From: Acidobacteriota bacterium
GTDB lineage: Bacteria; Acidobacteriota; Blastocatellia; RBC074
Assembly (NCBI GenBank): GCA_040007715.1
Contig: JBDTUN010000644.1
Coordinates: forward strand, 1-58,432
Length of the DNA: 58,432 nucleotides
Direction of reading: 5' to 3'
The position numbers were made by a program, and so were the translations under genes. Every line of letters begins with the position of its first letter. The first letter of the stretch is position 1. Below, one piece after another: positions 1-58,432 of the stretch. Under the pieces are notes generated by a model that worked only from the letters and a program-made list of their open reading frames with translations, was not told the origin of the DNA and ran no database searches.

Positions 1-1
1 A

Positions 2-394
2 ACCAGTTAGACCAGAGGTACTGAAAAGCTGCAACCGAATGCGTCCTTGCGGATCAAGGTAGACATTTAGATTTCGCACCGTTGATGGCACGCCAAGTGC
101 AGAATTTCCCATTACTTGCCAGACTTCTGAAGGGACAAGTGCGGGGCCTAGACCGCCATTTGAGAGAATTACTTGCATTGAATCAAGGAAGGTTACTTGA
201 GCGCCAGCCGCAATGGGGAGCGTAATGTCGGCAATAGTAATTGATCCTGGCTGGCCGCAAGTCGCGGGATTGAACTTTGTGACTGTTCCGGTAATTCGGA
301 TTGGATTGAATGCCTGTGCCTGCGCTGAAACTGAAACCAGCATCGTCAGGGCAAGGACAAGCAGGGAACTGCAAATTGAAATTCTATTTTTCAT
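2..394 (-). CDS. Secreted protein of unknown function, N-terminal part (runs off the left edge; not in the ORF track)
   Basis: Manual translation from ATG at 394: MKNRISICSSLLVLALTMLVSVSAQAQAFNPIRITGTVTKFNPATCGQPGSITIAD..., open to the window edge. Sec-type signal peptide with AQA cleavage site; SD-like AAGGAAAGGA upstream. Confidence 0.75.
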   Translation of the reverse strand, partial: MKNRISICSSLLVLALTMLVSVSAQAQAFNPIRITGTVTKFNPATCGQPGSITIADITLPIAAGAQVTFLDSMQVILSNGGLGPALVPSEVWQVMGNSALGVPSTVRNLNVYLDPQGRIRLQLFSTSGLTG

Positions 395-605
395 GGAGAT
401 TCCTTTCCTTACTGAGAGGTTGATTGTGAATCAGGAAAAACTCTCGGAAGGCACCATTGACAGCCGTGACTTGGCCACACCTCAAGGCTGCACTGCTGCC
501 ATCACCGACAGAAGTCCCCTATTGGCTGCCGGCGAATGTAAATTCGGGGCAACGTTGTTATTGACTGTTTGCTTGCTTGTGCAGAACGGCCGCTCTGCAT
601 ATTGG

Positions 606-631
606 ATTGTCCGAAACGGGCTGAGTGTTAC
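606..631 (-). promoter_or_regulatory. Putative ECF-type promoter GTAAC-N16-ACAAT upstream of the secreted-protein gene
   Basis: Minus strand reads GTAAC-actcagcccgtttcgg-ACAAT, the same layout as the site at 1009-1034. AAC in the -35 element is typical of ECF promoters. Confidence 0.45.
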
Positions 632-676
632 AGGAAATCTTGAAGAAAAGTTTGGAGCGATGAAATATTGATCTGG

Positions 677-1003
677 CTAGGATACGTGGGAAAGCTTAAG
701 CAGTAGGGCGCGGGCGAATTCTACCTGCTCGCGTTGTGCCGGTGAACTGAGGAAGTTTCGCTCGAAGAGAGCACGATCTTCCTCGTTCAATGTTTTGTGC
801 AGGTAATCGTCAATCAAGTTTTCTTTGACCGCCTGTAACCGGTCGAATAACCGGTCGTCGGCGAAGAAGAGTTCTTCCAACTGCCGCTCTTTTTCGGGTG
901 ATAGATCGCCCAGGAAATACTTGACCATCTCGCGCTCCGATGCTTCAGCGCAAATCTGCTCGCGCTCATGATTGAGTTGTGAAGTGGGCAAGTTCTCGTT
1001 CAT
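677..1003 (-). CDS. Putative anti-sigma-factor-like small protein (soluble, 108 aa)
   Basis: Lies directly downstream of the ECF sigma gene. Helical motif YFLGDLSPE...LEELFFADD...LIDDYL...L...FER resembles N-terminal anti-sigma-like domains found after acidobacterial ECFs. No TM segment. Confidence 0.6.
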   Translation of the reverse strand: MNENLPTSQLNHEREQICAEASEREMVKYFLGDLSPEKERQLEELFFADDRLFDRLQAVKENLIDDYLHKTLNEEDRALFERNFLSSPAQREQVEFARALLLKLSHVS

Positions 1004-1008
1004 CTGCT

Positions 1009-1034
1009 ATTGATGAAAAGCGTCTATCCGTTTC
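1009..1034 (-). promoter_or_regulatory. Putative ECF-type promoter GAAAC-N16-TCAAT, 5 nt before the anti-sigma-like ATG (possibly leaderless)
   Basis: Minus strand reads GAAAC-ggatagacgcttttca-TCAAT-agcag-ATG. Confidence 0.45.
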
Positions 1035-1067
1035 GTACTTTTCGCAGGTGGGAAACGCTACGGTCAG

Positions 1068-1700
1068 CTATTTGCTGTTTTCGCATTTTTTACAGCGGTT
1101 GATGCAGCCGTAGAGTTGTTCTCGGATGCGTAAAGCGCGAATCCGTAAACTGCCAGGGGAGAGACCCAGCTCGTTAGCCAGATCTTGGCGGTTATTGATT
1201 CTTCCGCGATGATCGCCTTCGTAGTATTTCAAGATCAGTTGGCGATCTTCCGGCGACAGGCATCGCAGACAGGTTTCCAGGTAACCAAGATTGATCTCTG
1301 TTTCCTGAAGTTCACTCTCTGCTGACGGGGAGAATGTCGCGTTGGCGGGAGAATTACTCTTGTTGGGCTGAGTGTCAAGCGAAAGTGATTCTCTGGCTGG
1401 ATGCCGCCAATATTCTTTCAAAATGTTATTGGCTACTCCGTAACAGTAGGAGGCCGGATCGGGAATGCGAATCTCTTCGCCTGCGGCCAATTTTCGCGCG
1501 ACGCGATCCAATGTCTTATCGGTCATGTCTTCCGGCGATAGGCAACCGCGATGCTCGAAGAAAAGACGCAGCTTCAGGCGCAACCGTTCGTACTTCTCGC
1601 CGGCGCGCTCCTGTTCAGGATCGAGCCATTCCAACAAACAGGCGAATGCCAGATCGGTCAAGGCCCAGTTCGTTGTCTCTGGCAAGTTGTCTTTGGCCAT
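1068..1700 (-). CDS. ECF-family RNA polymerase sigma factor
   Basis: Region 2-like (YERLRLKLRLFF...PEDMTDKTLDRV...YCYGVANNILKEYWR) and region 4-like (CLRCLSPEDRQLILKYY...LANELGLSPGSLRIRALRIREQL) segments; 210 aa. Confidence 0.85.
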   Translation of the reverse strand: MAKDNLPETTNWALTDLAFACLLEWLDPEQERAGEKYERLRLKLRLFFEHRGCLSPEDMTDKTLDRVARKLAAGEEIRIPDPASYCYGVANNILKEYWRHPARESLSLDTQPNKSNSPANATFSPSAESELQETEINLGYLETCLRCLSPEDRQLILKYYEGDHRGRINNRQDLANELGLSPGSLRIRALRIREQLYGCINRCKKCENSK

Positions 1701-2177
1701 TCAATTTCTCCGAGAGACTGCCGAGGCGTTTATGTCAATGGTCACCCGATATCCTAATCACCCATCCATTACATAATGCGTAAAAGAGCGACAATGTGGC
1801 TCAATTTCGACAAAATTTTTTGTCGCGTCCCTTGTCTTTCTCTTCGCCAGATGCACAAAGAGCCAGGCCGCTCATTTTGTTCCTGTCCAACTATTGCAGA
1901 AAGTGTTTGAAATGCCATGACCTGAACCTCCACTGCTAATGCCAGCGGAGATGTTTAGCGGATAAGTCACACCGATCGTGGGGTTGATTTCGGCGTATGC
2001 GATTGAAATTGGTTGAATGTCCCTGATCCAATGGCAACGCGGCTGAAAAGGCAAGGCTGACGAAAATTCTCAACTGCGTGCTAAGGCAACATAAGCCATC
2101 GGCCAAAATCTGTCCATAGCCGGAGCAAAGGCTGAAAGGTCTGAGAGAAATTTTTTTTGATGGCTGTTCAAGGGGCA

Positions 2178-2206
2178 GGGCGCTCGCCAGCTTGCTACGA
2201 GCGCCC
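2178..2206 (-). terminator. Hairpin downstream of the PD40 gene
   Basis: GGGCGCTCG...CGAGCGCCC inverted repeat about 10 nt after the stop codon; weak U-tract. Confidence 0.4.
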
Positions 2207-2216
2207 GTTGGCGGAC

Positions 2217-3299
2217 TTATTCTACCCAGTCGGCGATGAACACGTTTGTATCGCCCTGTTTGGCGGCGTGGCGGTTGGAGCAGAAGACCAACTTTTTGCC
2301 GTCGGGCGAAAACATCGGGAAGCCGTCGAAGGTCTCGTTGAAAGTAATACGCTCTTGTCCTGAACCATCTACGTTGACCGCATAAAGCTCAAAGTTGCGT
2401 CCCCTGGGATCGTCCAGGTTTGACGAGAAGATGATGCGCTTGCCGTTCGGGAAGAAGAACGGCGCGAAGCTGGCTTTGTTGATGTTGGTTATGCGGCGCT
2501 TGTTCGAACCGTCGGCGTTCATTACCCACAGATCGAGTTTAGTCGGGCGGATCAAATTTTCCTTGAGCAACCCCACGTAGTCGGCTTTCTCCTGCTCGGT
2601 TTCGGGATGATAGGCGCGATAAACAATCTGCTTGCCGTCGTAGCTCCAGAAAGGCCCGCCGTCGTAGCCCAGTTCATTCGTCAGCTTCTTCACGTTCTTA
2701 CCATTCTTGTCCATCGTGTAGATGTCCAGATCGCCATCGCGCAGACTGGTGAAAACGATCATGCCGTCCGGGCGAATGGTCGCCTCGGCATCGTAGCGGT
2801 CTGTCGTGGTCAGCTTCTGCGGGTTCGAGCCATCCAGATTGGCTTTGAAGATGTCGAAACCGGGATAGAGCGCCCAGACATAGCCTTTCGAGAAATCCGG
2901 CTTGGGGGGGCATTTCGGATCGGCCTTGAAGGTCGAAGCATAAACAATGTGCTTTTTGTCAGGCGTCAAGTAAGCGCAGGTCGTCTTGCCTTCGCCGTTC
3001 GACAGCATCTTCATCTCCGAACCGTCCGGGTTCATCGAAAAGATTTGGTCGCAGCCGTCGCCTTTGACCGCACGCTGAAAGATCAGCTTCTTGCCGTCCC
3101 GCGAAAAGTAGGCTTCGGCGTTCTCGCCTTCAAACGTGAGCTGTTTGATGTTGGCCAGATGCTTTTCGCGCGGATCTTTGAGACCTTCTGGCACGGACGA
3201 TTGCAAGTCAATTGAGTGAGAGTCTGCTCTGCGCGAATGGAATAGGATGCCGGAGGCGGTCGCACAGAGAATCAGGAGCACGCTTACGAGGATTCGCAT
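2217..3299 (-). CDS. TolB-like / PD40 (WD40-like beta-propeller) periplasmic protein
   Basis: Repeated FSxDGKKLxF / WSYDGKQIVY motifs and a hydrophobic N-terminus (MRILVSVLLILCATASG). Start placed at ATG 3299 rather than the ORF-track 3371. Confidence 0.85.
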   Translation of the reverse strand: MRILVSVLLILCATASGILFHSRRADSHSIDLQSSVPEGLKDPREKHLANIKQLTFEGENAEAYFSRDGKKLIFQRAVKGDGCDQIFSMNPDGSEMKMLSNGEGKTTCAYLTPDKKHIVYASTFKADPKCPPKPDFSKGYVWALYPGFDIFKANLDGSNPQKLTTTDRYDAEATIRPDGMIVFTSLRDGDLDIYTMDKNGKNVKKLTNELGYDGGPFWSYDGKQIVYRAYHPETEQEKADYVGLLKENLIRPTKLDLWVMNADGSNKRRITNINKASFAPFFFPNGKRIIFSSNLDDPRGRNFELYAVNVDGSGQERITFNETFDGFPMFSPDGKKLVFCSNRHAAKQGDTNVFIADWVE

Positions 3300-3403
3300 A
3301 ATCTTTCTGAAAAAATTGCTGGAAAGGAGACTTGATATAAAGGAAGAGCGATGAACGGCAATTGCTTTCAACCGTCGCTCATCGCTCTTTGCTCTATGGT
3401 TAT

Positions 3404-5545
3404 TTACTCTTCTTCCTGGTGGCGGTTTCCGCCTCTGCCGCCTTCTTTACCGCCGCCCTTTTTATCGTTGAGCAGTGCCTTGCGGCTGAGGCGAACTTTG
3501 TTGCCTTCGATGCCGATGCACTTGACCATGACCTGCTGGCCTTCGGTCAATTCGTCGCGCACGTCGCGAACGCGGTAATCGGCAATCTCCGAAACGTGCA
3601 ACAGGCCGTCCATGCCCGGCAGGATTTCGATGAACGCGCCAAAATCCACGATGCGCGAAACCGTGCCCAGATAGGTTTTGCCAATCTCGGCTTCGGCGGT
3701 GATATCGCGGATGATCTGCATGGCCATCTCGGCGGCTTCACCGTTGGCGGTGGCAATCGAGATGCGGCCTGAATCGTCCACGTCAATCTTCGCGCCAGTG
3801 CGCTCGACGATTGACTTAATCATCTTGCCGCCTGGTCCAATGACGTCGCGAATCTTGTCGGGGTTGATCTGGATAGTCAGGATTCTGGGCGCATACTGGC
3901 TGATTTCCTGGCGCGGGGCGGCCAGCACTTCATCCATCTTGTCCAGAATGAAGAGGCGGCCTTTCTTGGCCTGATCCAGCGCATCCGCCAGAATCTGCGG
4001 GTTCAATCCGGTAACCTTGATGTCCATCTGCAAGGCGGTGATTCCGTTGCGGGTTCCGGCCACCTTGAAATCCATATCGCCATAATGATCTTCAGCGCCG
4101 GCGATGTCGGTCAGGATGGCGAACTTTTTGTCTTCCATCACCAGGCCCATCGCCACGCCTGCAACCGGGGCTTTGATTGGCACACCCGCGTCCATCATCG
4201 CGATGATTCCGCCGCAGACCGTGGCCATCGAAGATGAACCATTCGATTCGGTAATGTCTGACACGACACGAACGACATAAGGCCAATCTTCTTCGCCAGG
4301 CATAACGGCTTCAATCGCCCGAGCGGCGAGCGCGCCGTGGCCGATTTCGCGGCGTCCTGGGCTGCCCGTGCGGCCAGTTTCGCCAACCGAGAATGGCGGA
4401 AAATTGTAATTGAGCATGAAGCGGCGTTTGAATTCGCCATTCTCCAGACTATCTACGTACTGCACATCCTGCGACGTGCCAAGCGTTGCCGTCACCACTG
4501 CCTGCGTTTCGCCACGTTGGAAGATGGCTGAACCGTGCGTGCGCGGCAGCCAGCCGGCTTCGATGGCGATGGGACGAATCTCTGAAAACCGGCGGCCATC
4601 GGGACGGCGGCGGTTATTCAGAATGTCATCGCGGAAGATGGCCTCTTTCAAATGGTCGAACAGGGAACTGGCTTCCTTGCGAACATCCGGTTTGTCTTCC
4701 GGATAACCTTCAATGACGCGTTTTTTCAAGTCGTCAATCGCGCCGTAGCTTTCGATCTTCGATTTGTTCTGCACATTCAATGCCTCGCGCATATCGCCGC
4801 TGTATTTTTCGGCGATCTCGCGCAGCAATGCTTCGTTGACCGGCTTCGGATCGAAGGCGCGTTTTTTAATCGCGAGCTTTTCGCCCATCGCGCGTTGCAA
4901 CTGGCAAAGCTTTTTGATCTCGCCGTGAGCAAACAACAACGCTTCCAGCATGACCTGTTCGCTGACTTCTTTCGCGCCGGCTTCGACCATCACAATGGCC
5001 TCTTCGCTGCCCGCGACAATCAGATTCAGCACTGATTCCCGCAATTCGTCGTAGGTCGGATTAACGATGTATTTGCCTTCAACCAAACCCACGCGCACAC
5101 CGGCAATCGGATTATGGAAAGGGATGTCAGATAAATAGAGCGCTGCCGAGGCGCCGGTAATCGCCAGCACGTCAGGCTCATTATCGTCGTCGGCTGACAT
5201 GACCATCGAAATGATCTGCGTTTCGTGCTGGTAACCTTCGGGAAACAGCGGACGAATCGGGCGGTCAGTCAGCCGGCAGGTCAGAATCTCTTTTTCAGTC
5301 GGGCGGCCTTCGCGTTTGAAGTAGCCACCGGGGATGCGCCCCGCCGCGTAACCATATTCGCGGTAATCAACAGTCAGCGGGAAAAAATCCGCGTTTTCTC
5401 TGGGCTTGCGCGCGGACACGGCTGTCACCAGCACGACGGTTTCGCCTTGCGTGACAAGCACAGCGCCATCGGCTTGTTTTGCAATGCGGCCTGTTTCAAT
5501 CGTGAACTCACGGCCGCCTAAATTGATGCCTTGTTTTAGAAACAT
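3404..5545 (-). CDS. pnp: Polyribonucleotide nucleotidyltransferase (PNPase)
   Basis: FFPLTVDYRE, RxxDRPIRPLFP, RREIGHG, SNGSSSMA, GDMDFKVAG motifs, plus KH (VIGPGGK) and S1 domains; downstream of rpsO. Confidence 0.99.
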   Translation of the reverse strand: MFLKQGINLGGREFTIETGRIAKQADGAVLVTQGETVVLVTAVSARKPRENADFFPLTVDYREYGYAAGRIPGGYFKREGRPTEKEILTCRLTDRPIRPLFPEGYQHETQIISMVMSADDDNEPDVLAITGASAALYLSDIPFHNPIAGVRVGLVEGKYIVNPTYDELRESVLNLIVAGSEEAIVMVEAGAKEVSEQVMLEALLFAHGEIKKLCQLQRAMGEKLAIKKRAFDPKPVNEALLREIAEKYSGDMREALNVQNKSKIESYGAIDDLKKRVIEGYPEDKPDVRKEASSLFDHLKEAIFRDDILNNRRRPDGRRFSEIRPIAIEAGWLPRTHGSAIFQRGETQAVVTATLGTSQDVQYVDSLENGEFKRRFMLNYNFPPFSVGETGRTGSPGRREIGHGALAARAIEAVMPGEEDWPYVVRVVSDITESNGSSSMATVCGGIIAMMDAGVPIKAPVAGVAMGLVMEDKKFAILTDIAGAEDHYGDMDFKVAGTRNGITALQMDIKVTGLNPQILADALDQAKKGRLFILDKMDEVLAAPRQEISQYAPRILTIQINPDKIRDVIGPGGKMIKSIVERTGAKIDVDDSGRISIATANGEAAEMAMQIIRDITAEAEIGKTYLGTVSRIVDFGAFIEILPGMDGLLHVSEIADYRVRDVRDELTEGQQVMVKCIGIEGNKVRLSRKALLNDKKGGGKEGGRGGNRHQEEE

Positions 5546-5904
5546 CTTGTATCTCTCCTATCATCATGGGCAGCCAGCTCTGGCGACGCTGGTCTGCACA
5601 AACAAAAAGCCAGAAGCCCGACGACGAAGATTCGCGCCGCAGCACTCCTGGCCGGAACTTTATGGAAATAAACTTGTGATTCCTTGAGAGGAATATCGGA
5701 ACTCTCGCTCACGGTGGGCGATCTCATTGTAAATGGGCAGCTTTGAAGAGGTGGTGGCGCTGAGGGCATCCGAAAAAATTGTCAGCAGACTTCGGATGAG
5801 ATCATTCGTCTTCCCTAGTGCGCCTGCGGGCGAGCCAGCTTCAGACGTATTCGCGAAGCTTCTGGCAGGGAGTACGCGCCGTCACGTTCGGCTGCACAAC
5901 GAAA

Positions 5905-5934
5905 GCGGCGTCCGAATCAACGGACGCCGCCAAC
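5905..5934 (-). terminator. Probable terminator/attenuator hairpin after rpsO
   Basis: Perfect 10-bp stem GCGGCGTCCG-N6-CGGACGCCGC followed by TTTCGTT on the minus strand. Confidence 0.6.
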
Positions 5935-5944
5935 AATTTCAAAC

Positions 5945-6214
5945 TTACTTTCTCAAACCCAGACGACTAATCAACTCGTGGTAGCGAGTGATGTCAGTGC
6001 GCTTCAGATAATCAAGCATGCTGCGGCGCTGGCTGACCATCTTGAGCAGACCGCGGCGCGAGTGATTGTCTTTCTTATGCGTCTTGAAATGATCTTGTAG
6101 TTCGTTGATGCGTTTGGTTAAGAGCGCCACCTGAACTTCCGGCGAACCGGTATCAGAGCCATGCGTCTTGTACTGCGAAATGACGTCCAATTTAGCTTCT
6201 TTTACTAAAGCCAT
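5945..6214 (-). CDS. rpsO: 30S ribosomal protein S15
   Basis: MALVKEAK...[17 protein letters not shown]...[19 protein letters not shown]; 89 aa from ATG 6214; canonical rpsO-pnp synteny. Confidence 0.99.
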
Positions 6215-6306
6215 TACGGTATCTCTTTCCTCCGAAATATGTTGATTGCCTTGTCGAAATTGAGGCGCAAAGGTAGCAGAGCAATAGATAAAGTTCAAGG
6301 CTTGCT

Positions 6307-6450
6307 TCATTCGGGTATTAATAGGGTCGAATCATGCTCAGTCTTTCCGCCTTTGCCTCTGCAATCGTTGATTCCAGTGCCAGGCAGGTTGTCGAAATCG
6401 CCTGCGTCCATTGCCTCGCGAATCTTCTCTTCGATCAGTTTTCCGAACAT
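6307..6450 (-). pseudogene. Truncated DUF1992 (DnaJ-related) fragment, 47 aa
   Basis: Manual translation MFGKLIEEKIREAMDAGDFDNLPGTG... matches the DUF1992 N-terminal signature (IEExIREAM..G.FDNLPG.G) and then diverges and stops. Confidence 0.6.
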
Positions 6451-6668
6451 AGGTACAATTGAGAATCTGAAGTCTTGCGCATAAACTGCGCGCCTTTCGT
6501 ACGGTTGGCAATCACAGGATCACATTCACTCTCTCGCCTTTCAAGCAAGCAAGTGTGAAGTTACTTTTCCGCGTTTTGTTGTTCGCGTGCGGAAGACGGA
6601 AGCTGATGTGACAGCCTACTGGCTGTGTGCCATCATTGCCGCGCCGAATCAACAAAGGAGTACCGGTT

Positions 6669-6968
6669 ATGCAAGCAACGGAAATGAGCGAAACCTGCAC
6701 ATTGACCGAGTTTCAAGGGCACGTCGAAGAGCATATCAACCGCGTAGCACGGACGCGACAGCCGATGTTCGTAGCCTCGAACGGCGCGCCGGATGTTGTG
6801 CTGCTTGATGTCGAAAGTTACCAGCAGATGCTGGAAACAATTGATCGAGCGGAAGCCATTGAAGGCATCCGCCAGGGACTCGAATCCATGCGGCAAGGCA
6901 AGGGGCGGCCAGCGCATGAGTTTTTGGAAGAACTGCGGCAGAAATACAACATCCCGGCAAAGCAATGA
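6669..6968 (+). CDS. Type II antitoxin, Phd/YefM family
   Basis: SD AAAGGAG before ATG 6669; pattern TLTEFQ...INRVARTRQPMFVASNG..DVVLLDVESYQ; ATGA overlap with the toxin gene. Confidence 0.85.
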   Translation: MQATEMSETCTLTEFQGHVEEHINRVARTRQPMFVASNGAPDVVLLDVESYQQMLETIDRAEAIEGIRQGLESMRQGKGRPAHEFLEELRQKYNIPAKQ

Positions 6969-7273
6969 GCTATCGCGTCATTATTGAAGAACCGGCTCAG
7001 GCCGAAATGGAAGATGTCCTTCGCTGGATGGCGCAGCACTCGCCGGAGGCAGCCGCGCTATGGCACTTCGATTTGACCGAGGCGATTGAAAGTTTTCAGA
7101 ACTCTCCGCGTAGCTGCCCGCTTGCCTACGAGAACGAAGAGTTTGACGAAGAGATTCGCCATTTGATCTTCGGCAAGTACCGTATCCTTTTCACTATTCG
7201 CGACGAAAGCGTCTACGTCTTGCATGTCCGCCACTCCGCGAGAAAGCCGTTAAAGCGGCAAGACGGCTCTTGA
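6965..7273 (+). CDS. Type II toxin, RelE/ParE family
   Basis: MSYRVII...A..E...P.SCPLA.E....EIRHLIFGKYRILFTI....VYVLHVRHSAR; translationally coupled to the antitoxin. Confidence 0.88.
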   Translation: MSYRVIIEEPAQAEMEDVLRWMAQHSPEAAALWHFDLTEAIESFQNSPRSCPLAYENEEFDEEIRHLIFGKYRILFTIRDESVYVLHVRHSARKPLKRQDGS

Positions 7274-7292
7274 TGAATCTTCAAATCAGCAG

Positions 7293-7844
7293 ATGCATTC
7301 AGATGACGACATAGCGGCGATTCGCCATCAGTACGAAGAGCACGGCGTTGAAAGTTATTACGCGCGGTTCGGCGCCGGCTACCGCAATCCGCACGAACCC
7401 GTCATTCGCGAAGTTTTACAAGAAGCCGTTCCGCGCTGGCAGTTGAATTTAACCCACGTGCTCGATCTGGCTTGTGGCAGCGGAGAAGTAACACTGTCAT
7501 TAAGAGAGCTTGGCTGCCAACGGATTGACGGCATTGACCCGCACACAGGCGAAGCGTATCTGGCAAGAACGGGTCAGTCTGCCGAAGCAATCAGCTTTGA
7601 ACAGATTGCGGCGGGTGCGTTGGGCGGGCGGCATTACAGTTTGGTCGTGTGCAGCTTTGCGATGCATTTGATTGACGAATCCTGGCTGCCCGGTTTGCTG
7701 GCGCAGCTTGGCTTGCTTGGCGATTGCCTGCTGATCCTGACTCCGCACAAACGGCCGGAGATCAAAGCGGCGTGGGGCTGGACGCTGGAAGATGAATTCC
7801 TGATGGAACGGGTGCGTGCGCGGCTGTATCGGCTCAGGCACTGA
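7293..7844 (+). CDS. Class I SAM-dependent methyltransferase
   Basis: Motif I VLDLACGSGE, acidic GIDP, and VVCSFAMHL. Confidence 0.8.
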   Translation: MHSDDDIAAIRHQYEEHGVESYYARFGAGYRNPHEPVIREVLQEAVPRWQLNLTHVLDLACGSGEVTLSLRELGCQRIDGIDPHTGEAYLARTGQSAEAISFEQIAAGALGGRHYSLVVCSFAMHLIDESWLPGLLAQLGLLGDCLLILTPHKRPEIKAAWGWTLEDEFLMERVRARLYRLRH

Positions 7845-7883
7845 AGAATAACCTGACTCAAAAAGCTTACTTCAGGAGAAACG

Positions 7884-9557
7884 ATGACCCCGATCTTTCT
7901 TTTCCAGGCGGCGCGTCTGGTCGCCGTGGATTACATCGTGCTGGTGCTCTATTTCGTCGTGATCTTTGCCATCGGCTGGTATCACTCGCGCAAAGAGCGG
8001 ACGACGACCGACTACTTTCTGGCCAGCCGCGACGTGGCCTGGTGGGCCATTGGCGCGTCGCTCTTTTCGTCGAACATCGGCAGCGAGCATTTTATCGGGC
8101 TGGCTGGCGCGGGCGCGTCTTCGGGGATGGCGGTCGGGCATTACGAATGGCTCGCGTCGTTGATTATTTTGATGTTGGGCTGGGTCTTTGTGCCGTTCTA
8201 CCTGCGCTCGAACGTGTACACGATGCCGGAGTTTTTAGAGCGCCGTTACAACAGCGCGTGCCGCACCTATCTGGCCAGTATTTCGCTGGTTGCCTACATT
8301 TTCACCAAGATCGCCGTTGCCATCTTTGCCGGAGCCATCGTGCTGAAGGCGGTGCTGGGCTGGGACATGATGACCAGTTCGTTGGCGCTGGTAGTGGCCA
8401 CGGGCATTTACACAATTGCCGGCGGTCTGGCGGCGGTGATTTATACGGAAGTGATTCAAACGGTAATTCTGGTGGCGGGCGCACTGGTATTGATGTTCAT
8501 CGGGCTGGACAAGGTGGGGGGATGGAGCGGATTGCGCGCGGCTGTGCCCCCCGACTTCTTCCATATGATGAAACCGGCGGATCACGGTGAATATCCGTGG
8601 ACGGGGATTTTCTTCGGCGCGCCATTACTGGGCATTTGGTACTGGTGTACCGATCAAGTGATTGTTCAGCGTGTGCTTTCGGCCAAAGACATTGCCAATG
8701 CGAAGGCCGGCACGGTGCTGGCGGGATTTTTGAAAATCCTGCCGATTTTTATGCTGGTGGTGCCTGGGATGATCGCGCGCGCGCTTTATCCGGCGGAGAT
8801 GGCGGAAAATTCGAACTCGGCCTTTCCGTCGCTGGTGGTGCGCCTGATGCCTGTCGGAATGCAGGGCGTGATGGTTGCGGCAATGCTGGCCGCGTTAATG
8901 TCCAGTTTGAGCGCGGTCTTCAATTCCAGTTCAACGATTTTCACCATGGACTTTTACAAGAAGCTTAAACCCGGGGCTTCTGAAAAAGAGTTGGTCAATG
9001 TTGGCCGCCTGGCGACAGTGGTTATGGTTGTGCTGGGTTTGCTGTGGATTCCCTTTATGGGGCGCATCAGCACGAAACTCTGGAACTACCTGCAAAGCGT
9101 GCAGGCTTATATTTCGCCGCCGATTGCCGCCGTCTTCCTGTTCGGCCTGTTCTGGAAGCGAATCAATGGGCAGGGCGCGATTGCTTCGTTGCTGACGGGG
9201 TTTTTGCTGGGTGCGGCACGATTCATCCTGGAGGTGGTTTACGCTGGGCAGCAACTTTCCGGCTTTCTGGAATTTTATGTGCGAATAAACTTTCTGCATT
9301 TTGCCATCTTGATGTTTGCCGTTTGTGTGGTCGTGCTGATCGCGGTCAGTCTGTTGACGCCAGCGCCTGCGGCAAGCAAAGTCGCCGGGCTGACGTTCCA
9401 AACAATCAAAGAGACGATTACGATGACTGAAGCTGAGTCAGCCAGCATTCTGCAATCTCCGGCAGAAGAAGAGACGGCAACCCAGCGAAAGATCAATCTG
9501 GCCTTGGCCGGGCTTCTGATTGCAACCATCATCTCGCTGTGGATTTACTTTGCGTGA
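7884..9557 (+). CDS. Sodium:solute symporter (SGLT-like sugar transporter, probably galactose)
   Basis: DYFLASR, GASLFSSNIGSEHFIGLAG, TMPEFLERRY, WYWCTDQVIVQRVL motifs; many TM helices; in an operon with galK. Confidence 0.93.
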   Translation: MTPIFLFQAARLVAVDYIVLVLYFVVIFAIGWYHSRKERTTTDYFLASRDVAWWAIGASLFSSNIGSEHFIGLAGAGASSGMAVGHYEWLASLIILMLGWVFVPFYLRSNVYTMPEFLERRYNSACRTYLASISLVAYIFTKIAVAIFAGAIVLKAVLGWDMMTSSLALVVATGIYTIAGGLAAVIYTEVIQTVILVAGALVLMFIGLDKVGGWSGLRAAVPPDFFHMMKPADHGEYPWTGIFFGAPLLGIWYWCTDQVIVQRVLSAKDIANAKAGTVLAGFLKILPIFMLVVPGMIARALYPAEMAENSNSAFPSLVVRLMPVGMQGVMVAAMLAALMSSLSAVFNSSSTIFTMDFYKKLKPGASEKELVNVGRLATVVMVVLGLLWIPFMGRISTKLWNYLQSVQAYISPPIAAVFLFGLFWKRINGQGAIASLLTGFLLGAARFILEVVYAGQQLSGFLEFYVRINFLHFAILMFAVCVVVLIAVSLLTPAPAASKVAGLTFQTIKETITMTEAESASILQSPAEEETATQRKINLALAGLLIATIISLWIYFA

Positions 9558-9566
9558 TCTTCCGAT

Positions 9567-10151
9567 ATGGCCGATATGGCGAATCTTAAATGCCTGAAAC
9601 CAAAGTTGACGCAAGAGCAGGCGCGAAAGATGTTCGAAAGCGGGCTGCGCGAATCGCGTTACGGCAAGCTGACAATCCAAACCGGATTTTTCCTGCCCTG
9701 CTGGCTGTTCAAAGTCACTGTGCAAAATGCGGGAATGCAGCAAGATCAGTATCTGGCCATTGACGCGATGACCGGCGAACTCGACCTTCGCCAATTAGAT
9801 CAACCTCCGGGCGAGGAAGAATATGACGAAGTGGAATCGGATCAGTTTGGCGCGACGAGACTGGATGAAGCCGAAGCACTTGCGATCCTGCAAGAGCGAG
9901 TTCGACGGATGGTTTATCAGCAAGGTTTTTTTCGCCTCGCTGATTTGAGCATCACAGGCAAGCTGGTGGATCGTTTCTACATTCTTTACCACGTCGCCTT
10001 TTACGTGCGAAAGAATCGCGCCAGGCTGGAAGTGATTGACTCTTTGCGGGGGCAGTTTGAAGGCGCAAAGCTGCGCGATCTAATCGAAAACTGGGCTTCC
10101 GAAACGGCTCAACAGAAGGAAAACGAACGGGCCAAATCAAGGTCACAATGA
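9567..10151 (+). CDS. Hypothetical protein within the SSS-galK operon
   Basis: 194-aa ORF, 9 nt after the transporter and overlapping galK by ATGA; no recognised motif. Confidence 0.7.
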   Translation: MADMANLKCLKPKLTQEQARKMFESGLRESRYGKLTIQTGFFLPCWLFKVTVQNAGMQQDQYLAIDAMTGELDLRQLDQPPGEEEYDEVESDQFGATRLDEAEALAILQERVRRMVYQQGFFRLADLSITGKLVDRFYILYHVAFYVRKNRARLEVIDSLRGQFEGAKLRDLIENWASETAQQKENERAKSRSQ

Positions 10152-11338
10152 TTCCACTGCTTACCAAATTCAAAGAACGTTTCGGCGGCGAACCGCGCGT
10201 CTTTTCAGCGCCTGGCCGAGTCAACCTGATCGGCGAACATACCGATTACAACGACGGATTCGTGCTGCCGATGGCGATTGACCGGCGGACGTATGTTGCC
10301 GCCGCGCCGCACGCTGACAATCTTGTGCGCTGTGTTTCGGAGGAGTTTGACGGGCAAGTCGAGTTTGAATTGAGCGCTGATCTGCAACCGGCGGATGACT
10401 GGGCCAATCACGTACGCGGCCTGGCAGCTTGTCTGTTGCGCGACAAATTCACATTGCGCGGCGCGGATTTGATGATTGCCAGCGAAGTTCCGCTCGGTTC
10501 CGGCTTGAGTTCTTCCGCCGCGCTTGAAATTTCCATCGGCTTTGCCTTGCTGAAGATTTCAGATCAGCCGGTTGACCTGGTTGATCTGGCGCTGGCCGCG
10601 CAGCGCGCAGAACACGAATTCGCCGGGACGCGGAGCGGCATTATGGATCAATACATCGCCTGTCTGGGCATCGCCGGGCATGCGCTGATGATTGATTGCC
10701 GCACGCTGGAATATGAAGCCGTGCCCGTTGACTTGGCAGTTGACCGGAATGCCGTCCGCGTGGTGGTTTGCAATTCGATGGTCAAACACGATCTGGCAGC
10801 GGGCGAATACAACAAGCGGCGAGCGGAATGCGAAGAGGCTGTCCGAAGGCTGGCAACTCATCTTCCAGGCATCCAGGCTCTGCGCGATGTCGAGCTTGAT
10901 GAATTCGATTTGTGGGCGGATTCGTTGCCTGATGTCGTTCGCCGCCGCGCCAATCACATCATCACCGAGAACGCGCGGACGCTGGCGGCGGTCGAGGCGC
11001 TTAAAAAAGGCGACTTGGTTCATTTCGGTAAATTGATGTATGCCTCGCACGCAAGCTTGCGCCACGATTACGAAGTCAGTTGCCGCGAGCTGGACCTGCT
11101 GGTCGAGATTGCCCGACAGTGCGAAGGCGTATACGGCGCGCGGATGACGGGCGGCGGGTTTGGCGGCTGCACGGTCAATCTGGTCGCCGCTAATCGAGTT
11201 GAACTATTCATTGCTGCCATTACCGAAACTTACCGGCGCGAGGCCGGGATGACGCCGGAATGTTATGTTTGTCAGGCGTCCGGTGGGGTAAGGGAAGAAC
11301 ACGATGAGCAGGAATACTCGAACCAGGTTCCTGACTAA
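10148..11338 (+). CDS. galK: Galactokinase
   Basis: APGRVNLIGEHTDYNDGFVLPMAI, P.GSGLSSSAALE, GIMDQY, GARMTGGGFGGC. Confidence 0.98.
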   Translation: MIPLLTKFKERFGGEPRVFSAPGRVNLIGEHTDYNDGFVLPMAIDRRTYVAAAPHADNLVRCVSEEFDGQVEFELSADLQPADDWANHVRGLAACLLRDKFTLRGADLMIASEVPLGSGLSSSAALEISIGFALLKISDQPVDLVDLALAAQRAEHEFAGTRSGIMDQYIACLGIAGHALMIDCRTLEYEAVPVDLAVDRNAVRVVVCNSMVKHDLAAGEYNKRRAECEEAVRRLATHLPGIQALRDVELDEFDLWADSLPDVVRRRANHIITENARTLAAVEALKKGDLVHFGKLMYASHASLRHDYEVSCRELDLLVEIARQCEGVYGARMTGGGFGGCTVNLVAANRVELFIAAITETYRREAGMTPECYVCQASGGVREEHDEQEYSNQVPD

Positions 11339-11399
11339 CAGCCCGTCATACTGGCGGCATTCAAAATTCAGATTCAAACTGGCGGACGAAAATCGAGCG

Positions 11400-11966
11400 A
11401 TGTTACCCAGCAAAAGTGCAAGCAGATATTTATGTGCCACGTTTTTGGCTGCCTTGCCGTTGTTTATTTATGCTCAAACCGAGAAGTCTTTTCACGCCTC
11501 CGCCGAACCCCTGTATCAATCGGCCAGGAAATGGGAGCAGGAGCGCGAGCGAGCCTACAATCGCCAACAATTCACCAAAAACTTCCGCGACCTGCAGCTT
11601 TTAGGCCAAAACCTGCTGACTGAACATGAAGCCCGCCGGCTTACCTCTGCCCGATTGGCAAAAGACAGCAAATCAATTAACAAGTGTGCCAAGGCGCTGC
11701 GGGCACTTACCGCGCTCGGAAGTTTGGCTGTGCCTCATAAAATCAATAAGAACATCGCCACGCCACAGGAATACGACAAATCAATCCGCCTGCTGTCCAA
11801 ACACATCTGGGACTTCGCGCACAATCCTGTTCATCAAAATAGCAAAGTCTTCAACACGGATCAGGCAGGACGTGCCCAGACTGATTTACTGGCTATTATT
11901 GACCTCTCGAAAGCAATCGAAAACAAGGCCAGAGGCTATTCATATACCTCAAGCGCAATAAAGTAG
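11400..11966 (+). CDS. Hypothetical secreted helical protein
   Basis: Signal-peptide-like MLPSKSASRYLCATFLAALPLFIYAQ; start placed at ATG 11400. Confidence 0.6.
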   Translation: MLPSKSASRYLCATFLAALPLFIYAQTEKSFHASAEPLYQSARKWEQERERAYNRQQFTKNFRDLQLLGQNLLTEHEARRLTSARLAKDSKSINKCAKALRALTALGSLAVPHKINKNIATPQEYDKSIRLLSKHIWDFAHNPVHQNSKVFNTDQAGRAQTDLLAIIDLSKAIENKARGYSYTSSAIK

Positions 11967-12820
11967 ATCGCTTCTTTGCGCCATTTCCGGCTGACTTCAG
12001 TTACTTTCATTACCGGGCTGTAAGAGTAATAGAAGTGTTATCGGAAAATGTCCTACAGTCGTGTCGTCAGCCGCCTACCTGCGCTGTCCGAGTTATTCGT
12101 CTATCTTCATTAAATTCGCGGTTTATGGATATGATATTAGGAAATATCTATTGACGAGTACCTTCAACCTGCATACACTCCCGGCGTCGAGTAGAAATCT
12201 TTCTCGACAACCCTTCATCAAATTTTCGACAAACAATATACAGGCCGGGCTTTGCCAAGGTACATAAGACTGTCTGGGAAATAGCACTCTGTTATTCACC
12301 GCGATCAAGTTTTAACCTGAAGCTACTGCACAGGGTGAAATGTTGTTGCTATCCGCGGGCATGTTGCCAGAGCGTAAGTAAGTCAACAATCAGATGCCTG
12401 CTGCAATTGCGGATGACTTCCAGCGATCCGATAGCGCCGATGTTGCCCCGGCCACGATCATTGAAAAGTTAGCCCCAAAATAAAAATAGCAGTGTTGCCA
12501 CTGCTTGAGTGTTCTTATATGTCTTGCGTGCGAGGCTGCGACCGATTCCCGCAACCGAGCGTTTACCAGAGCCTCACCCCGATCACTCCAAAACTGCCAG
12601 CATCACTGGCCATTCACACTATGCTCACTTCCACCTGCCGTCCGTCTGCTTGTCCCGGCAGCGCGGCATTTCGGGTTAAATCCCTCCTCTACAGTCTCGC
12701 ACGCATTGATCCTTAATTCGTAATATGGATTCGCAATCGTGACTTTTGTTCTGCTTCTATTTGAGGATTTTCCCCACCGTTGCGCCAGTAGGGTAGTGTG
12801 GGGTGGCGTGACGGCAATTT

Positions 12821-12865
12821 CGGATGAGATTAGCTCGCAGGGGAGTTAATCTCATCCGGTTTTTT
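12821..12865 (+). terminator. Strong intrinsic terminator (plus strand) with no adjacent upstream CDS
   Basis: 16-bp stem CGGATGAGATTAGCTC / GAGTTAATCTCATCCG (one G-U) followed by GTTTTTT. Confidence 0.75.
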
Positions 12866-12892
12866 ATGTTGTGTTTCAAATTCGCCCGCGCT

Positions 12893-14221
12893 TTATTGCC
12901 GCTTTCCCGCGTTACGATCCAGATAATTGAGCAGCACGTTTGACATTACCTTTACACCGATTACCAGGCTTTCCTCGTCCGCGTCGAACTCCGGCGTGTG
13001 GACCATTGCAGTAATCCCTTTTGCTTTGTTACCCACGCCCAGGAAGTAAAAGAAGCCGGGAATTACTTTCTGGTAAGCTGAAAAATCTTCCGCGCCCATC
13101 TGGGGCAGGGGAGTGGTAACATTCTTCTCGCCGAGGATTCGTTTCATTACTGGCAAAGTAGCTTCAACCAGTGCCGGATCGTTATAAGTAACCGGATTGT
13201 TACTTCCAAACTCAAGTTCGTAGCTTGCTCCATACGCCGATGTTATTCCGGCCAGCGTCTGTTTCATCATCTCCATAGCCTTTGCGCGCACCTCTTCGCT
13301 CAGTGTGCGCATGGTGCCTTCCAGTTTTACCTCGTCGGCGATGATGTTGAACCGGTTGCCGCCGTGGATGCTGCCGAGCGTGATGACCAATGGTTCTTGT
13401 GTGTTGATGCGGCGGCTGCGAATAGTTTGCAGAGCCGTGACGCATTCGGCGGCGGCTACCACTGCGTCAATCCCGTCGTGCGGGTAAGCGCCGTGAACCT
13501 TCTTGCCGCGAATGGTGATTGAGAAGCGATCCGACGACGCCATAGCCGGGCCGGAGTTCACTCCGATCTGGCCGACTTCGATATTGGGCATTACGTGCAG
13601 GCCGAAGATGGCGGACGGGCGCGGGTTTTCCAGGCAGCCTTCCGCAATCATCAACGGAGCGCCGCCGCGTTCGCCGGGGGGCGGGCCTTCTTCGGCGGGT
13701 TGGAAGATGAACTTGATTGTCCCGTGAATCCGGTCGCGCATTTTGCTCAGCACTTCGGCCACACCCAATTCCACTGTCATATGCAGGTCGTGCCCGCAGG
13801 CGTGTTTGACGCCTTCGTTTTTGGATTTGTACGGCACGTCAATCGTTTCCAGAATCGGCAGGGCGTCCATATCGGCGCGCACAGCAACCACGTCGCCTGG
13901 CAGTTTGCCTTTCAGCAAAGCAATCACACCGTGTTTGCCGACGCCGGTCTTGACCTCGTCCATGCCCAGCGCGCGAAGCCTTTCGGCAACGACCTTTGCC
14001 GTGCGTTCTTCGCGATTGGACAATTCCGGGTGGATATGAAAATCGCGCCGTTGTTCGACCAGCTTCTGGCGCAAGCCTTCCGCCGCGCGGGCAATCTCCT
14101 GCTCATTCGTGTCAGCAAAAATCGAAGCATCCGATTTGGCTGGCCATCTGAATAATGCAATTGCCAATAAAAGAGATGCGAGCAGGAATACGGCTACAGA
14201 GAAAACACGCCTGGACTTCAT
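12893..14221 (-). CDS. M20 family amidohydrolase (Acy1/HipO-like) with N-terminal signal or anchor
   Basis: RRDFHIHPELSNRE, RADMDALP, HACGHD, FQPAEEG, HGAYPH, MGAEDFS, HTPEF. Confidence 0.93.
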   Translation of the reverse strand: MKSRRVFSVAVFLLASLLLAIALFRWPAKSDASIFADTNEQEIARAAEGLRQKLVEQRRDFHIHPELSNREERTAKVVAERLRALGMDEVKTGVGKHGVIALLKGKLPGDVVAVRADMDALPILETIDVPYKSKNEGVKHACGHDLHMTVELGVAEVLSKMRDRIHGTIKFIFQPAEEGPPPGERGGAPLMIAEGCLENPRPSAIFGLHVMPNIEVGQIGVNSGPAMASSDRFSITIRGKKVHGAYPHDGIDAVVAAAECVTALQTIRSRRINTQEPLVITLGSIHGGNRFNIIADEVKLEGTMRTLSEEVRAKAMEMMKQTLAGITSAYGASYELEFGSNNPVTYNDPALVEATLPVMKRILGEKNVTTPLPQMGAEDFSAYQKVIPGFFYFLGVGNKAKGITAMVHTPEFDADEESLVIGVKVMSNVLLNYLDRNAGKRQ

Positions 14222-14342
14222 TGATTGCCTCCGATGATCCGGTTGAAGAAAGTTTGGAAGAGATTCGTCAGAATGACGTGCTTCAAGTTACAAGACATTG
14301 CCGAAGCCGGTCAATGCAGATGAAGGTTGGGGTTGTAGGCGG

Positions 14343-16031
14343 TCAGCCGCTTTTCGATCCGCCCGATCGCAGGATGCTCCACGCCAGGTACAAGCCCAGC
14401 ACTACTGCGAAGAAGAACCCAACAGCGAACATCCTTCCGGCCCAACGTTCCCATCCTGCGGGGCGGAAAACGGACAGCAGGATTGACAAGCCTACGATGA
14501 ATGCCGCTGCGATTACGCCCAGCACGATGCGGTTGGCCAGTCGTTCCAGGCGGGAAATTAATGGCTCGAACGTGCCAGGCTTCATTCCGATTTCAAAGCC
14601 GCCGCGTTCGATCTCGCCCAGAATATGGCGCAGGTGCTGCGGAATCTGCACGCTCAAGCGCGCAACATCAATGCTGGCTTGTCTCAGTTGTTTGGCCATT
14701 CGGCGCGGCGAAAACAATCGCAGCATCAATCGTTGGGCGTATGGTTCGATGACTTCGGTTAGATGAAAATCTGGGTCCAGGCGCTTGCCGATGCCTTCGG
14801 CCATAACGATGGTTTTAACTAGCAAAGCCAGATGCGGCGGCAGGTTCAACCGGTGGCGGCGAATGATGACGAAAGCGTCATTGAAAAGCGGGGAGAGGTT
14901 GATCTGGCCAAGGGGCAGGCCAATGTAAGGCTTGACCAGATACTCCAAATCCCGTCTTAATTCAGCGCGATTGACGCGTTGTTTGGTCACTTCCATTTCC
15001 AGAACGGCTTCGGTCAGGCGGTCGTAATCCTGCCGCGTCAGCGCCAGAATCAGGTTGGCCAGATAATCCTGCGTCTTTTCATTCACCGTGCCGGCCAGCC
15101 CGAAATCAACCAGCCCGAAGCGGCCATCCGGCAGAACGAAGAAGTTGCCCGGATGCAGATCGCCGTGAAAGAAGCCGTCTTCAAAGATCATCTTCAGGAT
15201 GGCGTGCGTGCCGCATTTGGCCAACTCGGCGCGATCAATGCCAAAGTTATCAATCGCTGAAATCTCGCTGACCTTGACGCCGCGAACGCGTTCCTGCGTC
15301 AGCACGCGCGAGGTCGTCGTCTCCCAAAAGATGCGCGGAATTTGAATGGCCTGATCGGCAGCGAAGTTGGCGGCAAAGCGTTCCGCGTTCTGGCCCTCGT
15401 GGATGTAATCAAGTTCAGAGCGCAGGCTGAGCGCAAACTCCTGCGTCAATCCAAGCAGGTCGTAGCGTTTGGCAAATTCCCAGCGGCGATTGAGCGCCGC
15501 AGCCAGATTGTGGAGTATCTCCAAATCTTCCTCGACCTGTTTGACGACGCCAGGGCGGCGGACTTTGACGATGACATCATTACCATTGAGCAGGCGCGCC
15601 GCGTGCACTTGCCCGATTGAAGCGGCAGCCAGTGGCTCGCGGTCAAACTGCCCGAAGAGGGCTTCAATCGGCTGACCGATTTCTGATTCGATAACTTCCA
15701 CCGCCGAGTCGGAATCGAACGGCGGCGCTTCATCCTGCAGCCTGGCAAATTCGGCCACGTACTCCGGCGGCAGCAGGTCGGGGCGTGTTGAAAGAAGCTG
15801 TCCCAGCTTGATGAAGGTCGCGCCGAGTTCTTCCATTGCAGTGCGGATATGCTGCGGCGGCGTAAATGTTTGATTGCCGGAGGATTCGGCGAGCAAGTCC
15901 TGGTGAAACGGCAAAAAGCGATCCAGCGCCATTGCGCTCAGCAGATAGCCGAAGCCGTGTTTGGTCAAAACTTCCGCGATTTGCCGGTAGCGATGCAGGT
16001 GCGTGTCTTTGGTGCCGACAAGTAATGGCAT
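14343..16031 (-). CDS. AarF/UbiB/ABC1 atypical kinase family protein
   Basis: LGATFIKLGQLLSTRPDLLP, AAASIGQVH, VKVRRP, FFHGDLHPGN, DFG; two C-terminal TM helices; SD AGGAG upstream. Confidence 0.93.
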   Translation of the reverse strand: MPLLVGTKDTHLHRYRQIAEVLTKHGFGYLLSAMALDRFLPFHQDLLAESSGNQTFTPPQHIRTAMEELGATFIKLGQLLSTRPDLLPPEYVAEFARLQDEAPPFDSDSAVEVIESEIGQPIEALFGQFDREPLAAASIGQVHAARLLNGNDVIVKVRRPGVVKQVEEDLEILHNLAAALNRRWEFAKRYDLLGLTQEFALSLRSELDYIHEGQNAERFAANFAADQAIQIPRIFWETTTSRVLTQERVRGVKVSEISAIDNFGIDRAELAKCGTHAILKMIFEDGFFHGDLHPGNFFVLPDGRFGLVDFGLAGTVNEKTQDYLANLILALTRQDYDRLTEAVLEMEVTKQRVNRAELRRDLEYLVKPYIGLPLGQINLSPLFNDAFVIIRRHRLNLPPHLALLVKTIVMAEGIGKRLDPDFHLTEVIEPYAQRLMLRLFSPRRMAKQLRQASIDVARLSVQIPQHLRHILGEIERGGFEIGMKPGTFEPLISRLERLANRIVLGVIAAAFIVGLSILLSVFRPAGWERWAGRMFAVGFFFAVVLGLYLAWSILRSGGSKSG

Positions 16032-16201
16032 TCGTGTAATCACATCTCCTCGCGCTTGTTTTCGTCTCCCACACAAGTTTACAGGACGCCTTAGACATTG
16101 CCTAAGAGACGCCGGTTGCGCGATTGCCGCCAGGGATGGTTAGATTCGCTCGTCATAAGCATCTCCTCCCATTTGATTTGTGAATCAATGCTGCAAACAA
16201 A

Positions 16202-17722
16202 ATGAAAGAGAACAATACGATTCATCGGAATGTTCAACGTTCCACCAAGTTACGCGCTACTGCGCTTCGTATGTCAGCGGAGCGGGCATTTTCGCGCGCC
16301 GTCGGTTCTCCACTGGTGCCCGGCAACAGCATCCGATTGTTGCGAGACGCGGGCGAAAATTATCCGGTCTGGCTGGAGGCCATTCGAACTGCCCAGCACA
16401 CCATTCACTTCGAAAGCTACATCATTCACGAAGACGAACAGGGACGCATTTTTGCGGAAGCATTGGCTGAAAAAGCTCGTGCTGGCGTGCGGGTAAGGTT
16501 GATCTACGATTGGATGGGGGGGCTGACAGCGACTTCAAATAAATTCTGGCGTTCGTTGCAGGCTGCCGGTGTGGAAGTTCGTTGTTTCAATCCGCCGCAC
16601 TTGGATAGTCCGTTTGGCTGGGTGAAACGCGATCATCGCAAAATGCTGGCGATTGACGGGCGCGTTGGGTTTGTTACCGGAATGTGCGTCGGGCAGATGT
16701 GGATCGGCTATCCCGAAAAGGGCATCGAGGGCTGGCGCGACACTGGGATTGAAGTGCGCGGCCCCGCAGTGGCGGACATTGATCAGGCATTCGCGCATAT
16801 GTGGGCACTGACGGGCGCGCCTTTGCCGGAGGAAGAATTGGTCGCCGCGTCCAGCCTCGCGCCGGCAGGTGGCGTGCATTTGCGCGTCGTCGCCAGCTTG
16901 CCGAATACCGCCGGGTTATACCGGCTGGATCAGATTATTGCGGCGACTGCGCGCGAAACGCTCTGGCTGACCGACGCCTACTTTGCCGGCACATCCCCTT
17001 ACGTTCAGGCGCTGTGCGCAGCCGCAATGGATCATGTTGATGTGCGTTTGCTGGTGCCGCAGGCGACCGATCTGCCTGTGATGCGCGCGCTGTCACGTTC
17101 AGGCTATCGCCCATTGCTGGAAGCTGGCGTGCGCGTGTTTGAATGGAACGGGCCGATGATTCATGCCAAGACAGCCGTCGCCGATGGCAAATGGGCGCGT
17201 GTCGGTTCGTCCAACCTGAATCTGGCGAGTTGGATCACCAACTGGGAACTTGATGTGGTGGTTGAAGACGCGGAGTTCGGCGAAGAGATGGAGCAGATGT
17301 TCCTGCACGATTTGCAGAACGCCACAGAGATTGTGCTGACAGCCAAAAGGAAGGTCTTTACTCCGCGCAAGCCGCGACATCGCCATCGTCGGTTCCGTGC
17401 AAAGTTCGACACGCTAAGTTCCGGACGCACAGCGGCGGGTGCCGTGCGATTCGGCAACGTTGTTACGGCAGCCATCTCAAACCAGCGTATTCTTAGTCCA
17501 GCCGAGGCGCGAATTATGTTTAGCGCCGGGCTGTTGCTGTTGGGATTTTCTGTCGTTGCCGTCTTCTGGCCGCGTTGGGTGTCGGTTCCGCTGGCGGTAA
17601 TTGCAAGCTGGATCGCGATTTCGCTCTTCATCAGAGGCTATGAACTCCACCGCGAAGGAAAACGTGAAGAGATGGCGCTAAAAGATAACGAAAAAATAGA
17701 TGAAGTCCGATCCGACGCCTGA
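16202..17722 (+). CDS. Cardiolipin synthase / phospholipase D family (ClsB-like)
   Basis: Two HKD motifs (HRKMLAIDG and HAKTAVADG...GSSNL); adjacent to an EEP gene as in ybhP-clsB clusters. Confidence 0.9.
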
Positions 17723-17736
17723 GCCGGAAATTTGTT

Positions 17737-18495
17737 ATGCGTGAAGTGAAACGGTTTCGAGTTGCCACCTACAACATCCACAAATGTGTCGGCATTGATC
17801 GCCGGTTGCGCCCCGACCGCATCGTTGACGTGCTGCGCGAAATTGATGCGGACATCATCGCCATGCAGGAGGTGCTTTGTATTCAGACGCCGGGGAAAAG
17901 CCAGGAGCAGGGAAGTGAAGACGACCAGGCGCACTTCATTGCGCGCGCCCTGGGGCTGGACTTCCGGCTGGGCGAAAACCGGCGGTTGAGAGGAGGTGCT
18001 TACGGCAATGTCGTGCTCAGCCGTTTACCAGTTATCGCCGCTCGCAACCACGACATCAGCGTGGTGGGCCGCGAACAGCGCGGCTGCCTGCGCGTGGATA
18101 TTGATTTGCACGGCCAACAACCGCTCCACGTCTACAACGTCCACCTGGGCACGTCCTTCACTGAGCGCCGCAGCCAGGCGCGCAAGCTGCTCCACAACGA
18201 CGTGCTCAAGAACGGCGACCACACCGGTCCGCGAGTTCTGCTCGGTGACTTCAACGAATGGACGCGCGGCCTGGCTTCGCGCCTGCTCAACGAACACTTC
18301 CAAAATGCTGACATACGGGCGCACCTCGGGCGCGCTAAAACCTATCCCGGAGTTTTCCCGTTCCTGCATCTCGATCACATCTATTTCGATCAAGCGTTGG
18401 AATTGATTGACGCCAAGTTGCATCGGAGTAGGGCCGCGTTGGTTGCCTCTGATCATTTACCGATTGTGGCCGACTTTGCTGTGCGGGATTTGTGA
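17737..18495 (+). CDS. Endonuclease/exonuclease/phosphatase family protein (YbhP-like)
   Basis: [32 protein letters not shown]. Confidence 0.92.
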
Positions 18496-18508
18496 ACTTG
18501 GCCGGAGG

Positions 18509-18640
<132 letters not shown>

Positions 18641-18644
18641 CTAG

Positions 18645-18660
18645 TGCAAGCACGATGCCA
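18645..18660 (-). promoter_or_regulatory. Sigma54 (-24/-12) promoter
   Basis: Minus strand TGGCATCGTGCTTGCA, with exact GG-N10-GC spacing and a close match to TGGCAC-N5-TTGCA. Confidence 0.7.
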
Positions 18661-18829
18661 GACCACTGCCACACCTGCCTAATTGCCTGATCATCAATAA
18701 TGACAGGCTCTTGAGCATTTTTAGCGTTGATTTGCCGTCGCCGCTTGATTGATCTGAACAGGTAAAACTTTCTCGGAAGTGAAAAAAAGGTGTGTAAAAA
18801 TTATCTCCAGGAAAAAGAGGGCAGAGGGG

Positions 18830-19612
18830 TTAGGAGCGAAGATACGAAGCGCCGTTTACATCAATGATGCCGCCGGTTAGAAAATCGGTTCCTTCGGAAG
18901 CAAGAAATAAGACTGTTCGCGCTACCTCTTCAGGTTTGGCTACGCGTTTCAGCGGGCTTTGATTGCGAATGCCGTCGCCTTCCGCGCCATCCAGCCGATA
19001 GGACACCCGCTCGGTTTCGACGAAACCCGGCGCGACGACATAGACGAAAATATTGTGCGGAGCCAGGGCCTGCGCCAGCGATTGGCTCATTGCATTCAAC
19101 CCGGCCTTGCTCGCGCCATAAGCAGGGGCGTCCGGCTCGCCGCGAAACGCGCCGCGCGAAGAGATGTTGACGATGCGCCCACCGCCTTGCCCATTATTTT
19201 GTTGGACCATCTGCTGCGCAGCACAAAAGCTGACGTTCGCCGCGCCAATCAGATTCGTGTTCAGCGTCCGCAGCCATGCGGCCTGCCAGTCTTCGTAGCT
19301 GACTTTGGCAATTTGGTGCGCTTCGAAGATGGCGGCGTTATTGACCAGAACATCCAAGCGACGATGCTCTCCAATGACGGCTTGGATGAGTTGGCTGACC
19401 TGGGCTGGATCGGTGATGTCGGCTTGATGAAGTGAGTGGGAATCGCCAGACAGCGAGGCCAATGTCTTTTCGGCTTCTTTACGATTGCTGTGGTAATGAA
19501 GCGCGACGCGCGCGCCACGTTCGGCGAACTGTTGCGCGATGACGCGGCCAATGCCTTGCGCCGATCCCGTAATCAAAACGACCTTGCCCGCGAAATCCTG
19601 TTGCTCCTGCAT
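18830..19612 (-). CDS. SDR family oxidoreductase (FabG-like)
   Basis: [26 protein letters not shown]; start placed at ATG 19612 just after the ABC1 kinase stop. Confidence 0.93.
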
Positions 19613-19614
19613 GC

Positions 19615-21189
19615 TTACGACGCTTTCTGCATAAAATCGTCCCAGTAACTTTTGATGGCGATCTTGGCCAGCTTCCACATCTTGCCCCATTGAATCTCGT
19701 TTTCTTCGCCGTAGATCAGCTTGCGGATCAGCAGGTCGCGCAAAGTTTTGCCTTCGCGTCTAATCATGAACTCTTTGGCGAAGGGCTTGGCTACGTCGAA
19801 GAAGCTGAAGTTCGGATCCATCGCGATGCCGATACCTTCCAGCGTCATAATCGCGCGCATCACATAAGTGAAGTGAGACGGGATGCGGAACGGGTATTCA
19901 TAGATCACTTCGGCCAGTTCGTAGGTCAGTTCTTTGAAGCGAATCTCGCCGAGCTTCAGATTGAAATAGTCAGTGAAGAGCTTTTCGACGACGGGCTTGA
20001 TGATCTCCTGATCAACTGTCGGCGCCAGGAATTGCAGGTTGATTAAATCCTGCGTCAGTCCTTTCACATCCTTTTCCATGATGTGAAAGAAAGCGTCAAT
20101 CAACTGGCCCTGCAGCGTCGGCGAGATGCGCCCGACCATCCCAAAGTCGAAGAACGCCAGCCGCCCATCGTCCATCACACGCAGGTTGCCGGGATGAGGG
20201 TCGGCGTGAAAATAGCCGTCTTCGAGCAATTGTTTCAGGTAGGTTCGCGCAATCAGTTTGATGACATCGGGCGGCTGGATGCCGCGTTCGCGCAGAGTTT
20301 GCAGGTCGAGAACTTTCGATCCGCCAATGAACTCCATCGTCAGCACGCGCGTCGAAGAGTGCGACCAGTAAATTGTCGGGACGTAGACTTCACGCCATTT
20401 GCGGAAATTGGCACGGAAGGTTTCGGCGTTGTGGCCTTCCTGCACGTAGTCCATTTCCTCGAAGATAACGGTAGCGAATTCGCCCAGAATGCCTTCCCAA
20501 TCTATGCCGCGAATGACCTGTGGGAACCGCATCATAAACTGCGCAATGCTGCGCAGGACGGCCAGGTCAAAATTGATGACATCGGCCAGATCAGGCCGCT
20601 GCACTTTGACCGCAACCTCTTCGCCCGAATGCAGGCGCGCTCGATAAACCTGACCGAGCGAGGCAGCCGCAATCGGCGCGCCATCAATTTCGGCAAACAG
20701 TTCTTCAAGGGGCTTGCCCAATTCGCGCTCGATGATGGCCATGGCGACTTCGTGGTCGAACGAGGGCACGTTGTCCTGCAGCTTGCTCAGTTCTTTGATG
20801 TAAGCCAGCGGCAGCAGGTCGGCGCGCGTCGAGACGGACTGGCCGATCTTGATGAACGTAGGGCCGAGTTTGAGCAATTGGCGGCTGAGCCATTCGCCCT
20901 GCCATTGCAGATGCTTCTCTTCGGATTCGTCTTTTTTGCCGATGAACCAGCCGTGATGGTAGGCGTAAACGAACAGGTGGTAGAGCGTGAACGTCCAAAT
21001 GATGTGAAACGCGCGAAACCAGCCACGAACGCCGTTCCCCTTGATCTGCACATTCGGGTCGTAGCGAGCGACGTTGGCGGCCTCGATTATCGGCGCTGCT
21101 TCCATCGCCGTGGGCACAATCGTCAACGCTTGCGTGCCGTTGCTCGTCCTCATCTGCCGTTCGATCTCTTGTGTTGTAAAAGTCATCAT
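19615..21189 (-). CDS. AarF/UbiB/ABC1 atypical kinase family protein (second copy)
   Basis: [49 protein letters not shown]. Confidence 0.93.
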
Positions 21190-21247
21190 TGTTCTTCGGT
21201 GTCCGCAGTCTTTTATTAGGGGGGCTGGCTCGGCGCGACGATACGTT

Positions 21248-22102
21248 TCAATTCACACTGTTCACGCCGCCATTGAAAACGTCTTCCAATCGCGTCGCGT
21301 CAAGCAAGCGCAGCCCCATCGCTTCCAACGCTTTCAGATCGGCCTGTTGAAGCTGTTCCCGCGCCCATTCCGGCAGGGAACCGAACCGCCGTTCAATGAG
21401 TTTCGAGAGCATCGCCGATTCACCCTGCTGCAATCCCTGCTGCAATCCCTGCTGCAATCCATCCTCAGTACCGGCAGCAAACGCTTCTTTGTAAAAAAGA
21501 TTGTCTCGGATATCGAGTGAGATTCCCATTTTGTGTGCCTCCTCTCGCACTAATTGTTCGACGCCTCTGACGCCTGACAGGATCATAAGCTTTTCAAACC
21601 AGTCCATTTGCTCGTTTTCTGGCAGCTTGCCGAGTTCCTGGACGATTCTTTTAATGCTTTTCGGCTGATTCCCTGCGTCCAGCAAAACTGCCAGGACGCT
21701 GTCAGCCGGCGAACCGCTCTCGAAAAAATATTCCGGGTTAAGCCAGCGCATGTCAATCAGCCGGTAGCGGAATTGCAGAGACTCAAAAACGATAGACTGT
21801 TTCATCGTCATCGGCTCCGAGCCGAAGTATAGAACGATCTGGATGGGCGGTTGGCGCATCAACTGGAAGATCAGTTGATAATATTCCAGTTCGCGCCAGT
21901 CCATGTTGCCATCGTTGCTACCCTGCAACTCCAAATGGACGATCGCGCCTTTATCGAATCGGGCGACAAAGTCGGGCCGGCGCATGCGGATGCTGGGAAA
22001 TTCGACCGTCAGTATCTCGCTGGGTTGTTGCAGTCCCAATACCCGCCATAGGCCGGGCGTTCCGGCTTGCAGCAATTCTTTCAATATCGTGTCGTATTTC
22101 AT
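21248..22102 (-). CDS. Rpn-like (recombination-promoting nuclease / PD-(D/E)XK) protein with C-terminal DUF4351-like domain
   Basis: YDTILKEL...RRPDFV....IVHLELQ...MDWRELEY nuclease-like core; GLQQ repeats; C-terminus [21 protein letters not shown]...[15 protein letters not shown]. Confidence 0.8.
21423..21460. repeat. 12-bp tandem repeat x3 encoding (GLQQ)3
   Basis: CCCTGCTGCAAT repeated three times on the plus strand. Confidence 0.9.
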
Positions 22103-22139
22103 CGTCTGATCTCCATTTCATTCGACTGCGGTATACGAC

Positions 22140-23093
22140 TCACACAAAGCTTAAGTTGCGCTTGGCCAGTCCCGATGCAAAGTACCGTACAGCGCGGTCG
22201 CGGTCTCTTGTGATCTGCGCCTTCAGTTCGTCAATGCCTGCAAACTTTTTCTCGCCGCGCAGCCGGTGCAACACGCGGACGCGGAGTATCTGGTCGTAAA
22301 GATCGCCGTCAAAGTCAATCACGTGCGTCTCGACTTTCGATTCAAGCTCGCCGCCGAAAGTCGGGCGCTTGCCGATGTTGGTCACGCTGCGCCGCCAGGC
22401 GCCGTCAATCAGCGCCAGCGTGACGTAAACCCCGTCCACCGGCAGCACACGGTTTTGCAGTTCCAGATTGGCCGTCGGGTAGAGCAGTTGTCGGCCAATC
22501 CCATGGCCGCGTATGACCATGCCTTCGATGCCGTAGGGGCGTCCAAGCATTCGCCGCGCGACGTTGACGCGGCCCGCTTTCAACAACATCCGCACCATCG
22601 TCGAACTGATGCGGCGGCCTCGCAGTTGGACTTCGGGAACTTCAGCGGCCTGGAAGCCAAGTTGGTGGCTGAGCGTTTGCAGAAGCTCGATGTTGCCGCG
22701 CCGGTCGTGGCCGAACGCGAATCCTTTGCCCAGATAGACCTCGCGCGCTTGCAGACCGTCAAGGATATATCGTGCAACGAATTCTTCCGGTGACAGTGCG
22801 GCCAACTGCTGATTGAACTCCAGCACCACGACCTGCTCAATGCCCAAGCCGCGCAGGCCTTCCATTTTCTGATTGAAGGTTTGCAGCAGCGGCGGCGCGG
22901 TGTCGGGTTTGAGCACCTGGCGCGGGTGCGGATCGAAGGTGATCAAGGTCGGCGTTGCATCAATCAACAGCGCGCGTTCGACGACCGTGCGGACAATTGC
23001 CTGGTGGCCCAGATGCAGACCGTCGAACACGCCCAACGTCAACACTGTCGGGCGTCGAATCCCTGCGTCTTCAATGCCATGAAAAATGTTCAT
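22140..23093 (-). CDS. ribF: Bifunctional riboflavin kinase / FAD synthetase
   Basis: [47 protein letters not shown]. Confidence 0.97.
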
Positions 23094-23096
23094 TCT

Positions 23097-23876
23097 TCAA
23101 ATTTCCAATTGCAGCCCGTCGTACGCCGGCTCGACGCCTTCGGGCAGAATCCGGCAAAGCTCCGAATGCTTGAAATTGTGACTCATATGAGTCAACAACG
23201 CGCGGCCCGGTTTCAGTTCGGCGATGTAGCGTAATGTTTGTTCCAGATGAAGATGCGTTGCGTGCGGCTTGATTCCCAGCGCGTCAATAATCAGCAGATC
23301 AAGCCCGCGAAGCTTTGCCAGCGACGCTTCAGGAATGAGGTTGCAGTCGGTGATGAAAGCAACATCTTTCTGTCGTCCGGCTTCTTCGGCGCTGAACCGA
23401 AACCCCGTCACCGGCAGCGTACCGTGAATTACGTCGAAAGGAGTAACGGTCAATCCGCAAACTGCGAACTGGCCGTCTATCGTATGTGGCGTCAATTGCG
23501 GCAATCCGCCGCCAACGTAGGTTTTCTCGAAAATGTAGCTGAAAACGCTGCGCAGCCCGCGCCACGTGACTTCGCTGGCATAAAGCGGGATCGGCCCGTG
23601 ACGGAAATTGAAGGGCCGAACGTCGTCCAGCCCGAAGACGTGATCGGCGTGGCAGTGCGTAATCAACAGCGCGTCCAGCCGGTCAAGTTTCTCTCGTAGC
23701 GCCTGCTGCCGGAAGTCCGCCGAAACGTCCACAACCAATCGCTGATCGTTATTTTCTATCAGCAGGCCGGTGCGCAGCCGGTTATCGCGCGGATCTTCCG
23801 ACCGGCAAACTTCGCACTTACATCCAATCATCGGAATACCGACGGAAGTTCCAGTGCCGAGAAACGTGATTTTCAT
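23097..23876 (-). CDS. MBL-fold metallo-hydrolase (PhnP-like)
   Basis: [36 protein letters not shown]. Confidence 0.92.
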
Positions 23877-23911
23877 GGGAGCATTCAGCGGCTTTTTGCC
23901 AGCCGTCTTCG

Positions 23912-24373
23912 TCAGCCGCCTCTTCGCATTGCCACGAATTGGGTTTGCAAGTCGGCCAGCAGGTCTTCGATGAATCGCGCTTCGCCCTGTGTCAGATTAC
24001 CTTTCGTCTTTTCGTGCAGCATGACCAGCACGTCAATTGTTTCTTTCGCCGCCATCAAATCAACCTGGCGGCGGCCCGTGGACGGATGCTCGACCATGCC
24101 CAGATAGACAAAAGCGGACGAAGCGATGTTCATCAGAAGCTCAGTGAACATTGTCTGTTCGGGCATCGCGTTCGGATCATCAGCCAAAAATTCCTCTGGC
24201 GGCATTTCTTGCAGTTCAGGCTCGGGAGTGGGAGTAACAGTGGTTGGAGGCGCAACCGGTAGGGCTGCGGGTGGAATTGGTTCTTCAATTGGCGCGTCGT
24301 CGCGCATCGTGCCGTCGGCGTTGAATAGACGGCGGTCAGTAACCTTGAAAGCGGACTGATTTTCTTCAGCCAT
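23912..24373 (-). CDS. DUF1844 domain-containing protein
   Basis: [10 protein letters not shown]-terminus, Pro-rich linker, LGMVEHP...[22 protein letters not shown]. Confidence 0.85.
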
Positions 24374-24449
24374 AAATAAATCTCGCTCCTTAAGTGTTGA
24401 CTCAAATTTATCGGTAGGATTTGAAGCGAGATATTAGCATTGGCGGTTG

Positions 24450-24508
24450 TTGGTTGTCAGTGGCTGGTGGCTGGCCATTTCCACCAGCCACCAGCCACTG
24501 GCAACCAA
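24450..24508. repeat. REP-like inverted repeat built from heptamer units
   Basis: TTGGTTGTCAGTGGCTGGTGGCTGG ... CCAGCCACCAGCCACTGGCAACCAA: 25-bp arms with one G-U, between tolC and DUF1844. Confidence 0.8.
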
Positions 24509-24513
24509 TCCCG

Positions 24514-26238
24514 TTATTTCACCGAAACATTGTTGCTCGACAGCGTGGTTGAAAGTGACCGCTGCAATTCAGCCACGGCCTTGGTGTAATCGGTCAACGC
24601 TTTCAGTTCGCGGCCTCGCGCGGCGATCAATGCGTTCTGCCGATCCAGCACAAAGAAGTTGGTGGATTGCCCGGCGTCGAATTTGCGCTGTTCGCTCTGG
24701 TACTGAAGCTCAGCGTTCTCGCGGGACTTTCTGGCAGCTTCGACGCGCAGCTTGGCCGTTTCGACAGCTTGCAGCGAGTTGCGGACTTCGACCTGGATTT
24801 GCTGTTCGGTGCGCTGGCGCTGTACGTCAATCTGGCGGCCTTCTGCAATTGAACGGCCCAGATTCGCTTCCGCCGTGCGATTGCGCAGCGGCAGATTGAT
24901 GTTCACGCCGACGCGCCATGTGCGGAAGTTGTTCTTGAACAGATTCGCCAGACTCTGCCCGTTGCCGCCGATCAGAAAGTCGGGAAGCGATGAAGAAGCC
25001 GGAGGGGGAATCAGCGAAATCGGTGGATTAGGCGAGTTCTGCTGCATGTTGACGTAAGTGATCAGTTGATTGATGCGCTCGGTGGTCGTCCTGCTGGATG
25101 CCGTGAAGAAGTTGTCCCCAGTAAGCGGACTGCCCGCCAGACCGACCGTGCCGTAGTTTACGAAGAAGTCCACCTGCGGCTTTGCCTGGTCGCGGAAGAA
25201 GTCCACGTCAATCTTGTTCAAATCGCCGCGCAACCGGTACTGCTCCATCTCCGGGCGATTCTGCATGGCCAGCCGCGTGGCATCTTCGAGTGGAAGGCCG
25301 ATATTGGAATCAACCTGCGGCTTTTCGACCGGAACCAGTTCCGAATTCCACAACTCCGTTTTGTCGGGTTGCAGCATCAATGCCTTGATCGCATTTTCAG
25401 CGCGCTGGATGGCTTCGAGCGCCGCTTCGGCTTCGTCGTTGCGGCGTTCCAGTTCCACGCGGGCAGAAATAATGTCGGCAGGCGCGAGCGATCCGGCTTC
25501 GACCAGCCGCTGGTTGTGTTCAAGCTGCGTGCGAGCCAGATCAACCGATTCGCTTTTGATCTCGCGGTCTCGACGGGCGAAGACCAGATCCCAATAAGCT
25601 CGCTGCACCTGCGAAATGATCTCGATGGCGCGCTGGCGGAACTGACTGTCGGAAAGGTCCAGTCGCTTTTTGGCAAGCTTGATCTGGCGGCGCGCAGGGT
25701 CAATCGTGCGGTTCTTCAACAACGGTTGAGTGAAGCTCAGGTTGAGCGTCGAATTGTACAGCGGGTTGATTGAGTTGAACGTGTTCTGCGTTGTCGCGCG
25801 GTCGTTGTTAAACGTTGCCTGCAGCGACCCGCCCTGTTTTTGCAGCCGCTGTGTAATTGCAGCACTGATCGCCACGTCGTCCGTCAGCAATCCGCCGTTT
25901 TCGCCGCCCGCCAGGATCGAGGCTACGGGCGTATTGCGGCGGTCGTAATACAGGCTGGTGACCAGCGCCGGATCGTAAACTCCTTCCGCCGCGCGCACGT
26001 CGAACTCGTTCAACTGCACGTTCAGCCGTTCGACTTCCACATCGCGGTTGTTTTCCAGCGCCATCAATACCGAATCGCGCAACGTCAGCATTACGCGCTT
26101 GGTTGAATCCACCCCGACACGCTTGTCTTGTGGTTGGGCATCTTTCTTCGCATTATCTTGCGCTGATGCCACGGGCGTGGCCAACAAGGCCAAGGCCAAA
26201 ATTTGCATCAGCCATCGTTTGGTCTTTCGGTTTTTCAT
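24514..26238 (-). CDS. TolC family outer-membrane efflux protein
   Basis: Signal peptide; [40 protein letters not shown] repeats typical of the two OEP halves. Confidence 0.92.
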
Positions 26239-26240
26239 TC

Positions 26241-27200
26241 TTAAAACTCCCTCCCTCTGTTTTGCTCTTTCGCTTTTCGATAAACAACCGCCGCCGCCGC
26301 TATGTCTTCAATGGCGATGCCGAGCGATTTGAAAAGCGTGATTTGTTCGTCGCTTGTGCGTCCCTGCATCTGGCCAGCAACGACGTAGCGCATTTCTTTG
26401 ACCCGCTCCCACGTCAGCAAACCTTTTTCGACAGCCATCACAAATTCGCCAGATTCGATCTTTGCCTGATCCAGCGAATCCACGGTCAGCAGTGCGGCGC
26501 GCTTGATGGTTTCGTCGTCAAATTCGCGGCGCAGGATTGAATTGCCGCCCGCCGCGTTGATGTGCGCTCCCGGTTTCAGCCAAGCGCCTTCCACCACAGG
26601 CTCGCGCGAAGAGGTGATGGTAATCAGAACATCCGCGTCGGCTGCTGCTTCCGGGCTTTCGACCGGATGAATATTGGCCAGATTCAACTGCGCCGCCATT
26701 TCTTCGCAAAACTGTTTGCGGCGTTCAGGCGTGCGGCTGAAGACTTTTACCTCTTTGATCTGCCGAACCGCGCAAACCGCCGCCAATTGGCTCTGCGCCT
26801 GCCAGCCAGTGCCGTAAATCCCAACTGTCTTTGCATCCGTGCCCGCCAGATACTTCGTCGCCACACCGCTGGCAGCGCCCGTGCGCATCTGGCCGAGCTT
26901 GTCGGCTTCGATCAGTGCAAGCAGTTCGCCCGTCGTCGCGTCGAACAAGTTGACGTAGAACCGCGCCTTGCCACGAGCAACAGTGTAAGCCTTAAAACCG
27001 AGCAGGCCTTTGAATTCTCCGAAGTTCGCAACGGCCCCGCTCATCGTCATCAAGACCGAGCCTTGTGTGCGCACGCGTCGGCGCGGTTCATTGGTGGCCT
27101 CGCCGGTGGCTTGCAACTTGAAGACGGATTCGACAGCGGCAATCGTGTCTTCCATCGTCAGCAATTCAGTCACGTCTTGTTCTGTCAGGAAAATCGGCAT
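26241..27200 (-). CDS. Ornithine cyclodeaminase / mu-crystallin family protein
   Basis: [56 protein letters not shown]. Confidence 0.92.
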
Positions 27201-27206
27201 AGGTTT

Positions 27207-27542
27207 TCAAGCAACGGCAAAGCCAGTGTAAGGACGTTTGTATGGCGCGTGAAAGGCCAGCACGATGTCTTCCTTCGGCACGCCTTTTTCTAAGAGCTTC
27301 TCCGCAATACGGTAATCGGTCATATCCTGCTGCAACCAGATTTTGCCATCCTTGATGTCGAGGTGGACGGAGTTGCCATAAGTACGATCGAGTTCGCGCC
27401 AGCCGACATTGACCAACAGGTAGTGATCGTGCGCGCGGTCTATTACCAATTCAGTCTCAATCTCAACCGGAATTGATTTATAACCGGCAAGCTCTTCCAG
27501 AATCTCCTGAATGTAGTTGCGGTAACGGTCTAGCTTATCCAT
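27207..27542 (-). CDS. xisI: XisI family protein
   Basis: MDKLDRYR..IQEIL...DHYLLVNVGW...HLDIKDGKIWLQ.D.T...A..L...GVPKEDIVLAFH.PY.R..TGFAVA. Confidence 0.92.
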   Translation of the reverse strand: MDKLDRYRNYIQEILEELAGYKSIPVEIETELVIDRAHDHYLLVNVGWRELDRTYGNSVHLDIKDGKIWLQQDMTDYRIAEKLLEKGVPKEDIVLAFHAPYKRPYTGFAVA

Positions 27543-27946
27543 TTGAGAAGTACCTCCTTGCGTGGTTCGTACACGATCAGCCGCAGTTCATAGCGTTCGA
27601 TCATGATTTGCGCGAATGGCTGTCTGAAGAAGTTATCGTACGCTTCAGTGGGAACAGCCAGGTAGAGGACGCGATCAGGGTCTTGTTTCTCCAAGCCTAC
27701 CTTGTAGCTCAAAAACTGTCCGAGAGCGTTGTAGAACTCATAGATCAAAGATAAGGCCGTAAAGCTTTTGATTTCGACCGCAATCAAGTCCTGTCCTTTT
27801 ACAGCAGCCATAATTCTTTCCGCCCCAAGATCAACGGACATATCCGCGCCACCCATCTTGATGGGTAATGGGTCGTGCGTGATTGTCCACCCGTCCTTCT
27901 CCAATGCTTTTCTGACAGCGTCATGAAATTTGTCTCTGGCTGGCAT
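27530..27946 (-). CDS. xisH: XisH family protein (restriction-endonuclease-like fold)
   Basis: MPARDKFHDAVR.ALEKDGWTITHDPL...DLGAE...IAVEIKSF...ALGQF..Y...PDRVLYLAVP; overlaps xisI. Confidence 0.92.
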   Translation of the reverse strand: MPARDKFHDAVRKALEKDGWTITHDPLPIKMGGADMSVDLGAERIMAAVKGQDLIAVEIKSFTALSLIYEFYNALGQFLSYKVGLEKQDPDRVLYLAVPTEAYDNFFRQPFAQIMIERYELRLIVYEPRKEVLLKWIS

Positions 27947-27955
27947 TGCATCACC

Positions 27956-30900
27956 TCACTTGTTGAAAAGCCCGAACAGTGATGCCGTCGCCGTCGCTGC
28001 CTTCTGCCTGATGCCGCCAGTCAATGAACCCCAGCGCGCTCCGATGCGCCCCCAGACTTTTGAATTGATCGCATCATCAAACAGCGAATAAGCCACCGGC
28101 GTCACCAGCAGCGTCAGCGCCAGACACAGCGTCTGTCCGCCGATCACCACCACCGAAGTCGAACGGTTGATGCCCGCGCCGGGGCCGTTGCTGAATGCCA
28201 GCGGAGACATACCGGCGACGAAGGCGATCGTCGTCATCAGGATCGGGCGTAGACGGTCGCGGCTGGACTGAGCCAAGGCGTCGTGGCGTTCCATGCCTTT
28301 AGCGCGCAGGCCGTTGGCGTGGTCAATCTGCAAGATCGAATTCTTTTTGACCATCCCGAACAGCACCAGCAGGCCGAGCATCGTGAACATATTGAATGCC
28401 TGACCGGTGATCAGCAGCGAGATCAGCGCGAACGGCAAGCTCAGCGGCAGCGCCAACAGCACAGTTATTGGGTGAATGAATGATTCGAACTGCGCGGCCA
28501 GCACGATGTACATAAAGATGAACGACAGCAGGAACGCCATAATGAAACCGCGTCCGGTGCGCGCCAATTCCTTGCTGTTGCCCGACACGCCAGCGACGTA
28601 AGCTGGCGGCAGGTTCATCGCCTTCACTTCGTTGTTGAGCACGGCGAGCGTGGCGCTTTGCGAAAAGCCCGGCTTCAGGTTGGCCGTCAGCAAAACCTGG
28701 CGCTGCCGGCTGGTGCGCTCAATCTGGGTGGGGCCGGTGGCCTCCTGCATCTTGACGATGCTGTCCAGGCCGACGCTGCCCAGCCGCGTGGAAGGCACGT
28801 TCAGTTGGCTGATGCCTTCGGCGGTGGTGCGGAAGTTTTGGTTGGCGCGAATGTGGACTTCGTACTGTTCGCCGCTTTCGTTGAAGGTCGAAATCTGATC
28901 GCCGCCAACCAGCAGCCGCAGACTTTCCGCCACATCGCGAATGTTAACGCCCAAATCGGCTGACTTCTGCCGGTCAATCACCGTGCGCAGTTCGGGTTTG
29001 CCCAAAATCAGCGAACTGTCGGCATCCACAACGCCCGGCGTTGATTTAAGTTTGTTGAGCAGCCGAGACGAATACTGGTCAAGTTTTTCCAGATCAGGGC
29101 CTCGCAGCATGAAGCTTACGTCAGCATTGAAACGCCCGCCGCCCCCGCTAATCGCGGCCACCGGCGAAACCGTCGTGCGCAGGTTGTAAGACGTGAACTT
29201 GTCCAATACTTGATCGCGCACCTTGCCCATAACTACGAACTGCGAAATAGGGCGTTCGGCCAGCGGCTTCATCTTGACGTAGATGTTCGCCAAGTTCTGA
29301 GTCTTTTGCTGATCTTCGCCGATGGTCGTCAGCGTGTAATTGATGTAGCCATCTTTCAGCCCGCGAATTCCAGCAGCGACTTGCTGCGTAATCTCCAGAG
29401 TCTTTTGCAGCGACATGCCCTCCGGCGTGCGCACCGTTACTTCAAATTCGTCTTGATCGTCCTGCGGGAAGAAGTTGAAGCCGACGTATTTGGCGAAAGC
29501 CAGTGGCGAGAAGAGAACCACGAGCGCCGCCACAACGACGATCCAGCGGTGGTGCAGGGAAAAGACAAGCGACTTCGAGTACCAGCGATCCAGCCAGCGC
29601 ATGATGAATGACGACTTTTCTACCTCGTGTTTTACCGGCTCGCCCTCTTTTGCCGGTGGCGCATCGGATTTGCGCTTAATTCGCTTCAGCATTCGCGCGC
29701 TGAGCATCGGCGTCAGCGTGAAGCTGACCAGCAGCGAAACCATAATCGCAAACGACATCGTCAGAGCCATGCTCTTGAAAAAACGTCCCGGAATGCTCTG
29801 CATAAAGGCGACGGGGAGGAAGATCACAACCAGCGATAGGGTCGTCGCCATGACCGCCATTCCGATCTCTTTGGTTGCTTCGATGGCCGCCTGATACGGC
29901 TCGTAACCTTTTTCTTCGATATAGCGGAAGATGTTTTCAAGCACGACGATAGCATCGTCAATCACGATGCCCACCGAAAGCGTCAGGCCAAGCATCGAAG
30001 GGCCGTTCAAAGTAATGCCCGCATATTCCATCGCGGCGAACGTCGAGATGATCGAAGTCGGGATGGCAATGGCCGAGATGATCGTCGCGCGGATGTTTTG
30101 CATAAACAGCAGTACGACCAGCGCCGCCAGAATGGAACCCAGGATCAAGTGTTCCCGGATAGCGTGGAACGACGCCAGAATGAAGATGGATTGATCGCGC
30201 ACGATGTCCAAGGCGTATCCGGCGGGCAGGCCTTTTTTCAGTTCCGTCAGCCGTTCTTTGATTTCGTCAATCACGTCCACCGTGTTCGTGCCGGATTGGC
30301 GGCGCACTTGAAGCAAGAGGGCTGGTTTGTCGTTCAATCGTCCCGCGCTCAACTCATCTTCCACACCGTCTTCGGTATGGCCAACATCGGAAATTTTGAT
30401 TGGGTAGCCGTTGCGACTGGTGACGACGATGTTGTTGAAGTCTGATGAAGATTGCAGCCGTCCCAGAGTGCGCAACGTAAGCGTGCGATCCGTCTGTTCA
30501 ATGCGTCCGCCTGGCACTTCCAGATTTTGTGCCTGCAACGCCTGCGTGACGTTCGCGACTGTCAGGTTGTAAGCGCGCAGTTTGTCGCCGTCCAGGTAAA
30601 CGTTGATCTGCCGTTGGCGACCGCCGACGATCAGCACCTGGCCGACGCCGCTGACTGATTCAATCTGCCGCCGCAAAACCTTGTCGGCGAATTCTGTCAT
30701 CTCGCGAACGCTGCGGTTGGACGCGACCGAAATCGTCATGATCGGCGACGCATCGGGATCGAGTTTTTCAATCGTCGGTTGGTCTATCGTCTGGGGCAGG
30801 TTGGGCAGCACACGGTTGATTTTGTCGCGCACATCCTGCGCCGCGCTGTCCAGATCGCGCTCAAGCAGGAACGTGACAAAGACCAGCGAGACGCCTTCGG

Positions 30901-31156
30901 ATGAAGTTGAGCGCAGTTCGTCAATCCCGCTAATGGTATTAACGGCCTCTTCGATTTTATCAGTGATCTCGGTTTCGATTTCTTGCGGCGCCGCTCCGGG
31001 CAGGCGTGTGGTGATGGTGATGGTTGGGAATTCGACGCGCGGAAATCGTTCGACGGTCAGCCGGTTGTAAGAGAAAATACCCAGCACCACCAAAGTCATA
31101 ATCAGCATCGTGGCGAAGACCGGACGACGGACACAAATTTCAGCCAACTTCTGCAT
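27956..31156 (-). CDS. RND efflux transporter permease (AcrB/HAE1 family)
   Basis: 1066 aa; [21 protein letters not shown] (proton-relay Asp pair), [22 protein letters not shown]. Confidence 0.97.
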
Positions 31157-31199
31157 AACTTCTCCCTTTTCTCCTCCACGAATTCATTCGTGGGTGAAT

Positions 31200-32477
31200 T
31201 TACTTGGCTCCGGAAACCACAGTTCCTTGCTCTAACTTGTCGGCATTGCTGGTGGCGACGATTTCGCCTTCTCTGATGCCTTCGATAATTTCGATCAGGT
31301 CGCCGTCGCTTACGCCTGTCTTGACGTTGCGTTCAACGGCCTTGCCGTTTTCGATGACGAAGACTTTGCTGAGTCCGGCGACGGTGACAACGGCGCGCGC
31401 GGGGATCATCGTTGCGGGCGCATCTTTCGCGGTAATCAGTTTTGATTTGGCGAACATTCCGGGCCTGAGCTGATTGCCGGAATTGCTGACTTCGGCTTCG
31501 ACGGTCAGGGCGCGCGTCTGTTCGTTCAGCGACGGGCCAATGCGAACGACGCGACCCGTGAAGGTGCGACCGGGGAAGGCTTCTACCGTCAGCGTCATCG
31601 TCTGCCCTTTGCGGACGATCCCGGCGGACGATTCCGGGATGTCGGCGCGCAATCGCAGGGGGTTGATCTTGACCAGCGAAACAATCTTGTTTCCGACGGC
31701 CAGATAGGTGCCACGAGCCGCCAGTTTCTCTTTTACCGCGCCGGTGATCGGCGAACGCACGACGGTGTCGGTGATGGCTTTTTTCGCCAGCGACAGTGCC
31801 GAGCGTTGCTGTTCGACCAGCGCAAGCTGCTGATTGACTGCGTCGAGCGCCGCCTGGTAGCGGGCTTGCGCGGAGTTGTATGCGGTCAGCGCCTGATCGT
31901 AAATGGAGCGCGAAATATCGCCGTTTTCAACCAGCTTCGAGTTGCGATCCAAATCCAGCTTGGCCCAATCGAGCGCGGTCTTGGCTACTCTTACGTCGGC
32001 GTTTTGCTGCGGATCAAATCTCACTCCAGCAGTAAGGCCGGTTGGCATCCCCAACCGCGCCATTGTCTGTTTCAGCGTGGCTTCGGCCTGCTCGACTTTC
32101 AGCCGGGCGTCACGCTGGTCAATCGTTGCGATGACTTGTCCCTGGGTGACGAAGCTGCCGAAATCCACATTGAGCTGGAGCAATTCGCCGGGGGCTTGCG
32201 CGCTGATGACCACTTCCTCGTCGGCAGCTAGCGAACCGACTACCTCAACGTCGCGCTGCAAACCGCGCGTGATGGCCGCCGCTGTGGTTACTTCAACAGG
32301 CGGCAGCGTAGGTGATGCCGCCGCTTTTGCCGCAGCCTCCGCTGACGGCTCTTGTTGCTTGGTGCGCGAACAGGCGACGCTGATTGCGGCAATCAGGATT
32401 GCCGCGCCAATCGCCACACTTGTTTTTGTCAGACTCAATTTGGATTCCCTCTCCTGTAAGGATTTTTGCTCACTCAT
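31200..32477 (-). CDS. RND efflux periplasmic adaptor (membrane fusion protein)
   Basis: Lipoprotein-like ISVAC, lipoyl halves ([11 protein letters not shown]; VRSPITGAV), LRPGMFA. Confidence 0.93.
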
Positions 32478-32528
32478 CTGAATTCCCCGGAAAGCCGGGC
32501 CACCATTTGCGGTGTTGCCCGGCCAGTT

Positions 32529-33218
32529 TTATTTGCGGCGCTGCCGCTGTGTTTCGTGGTCGAGGTTGGTCATCGAGGCCAGGAACAGATCGGTGAACCG
32601 TTCCGCCGCTTGCCGGTTGGTCAGGTTCATCGGCTCATCGTCATAACGGCAGAAGAACTTTTTGAACATGACGTGATTGATAATCGTCCCCAAAAAACAG
32701 CGCACGGCTGTCATTGGGTCTACGCGACGGAACGCGCCTTCGGCAATTCGTTTCTTGATGTAATCCGCCAGTTGGCGGTGCGTTTTTGAAATATGATTGC
32801 GGTAGATCATCTCGGCCATTTCGTGTCCTTCCAGCGCGCTATAAAGCAGGATACGCATCGCCATATCATCGTGTTCGTGGAACTCCAGCAGCGTGAAGGC
32901 GAGCGATTCAAAGACCCGCCGGTCGTCGCCGGCCTTGATCGCTTCGTCAAACGCAGTGCGCATTGTCTGAACAGCGGGCGATTTCGCCTTATGATCTATG
33001 ATCGCCACGTACAGATCACCTTTGGTGGCGAAATGGCGAAAAATGATCGCCTCATTGACACCGGCGGCCAGCGCAATTTCCTTGGTAGTTGTGCCGCGAA
33101 ACCCTTTCTGCGAAAAGAGTTGTAAGGCAACCTCTAAAATCTGCTGGCGGCGATCTTCCGCGGCCATTCTGCCGGATAACTTCAACTCCGGCTTCTCCTG
33201 AATTTTCTTTGGAATCAT
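32529..33218 (-). CDS. TetR/AcrR family transcriptional regulator
   Basis: [47 protein letters not shown]; first gene of the efflux operon; start uncertain. Confidence 0.95.
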
Positions 33219-33314
33219 CTGGCGGTTTGTATTAGCCGGGCTTTTTCTACATCCCCGGCTTTTCATCCTTTATCGAATTCAGCAAGTCGGGCTTGCCGCC
33301 TGCCGCTCACTTTG

Positions 33315-33385
33315 TAAGTAAGTGCCTACTTACTTAACATACGGCGGCGGAAGCTGGCAAGCGGAAGTTGTAAGTGAGCACTTAC
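33315..33385. promoter_or_regulatory. Two palindromic operators, probably for the TetR regulator
   Basis: TAAGTAAGT-GCCT-ACTTACTTA (33315-33336) and GTAAGTG-AG-CACTTAC (33370-33385) share the core GTAAGT-N4-ACTTAC. Confidence 0.75.
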
Positions 33386-33434
33386 TTGCTGGGAAGTCCG
33401 CTGTGGGAAAAGGCTGGCTGAGGTAATGGATTAG

Positions 33435-34196
33435 TCAAGGCCGCCAATTCCAAACCGGCGGCTGCCCGCTGATCTCCGGCAGATAGATTCCGTCCAGTTT
33501 ATCCGGCCTGACGTATTTGATCAGAAAATCAACCACCTGAGTCCGCTCCTGTCCGTTCTTTCCTGATTGCTGGTTTCGCTCGACGCGCCAGACTGCGCCT
33601 TCCACCGGGTCAATCGCGCCGTGGCCTGAAGTGGAGATGGCCGCCAGGGCGGCTTCGATGCTGAAGGGCGCACCGTCTGACAACAAGCGCGGCAAGGCAA
33701 AGAGGTCTTTCACCCTTTGGCGCAACTGGTCGAAGGGAGTTCGCGTTGTCGCGCGCATCAGGTCGAAGACGACGAATGGATCGTGCGGCAGATCGTAGCG
33801 GGTGCCATGAGCCTGCATCAGCCACTCGCCGCACAATCGCTCGCCGTCTTCGAGCACGGCCAGAAAGCGATCCTGATTGGCGTAGACCCAGGCGGCAAAT
33901 TGCCAGTGTTGTTCGTAAGGCGAAGTATCGGCCAGATAACCGGCGCGCCCCAGCGGGTAAAGCACATCGCCCACGCGCGCCACGCCGACGTTCGCGCCAT
34001 CCAGCTTTTCCTGCACGATGATACGGTCGTGACGATCTCGCGCTTTTTGCGTCGCGATCATCGCCTGCCCCGTGTGGCAGGAATGGTCGCCCAGCCCCAT
34101 ACGCGAACCGGGCAGATGCGGGATGTGGCCGTAGTTTTTGATGCCCAGCGGCTTCCATGCGCGCCGTTCCGTGAGTTCCTTCGGTTGTTGGTCCAT
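33435..34196 (-). CDS. ATP-dependent RNA ligase family protein (nucleotidyltransferase core)
   Basis: Motif I QEKLDGAN, III CGEWL, IIIa FVVFDL, IV EGAVWR, V IKYVR; no OB domain; strong SD AAGGAGG. Confidence 0.82.
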   Translation of the reverse strand: MDQQPKELTERRAWKPLGIKNYGHIPHLPGSRMGLGDHSCHTGQAMIATQKARDRHDRIIVQEKLDGANVGVARVGDVLYPLGRAGYLADTSPYEQHWQFAAWVYANQDRFLAVLEDGERLCGEWLMQAHGTRYDLPHDPFVVFDLMRATTRTPFDQLRQRVKDLFALPRLLSDGAPFSIEAALAAISTSGHGAIDPVEGAVWRVERNQQSGKNGQERTQVVDFLIKYVRPDKLDGIYLPEISGQPPVWNWRP

Positions 34197-34210
34197 ACTG
34201 TTCCTCCTTC

Positions 34211-34245
34211 TTGAGCTGTTACATTCTGTATGACATTATGCGGTT
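34211..34245 (+). promoter_or_regulatory. Putative sigma70 promoter giving a leaderless antitoxin mRNA
   Basis: TTGAGC-N17-CATTAT-N6-ATG(34246); no SD before the ATG. Confidence 0.45.
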
Positions 34246-34476
34246 ATGAAACAGATCAGTATTCATGAACTGCAAGCCGACACCGGAGCGTGGATCAGCC
34301 AGGTTGCCATCGAGAAACAAATTGTCGTTACCGACAATGGACAGCCTGTCGCGGCAATCGTTCCTCTTCCGTTGCAAAAGCGCGGAAAGACATTGCCGAA
34401 TCGCGAAGAGCAAATTCTCCAACAACCCTACATCGCCATAGATTCAGCAGTCTATATCTCTGAAATGCGGGATTGA
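34246..34476 (+). CDS. Type II antitoxin, Phd/YefM (prevent-host-death) family
   Basis: MKQISIHELQADTGAWISQV...IVVTDNGQPVAAIVPL; overlaps the PIN gene. Confidence 0.85.
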   Translation: MKQISIHELQADTGAWISQVAIEKQIVVTDNGQPVAAIVPLPLQKRGKTLPNREEQILQQPYIAIDSAVYISEMRD

Positions 34477-34910
34477 GCGTGCTCTACTTCGACACAGCCT
34501 ATATTGCCAAGTGTTATCTAAATGAACCGGGTGCTGCCAGCGTCAGGCACATCGCATATTCATCTTCTGGAATTGCCTCCTGTGAGTTGGCGCGGGTTGA
34601 ATTTCACGTCACCGTCCATCGCCATTTGCGAGAGAGCCATTTGACTGCCGATAGGGCACGACGGGCAGTTGAAGATTTTCTCATGGATGAAGCTGATGGT
34701 GTCTGGTGTTGGTTCCCGGCTACTTCGTCACTGCTCGAACAGATTTGCGATCGAATCAAGCTGCTGCCCCCGGGTGTTTTTCTTCGCACGGTTGATGCCA
34801 TTCACTTGACCTGCGCAAGCAGCAACGGCTTTCAGGCCATCTACTCCAACGACCGCCATTTGTTGGCCGCAGCGCCCTACTTTGGGCTAACTGGCATAAA
34901 CATCATCTGA
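34473..34910 (+). CDS. Type II toxin, VapC/PIN-domain ribonuclease
   Basis: YFDTAYIAKCY..E.G, ELARVEF, LRTVDAIHL, YSNDRHL: the acidic PIN tetrad is present. Confidence 0.88.
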   Translation: MSVLYFDTAYIAKCYLNEPGAASVRHIAYSSSGIASCELARVEFHVTVHRHLRESHLTADRARRAVEDFLMDEADGVWCWFPATSSLLEQICDRIKLLPPGVFLRTVDAIHLTCASSNGFQAIYSNDRHLLAAAPYFGLTGINII

Positions 34911-35054
34911 TCACGCCCCATTGCCGGACTCAAATTCCTCATCCTTGAAACCGCCAATCGCTTTGAGTTGCGGCATCGGCGGCTTGAGGTTAAATTCCGC
35001 GCTGCAAATTTCCATTGCTTCATCTCTCATATCAACGCGGGCAAAGCGGGTCGA

Positions 35055-35879
35055 ATGATGAAAATTGACACTCAAACTGTCGCCGTCGTCACTGGCGCAG
35101 CTTCCGGCATCGGTCGCGCGTTGGCTGTGCGTCTGGCTGCCGAAGGCGCGCAGTTAGCCATTTGCGATGTCAACGAAGCGGAGTTAAGAGAGACTGTGCG
35201 AATGGCAGCGCAGCCCGGCGTCAAAATTACCACTCACGTTGTTGACGTTTCCGACCGGGAGCGTATGGCTGCGTTCGTTGATGAAGTTGTCGGCGAACAT
35301 GGGCGGGCGCATCTGGTTATCAACAATGCAGGCGTGGCGCTTGGCGGTGTCGCTGAAGAGTTGGCCATCGAAGACATCGAATGGCTGATGAGCATTAACT
35401 TCTGGGGCGTGGTCTACGGCACGAAGATGTTCTTGCCTATCCTGCGCCAGCAGCCGCGCGCCCATCTGGTCAACATCTCTTCGATCTTTGGCATCATTGC
35501 GCCGCCCGGGCATTCGGCTTATGCGGCCAGTAAGTTCGCCGTGCGCGGCTTCACTGAATCGCTGCGGCATGAGCTTGCCGGAAGCAACATCAGGGTCTCC
35601 TGCGTTCACCCCGGCGGCATACGCACCAACATTGCGCGCAACGCCAAAGCGGGCGCGGGTGTTGACCGGTCGGTGATGGAAAAAGAGGGTGAGTTTTTCG
35701 ATAAAGTCGCCAAGACGCTCCCCGAACAGGCTGCTGATCGTATCTTGCGCGGCATCCTTCGCGACGAAGAGCGAATCCTGATCGGACAGGACGCCCGAAT
35801 AATCGAAAAGGTGCAACGGCTGATGCCGGTCAAGTATTGGACGCTGCTCGGCAAGCTGCTTGACGCGCTGGCGAAGTGA
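35055..35879 (+). CDS. SDR family oxidoreductase
   Basis: TGAASGIG, INNAGV, INFWGV, YAASKFAVRGF, VHPGGI.T. Confidence 0.93.
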   Translation: MMKIDTQTVAVVTGAASGIGRALAVRLAAEGAQLAICDVNEAELRETVRMAAQPGVKITTHVVDVSDRERMAAFVDEVVGEHGRAHLVINNAGVALGGVAEELAIEDIEWLMSINFWGVVYGTKMFLPILRQQPRAHLVNISSIFGIIAPPGHSAYAASKFAVRGFTESLRHELAGSNIRVSCVHPGGIRTNIARNAKAGAGVDRSVMEKEGEFFDKVAKTLPEQAADRILRGILRDEERILIGQDARIIEKVQRLMPVKYWTLLGKLLDALAK

Positions 35880-35901
35880 ATCTTTTGGAGGTTTTGTAAA
35901 A

Positions 35902-36867
35902 ATGCCAAGTTGGCAAACGCGGATGTTTTCAGCCGCTGTGCGATTGCTGGTCAAACGCGGGGCCAGAAAGCCGATAGCGGATGAAGCGGCAGGCGCAAAA
36001 CATGTGCGCCGGTTATTCGAACCGCCTGAGTTCCTGCGCCCGTCGCTGCCCGCAGGCGTGAGGATCGAGCCAGTCAATGAAGCTGGTATTCACGGCGAAT
36101 GGGTCGAGTCTTCGTTAAATCCGGGTGCGCCGCGGCAGACGGTCTATTACCTGCACGGCGGCGGCTATGTTGCCTGTTCGCCTCGTACGCATCGCGGGTT
36201 CACCTCCCATTTGGCTGGCGCGGCTTCCGCCAAAGTTTTCGCATTGGAATATCGCCGCGCCCCGGAACACAAATTCCCGGCGGCCCTGGAAGACGCGGTG
36301 AACGGTTACCGTTGGTTATTGGAAAAAGGCGAGCATCCGGGCAAGATTGTCATTGGCGGCGATTCGGCCGGCGGCGGTTTAGCGGCGGCGTTACTGATTG
36401 CCTTGCGTGATCGCGGCTTGCCGTTGCCGAGCGCCGCCTTTCTGCTTTCGCCGTGGACGGATTTGGCGGCGACAGGCTCATCGCTGGTGACGAACGAAGC
36501 GGCTGATCCAATGCTCTCCGGAAAGATGACGCACAGGCTGGCAAAGCTCTATTACGGAGATGCTTCGCCGCTAGACCCTTTGGTTTCGCCCTTGTATGGC
36601 GATCTAATCGGTTTACCGCCGATGCTTATCTACGTCGGCGATACTGAAGTTCTGCTCGACGATTCGGTGCGACTGGCGGATCGCGCGAAACGGCACGGAG
36701 TCAAGGTTGATTTGCGGATCGAACATGAACTGCCGCACGTCTGGCCGGTCTTCGTCACGTTCGGTTTGCCGGAAGCGCGCCAGACAATCGGCGAAATCGC
36801 GGCGTTTATCGGGCAACACTGTTCTTCACGGCAACCTGAAGGTCTGGCCAAACGCACTGCGGCATAA
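35902..36867 (+). CDS. Alpha/beta hydrolase (HSL-family esterase/lipase)
   Basis: YLHGGGY, YRRAPEH.FPAA, GDSAGG, LLSPW.D, E.LLDD, HVW; SD GGAGG before ATG 35902. Confidence 0.93.
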   Translation: MPSWQTRMFSAAVRLLVKRGARKPIADEAAGAKHVRRLFEPPEFLRPSLPAGVRIEPVNEAGIHGEWVESSLNPGAPRQTVYYLHGGGYVACSPRTHRGFTSHLAGAASAKVFALEYRRAPEHKFPAALEDAVNGYRWLLEKGEHPGKIVIGGDSAGGGLAAALLIALRDRGLPLPSAAFLLSPWTDLAATGSSLVTNEAADPMLSGKMTHRLAKLYYGDASPLDPLVSPLYGDLIGLPPMLIYVGDTEVLLDDSVRLADRAKRHGVKVDLRIEHELPHVWPVFVTFGLPEARQTIGEIAAFIGQHCSSRQPEGLAKRTAA

Positions 36868-36945
36868 ACAGTTGGGCAATTCATTCCGGTTGCCCGGCTT
36901 CCACTAAACACAGTTTCATCATTAACGACAACGGCACACCCAACC

Positions 36946-38301
<1,356 letters not shown>

Positions 38302-38304
38302 GCA

Positions 38305-38338
38305 TGTAGTATTTACAATCGGCAGTGTAGTATTTACA
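38305..38338. promoter_or_regulatory. Tandem palindromic transcription-factor sites
   Basis: TGTAGTATTTACA (TGTA-N5-TACA) occurs at 38305-38317 and 38326-38338, with a 21-bp period. Confidence 0.6.
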
Positions 38339-38454
38339 GTCGTCAGTCAGGCTGGATATTTGTATTGATTGGTTTCTACCTCTTGTAAATCAGTAAACTG
38401 CCTTCTTTTTTTTCGGGTATTCCTTGCCCCCTGGTAGGATTTCTAATTTTTGGC

Positions 38455-38484
38455 TTGACAGTCCTGTCTTGCGCGTAGTATTAA
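38455..38484 (+). promoter_or_regulatory. Putative sigma70 promoter
   Basis: Perfect TTGACA at 38455 followed by TAGTATTAA (candidate -10 elements at 15-18 nt spacing). Confidence 0.5.
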
Positions 38485-38489
38485 AACCT

Positions 38490-39170
38490 CGCATCCCAAC
38501 AACGAAGCTGTACCCAATAACTAACATCCAAATGGGTCTGTGTTTTGGCGTTATTCCCAAAAAGGATTGGCCGTCTTTCTAAGAGGTAACGCCTAATAGG
38601 ACTTTTGGTAGATTAGGCTTCAGTACAACGATGTTGTAAGTAGGATGATAACTAAAGTGTGGTGCCCGGACTTTAGCTCGCAGTCGCCAACCTTACTGTT
38701 TCCCCTACCTAATCCCATCGTACAGCGGCTACTCATGAATAAACGTTCAATTGTTATTAAGCTTTTCTTTGCCCAAGCTGTTTTCCAACGGTAGCAATGA
38801 TAATGATGTAGCTCGCTCTTAGCACTACCCACACAACGCCGTCCCAAATTCTGAAATAAGCATGCTCAATTAAGTAGCTGGTGGGTGGAAGTGTGCACAC
38901 CCACTGCAAAAGAGCTTTGTGTTTACCATGCCTGTCTGATTTCAGGCAGGCTCTTTGACAAACAAAAATCGGATAGATTTAAGTCAAAGGCTAAAAATAT
39001 TGGAAGGTAGTTGGGGCTTGCCTGAGCGCCGGATTTAGGAGAACATGCCAGTTATACCGATAACAGTTACTGTACTGAACGCGAGTCCGTTAAACTGGCT
39101 CGGTTGGTTTAACGGCGTGATGTATATTACGGTGCTTAGGCAATAACATCTCAACTTACTTATCCGACTC
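38490..39170 (+). ncRNA. Candidate large structured RNA / long 5' leader (about 700 nt)
   Basis: Many nested helices, including long-range ones (38507-38513/38720-38726; 38726-38733/38873-38880; 39018-39031/39130-39143), with no long ORF; ends just before the SD of the next gene. Confidence 0.5.
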
Positions 39171-39184
39171 AAGGAGAAAATATT

Positions 39185-41164
39185 ATGGTGCCTCGTAATT
39201 TGTATCCATCGGAAATCGGAACTAGGTCGAAATTCAGAAACCGGGCTGTGCTGGTTACTGCGTTGATGCTGGCCAGCTTGCTTATAGCCGGTAGCTCTAC
39301 GCCGGCGTTTGCGCAGTTTTCAGGCATGAAAGCGCAAACCATCGAACTCGAAGCGACTCCGATTTCAGATTCGCAAATCCGCCTGAACTGGCGGATCAAC
39401 TATCCTAAAGATGTTACTAGCATTCGCATCTACCGTGCCCACTACGTAACACCGGACAATTTCGTCTTTTTGACGTCATTGGCGGCAAATACATTGAGCT
39501 TCGTGGATTCGGGGCTGAAGGCGAAGGCTACCTGGATATATCGCATTCAGACCTCGGAAAAGAAGCCGGCCATGCTGTCGTCCCCATCGAATGTGGTAAG
39601 GGTGACGACGCTGGATGTGCCTGCCGATCCTGGTACGAAGCAACAGGGTGGGCCGGATGAGCCGAAAACGACTACGGATGATCCTTCGATCGGCAGCATG
39701 ATTCAGACGCTGTCGGCGAGGGCAATTTCGGCGAATGAGATCGAATTGAGATGGGCGATCCCGAATATGAATGGCGTGTCGTCCATGCGCATCTTTCGCG
39801 CCTCATCTTTTGACCCGAAGAATTTCATTATGGTCAGCACGGTTGGATCGAATTTTAACCGTTATGTTGATCCGGATTTGAAACCGCGCACGACTTACTA
39901 CTACCAGATAAAGTACAACCTGAATAGCACAGGTGCGCGGCTTTCACCGCCGTCGAACACAGCGTCGGCGACCACGCCGGATGGGGCTGATCCCAATCCG
40001 CGCGCAAAGCTGGCCGCCCAGCGTCCCAAGCCAGGCATTTTGTTCGAACTCTCTCCGGGCGGCATCGGGTCGGCCATTCCGCTGGACAACGCCGAGAACG
40101 ATTTCCTGTTCCTGCTTAACAAGTATCGGGCGTCCAGAGGCGTCGGGCCGGTGCGTGCTTCGGTTGCATTGACGATGGCCAGCGATGCGCTCAGCAAGGA
40201 TTTGGCAAACCGCGAAGTCCTCAGCAAATCCAACTCGGACGGCTTCGGCGGTTATATGCGTTATCGGGGATTCGGGTTCTACAAGTTCGATATCAACTAC
40301 GACACGCTGGCGGCTATCACCAGAATGATGGACATTCCGGCATTTTTCGACGAGGTGAGGCAGTCCCCAGAGTTAAACGCGATGATGCTCCGGCCGGAGT
40401 GGAAGACCGTCGGAATCGGACGCGCGTACAGCGGCGCAGGTTCTTATTACTGGGTTGTGGACTTTGTTAATTACTGGGATAAGACCATTCCGCTGGGCGG
40501 CGAAGACACCGATGGCCGTGTTGACGGCAACGAGCGTGTTCGCACCCGCCCGCCTTTTGATTCGCTATTGGCGAACGCCAGGCTGACTGGCTACGGCGAC
40601 GACGGCAAGTCCTACTCTCCGGTGCATTGCGATACCGAAACGAATGAATGCTGGCGCGACCCAGCGCCGGGCGACAACCGCAGTCTGAGCGAAGATTCGC
40701 TGCCGGAGAACATGACAGGGATGTGGCATGTCGCATACCAGATCAATCCGAAAGGCGTGATGCACTTCAACTCTCCCGACAGGTTCGATATGACGGAGTT
40801 CACGATGTCCCTGCTCATTAATGAAAATGGGACCTGGGTGTCGCAAGGGTACAAAGCCTATCAAGAACCACCACCGACCGAGGCGGGCACGTGGAAGTGG
40901 GTGCACGATGCCGCCAAGGGCGAAGAGATAGTGACGTTCTTCCGCGACAACGGCAAACAGGCAGCAACGTTCCGGGTTCATGCCTCGCCGGGAGTCATGA
41001 CTTTCTTTGTTGTGGATGGCGGAGACTTCTTCAAAGGCGTCAAGGGCGACTACAATCCCACCGACGATGCGCAGGTGATCTCCCTGCCAGGCGCAGGATT
41101 CTTTCTGGGATCGGCATCGCCATTCCCATCAGGATTGCGTTGTGGCACGTGCCCGCAACCTTAA
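39185..41164 (+). CDS. Secreted protein with two fibronectin type III domains, a CAP (SCP) domain and an unassigned C-terminal domain
   Basis: Signal peptide ending AFA-Q; two FN3 repeats (ISDSQIRLNW...FVDSGLKAKATWIYRI; ISANEIELRW...YVDPDLKPRTTYYYQI); CAP motifs (LLNKYRASRGVGPV...SPELNAMML.PEWKTVGIGRAY...YYWVVDF); SD AAGGAG. Confidence 0.78.
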   Translation: MVPRNLYPSEIGTRSKFRNRAVLVTALMLASLLIAGSSTPAFAQFSGMKAQTIELEATPISDSQIRLNWRINYPKDVTSIRIYRAHYVTPDNFVFLTSLAANTLSFVDSGLKAKATWIYRIQTSEKKPAMLSSPSNVVRVTTLDVPADPGTKQQGGPDEPKTTTDDPSIGSMIQTLSARAISANEIELRWAIPNMNGVSSMRIFRASSFDPKNFIMVSTVGSNFNRYVDPDLKPRTTYYYQIKYNLNSTGARLSPPSNTASATTPDGADPNPRAKLAAQRPKPGILFELSPGGIGSAIPLDNAENDFLFLLNKYRASRGVGPVRASVALTMASDALSKDLANREVLSKSNSDGFGGYMRYRGFGFYKFDINYDTLAAITRMMDIPAFFDEVRQSPELNAMMLRPEWKTVGIGRAYSGAGSYYWVVDFVNYWDKTIPLGGEDTDGRVDGNERVRTRPPFDSLLANARLTGYGDDGKSYSPVHCDTETNECWRDPAPGDNRSLSEDSLPENMTGMWHVAYQINPKGVMHFNSPDRFDMTEFTMSLLINENGTWVSQGYKAYQEPPPTEAGTWKWVHDAAKGEEIVTFFRDNGKQAATFRVHASPGVMTFFVVDGGDFFKGVKGDYNPTDDAQVISLPGAGFFLGSASPFPSGLRCGTCPQP

Positions 41165-41191
41165 CTCCAATTCGATCTCGTAATTGAGATG

Positions 41192-41234
41192 GCAAACGCC
41201 GCAGTGGATTTCCCGCTGCGGCGTTTGCACTTTT
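41192..41234 (+). terminator. Intrinsic terminator after the FN3-CAP gene
   Basis: 13-bp stem GCAAACGCCGCAG / CTGCGGCGTTTGC followed by ACTTTT. Confidence 0.7.
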
Positions 41235-41278
41235 GGCACATCTCTTGCTGCGGCGTTTGCACTTTTGGCACATCTCTT
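41215..41278. repeat. Perfect 32-bp tandem duplication
   Basis: GCTGCGGCGTTTGCACTTTTGGCACATCTCTT at 41215-41246 and again at 41247-41278. Confidence 0.92.
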
Positions 41279-41369
41279 TTGGTATGTACTCTCAGGCTGT
41301 TAGAATCCGCGCCTGCGTTACCAAATCAAAAAATCAAATGTACAAACATCCGAAGAGAAGAGGGCATAG

Positions 41370-42986
41370 ATGAGTTTTCCGAGGGCGAGCGGGGTATTGC
41401 TTCACCCGACTTCGTTGCCTGGGTCGTCGGGAATCGGCGATCTGGGACAAGCGGCGTATGAATTCATAGACTTTCTGGAAGAGACCGGGCAGAGCCTGTG
41501 GCAGGTGCTGCCTTTAGGGCCGACAGGCTATGGCGATTCGCCATACCAATGTTTTTCGGCCTTTGCTGGCAATCCTGTGTTGATCAGCCTGGAAACCTTG
41601 GTGGCTGATGGATGGCTCAATGACAAGGACTTGGCCGATGCGCCGGCATTTTCCGCCGACCACGTTGATTATGGCGCTGTCATCGAATTCAAAACCAAAC
41701 TGCTCACCCGTGCGCACGCCCACTTTGTTGAAGAGGCTTCGGATAAGGATAAAGCCGATTACCTGAGATTCACGCAGCAGACCGCGTGGTGGCTGGATGA
41801 TTACGCGGCATACCGCGCCATCAAGGACGATCACGGCGGCCAGGAGTGGACGAAGTGGCAGCCATTCATGCGCGATCGTGAAAACAAGGCCCTGCACTTT
41901 TTTCGCGAAAATCACGCGCTCGACATCAGCCGCCATAAATTCTGGCAATACATATTCTTTAAACAGTGGCTTTCGCTTGCGAGTTATGCGAGCAGCAAAG
42001 GCGTCAAGATGATAGGTGACGCGCCAATCTTCGTCGCGCACGATTCAGCCGACGTGTGGGCGAACCGGGAGCTTTTCTACCTGGACGAAAAAGGCGAGCC
42101 GACCGCCGTCGCTGGCGTGCCGCCGGACTATTTCAGCGAAACCGGGCAGTTGTGGGGAAACCCGCTTTACCGCTGGGACGTGATGGCGAAGGATGGATAT
42201 GAGTGGTGGCTCAAACGCATCCGCGCGACGCTGGCGATGGTAGACCTTGTCCGGCTCGATCATTTCCGCGGCTTTGAAAAATATTGGGCCGTGCCCGCTG
42301 GCGAAACCACTGCCGTCAATGGCGAATGGGAACCGGGGCCGGGCGCGGATTTGTTCAACGCGATTCAGAAAGCCTTTGCCGTGGCGGACGGTCCGTTGCC
42401 GATCATTGCCGAAGACCTGGGGATGATTACGCCAGAGGTCGAAGCGTTGCGCGATGAGTTCGACCTGCCAGGCATGCGCATTTTGCAATTCGCCTTCGGC
42501 ACTGACGCTCAGGCCGACGAGTTCAAGCCCTACAGTTTCAAACCGAACACGATTGTTTACACAGGCACGCACGACAACGACACGACTGTCGGCTGGTTCA
42601 CCAGTCAGGACGCCGGAGCCAGTACGCGCAGCCAGGATGATGTCAACGAAGAGCGCGAATTCGTGCTGAAGTATCTGGGATCGGACGGCGCGGAGATTCA
42701 TTGGGATTTCATCCGTCTGGCATTGGCGTCAGTGGCCAACACAGCGGTTATCCCGCTGCAGGATGTGTTGGGATTGGGCAGCGAAGCGCGAATGAACACG
42801 CCCGCGCGCGAAAGCGGCAACTGGGGCTGGCGCTACAGGGCGGAGCAGTTGACGCCGGAGATTCGCGCGCGCCTGGCTGAACTGACCGAAATTTACGGAC
42901 GCAACCGCGCACGTTTGAAGAAGGCAGAAGCGGCAACAGATACCATGGGCGATGCCATTAGCGATGCAGACCCACCGGCAGAGTAA
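41370..42986 (+). CDS. malQ: 4-alpha-glucanotransferase (amylomaltase, GH77)
   Basis: RASGVLLHPTSLPG, WQVLPLGPTG, GVPPDYFSETGQLWGNPLY, RLDHFRGF, IAEDLG, YTGTHDNDT, RMNTP. Confidence 0.98.
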   Translation: MSFPRASGVLLHPTSLPGSSGIGDLGQAAYEFIDFLEETGQSLWQVLPLGPTGYGDSPYQCFSAFAGNPVLISLETLVADGWLNDKDLADAPAFSADHVDYGAVIEFKTKLLTRAHAHFVEEASDKDKADYLRFTQQTAWWLDDYAAYRAIKDDHGGQEWTKWQPFMRDRENKALHFFRENHALDISRHKFWQYIFFKQWLSLASYASSKGVKMIGDAPIFVAHDSADVWANRELFYLDEKGEPTAVAGVPPDYFSETGQLWGNPLYRWDVMAKDGYEWWLKRIRATLAMVDLVRLDHFRGFEKYWAVPAGETTAVNGEWEPGPGADLFNAIQKAFAVADGPLPIIAEDLGMITPEVEALRDEFDLPGMRILQFAFGTDAQADEFKPYSFKPNTIVYTGTHDNDTTVGWFTSQDAGASTRSQDDVNEEREFVLKYLGSDGAEIHWDFIRLALASVANTAVIPLQDVLGLGSEARMNTPARESGNWGWRYRAEQLTPEIRARLAELTEIYGRNRARLKKAEAATDTMGDAISDADPPAE

Positions 42987-42993
42987 AAAAAAT

Positions 42994-43998
42994 ATGTCAT
43001 TCTCCTCCGGGAAAATTTTGCTGTTTGGATTGCTGCTGTTTGCGGTGGCGTCGGTGCCTGCGCAGGAACCTCGATCTTCGCCGGGCGAAGCCATCAAGAT
43101 CAACACCGACCTGGTTGTGCTGGACGCGCAGATTCTGCGCAAAAAAGACGGCGCGGTTGTCAGCGCACTCCGGCGCGAAGAGTTGATGCTTTACGAAGAC
43201 GGCGTCCGGCAGGAGATCACGCATTTCAGCCAGGACAAACTGCCGCTGTCAATCCTGCTGCTGCTGGACCTGAGCGCCAGCGTCAAACCTGTCATCGAAG
43301 AGATTCGCAACGGCGCGCTTGAAGCCTTGCGCCAATTGCGGCCCGAAGACGAAGTCGCGCTGATGGCCTTTGCCGATAAAACCGATTTGCTTCACGATTT
43401 CACCAAAGACCGCAAGGCGGTTGTAAATCAGGTCAGCCGCGTGCTGGAAAAGCGCTTCGTGGGCGTCGGCACGTCGCTGCATACGGCCCTGTACGATGCC
43501 GCATTGCAGATGGATCATGCGACCAATCCTCTGAGCCGCCGCGTCATCATTGCCGTCACCGACAACATTGCTACGATGCATCGCTTCACCAATCCGACCA
43601 TCGCCGAAGTCAATGAACGCTTGCTGGATCACAGCAGCGTCGTCTGCGGATTGGTGGTGGGCGGCGCAACGTCGAAGACGCTCAACATCTTCCTGCGCGA
43701 CCACAAAGACGTTTATAACTGGAAGGTCAAAGTTGATGATTTCGCCGAACCGACCGGCGGCGAAGTGATGAACACCAATGCGCAGGATGTAAATCAAAAG
43801 CTGGGCGAAATGATCGCTCACCTGCGCGTGCGCTACAGCCTTGGTTATACGCCGCCAGCAACCTCCGCCGACGGGCGCTTTCGCCACATCAAGCTGATGG
43901 TCGTGGATGATGTGCAGAAACGGGAAGGGCCGATTGTCATCAAAACCAGACAGGGCTACTTCGCGCGCCAACGCCAAACGATACAAAAACCTGATTGA
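42994..43998 (+). CDS. VWA domain protein (acidobacterial VWFA-related family), secreted
   Basis: Signal peptide; IKINTDLVVLD, LYEDGVRQEI..F, MIDAS DLSAS, TGG, YSLGY.P, R.GYFA. Confidence 0.88.
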   Translation: MSFSSGKILLFGLLLFAVASVPAQEPRSSPGEAIKINTDLVVLDAQILRKKDGAVVSALRREELMLYEDGVRQEITHFSQDKLPLSILLLLDLSASVKPVIEEIRNGALEALRQLRPEDEVALMAFADKTDLLHDFTKDRKAVVNQVSRVLEKRFVGVGTSLHTALYDAALQMDHATNPLSRRVIIAVTDNIATMHRFTNPTIAEVNERLLDHSSVVCGLVVGGATSKTLNIFLRDHKDVYNWKVKVDDFAEPTGGEVMNTNAQDVNQKLGEMIAHLRVRYSLGYTPPATSADGRFRHIKLMVVDDVQKREGPIVIKTRQGYFARQRQTIQKPD

Positions 43999-44208
43999 GA
44001 AACGGGGCTGTCGCACAGACCGAAATTACCTTGTAAGTGCTGCCATCTATCTGGCGCAGATCACTTGGCGTGATTGGCACAGGCTTGCAAACCTTCCCAA
44101 AATCCTCAGCTACGACTGGAAAGTTAGCGGATTGGGAATTGGAAATTGGACATCGAGATTCCGGCGAGGAAGTCCGCCTCCCTGTTCATCAATGGCCAAT
44201 TTCCGGGC

Positions 44209-44316
44209 AACGCTGGGCCGGTTTGCCTGTAACCTTCCAAGTCGTATACGGAAAGTGCTTCAGAACCAGAACCTCCTGTAACGCTGGGCCGGTTTGCCTG
44301 TAACCTTCCAAGTCGT
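44209..44316. repeat. 37-bp direct repeat x2 separated by a 34-bp spacer
   Basis: AACGCTGGGCCGGTTTGCCTGTAACCTTCCAAGTCGT at 44209-44245 and 44280-44316. Confidence 0.9.
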
Positions 44317-44620
44317 GCTCAGCGGCATTTTTTTTCCTCCTTGTCTAAAATTGAACAGAAACCAATCTCAAGTCAGCCTATCCTGTGAATGTAAGTAAGA
44401 GAGCAGAAACATGCCGTCTGATTATGAAATCGAAATAGTCTTATAGAGTCAGAAGCAGCGAGCCGATGACATCTTGAAATGAATCAATCCGGGTTGGCAT
44501 TCGGTCTGGGAAGATACTGAAGACTAAAGGATATTCAGAGAATCGGAGATGAATCGTTTGGGGAGACAGTTCATCTCTGTACCGGGGTGGAATTCATAAT
44601 GTATGAATTCGACCCCCTTT

Positions 44621-44671
44621 GGGTGGGAGATCACAAGCGAGGGGTGCTGATCTTCCACCCATTTTACTTTT
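44621..44671 (+). terminator. Intrinsic terminator closing an orphan hairpin array
   Basis: GGGTGGGAGATCA / TGATCTTCCACCC stem followed by ATTTTACTTTT. Confidence 0.65.
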
Positions 44672-44944
44672 GCCGCTAATTAGGCTTTTCGGAATTGTTC
44701 AACTACTCGGCAGCGCCCAGGGTTTTACTGGCAGTGACTCAGCAACTGCAAATACGTCATAAATTGATTGACGCTCTCCTTAAGCCTGCCAACGGCGAAC
44801 TCTACTATAAGCTAATTGAAAGAATTATATGCAATATGCCCAATGAGATTGTGGAGCGGCATTTCGGGGTCTACATCAACCATTACTTGGAACGGTGAAA
44901 TAAGCCGAAGGATGAGAATCCACGGCAGGTTACAGGAAACAGAG

Positions 44945-45331
44945 ATGGAAGAAATAATCAAAACAGGGACGATACTAATTGCCGAGGGAGCCATTTTGCC
45001 GGAGTCCATGCAGCTTGTAAGCGAGCCTTATGCTTACGGATGGCGGCTGGTCAAAAACCTGGATAGTAAAGGTTTCAATCAGATCATCACCCAGGCGGGT
45101 TGGAACTTTATCAACCTCGCAGGCGCGATTGAAACGAACGCCTTTGGCAGCGATGAAAAAAAGACCACGCGTAAGGCCATCAAACAGGTCATAGCGAAAC
45201 TGAGATCGAAAAATTTTAACTGCCTGGAAATTACTCTGGTCGCCGCGAAACGATCACTGGGATTGCCCTATGTGAGCGTTTCCGCCTACTCGCGGCATAT
45301 TCAAAAGAGCATGATTCTTTCAGGTGACTAG
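44945..45331 (+). CDS. Conserved hypothetical protein (128 aa)
   Basis: Protein-like alpha/beta sequence from ATG 44945 (IKTGTILI.EG..LPE...GWRLVK.LD...AGW.F..LAG...FN.LEIT...LGLPYVSVSA.SRHIQ); function not recognised. Confidence 0.65.
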   Translation: MEEIIKTGTILIAEGAILPESMQLVSEPYAYGWRLVKNLDSKGFNQIITQAGWNFINLAGAIETNAFGSDEKKTTRKAIKQVIAKLRSKNFNCLEITLVAAKRSLGLPYVSVSAYSRHIQKSMILSGD

Positions 45332-45696
45332 AAGATTGTGGAGGCTTTGCACAAATTGTTCGTTCTGAAGAAACTGCGACGCAGGCGAAATGTGCAAATC
45401 ACTTTGTTTGGTAAAGCAGTATCTTAAGCAGTCGGGAAGGGCCATAGTCACTCTCGAAGTTTGGGGCTAGTAGGAATTAGCGGACCAAGTCGTCCGGCGA
45501 TTCCATCCCTTGCTAGTTCCAAATCTCGGAATCAGCCCAATGAAACCACATCCGCAATTTTGCAGTGATATCACAGTCATAGGACCGGAGATGGAAGCGA
45601 CAATCGGTCGAAGGCAGTTTGTGCAAAACCGATTGCGGAATAGGATCGCGTGTCGGCTGTGATTGAAACCAAGCGCAAAGAACATAGAGGAGAAAA

Positions 45697-45921
45697 ATGT
45701 CAAAAAGAACTGGTGACAAATCCAGAGCAAATCGGCAACAAAAGCATAAAATGCTTATGCGGAAGCACAGCCGGGAATTGGGAAAGCCCTTGGAGAAGGC
45801 AATCGCGCCAAGCCCTACTGAAGATGGAAGTCAGGCTGTTTCAAGCCGGTTGCGCCAATTGATGGTGGATGGCAAGGCCGATCCGACTGCCTTGGAAATT
45901 GTTGTGTCCCAATCTCCATAG
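45697..45921 (+). CDS. Small basic hypothetical protein
   Basis: Strong SD GAGGAG before the ATG; Lys/Arg-rich N-terminus MSKRTGDKSRANRQQKHK. Confidence 0.55.
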   Translation: MSKRTGDKSRANRQQKHKMLMRKHSRELGKPLEKAIAPSPTEDGSQAVSSRLRQLMVDGKADPTALEIVVSQSP

Positions 45922-46330
45922 GGAGCTGCAAATGATTAACGCCGGCATCCTGGCAATTTCAATTTTTACAACGGGGAGCTTTCCCGCATGGTGGTGAATT
46001 ATGACCGTGAGCGAACCGAAGGAATGAGGGATGAATGCCTGATTGATTCCGTTTCGGCAAAGTATGGTCCCGGCGCTGAGATTATGCTTTAACCAACCCA
46101 GATTTAGGATGAGCAATATTCCGTCAATCTCTATCAGTCCTCTATCCAGTCTACTTTTGGTCTGGTAGTGTACTCGAAGCGTTTGGACGCTCTGGCACAA
46201 ACTGCTCAGGAAGCTCCTCAAATAAGAGAGGGCGCGTCAAAGGAAAAAAGGCGTTGAAGACCGCATCCAGCAAGAGAAAGCTCGGCGAGCCAACAAAACT
46301 CCATTTCCCCCATAGGCTGCTTTTCTATAA

Positions 46331-48019
<1,689 letters not shown>

Positions 48020-48029
48020 TGCCCTTCTT

Positions 48030-48073
48030 TCGTGAAGCGCCGGGCAGGCTGGCATTACCCGGCGCCTCACGAG
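48030..48073 (+). other. Stable hairpin between groEL and the STAS gene
   Basis: CGTGA-AGCGCCGGG ... CCCGGCGC-CTCACG inverted repeat; no U-tract. Confidence 0.5.
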
Positions 48074-48106
48074 GGCATGATCGAATGAGCAGGGAGCGTC
48101 ATACCG

Positions 48107-48490
48107 ATGAATTTCAATGAACGCACGTTAAATGACGTTACCGTCCTGGACATGGACGGTAATCTGGTGCGGGAAGAAAACGCTCAATTCAGAACGCGCG
48201 TCACCGCAGCCATTAATGCCGGCGCTCGCAAGCTGATCTTAAACCTGGCAGGCGTCTCGCACATGGACAGCAGCGGGCTGGGTGAACTCATCTCTTGCTA
48301 TACCTCCATGCAAAAATTAGGCGGCAGCATTAAGCTACTCAGCCCGAACCACCGCCTGCAAAATCTGCTGGTAATCACGAAGCTCAATACCGTGTTTGAG
48401 ACCTTCGACTCCGAGTCAGCCGCAATCGCCAGCTTTGCCAACCTCAGCGGAGCAGGATTGCAACATGCCAGTGCAGCACAGCAACTGTAG
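48107..48490 (+). CDS. STAS domain anti-sigma-factor antagonist
   Basis: VTVLDMDGNL...KLILNLAGVSHMDSSGLGELI...L.ITKL..VF; the phosphorylatable Ser in DSSG is present. Confidence 0.92.
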   Translation: MNFNERTLNDVTVLDMDGNLVREENAQFRTRVTAAINAGARKLILNLAGVSHMDSSGLGELISCYTSMQKLGGSIKLLSPNHRLQNLLVITKLNTVFETFDSESAAIASFANLSGAGLQHASAAQQL

Positions 48491-48735
48491 CGCATATGTG
48501 TGAATACAATGGTTTTCTGTGAGTTATGTGTGCTCCGGCAGTCTGACAAGCAATGTTACAAAGGGAACACCATCCCAAAGAAAATGCGATGCACGGATTT
48601 CGCCTCTGGGATCGAGCGTTTTTGCGCAACGCAAACGGATTATGCAGGGCGAAATCAGATCGGCCAGATGGCGTCATTTTTTGGTCTCAAGGGAAAGGAG
48701 CTCAAGCAAGTGCTTGCGCTAAGCGAGGTCTAAAA

Positions 48736-48906
48736 GTGAGTCTCAAAGCGATGGTGCGCATCGGCATATTGATAGGATCAACCGTGGGAGGATATATTCC
48801 GGTGATCTGGGGAGCAGAGATGCTCTCATTAAGCTCTCTCTTCGGTAGCCTTCTCGGTGGGCTTCTCGGCGTCTGGATTGCATATAAAATTGATCAGCGC
48901 TTTTGA
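48736..48906 (+). CDS. Small membrane protein (56 aa)
   Basis: GTG start after GAGGT; Gly-rich two-TM pattern IGSTVGGYIPVIWGA...SLFGSLLGGLLGVWIAYKI. Confidence 0.65.
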   Translation: MSLKAMVRIGILIGSTVGGYIPVIWGAEMLSLSSLFGSLLGGLLGVWIAYKIDQRF

Positions 48907-49251
48907 CGTTACCGCGTCTTCCATCCTTCTTACCCGGCCGCGCGTCGTTGCAGGCCCCAAATTTCTCCTTCCTTCTTGCGGTTATCCCAGCAAAAGCTTA
49001 TAACAGCGCCCATTCTTGGCTAACAAAAGGCTTGAGTACTTGGCGGGCCGAAATCATCAAAATCGGAGGTTGAACCGTGCCGCGATTATCCCAATTGTCG
49101 CAAGTTCGCATTGATCAACAGCCCCTGGCTCGCTGCTGTTTTCTGCGTGCAGCCCGATTCTTTTGGCAACGCGATGCGCAACAGTCCGAAGGTGCGCGCC
49201 TGCTTCAAGCCGAATGAAAATATCTGAAAGCTTCAACCACGGAGAAACAAA

Positions 49252-50442
49252 ATGAATAGTAAAAAGACTCAGGCAAGCTCAAATCAGAATCTGGTAGTTA
49301 AACCGACCCCATCGGAATATTTCATTTATCGTGGCGCCGGGTCGCGAGAAATGAATTGGGGACAGATAGATGGTAGCAATTACTTCGTAACCAATGATCG
49401 TTTTTACGTTCATAATCGTAGCTTGCCTCCACAGATTGATGTTGCAAGCTGGGAGCTTCAGGTAACCGGGCCTGGTATCGCACTCTCTCCTCAGGTAATC
49501 ACCTACGAGGATATTTTGAATCTGCCGCCGGTTTTTATGATCAAGGCAATGGTCTGCGGGGCAGACGGACGAGGTTTTTATCCCAAGCTGCCTCCGGTTG
49601 GCTCGCCCTCGGTTGGCAACGATTACGTCAAATGGCGGCCAATCGCCGGCTCGGAATGGCAATACGGCGCGATGGGAATGGCTGAATGGACCGGCGTTCT
49701 TATCTCGGACGTGCTGGAGTTGGCCGGGCTGAAGAAAGACGTAGCCAAATCTTTGTTAATCCAAGGACTCGATTCAGTTGAATATAGCCACGCCATACCT
49801 ATAGACAAGGCGCTGGCGGATGATAGCTTGCTTGTGTACAAGATGAATGGAGAACCCTTGCCGATAGATCATGGTTATCCGATTCGTGCCTTCATTTCAG
49901 GCTGGGGAGCGAACTCCAACGTGAAATGGGTTGGAGGCCTGGAAGTATCCGACAAACCGGTAACTCTTGATAACCTGCCAAAATGGCAGAAGACTCAAAT
50001 CCTGACTGGCCCTGATTACCCTGAGCCGGTCATCGTGACCGTCCAGAATGTGAAGAGCACATTCGAGCTTGATTGGAATAGTTCGCTACAGGGAGGCTTG
50101 AACCTGCTTCACGGACGAGCTTGGTCAGGCACTGGAACCATCGAAAAGGTCGAGGTCAAGATTGAAAAAATGGATGAAGATCACAAATGGCAGCCCATCT
50201 GGGACCCTCAGTGGAGACAATCCAGGTTTGTACCATCCGAACCAGTGCTTCCGCAGTCGTGGGTGCGATGGCAGATAGAATGGGAAGCCGAGGAAGGTTA
50301 TTACCGCCTGATGTCCAAGGCAACGAATAACACAGGAGAAACTCAACCGGCTCCTGATGAAGTCCCCTGGAATCAGAGCGGCTTGCTTTACAACGGTCAC
50401 GTCGGGCTTCCGGTCGTAGTAACTCCGCAGCCACACTGTTAA
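49252..50442 (+). CDS. Sulfite oxidase-family molybdopterin oxidoreductase
   Basis: FYVHNR, Mo-ligand Cys in MVCGADGR, AEWTGV, YKMNGEPLPIDHGYPIR, NVKWV, HGRAWSG, VPWN..G.LYN; SD GGAG. Confidence 0.88.
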   Translation: MNSKKTQASSNQNLVVKPTPSEYFIYRGAGSREMNWGQIDGSNYFVTNDRFYVHNRSLPPQIDVASWELQVTGPGIALSPQVITYEDILNLPPVFMIKAMVCGADGRGFYPKLPPVGSPSVGNDYVKWRPIAGSEWQYGAMGMAEWTGVLISDVLELAGLKKDVAKSLLIQGLDSVEYSHAIPIDKALADDSLLVYKMNGEPLPIDHGYPIRAFISGWGANSNVKWVGGLEVSDKPVTLDNLPKWQKTQILTGPDYPEPVIVTVQNVKSTFELDWNSSLQGGLNLLHGRAWSGTGTIEKVEVKIEKMDEDHKWQPIWDPQWRQSRFVPSEPVLPQSWVRWQIEWEAEEGYYRLMSKATNNTGETQPAPDEVPWNQSGLLYNGHVGLPVVVTPQPHC

Positions 50443-50465
50443 TCGTGTTGTTGAAAATAAACCTT

Positions 50466-51161
50466 ATGAGTAACTCACAGACTGTTATAGGCATACCAAT
50501 CTACCCGAATGCGAATCTGCTCGACATCACTGGGCCTTATCAGGTATTTGCTACTTCGTTTTGGAAAACGAAAGTGTACCTTGTGGCCGCGAACGATGCG
50601 CCTGTCAGAACTCTTGAGGGAGCAAGGCTTGTTCCCGATGTAACCTTTGCGGAGTGCCCGCAGTTGGACGTGCTGTTTGTACCTGGCGGGCCCGGCCAGG
50701 TTGAAATGATGACTGATGCCGAGTACCTGGGCTTTCTCAAACGGCAGGCAGAGTCGGCGCAATATGTAACTTCGGTTTGCACGGGAGCGTTGCTGCTGGC
50801 CGCCGCCGGGCTTCTGGATGGCTACAAAGCTACAACGCACTGGGCTTCAAAAGTATGTCTGGAGTTATTCCCTGAGATTGAAGTAATGCCCGGCTATCCG
50901 CGCTTCGTGGTTGATAGAAATCGAATTACTGGTGGCGGCGTTTCTTCGGGGATTGATGAGGCATTACAGATAGCCAGTATTATTGCGGGGCGGGAAGCGG
51001 CTGAAAGCATTCAGTTGTTTCTACAGTATGCCCCCGATCCACCGTTTAATGCAGGCAACCCTGCTACTGCCTCAAGTTCGGTCTACGATGAAGCCTGGAC
51101 AAGGCTAAGGCCAACGCAGTTGGAACGCATCCGGCAGATCGTGAAGATCATATACGGGTGA
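50466..51161 (+). CDS. DJ-1/PfpI family protein (isonitrile hydratase InhA-like)
   Basis: LDITGPYQVF, LDVLFVPGGPG, TSVCTGALLL, ATTHW, TGGGVSSGID, LQYAPDPPFNAG.P. Confidence 0.88.
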   Translation: MSNSQTVIGIPIYPNANLLDITGPYQVFATSFWKTKVYLVAANDAPVRTLEGARLVPDVTFAECPQLDVLFVPGGPGQVEMMTDAEYLGFLKRQAESAQYVTSVCTGALLLAAAGLLDGYKATTHWASKVCLELFPEIEVMPGYPRFVVDRNRITGGGVSSGIDEALQIASIIAGREAAESIQLFLQYAPDPPFNAGNPATASSSVYDEAWTRLRPTQLERIRQIVKIIYG

Positions 51162-51229
51162 ATTGAGTATCCATCTCGTTAGGCTACAGTCGGATTTTCA
51201 CGTTGGAGGCGATAAACTCGGAGAATGAC

Positions 51230-51859
51230 ATGAACACTTCACACTGGGTCGACGTCCTCGCTAAGCTCGCAACGCCCACAATTGCGGCATTTAGCGCTAT
51301 CTATGTCTACCTCCAATACAGGCGAGCACAGCGTTGGAAAGCCACTGATCTTGCCGCATGTCTTCTGGAGAAGCTGGAGACTGATCCGGCTCTCTTGTTG
51401 GCATGCCATGCGCTTGACTGGGGGGTTGGCCCGCTGCTCATTCCTGAGCAATATCAACCGCTCTTTCCTCGAGATGCTTCAGGAGAATATCCGGGCATTA
51501 TGCAACACGATGTTAAAGTACTATTGCTCGCACTTGAGCCACAGTTGAATAAGCATACCTTGGATGATCCAAGAGGTCTGGTCTACCGGCTTTGTTTTAT
51601 CAAGCTATTCAACCATCTGAACAATATATTCACATTGCTAAAGGGCGGGCAACTCCAGATAAAGGAGATAGCTGGCCTTAAGTACTGGGTGGAAAAGCTA
51701 TATAACTATCCGTACGCCCCATTAGAAAATAGGGCACACTTGTTCCAACCTGCCCTGGAAGCCTGGGACTATGCCGATGTCGCCAGGCTTGCAAAAGAGT
51801 TTGACATTGCGTGTAGCGCAACAAAGCCGGAAGCTCAACAATGTTCAGTAAAAACTTGA
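51230..51859 (+). CDS. Hypothetical protein with an N-terminal TM anchor
   Basis: SD GGAG; single hydrophobic helix (LATPTIAAFSAIYVYLQY) followed by a helical soluble domain. Confidence 0.65.
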   Translation: MNTSHWVDVLAKLATPTIAAFSAIYVYLQYRRAQRWKATDLAACLLEKLETDPALLLACHALDWGVGPLLIPEQYQPLFPRDASGEYPGIMQHDVKVLLLALEPQLNKHTLDDPRGLVYRLCFIKLFNHLNNIFTLLKGGQLQIKEIAGLKYWVEKLYNYPYAPLENRAHLFQPALEAWDYADVARLAKEFDIACSATKPEAQQCSVKT

Positions 51860-51980
51860 TTGAGAGCGCTCATTGCATCATCGTTATGCAACGAAGCTTA
51901 ACCGCCTGCTCTCTGGTCTTATGCCTGCGTCATGGCGTAAGCTTCGCCGCGTCAGCAATCATCTTGGGGAGAATAAAATC

Positions 51981-53558
51981 ATGAGTGTAAGATTCTTGAA
52001 TCATCTGCAAAGCGCAGGTTTGGCCGACCCGTTGCCGGATAGTGAAGCGAATCGCCTGGCGGCGGAGTTGGACGAATTGACCGGCAAACAGGTTTACGCG
52101 CGTTCGATTACGGCGACGCATAATGCGCTTCTGTTTCTGGGACGGGATCGGGGTCAAAAATGGTTGGGAATTCTGGCGGCGGATTCCAATCTGCACCGGA
52201 AGTTTGATGGGATTCCGGCGGAAGTCCTGCTGGGCAAACAAACCTTGTTCCTGACAATGTGCGAAACATCGCCGGCAAATGCCGAAGTGCTGCGGTCGGT
52301 CTTGCCGTTCCTGATTCCGACGACGCTGGGATTGAAGAAGTCCGCTGGATGCGGCGACCGCTTGGGACTGGCGACGCCCGGTCATATCCACGCGATTCGC
52401 CATTCGACAATGGCGCCGATTCTGGCTCAGCAATCCATACGCGAAAATGCCCGCACGGGCCGCACGCCGCAGCAGGTGATGGACGATGCCTTATGGGGAA
52501 TCTTTCAGGAAGGCTGGCGCGGAGGTTTCGGCGCGGATGCCGACCATTTGAAGAACACCGACGACATTGATTCGTGCGCGGCAGCGGGCTTTACCTTCTA
52601 CACGATTGACCCCGGCGAGCACGTGGACAACGAAGCCAACACCGCCCCCGTTGAAGTCTTGAAAGAGAAAATTGCCGCGCTGGATTGGGCGGCGCTGGAA
52701 TCAAGCTGGGAAGCAACGCAGGCCGCGCTCAGCAAGAAAATTGATCTCGGCGATTTCAGCCTGGCGATCAGCGAAGAAGAGTTGCTGCGCTCAGCAGCGA
52801 AGTATGGCCGCGTTGTCGCTCACACCGTCAAGATGTATCGCCACCTGGAAAAGGTGATGAACGGAAAGCCGTTCGAGCTTGAGATGAGCGTTGACGAAAC
52901 CGAAACCGTCACGACGCTGGCCGAACACATCTACATCGCGCACGAACTGAAGCGGCTGGGCGTCAAATGGGTCAGCCTGGCACCGCGTTACGTCGGCGAT
53001 TTTGAAAAGGGCGTGGATTACATCGGCGACCTGAACGAATTTGAAAAATCCTTCTCGCAGCATCTGGCCGTGTCGAAAACCTTCGGGCCGTACAAGCTCA
53101 GCTTGCACTCAGGCTCGGACAAATTCAGCGTCTACCCGATTGCTTCGCGCGTAGCGGGCGAACTGGTGCATCTGAAGACCGCCGGAACCAGCTATCTGGA
53201 AGCCCTGCGCGCCATCGGCAAAGTCAATCCGGCTCTTTTTCGTCAGATTGTGGCATTTGCCAAAGATCGTTACCCGATTGACCGCGCCAGCTATCACGTA
53301 TCGGCGGAAGTTGAAAAGATGCCGAATGCTGGCGACGTGAATGCATTGCCGAGCGACAAGCTGACGACACTGCTTGACGACTTTCACGCACGCGAGATTC
53401 TGCACGTGACGTTTGGTTCGGTGCTGCATCATCCTGACTTCCGCGAACCGTTCTTCGCCACGCTGCGCCAGCACGAAGGCGTTTATTACGAAATGCTCGA
53501 AACGCATTTCGGCAAACACTTTGCGCCATTCGGCGAAACTTCCGCTGCTGCAAGCTAA
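51981..53558 (+). CDS. uxaE: Tagaturonate/fructuronate epimerase (UxaE family)
   Basis: GDRLGLATPGH, AQQSIREN.RTGR, GADADHLK, E.SVDET, FEKGVDYIGD, KLSLHSGSDKFS, HLKTAGTSYLEA, LHVTFGS. Confidence 0.9.
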   Translation: MSVRFLNHLQSAGLADPLPDSEANRLAAELDELTGKQVYARSITATHNALLFLGRDRGQKWLGILAADSNLHRKFDGIPAEVLLGKQTLFLTMCETSPANAEVLRSVLPFLIPTTLGLKKSAGCGDRLGLATPGHIHAIRHSTMAPILAQQSIRENARTGRTPQQVMDDALWGIFQEGWRGGFGADADHLKNTDDIDSCAAAGFTFYTIDPGEHVDNEANTAPVEVLKEKIAALDWAALESSWEATQAALSKKIDLGDFSLAISEEELLRSAAKYGRVVAHTVKMYRHLEKVMNGKPFELEMSVDETETVTTLAEHIYIAHELKRLGVKWVSLAPRYVGDFEKGVDYIGDLNEFEKSFSQHLAVSKTFGPYKLSLHSGSDKFSVYPIASRVAGELVHLKTAGTSYLEALRAIGKVNPALFRQIVAFAKDRYPIDRASYHVSAEVEKMPNAGDVNALPSDKLTTLLDDFHAREILHVTFGSVLHHPDFREPFFATLRQHEGVYYEMLETHFGKHFAPFGETSAAAS

Positions 53559-53565
53559 AACTTGC

Positions 53566-53628
53566 CCACGAAGCCACACGAAGAAACACGAAGATAGTTC
53601 TTTCGTGAAACTTCGTGTGGCTTCGTGG
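53566..53628. repeat. REP-like palindrome with CACGAA/TTCGTG subunits
   Basis: CCACGAAGCCACACGAAG-AAACACGAAG...TTCGTG-AAA-CTTCGTGTGGCTTCGTGG. Confidence 0.85.
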
Positions 53629-53644
53629 ATGAACTTTCCAGCCA

Positions 53645-55393
53645 ATGCCTGTCTTCACTTTTCCACTCGCATTCCTCGCTTTGCTGGCTGTGCCCGCGTT
53701 GGTGGCCATTTACTGGCTGCGCAACCGGGCGAAAGAGCGGCGTGTGTCCAGCCTGCTGTTGTGGCTGGACGAAAAGCAGCGATGGGATGGGGGGCAACGG
53801 ATTCATCGGCTGCAAATGCCGCTGCTTTTCTTTCTGGAACTGGCGGCGATCTTGTTGCTGGTAATGGCTGCGGCGAAGCCTTTGCTGCGAGCGGGCGATG
53901 CGGCGCGTCCATTGGTGATCGTGCTGGACGATTCGTTTTCGATGTTGGCAGGCGGCGGCGACAGCACGCGCAATCGCGCAGCCAAAGCCATCGAAAGCGA
54001 ATTGCGCGCGAACCGGTACGAGCCTGTGCGGTTCGTATTGGCTGGCGAAACTCCGCAACTGCTGGGCGAGGCGACAGGCAACACTGAGCAGGCAATCAAG
54101 TTATTGCCGGATTGGAATTGCGGCGCACCTGCGGCCAAGCTGGAAGAGGCCGTAGCCTTCGCATTTGAATTGGGCGGCAATCGAGCGCGCGTGCTGGTGG
54201 CGACCGATCACGCGCCTGTGCAGGAGATCAGCGACAGCCGGTTGCAATGGTGGTCGTTCGGCTCAGCGTTGCCAAATCTGGCCTTCATCAACGCGACGCG
54301 AACAGCACGCGACAGAGAAGAGCGCGTGATGCTGGAAGTCGCCAATCTTTCACCGCAAACCGCGACGGCCAATTTAACGATTGAAACCGGTGGCGCAAAC
54401 AACCCGCAAGCATTAAAGCTTGGCACGCTGGGCGCAAAAGAGACCCGGCGCATCGCGTTGACGGTCAAGAATGGCGCGGTTCCATTGCATGCAAAGTTGG
54501 GCGAAGATGCTTTGCAGATTGATAACGAAGTCGTGCTGATGCCGGAAGCAAGCCGGAGCATCCGAGTTGATCTGCGTGTGCGAGATGCACGCCTGCGCGA
54601 ACTGATCGAAAAGGCGGTTCAGTCGTCGCCGCAAGCCAAGCTCAATCCGGAAAATCCTGAACTGGTCATAACCGACGAAGCAGATTCAAACGTTGCTGAT
54701 GCTGAAAGCTGGACGCTGCGCGTGCTTAACGAAAAAGATGCGAGCAGTTACCTTGGCCCATTTGTCATTGATCGCGTGCACCCTTTGGCTGAAGGCTTGT
54801 CGCTGGGCGGCGTGGTCTGGGGCGCGGGCAAATCGCAGTTGGCCGGGATGCCTGTCATCACCGCAGGCAACCTTGCGCTGCTGACCGATCTGGATCGGGC
54901 AGGGAAGCATGAACTGCGATTGCGGTTGAGGCCCGAAGCTTCAACGCTTCAGGAAACGCCGAACTGGCCAATTCTGATTTCAAATTTGATCGTGTGGCGT
55001 GCCAGCGTTGCGCCGGGTTTGCGCGGGGCCAATGTGCGATTGGGCGGCGAAGCAAATCTGATCGTCGAACCCGGCGTGCAATCCATCAGCCTGGTTGATC
55101 CGCAACGCAATGCCCGCCAACTTGTCGTGCGCGACAAAGCCGTGACCATCACAGCCGACAGCGCAGGTGTTTACGAACTCAGCGCGAATCAAACAAAGTA
55201 CGCCTTTGCCGCCAACGCCATCTCGCGCGAAGAATCCGATTTGACCGAAGCCGCATCTGGGCGCTGGGGCAATTGGGCCAATGCGCCGTCGCTGGAATGG
55301 GAATACCGCAGCTTTGTGTGGCTGCTTCTGTTGTTTGTCCTGATCGTGCTGGCGGTTCACGGCTGGCTGGTGGCCCGGCAAACTGCTCGCTAA
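53645..55393 (+). CDS. BatA-type N-terminal double-TM / vWA domain membrane protein
   Basis: [20 protein letters not shown]...VSSLLLW...LLF.LEL....L..A.P, then [10 protein letters not shown] (MIDAS); C-terminal ESD motif and TM. Confidence 0.85.
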
Positions 55394-55509
55394 TCCGCTT
55401 CACTTTTGGGAACGGCGCTTCCCGCAACCGAACAGTTCAATTGGTCCCGCTTTTCCAGCTATTTCTCTCAACCTCATCGCATTCCGCAGTTTAGGTTTTT
55501 ACCCGCGAA

Positions 55510-55525
55510 CGGCACGGCGTTTGGA
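55510..55525 (+). promoter_or_regulatory. Sigma54-like promoter variant upstream of the ADOP permease
   Basis: CGGCACGGCGTTTGGA has a perfect -24 GGCACG; the -12 element is TTGG instead of TTGC at correct spacing. Confidence 0.35.
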
Positions 55526-55577
55526 TCGCAGTTCTATGCCATCTCCTGCGCATCTTTTCGGAAAAGAGGAAAAAGTT

Positions 55578-57968
55578 ATGGAATCTTTGTGGCAAGACCT
55601 GCGCTTCGGCGCGCGAATGTTGTTGAAGAAGCCCGGATTTACGATGATCGCCGTGCTCACATTGGGCTTAGGGATCGGCGCGAACACGGCCATCTTCAGC
55701 GTGGTCAATTCGGTGTTATTGCGGAAGCTGCCTTACCGCGAGCCGGAGCGGCTGATTACGACGCGGTCGAATCAGTCGGTGCCTGATCTGGCAGACCTTC
55801 GGTCGTGGTCGCACTCGTTTGAAGAGATGGGCGGGATTGTCCTGCAGCCGTTGGATTATTTGGGCGGAAGCGAACCGATGCAGGTTCGCGCGGGCCACGT
55901 CACGGGCGGGCTATTCAAAACCTTGGGCGTGGAACCTGCCGCCGGTCGCACTATCACGTTTGATGATGATAAACCCGGCGGGCCATTCGTCGCCGTGCTG
56001 GGACACGAGGTGAAGCAGCGTTTGTTCGGTGACGATGCAAATGTCATTGGGCGTAGCCTGAACCTGAGCGGCAACAGCTATACGGTGATCGGTGTTATGC
56101 CTGCCGGATTCAAAATACCGCGCGATGATTCCGAAGTTTGGCTTCCGGTCAATGTTTCTCAAGCGTTGGCGGCGGCATACCGTGGCGTTCACTTCCTGAA
56201 CGTTTATCTGCGACTGAAATCGGGTGTGGCTGTCAGTGCCGCAATGGACGATGTGCGGGCCAGCGACAAGCGCCTGGCTGAAATCTATCCGGCGGAAAAC
56301 AAGAATCGTCGCACCACGCTGATCCCGCTGCACGATCGTGTTGTCGGTAACAGCAGCACAATGCTGTGGCTGCTGTTCGGCGTGGTCGGGCTGGTATTGC
56401 TGATCGCGTGCGTCAATTACGCCAACCTGCTGCTGGCGCGCGGCGCAACTCGCGAACAGGAACTGGTGGTGCGCGTAGCGCTGGGCGCTGGGCGCTGGCG
56501 ACTGATCCAGCAACTGCTGACCGAAAGCGTATTGATGTCGGTGTTGGGGGGCGCTGTCGGATTGCTGCTGGCGTTGTGGGGAGTGGATACGCTGGTGCGG
56601 CTGAAACCCGCCAGCCTGCCGCGCATCGAAACGATCGGCATTGACGGGCGTGTGATGGGCTTTGCGCTTATCGTGGCAGTGCTGACCGGCGTCATCTTCG
56701 GATTGATTCCTGCGCTGACTGCCGTGCGCGTCAACGTTGCCGACGCGTTGAAAGAAGGCGGGCGCGGCGCTGTGGGTGCGGTGCGACATCGCGTGCGCAG
56801 TGTTCTTGTAGTGTTGGAAGTAGCGATGGCATTGTTGCTGTTGGTCGGCGCAGGATTGCTCATCAAAAGCTTCTGGCAGTTGCGCGGCGTCAGCCCAGGC
56901 TTTGAGCCGGACAACCTGCTGACGATGCGGTTGGAACTGCCCGAAACTCGCTACAAGGGCATCCCCGAACAGATACGGTATCGCAGGGAATTGCTTGAAC
57001 AAGTCAGCGCCATTCCGAACGCGCAGGCGGCGCTCATCAGCGAACTGCCTTTGAGCGGTGATTCGCTTAACCACGACTTCACGGTCGAAGGCTGGCAATT
57101 GTCTCCGGGCGACGAACCGAACGTCGAAACCCGCAGCATTCAAGGCGACTACTTCGGTGCGATGCAAATTCCTCTGCTGGCCGGGCGCGACCTCTCAGCC
57201 CGCGATGACGAGAAAGCCCCGCTGGTTGGCGTGGCCAATCAAACCCTGGTGCGGCAGTTCTTCCAAAATGATGATCCCATCGGCAAGCGTGTGCGCTGGG
57301 CGCGCGACGATCAAATCAATTGGATCACGATTGTCGGCGTCGTTGCCGACGTGAAGCATTTCGGGCTGGACGTGCCGGAACAAGCGGCGCTTTACACGCC
57401 CTACGCGCAATCGGGCCGCGCCTGGAAACGCTGGCAGACGTTGGTCGTTCGCAGCCGCGAAAATCCTGCGACACTGGCTGCCGCCGTCAAACAAGGCGTC
57501 TGGCGCGTGGATGCTCGGATTCCAGTGACCAAGCTGCGCACAATGAAGGAAGTGATGGGTGCTTCTTACGAAGAGCGGCGATTCAATATGTTGCTGCTTG
57601 GGCTGTTTGCTGCCGTGGCGCTGGCATTGGCGGCCATCGGCATTTACGGCGTCGTGGCGTATTCGGTCACACAGCGCACGCAGGAGATTGGCATCCGCAT
57701 GGCGCTGGGCGCACAGACCAACGACGTGTTGAAGATGGTTGTCAGGCAGGGAATGACGCTGGCATTGGCTGGCGTTGGCATCGGATTGCTGCTGGCGCTG
57801 CCATTGACGAGGCTGATGAAGTCTTTACTCTTTGGCGTCAACGCGACCGATCCGGCGACCTATACCGTGATTGCACTGTTGCTGATTGCCGTCGCGTTGC
57901 TGGCTTGCTTTCTTCCAGCGTGGCGGGCGACGAAAGTGGATCCGATGGTCGCCCTCAGGTACGAATGA
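55578..57968 (+). CDS. ABC transporter permease, ADOP / MacB-FtsX duplicated type
   Basis: [80 protein letters not shown]. Confidence 0.96.
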
Positions 57969-58001
57969 ACAGCGCATTCGCCACCGCCTGCTGAAAACAA
58001 A

Positions 58002-58047
58002 AAGCGCTGACTTTGGCAGAGAGCAAATTCCGCCGAAGTCAGCGCTT
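58002..58047. repeat. Intergenic inverted repeat between convergent genes
   Basis: AAGCGCTGACTTTGGC ... GCCGAAGTCAGCGCTT. Confidence 0.6.
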
Positions 58048-58110
58048 GAAGATCGAACCAGTATTCCTTTGTCGAATGCCTCCGCACGGGAGCCATTTCC
58101 CCAAAAGCCT

Positions 58111-58401
58111 TCAGCCCGCGATGTCATCTTCTACGTGACCTTCCAGATGCGTTAGCAATGAATCCAGCCATACGTGATGTCTGTTGGCAACAAAGATGGA
58201 GTCAATCTTCCCTTCGTTGATCCACTTCGCGATGGTTCGCTGAGAAACGCCGGCGATCTCTGCCGCACGTTCGCTGCCGGCAAACTTCTTCTCCCGTTCT
58301 TTGGGCGGCAATGAAACATAAATTGCCAGCAACCGCCGTCTTTCGCTGGGCACATCCTTTCCTGCTGGGGACGTATTCGGAGCCTTCTGGGGATCAGGCA
58401 T
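58111..58401 (-). CDS. Helix-turn-helix DNA-binding protein (excisionase/HTH_17-like)
   Basis: AAEIAGVSQRTIAKWINEGKIDS...RHHVWLDSL; strong SD AAGGAGG. Confidence 0.75.
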   Translation of the reverse strand: MPDPQKAPNTSPAGKDVPSERRRLLAIYVSLPPKEREKKFAGSERAAEIAGVSQRTIAKWINEGKIDSIFVANRHHVWLDSLLTHLEGHVEDDIAG

Positions 58402-58432
58402 AACAACCTCCTTTTTGATGAAGAACGGATTG

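Follow-up and report, generated by a model that had tools for sequence, protein, structure and literature searches.

A probable lineage-specific, partly structured mRNA leader upstream of a CAP/FN3 gene in Blastocatellia

The nearest working analogy to the RNA described here is the rpoS leader of E. coli, where small RNAs open an inhibitory stem close to the start and at the same time limit premature termination by Rho (PMC5766208). In both cases a several-hundred-nucleotide untranslated leader precedes one gene and carries a stem near the start that could restrict ribosome binding. Unlike rpoS, the present leader belongs to another phylum, has no sequence or family relation to that system, and has an SD sequence that is predicted to be mostly free in the window. 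Long structured 5' UTRs are also said to be common in bacterial mRNAs (PMC3936740).

With translational riboswitches the leader shares a conserved, structured 5' domain that is followed by an SD-adjacent helix with a pyrimidine-rich 3' arm. Known riboswitch classes serve several genes across wide taxa. The present element differs from them in occurring once per genome, ahead of one gene and in three genera, so that the recurrence typical of riboswitches, ahead of several related genes or in wide taxa, is not seen. It also has no Rfam riboswitch match, and the CAP/FN3 gene suggests no ligand.

OLE, GOLLD, ROOL and HEARO are Rfam families of large bacterial non-coding RNAs. The leader resembles these in its total length of 500-700 nt and its several helices, but none of their models matches positions 38250-39250 even at E <= 10, conservation extends over only ~250 nt, and its place before one ORF is fixed. 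A 700-nt multi-domain RNA of the OLE, GOLLD or ROOL kind is not supported: the conserved portion amounts to ~250 nt at the 5' end plus the helix before the SD sequence, and total length ranges over 489-694 nt. In the thrS operator and in ribosomal-protein leaders, a mimic copies the tRNA or rRNA target of a regulator that is itself the product of the gene. The present leader likewise includes a stretch that resembles another functional RNA site, in this case the start region of its own gene, but the product of that gene is exported.

Two structured RNA candidates from Acidobacteria, Acido-1 (RF01686) and Acido-Lenti-1 (RF01687), are listed as not cis-regulatory in a table of a motif survey (PMC2864571), and neither matches the window. 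A full-text search returned no riboswitch literature on Blastocatellia, and the literature searched described no cis-regulatory RNA of the present kind in Acidobacteria. The region is probably a lineage-specific, partly structured mRNA leader, and it matches no described RNA family.

The locus lies in a 58,432-nucleotide stretch of Acidobacteriota DNA, which we call the window (Table 1). The 659-aa protein encoded downstream has Pfam matches to CAP (E 1e-8, residues 310-427) and fn3 (E 4.7e-6, residues 173-258); its first FN3 domain and its signal peptide were assigned by eye only. The region before the gene had been described as AT-rich and without long ORFs, and indeed the ORFs in the gap are 75 aa at most and its G+C content is 0.41-0.46, versus 0.52-0.62 in the flanks. 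Each of 14 arm pairs named in the initial annotation occurs exactly once, where it had been placed, and pairs as described. The mismatches noted there in long helices are likewise G-U pairs on the plus strand: six wobbles were found, two of them within the 14-bp domain-3 stem. The start sequence ATGGTGCC is invariant in 24 of 24 aligned leaders, and ATGGTGCCTCGTAAC is present in 18 of the 24.

Table 1. Features of the leader and its surroundings (window coordinates)
Feature	Coordinates	Strand	Remarks
Pyridine-nucleotide oxidoreductase-like ORF, upstream neighbour	36946-38301	+	
Intergenic gap	38302-39184		883 nt, between two plus-strand ORFs
TTTCTAATTT element 5' of the -35 box	38440-38449	+	Possible UP-like element or factor site; near-invariant in genus-g1 leaders
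Promoter-like motif	38455-38484	+	CTTGACA and TAGTA invariant or nearly so in 18/18 aligned relatives
GCATCCC, putative first transcript bases	38491-38497	+	GCATCC invariant in 25/25 aligned leaders
Closing helix of 5' domain, GCTGTAC/GTACAGC	38507-38513 / 38720-38726	+	7 bp in the window
P-LR remnant, CTAA/TTAG	38521-38524 / 38613-38616	+	Only 4 bp left in the window
Core domain, R1 match	38625-38720	+	68.9 bits, E 2e-14; sole match in the 8.9-Mb assembly
P1, GTAGG/CCTAC	38640-38644 / 38704-38708	+	Present in every relative, with differing sequences
P2, AAC/GTT	38650-38652 / 38698-38700	+	Between P1 and P4
P3, AAG/CTT	38655-38657 / 38692-38694	+	Between P1 and P4
Local hairpin, CTAAAGT/ACTTTAG	38652-38676	+	7 bp in the window
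Near copy of the start region, GTGGTGCCCGG	38659-38669	+	TGG-G-C columns invariant; overlaps the 5' arm of P4
P4, TGGTG/CGCCA	38660-38664 / 38685-38689	+	GGUG with CRCC in relatives
Domain 2, closed by CGGCTACT/AGTAGCTG	38726-38880	+	CAGCTAC box conserved; no covariation
Lineage-specific hairpins GTGGGTG/CACCCAC, GCCTGTCTG/CAGGCAGGC and CTTTGAC/GTCAAAG	38881-38989	+	Confined to closest relatives
SD-proximal helix, TTGGA + AGTTGGGG / TCTCAACT + TCCGA	39000-39167	+	Encloses domain 3; ends 3 nt before the SD
Domain 3, inserted in the SD-proximal helix loop	39018-39143	+	In 5/24 leaders, unlike in sequence
SD, AAGGAG	39171-39176	+	
Start, ATGGTGCCTCGTAAT	39185-39199	+	
CAP/FN3 gene	39185-41164	+	659 aa; N-terminal hydrophobic signal-like stretch; by Pfam and by eye

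The best-conserved stretch overall, TTCTAATTT..CTTGACA..TAGTAT..GCATCCC (38440-38497), is invariant or nearly so in all 18 upstream regions of a MAFFT alignment, from which promoter conservation was read. A candidate -35 box, TTGACA (38455-38460), is followed by a candidate -10 box that could be either TAGTAT (38476-38481, 15-nt spacer) or TATTAA (38479-38484, 18-nt spacer). Because the spacer of the TTGACA..TAGTAT site is 15 nt, a simple promoter scan missed it. Throughout the genus g1 loci, TAGTA(T/A) is separated from GCATCC by 15-16 nt. In two further genera TTGAC(A/T) is followed, after a spacer of 17 nt, by TTACTT or TTATTT, equally far from GCATCCC; TTGAC there stands 28-42 nt 5' of GCATCC. 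With either reading of the -10 box, we infer from the sequence that transcription starts at ~38488-38491. The conserved promoter and the invariant GCATCC thus suggest that the 5' end of the RNA lies at the left border that the initial annotation had drawn at 38490. No positionally conserved complement of the 5' GCAUCCC was found among the leader relatives compared.

Close relatives of the protein occur in 19 species-representative records, in one Blastocatellia family, and an ORF-free gap of ~670-1005 nt precedes the gene in all 17 orthologue loci with upstream sequence. At E <= 1e-20, homologues of the protein are present in 43 of the 87 genomes of the family (the window's own included) and in 21 of 21 other genomes of the genus. 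A blastn search with the gap itself matched 10 of these 21 genomes and none of 39 further relatives, mostly at window positions 38440-38514. The resulting leader set comprises 25 distinct, ORF-free sequences from three genera (24 genomic loci and one metagenome locus) that measure 489-694 nt from GCATCC to ATG; the same range holds for the distance from promoter motif to gene. A metagenome scan yielded only 2 extra loci, and a class-wide model search added none.

We represented the core by a covariance model, R1, with 96 positions and 19 pairs. It matches exactly once per genome in 24 of the 87 family genomes; apart from the window's own genome, matches occur in genera g1 (19 of 21 genomes), g16 (2 of 4) and g2 (2 of 8), and in none of 14 other genera. 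Since these matches are the sequences from which R1 was built, they demonstrate restriction and single copy, not new members. In the two genomes of the genus that lack a match, the gene is cut by a contig end. R1 found nothing in 112 genomes from nine other families of the class, nor in the more distant orthologues L054, L055, L059 and L062, and nhmmer found no second copy in the 8.9-Mb assembly. In seven genomes compared, 314-464 nt separate the match from the start of the orthologue, which lies downstream on the same strand. With one copy per genome, upstream of the orthologue wherever compared, the linkage to the secreted CAP/FN3 gene proposed at the outset is established. Single copy and association with one gene argue for a gene-specific cis-regulatory leader, rather than for an RNA of the OLE or GOLLD type or a widespread riboswitch.

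The initial annotation saw some 700 nt of dense structure, which overstates the extent of conservation: as judged from the alignments, the conserved parts are the 5'-terminal ~250 nt and the SD-proximal helix, and the middle varies in sequence and length. The structure model was derived from averaged base-pair probabilities over 24 leaders and from hand inspection. Its core has two secure helices, P1 and P4. Variants of P1 among relatives include GGAG/CTCC, TAGG/CCTA, AAGA/TCTT and GAGG/CCTC, so the GTAGG/CCTAC pairing named earlier is general. In P4, the inner four pairs are standard in 23-24 of 24 distinct sequences, with one variable pair that is U-G in 14, U-A in 8 and C-G in 1; L060 and its close relative L061 provide a compensatory example (GGCG/CGCC versus GGTG/CACC). 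Between these helices, two local arrangements are predicted to be mutually exclusive. The model that contains P2 and P3 is 78.7% paired overall; the hairpin at 38652-38676, which would turn P4 into a pseudoknot, has 63.5% of its cells paired across relatives.

Other helices named in the initial annotation are less general. The closing helix of the 5' domain has a counterpart of at least 6 bp in ~10 of 25 relatives, with a mean duplex z of -0.58, and the case for its generality is weak. The GCCTAAT/ATTAGGC hairpin (38591-38618) is local to the window, where it uses an arm that in other relatives forms the long-range helix P-LR. In most relatives P-LR has 7-8 bp (GATCAAC/GTTGATC) and compensatory variants, which include GGTCAATC/GATTGGCC and AACC../..GGTT.

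Across 27 pairs and 25 sequences, 79.1% of cells are paired; sliding the partners by 1-3 columns lowers this to 36-53%. Neither the covariation score (0.274 versus 0.225 +/- 0.013) nor the number of cells changed on both sides (32 versus 15.1 +/- 3.6) was reached in any of 500 shuffles. Two of the five measures do not rise above shuffles, namely double-change pairs (10 versus 8.7) and further pair types (34 versus 35.5). Because the sequences are close kin, shuffle significance is overstated, and the figures are indicative rather than probabilities. The same applies to the description of the 5' domain as aptamer-like with covarying helices, which the data match in an indicative way. Wobble cells are G-U in 95 cases and A-C in 32, of 647. 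Compensatory changes, together with a G-U to A-C ratio of 3:1, point to a transcribed plus strand, as expected if selection acts on the RNA, and in agreement with the initial annotation. RNAalifold, applied to the first alignment of 18 sequences, gave only 13 pairs with a covariation term of -0.25. A swap test of cognate versus non-cognate arms in loose windows scored 16/24 for P1, 13/24 for P4, 9/24 for P2/P3 and 12/24 for the local hairpin, a signal that is weak or absent.

The whole leader has an MFE of -204 kcal/mol on the plus strand, with z = -3.76 (20 dinucleotide shuffles) or -2.45 (30 shuffles); on the minus strand z is -2.04 and -2.10. The expectation that the region folds better than shuffled controls has moderate support for the whole leader; the window's 5' domain alone has z = +0.05, no better than shuffles. 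Over 25 leaders, the 5' domain has a mean z of -1.16 on the plus strand and +0.45 on the minus strand; 4 of the 25 fall below -2, and 22 fold better on the plus than on the minus strand. Six whole leaders on the plus strand gave z values of -2.45, -1.72, +0.24, -4.25, -3.57 and -3.18. The folding excess is real but modest, with moderate support, and in the window sequence it is little strand-specific.

No known RNA family was recognised at first sight, and none emerged later: the 4227 models of Rfam 15 gave no match in the whole window at gathering scores. At E <= 10, positions 38250-39250 yielded four matches of 12-19 bits, versus cut-offs of 37-90; all four are to snoRNA or sRNA models, and two are on the minus strand. 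A decayed gene, which was named at the outset as an alternative, is not supported: none of three approaches detected residual protein similarity. In tblastn searches of 18 leaders with the downstream protein, two paralogous proteins and the upstream protein, the best E value was 0.85. Seven ORFs within leaders matched no Pfam family above its cut-off. Translated pieces of the 25 leaders gave 75 matches across clades (E <= 1e-3) on both strands and in all frames, as expected of nucleotide conservation without a reading frame; by our reading, the best 40 of the 75 divide into 21 plus and 19 minus. The core also carries indels of 1 and 4 nt. One leader ORF on the minus strand has a sub-threshold Pfam match to IlvGEDA_leader (E 0.035, 14 bits versus a cut-off of 25).

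Downstream of the 5' domain, the CAGCTAC box of domain 2 could, in most g1 relatives, pair instead with a much nearer TAGCTG. The hairpins that follow align only with L014 and partly with L015, and none is followed by a T-run. For this reason, and as it is limited to the window and L014, the GCCTGTCTG hairpin was rejected as an internal terminator. The initial annotation regarded overlapping, mutually exclusive helices as a sign of switching, which is conjecture.

The SD-proximal helix has a counterpart in most relatives, with a pyrimidine-rich 3' arm 2-8 nt before the ribosome-binding site. In L015 it reads ATTGGAA/TTCCAAT and in L014 TGAAAAATG/CATCTTTCA, and 15 of 25 relatives have CAGRAAG..CTTYCTG (R, purine; Y, pyrimidine), a compact hairpin, at this site. 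Domain 3 is carried by the window and by L014, L015, L020 and L027. In 17 of 25 leaders a tetramer resembling an anti-SD is found no more than 19 nt from the SD sequence, versus 23% of background windows; the window's own leader and 7 others lack it. GGA motifs of the CsrA type, counted by eye, are at about chance level in the leader.

On balance we favour the view that the region is a long 5' untranslated leader of the CAP/FN3 gene whose conserved 5' domain would allow a factor acting in trans to set ribosome access. Transcription would run rightward from the conserved promoter at 38455-38484, and the RNA would begin at about GCAUCCC (38491). Its first ~250 nt would fold into a domain made up of the long-range helix, the core formed by P1 and P4 (38640-38708) and several C-rich motifs left unpaired; the variable middle would follow, and the leader would close with the helix just before the ribosome-binding site. 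If a trans-acting factor binds the 5' domain, pairing within the leader could shift and so set the accessibility of the ribosome-binding site. Binding might also determine if synthesis of the long untranslated transcript runs to its end. The partner is likelier to be a protein or small RNA than a metabolite, because the element occurs in single copy, with one gene and in three genera. The leader probably tunes expression of the CAP/FN3 gene alone.

The invariant heart of the core, NTGGTGCC(C/T)CG (38659-38669), echoes the start of the gene, ATGGTGCCTCG. Of 24 leaders, 22 have TGGTGCC at both core and true start; over 15 positions the two sites agree at 7-13 (mean 10.2). The layouts also correspond, in that an SD-like GGAG precedes NUGGUGCCCCG in the core and the true start reads AUGGUGCCUCG. 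In the assembly, ATGGTGCC occurs 133 times on both strands; six of these occurrences are SD-preceded starts of ORFs of at least 100 aa, and four of the six belong to CAP-family paralogues. It is thus likely that a conserved MVP N-terminus keeps the start sequence constant. The core could, in an unlikely but specific version of the mechanism, present a start look-alike within P1/P4 as an operator or decoy for a factor that recognises the AUGGUGCC start of CAP paralogues. If so, the leader would exemplify riboregulation by start-site mimicry in a family of secreted acidobacterial proteins. Direct pairing of the 3' half of the core with the true start is not supported: such duplexes do not go beyond shuffles (mean z -0.77, with p < 0.05 in 2 of 25).

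It is distinctly unlikely that the conserved 5' domain (~38491-38730) is a separate, trans-acting non-coding RNA that is processed from the gene's transcript or runs on into the gene. Most of the conservation falls within the first ~250 nt, the following 200-400 nt vary freely, and each 5' domain displays 4-5 C-rich unpaired motifs, all as such an RNA might have. C-rich unpaired motifs of this kind resemble the seed regions of some regulatory RNAs. Against a separate RNA, there is no terminator-like site within 38490-39184 and none conserved in relatives, the element is never found away from the gene, with one copy per genome, and the helix before the SD sequence is likewise conserved.

The start-region copy could instead be a working upstream start, NTGGTGCCCCG (38659-38669), with translation of a short ORF remodelling the leader, which we consider very unlikely. 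The first base of its NTG is A in 15 leaders, T in 7, G in 3 and never C, as counted by eye. The absence of C is not significant, as it reflects a handful of independent changes. The TGGTGCC match to the true start in 22 of 24 leaders, and first codons that often read MVPR as in the protein, also fit an upstream start. But the length of the ORF that would begin there ranges between 5 and over 50 codons, also among close relatives, which excludes a conserved leader peptide; the nearest SD-like GGAG is ~14 nt off and itself paired in P1, and the codon sits inside helix P4. A leader-peptide attenuator, which would have a conserved short ORF with its own SD sequence, does not fit either, given the varying lengths, the indels in the core and small ORFs that keep no frame.

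A largely relic leader is a similarly slim prospect. According to this explanation an older start (GGAG..ATGGTGCC in the core) was displaced by insertion or partial duplication, and the structure reflects drift plus retained blocks. The SD-like GGAG next to the start-region copy, and a leader middle that is free to vary, are compatible with such a history. The gene family occurs in tandem arrays, which indicates that duplication is frequent. Against such a history, the leader retains no protein similarity to the family, as described above. Three genera have also retained the core, whose alignment shows invariant columns and compensatory changes; a neutral relic would not have preserved these.

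The least probable explanation is that the gap mainly serves as a DNA-level control region, with factor sites or an upstream promoter and a working promoter near the gene: a 21-nt tandem repeat (38305-38346) with two extra copies of GTAGTATTTAC resembles the -10 region and so hints at a DNA-binding factor, but the repeat is unique to the window, no conserved promoter-like motif lies near the SD sequence, and the compensatory changes and the excess of G-U over A-C indicate a transcribed plus strand.

The element does not represent a novel type of RNA machine, and because it is so narrowly distributed its wider impact is limited. Acidobacteria are abundant in soil and genetically little studied, and RNA-based regulation in them is almost unknown. 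The leader offers a well-delimited, conserved and testable example, with a fixed promoter, a ~100-nt core with two helices and a helix close to the ribosome-binding site. If it responds to a signal, it could provide a regulatory handle for Acidobacteria and a clue to when the CAP/FN3 family is deployed. The case is weakened by a 68%-identical paralogue in the same genome, which is also preceded by a gap of ~700 nt that has no similarity to the leader studied here; a long stretch upstream may thus be something that members of this gene family tend to have.

The first 250 or so nucleotides of the leader, its 5' domain, carry four to five occurrences of the C-rich motifs AUCCC, UCCCC, GCCCC and UUCCC in the window (38491-38720) and in each of the 24 other leaders compared. 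The occurrence near +90 forms the hairpin loop GCUCCCCAGGC in most of the genus. In four relatives, an element near +50, CAUCCCCGAAUCC, is a near repeat of the core loop, GUGCCCCGAAUC.

The stop codon of the upstream gene directly precedes a 21-nucleotide tandem repeat, and GTAGTATTTAC, which lies inside both copies, is similar to the conserved -10 region GTAGTATTAAA at 38475-38485. The repeat could represent a binding site for a factor, present in multiple copies; none of the relatives examined has the additional copies.

Features of the locus and of the paralogue family
Feature	Position	Remarks
Tandem direct repeat	38305-38346	two 21-nt copies, 90% alike
Conserved places of C-rich motifs	5' end; ~+48; ~+90; core; P1	hairpin loop at ~+90; loop in core; 3' arm of P1
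4-alpha-glucanotransferase gene	41370-42986	Glyco_hydro_77, E 5.5e-183
VWA-domain gene	42952-43998	downstream of CAP/FN3 gene
Paralogue family, own genome outside window	C912:7990-11364; C106:1671-3815; C101; C80	contigs of the same genome

The CAP/FN3 gene is one of a family of paralogues that share the N-terminus MVP (ATGGTGCC). Tandem arrays of the family are frequent in relatives, and in many genomes the gene 5' of the leader is itself a paralogue, 43-45% identical. On contig C912, a single open frame of 1124 codons holds two paralogue-like halves, and the ORF-free gap of ~700 nucleotides ahead of it is unrelated to the leader. The 4-alpha-glucanotransferase and VWA-domain genes, both downstream of the CAP/FN3 gene, overlap by 35 nucleotides, and neither has an evident link to the leader.

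Several public MAG records with the locus (L016, L019, L020, L023, L025, L026 and L029) bear the title 'uncultured Heliomicrobium sp.' or simply 'Heliomicrobium sp.' This genus belongs to the Bacillota (Heliobacteriaceae) according to NCBI. Among the records compared, the nearest relatives of these seven have Blastocatellia or Acidobacteriota in their titles, so the Heliomicrobium titles are probably a labelling error.
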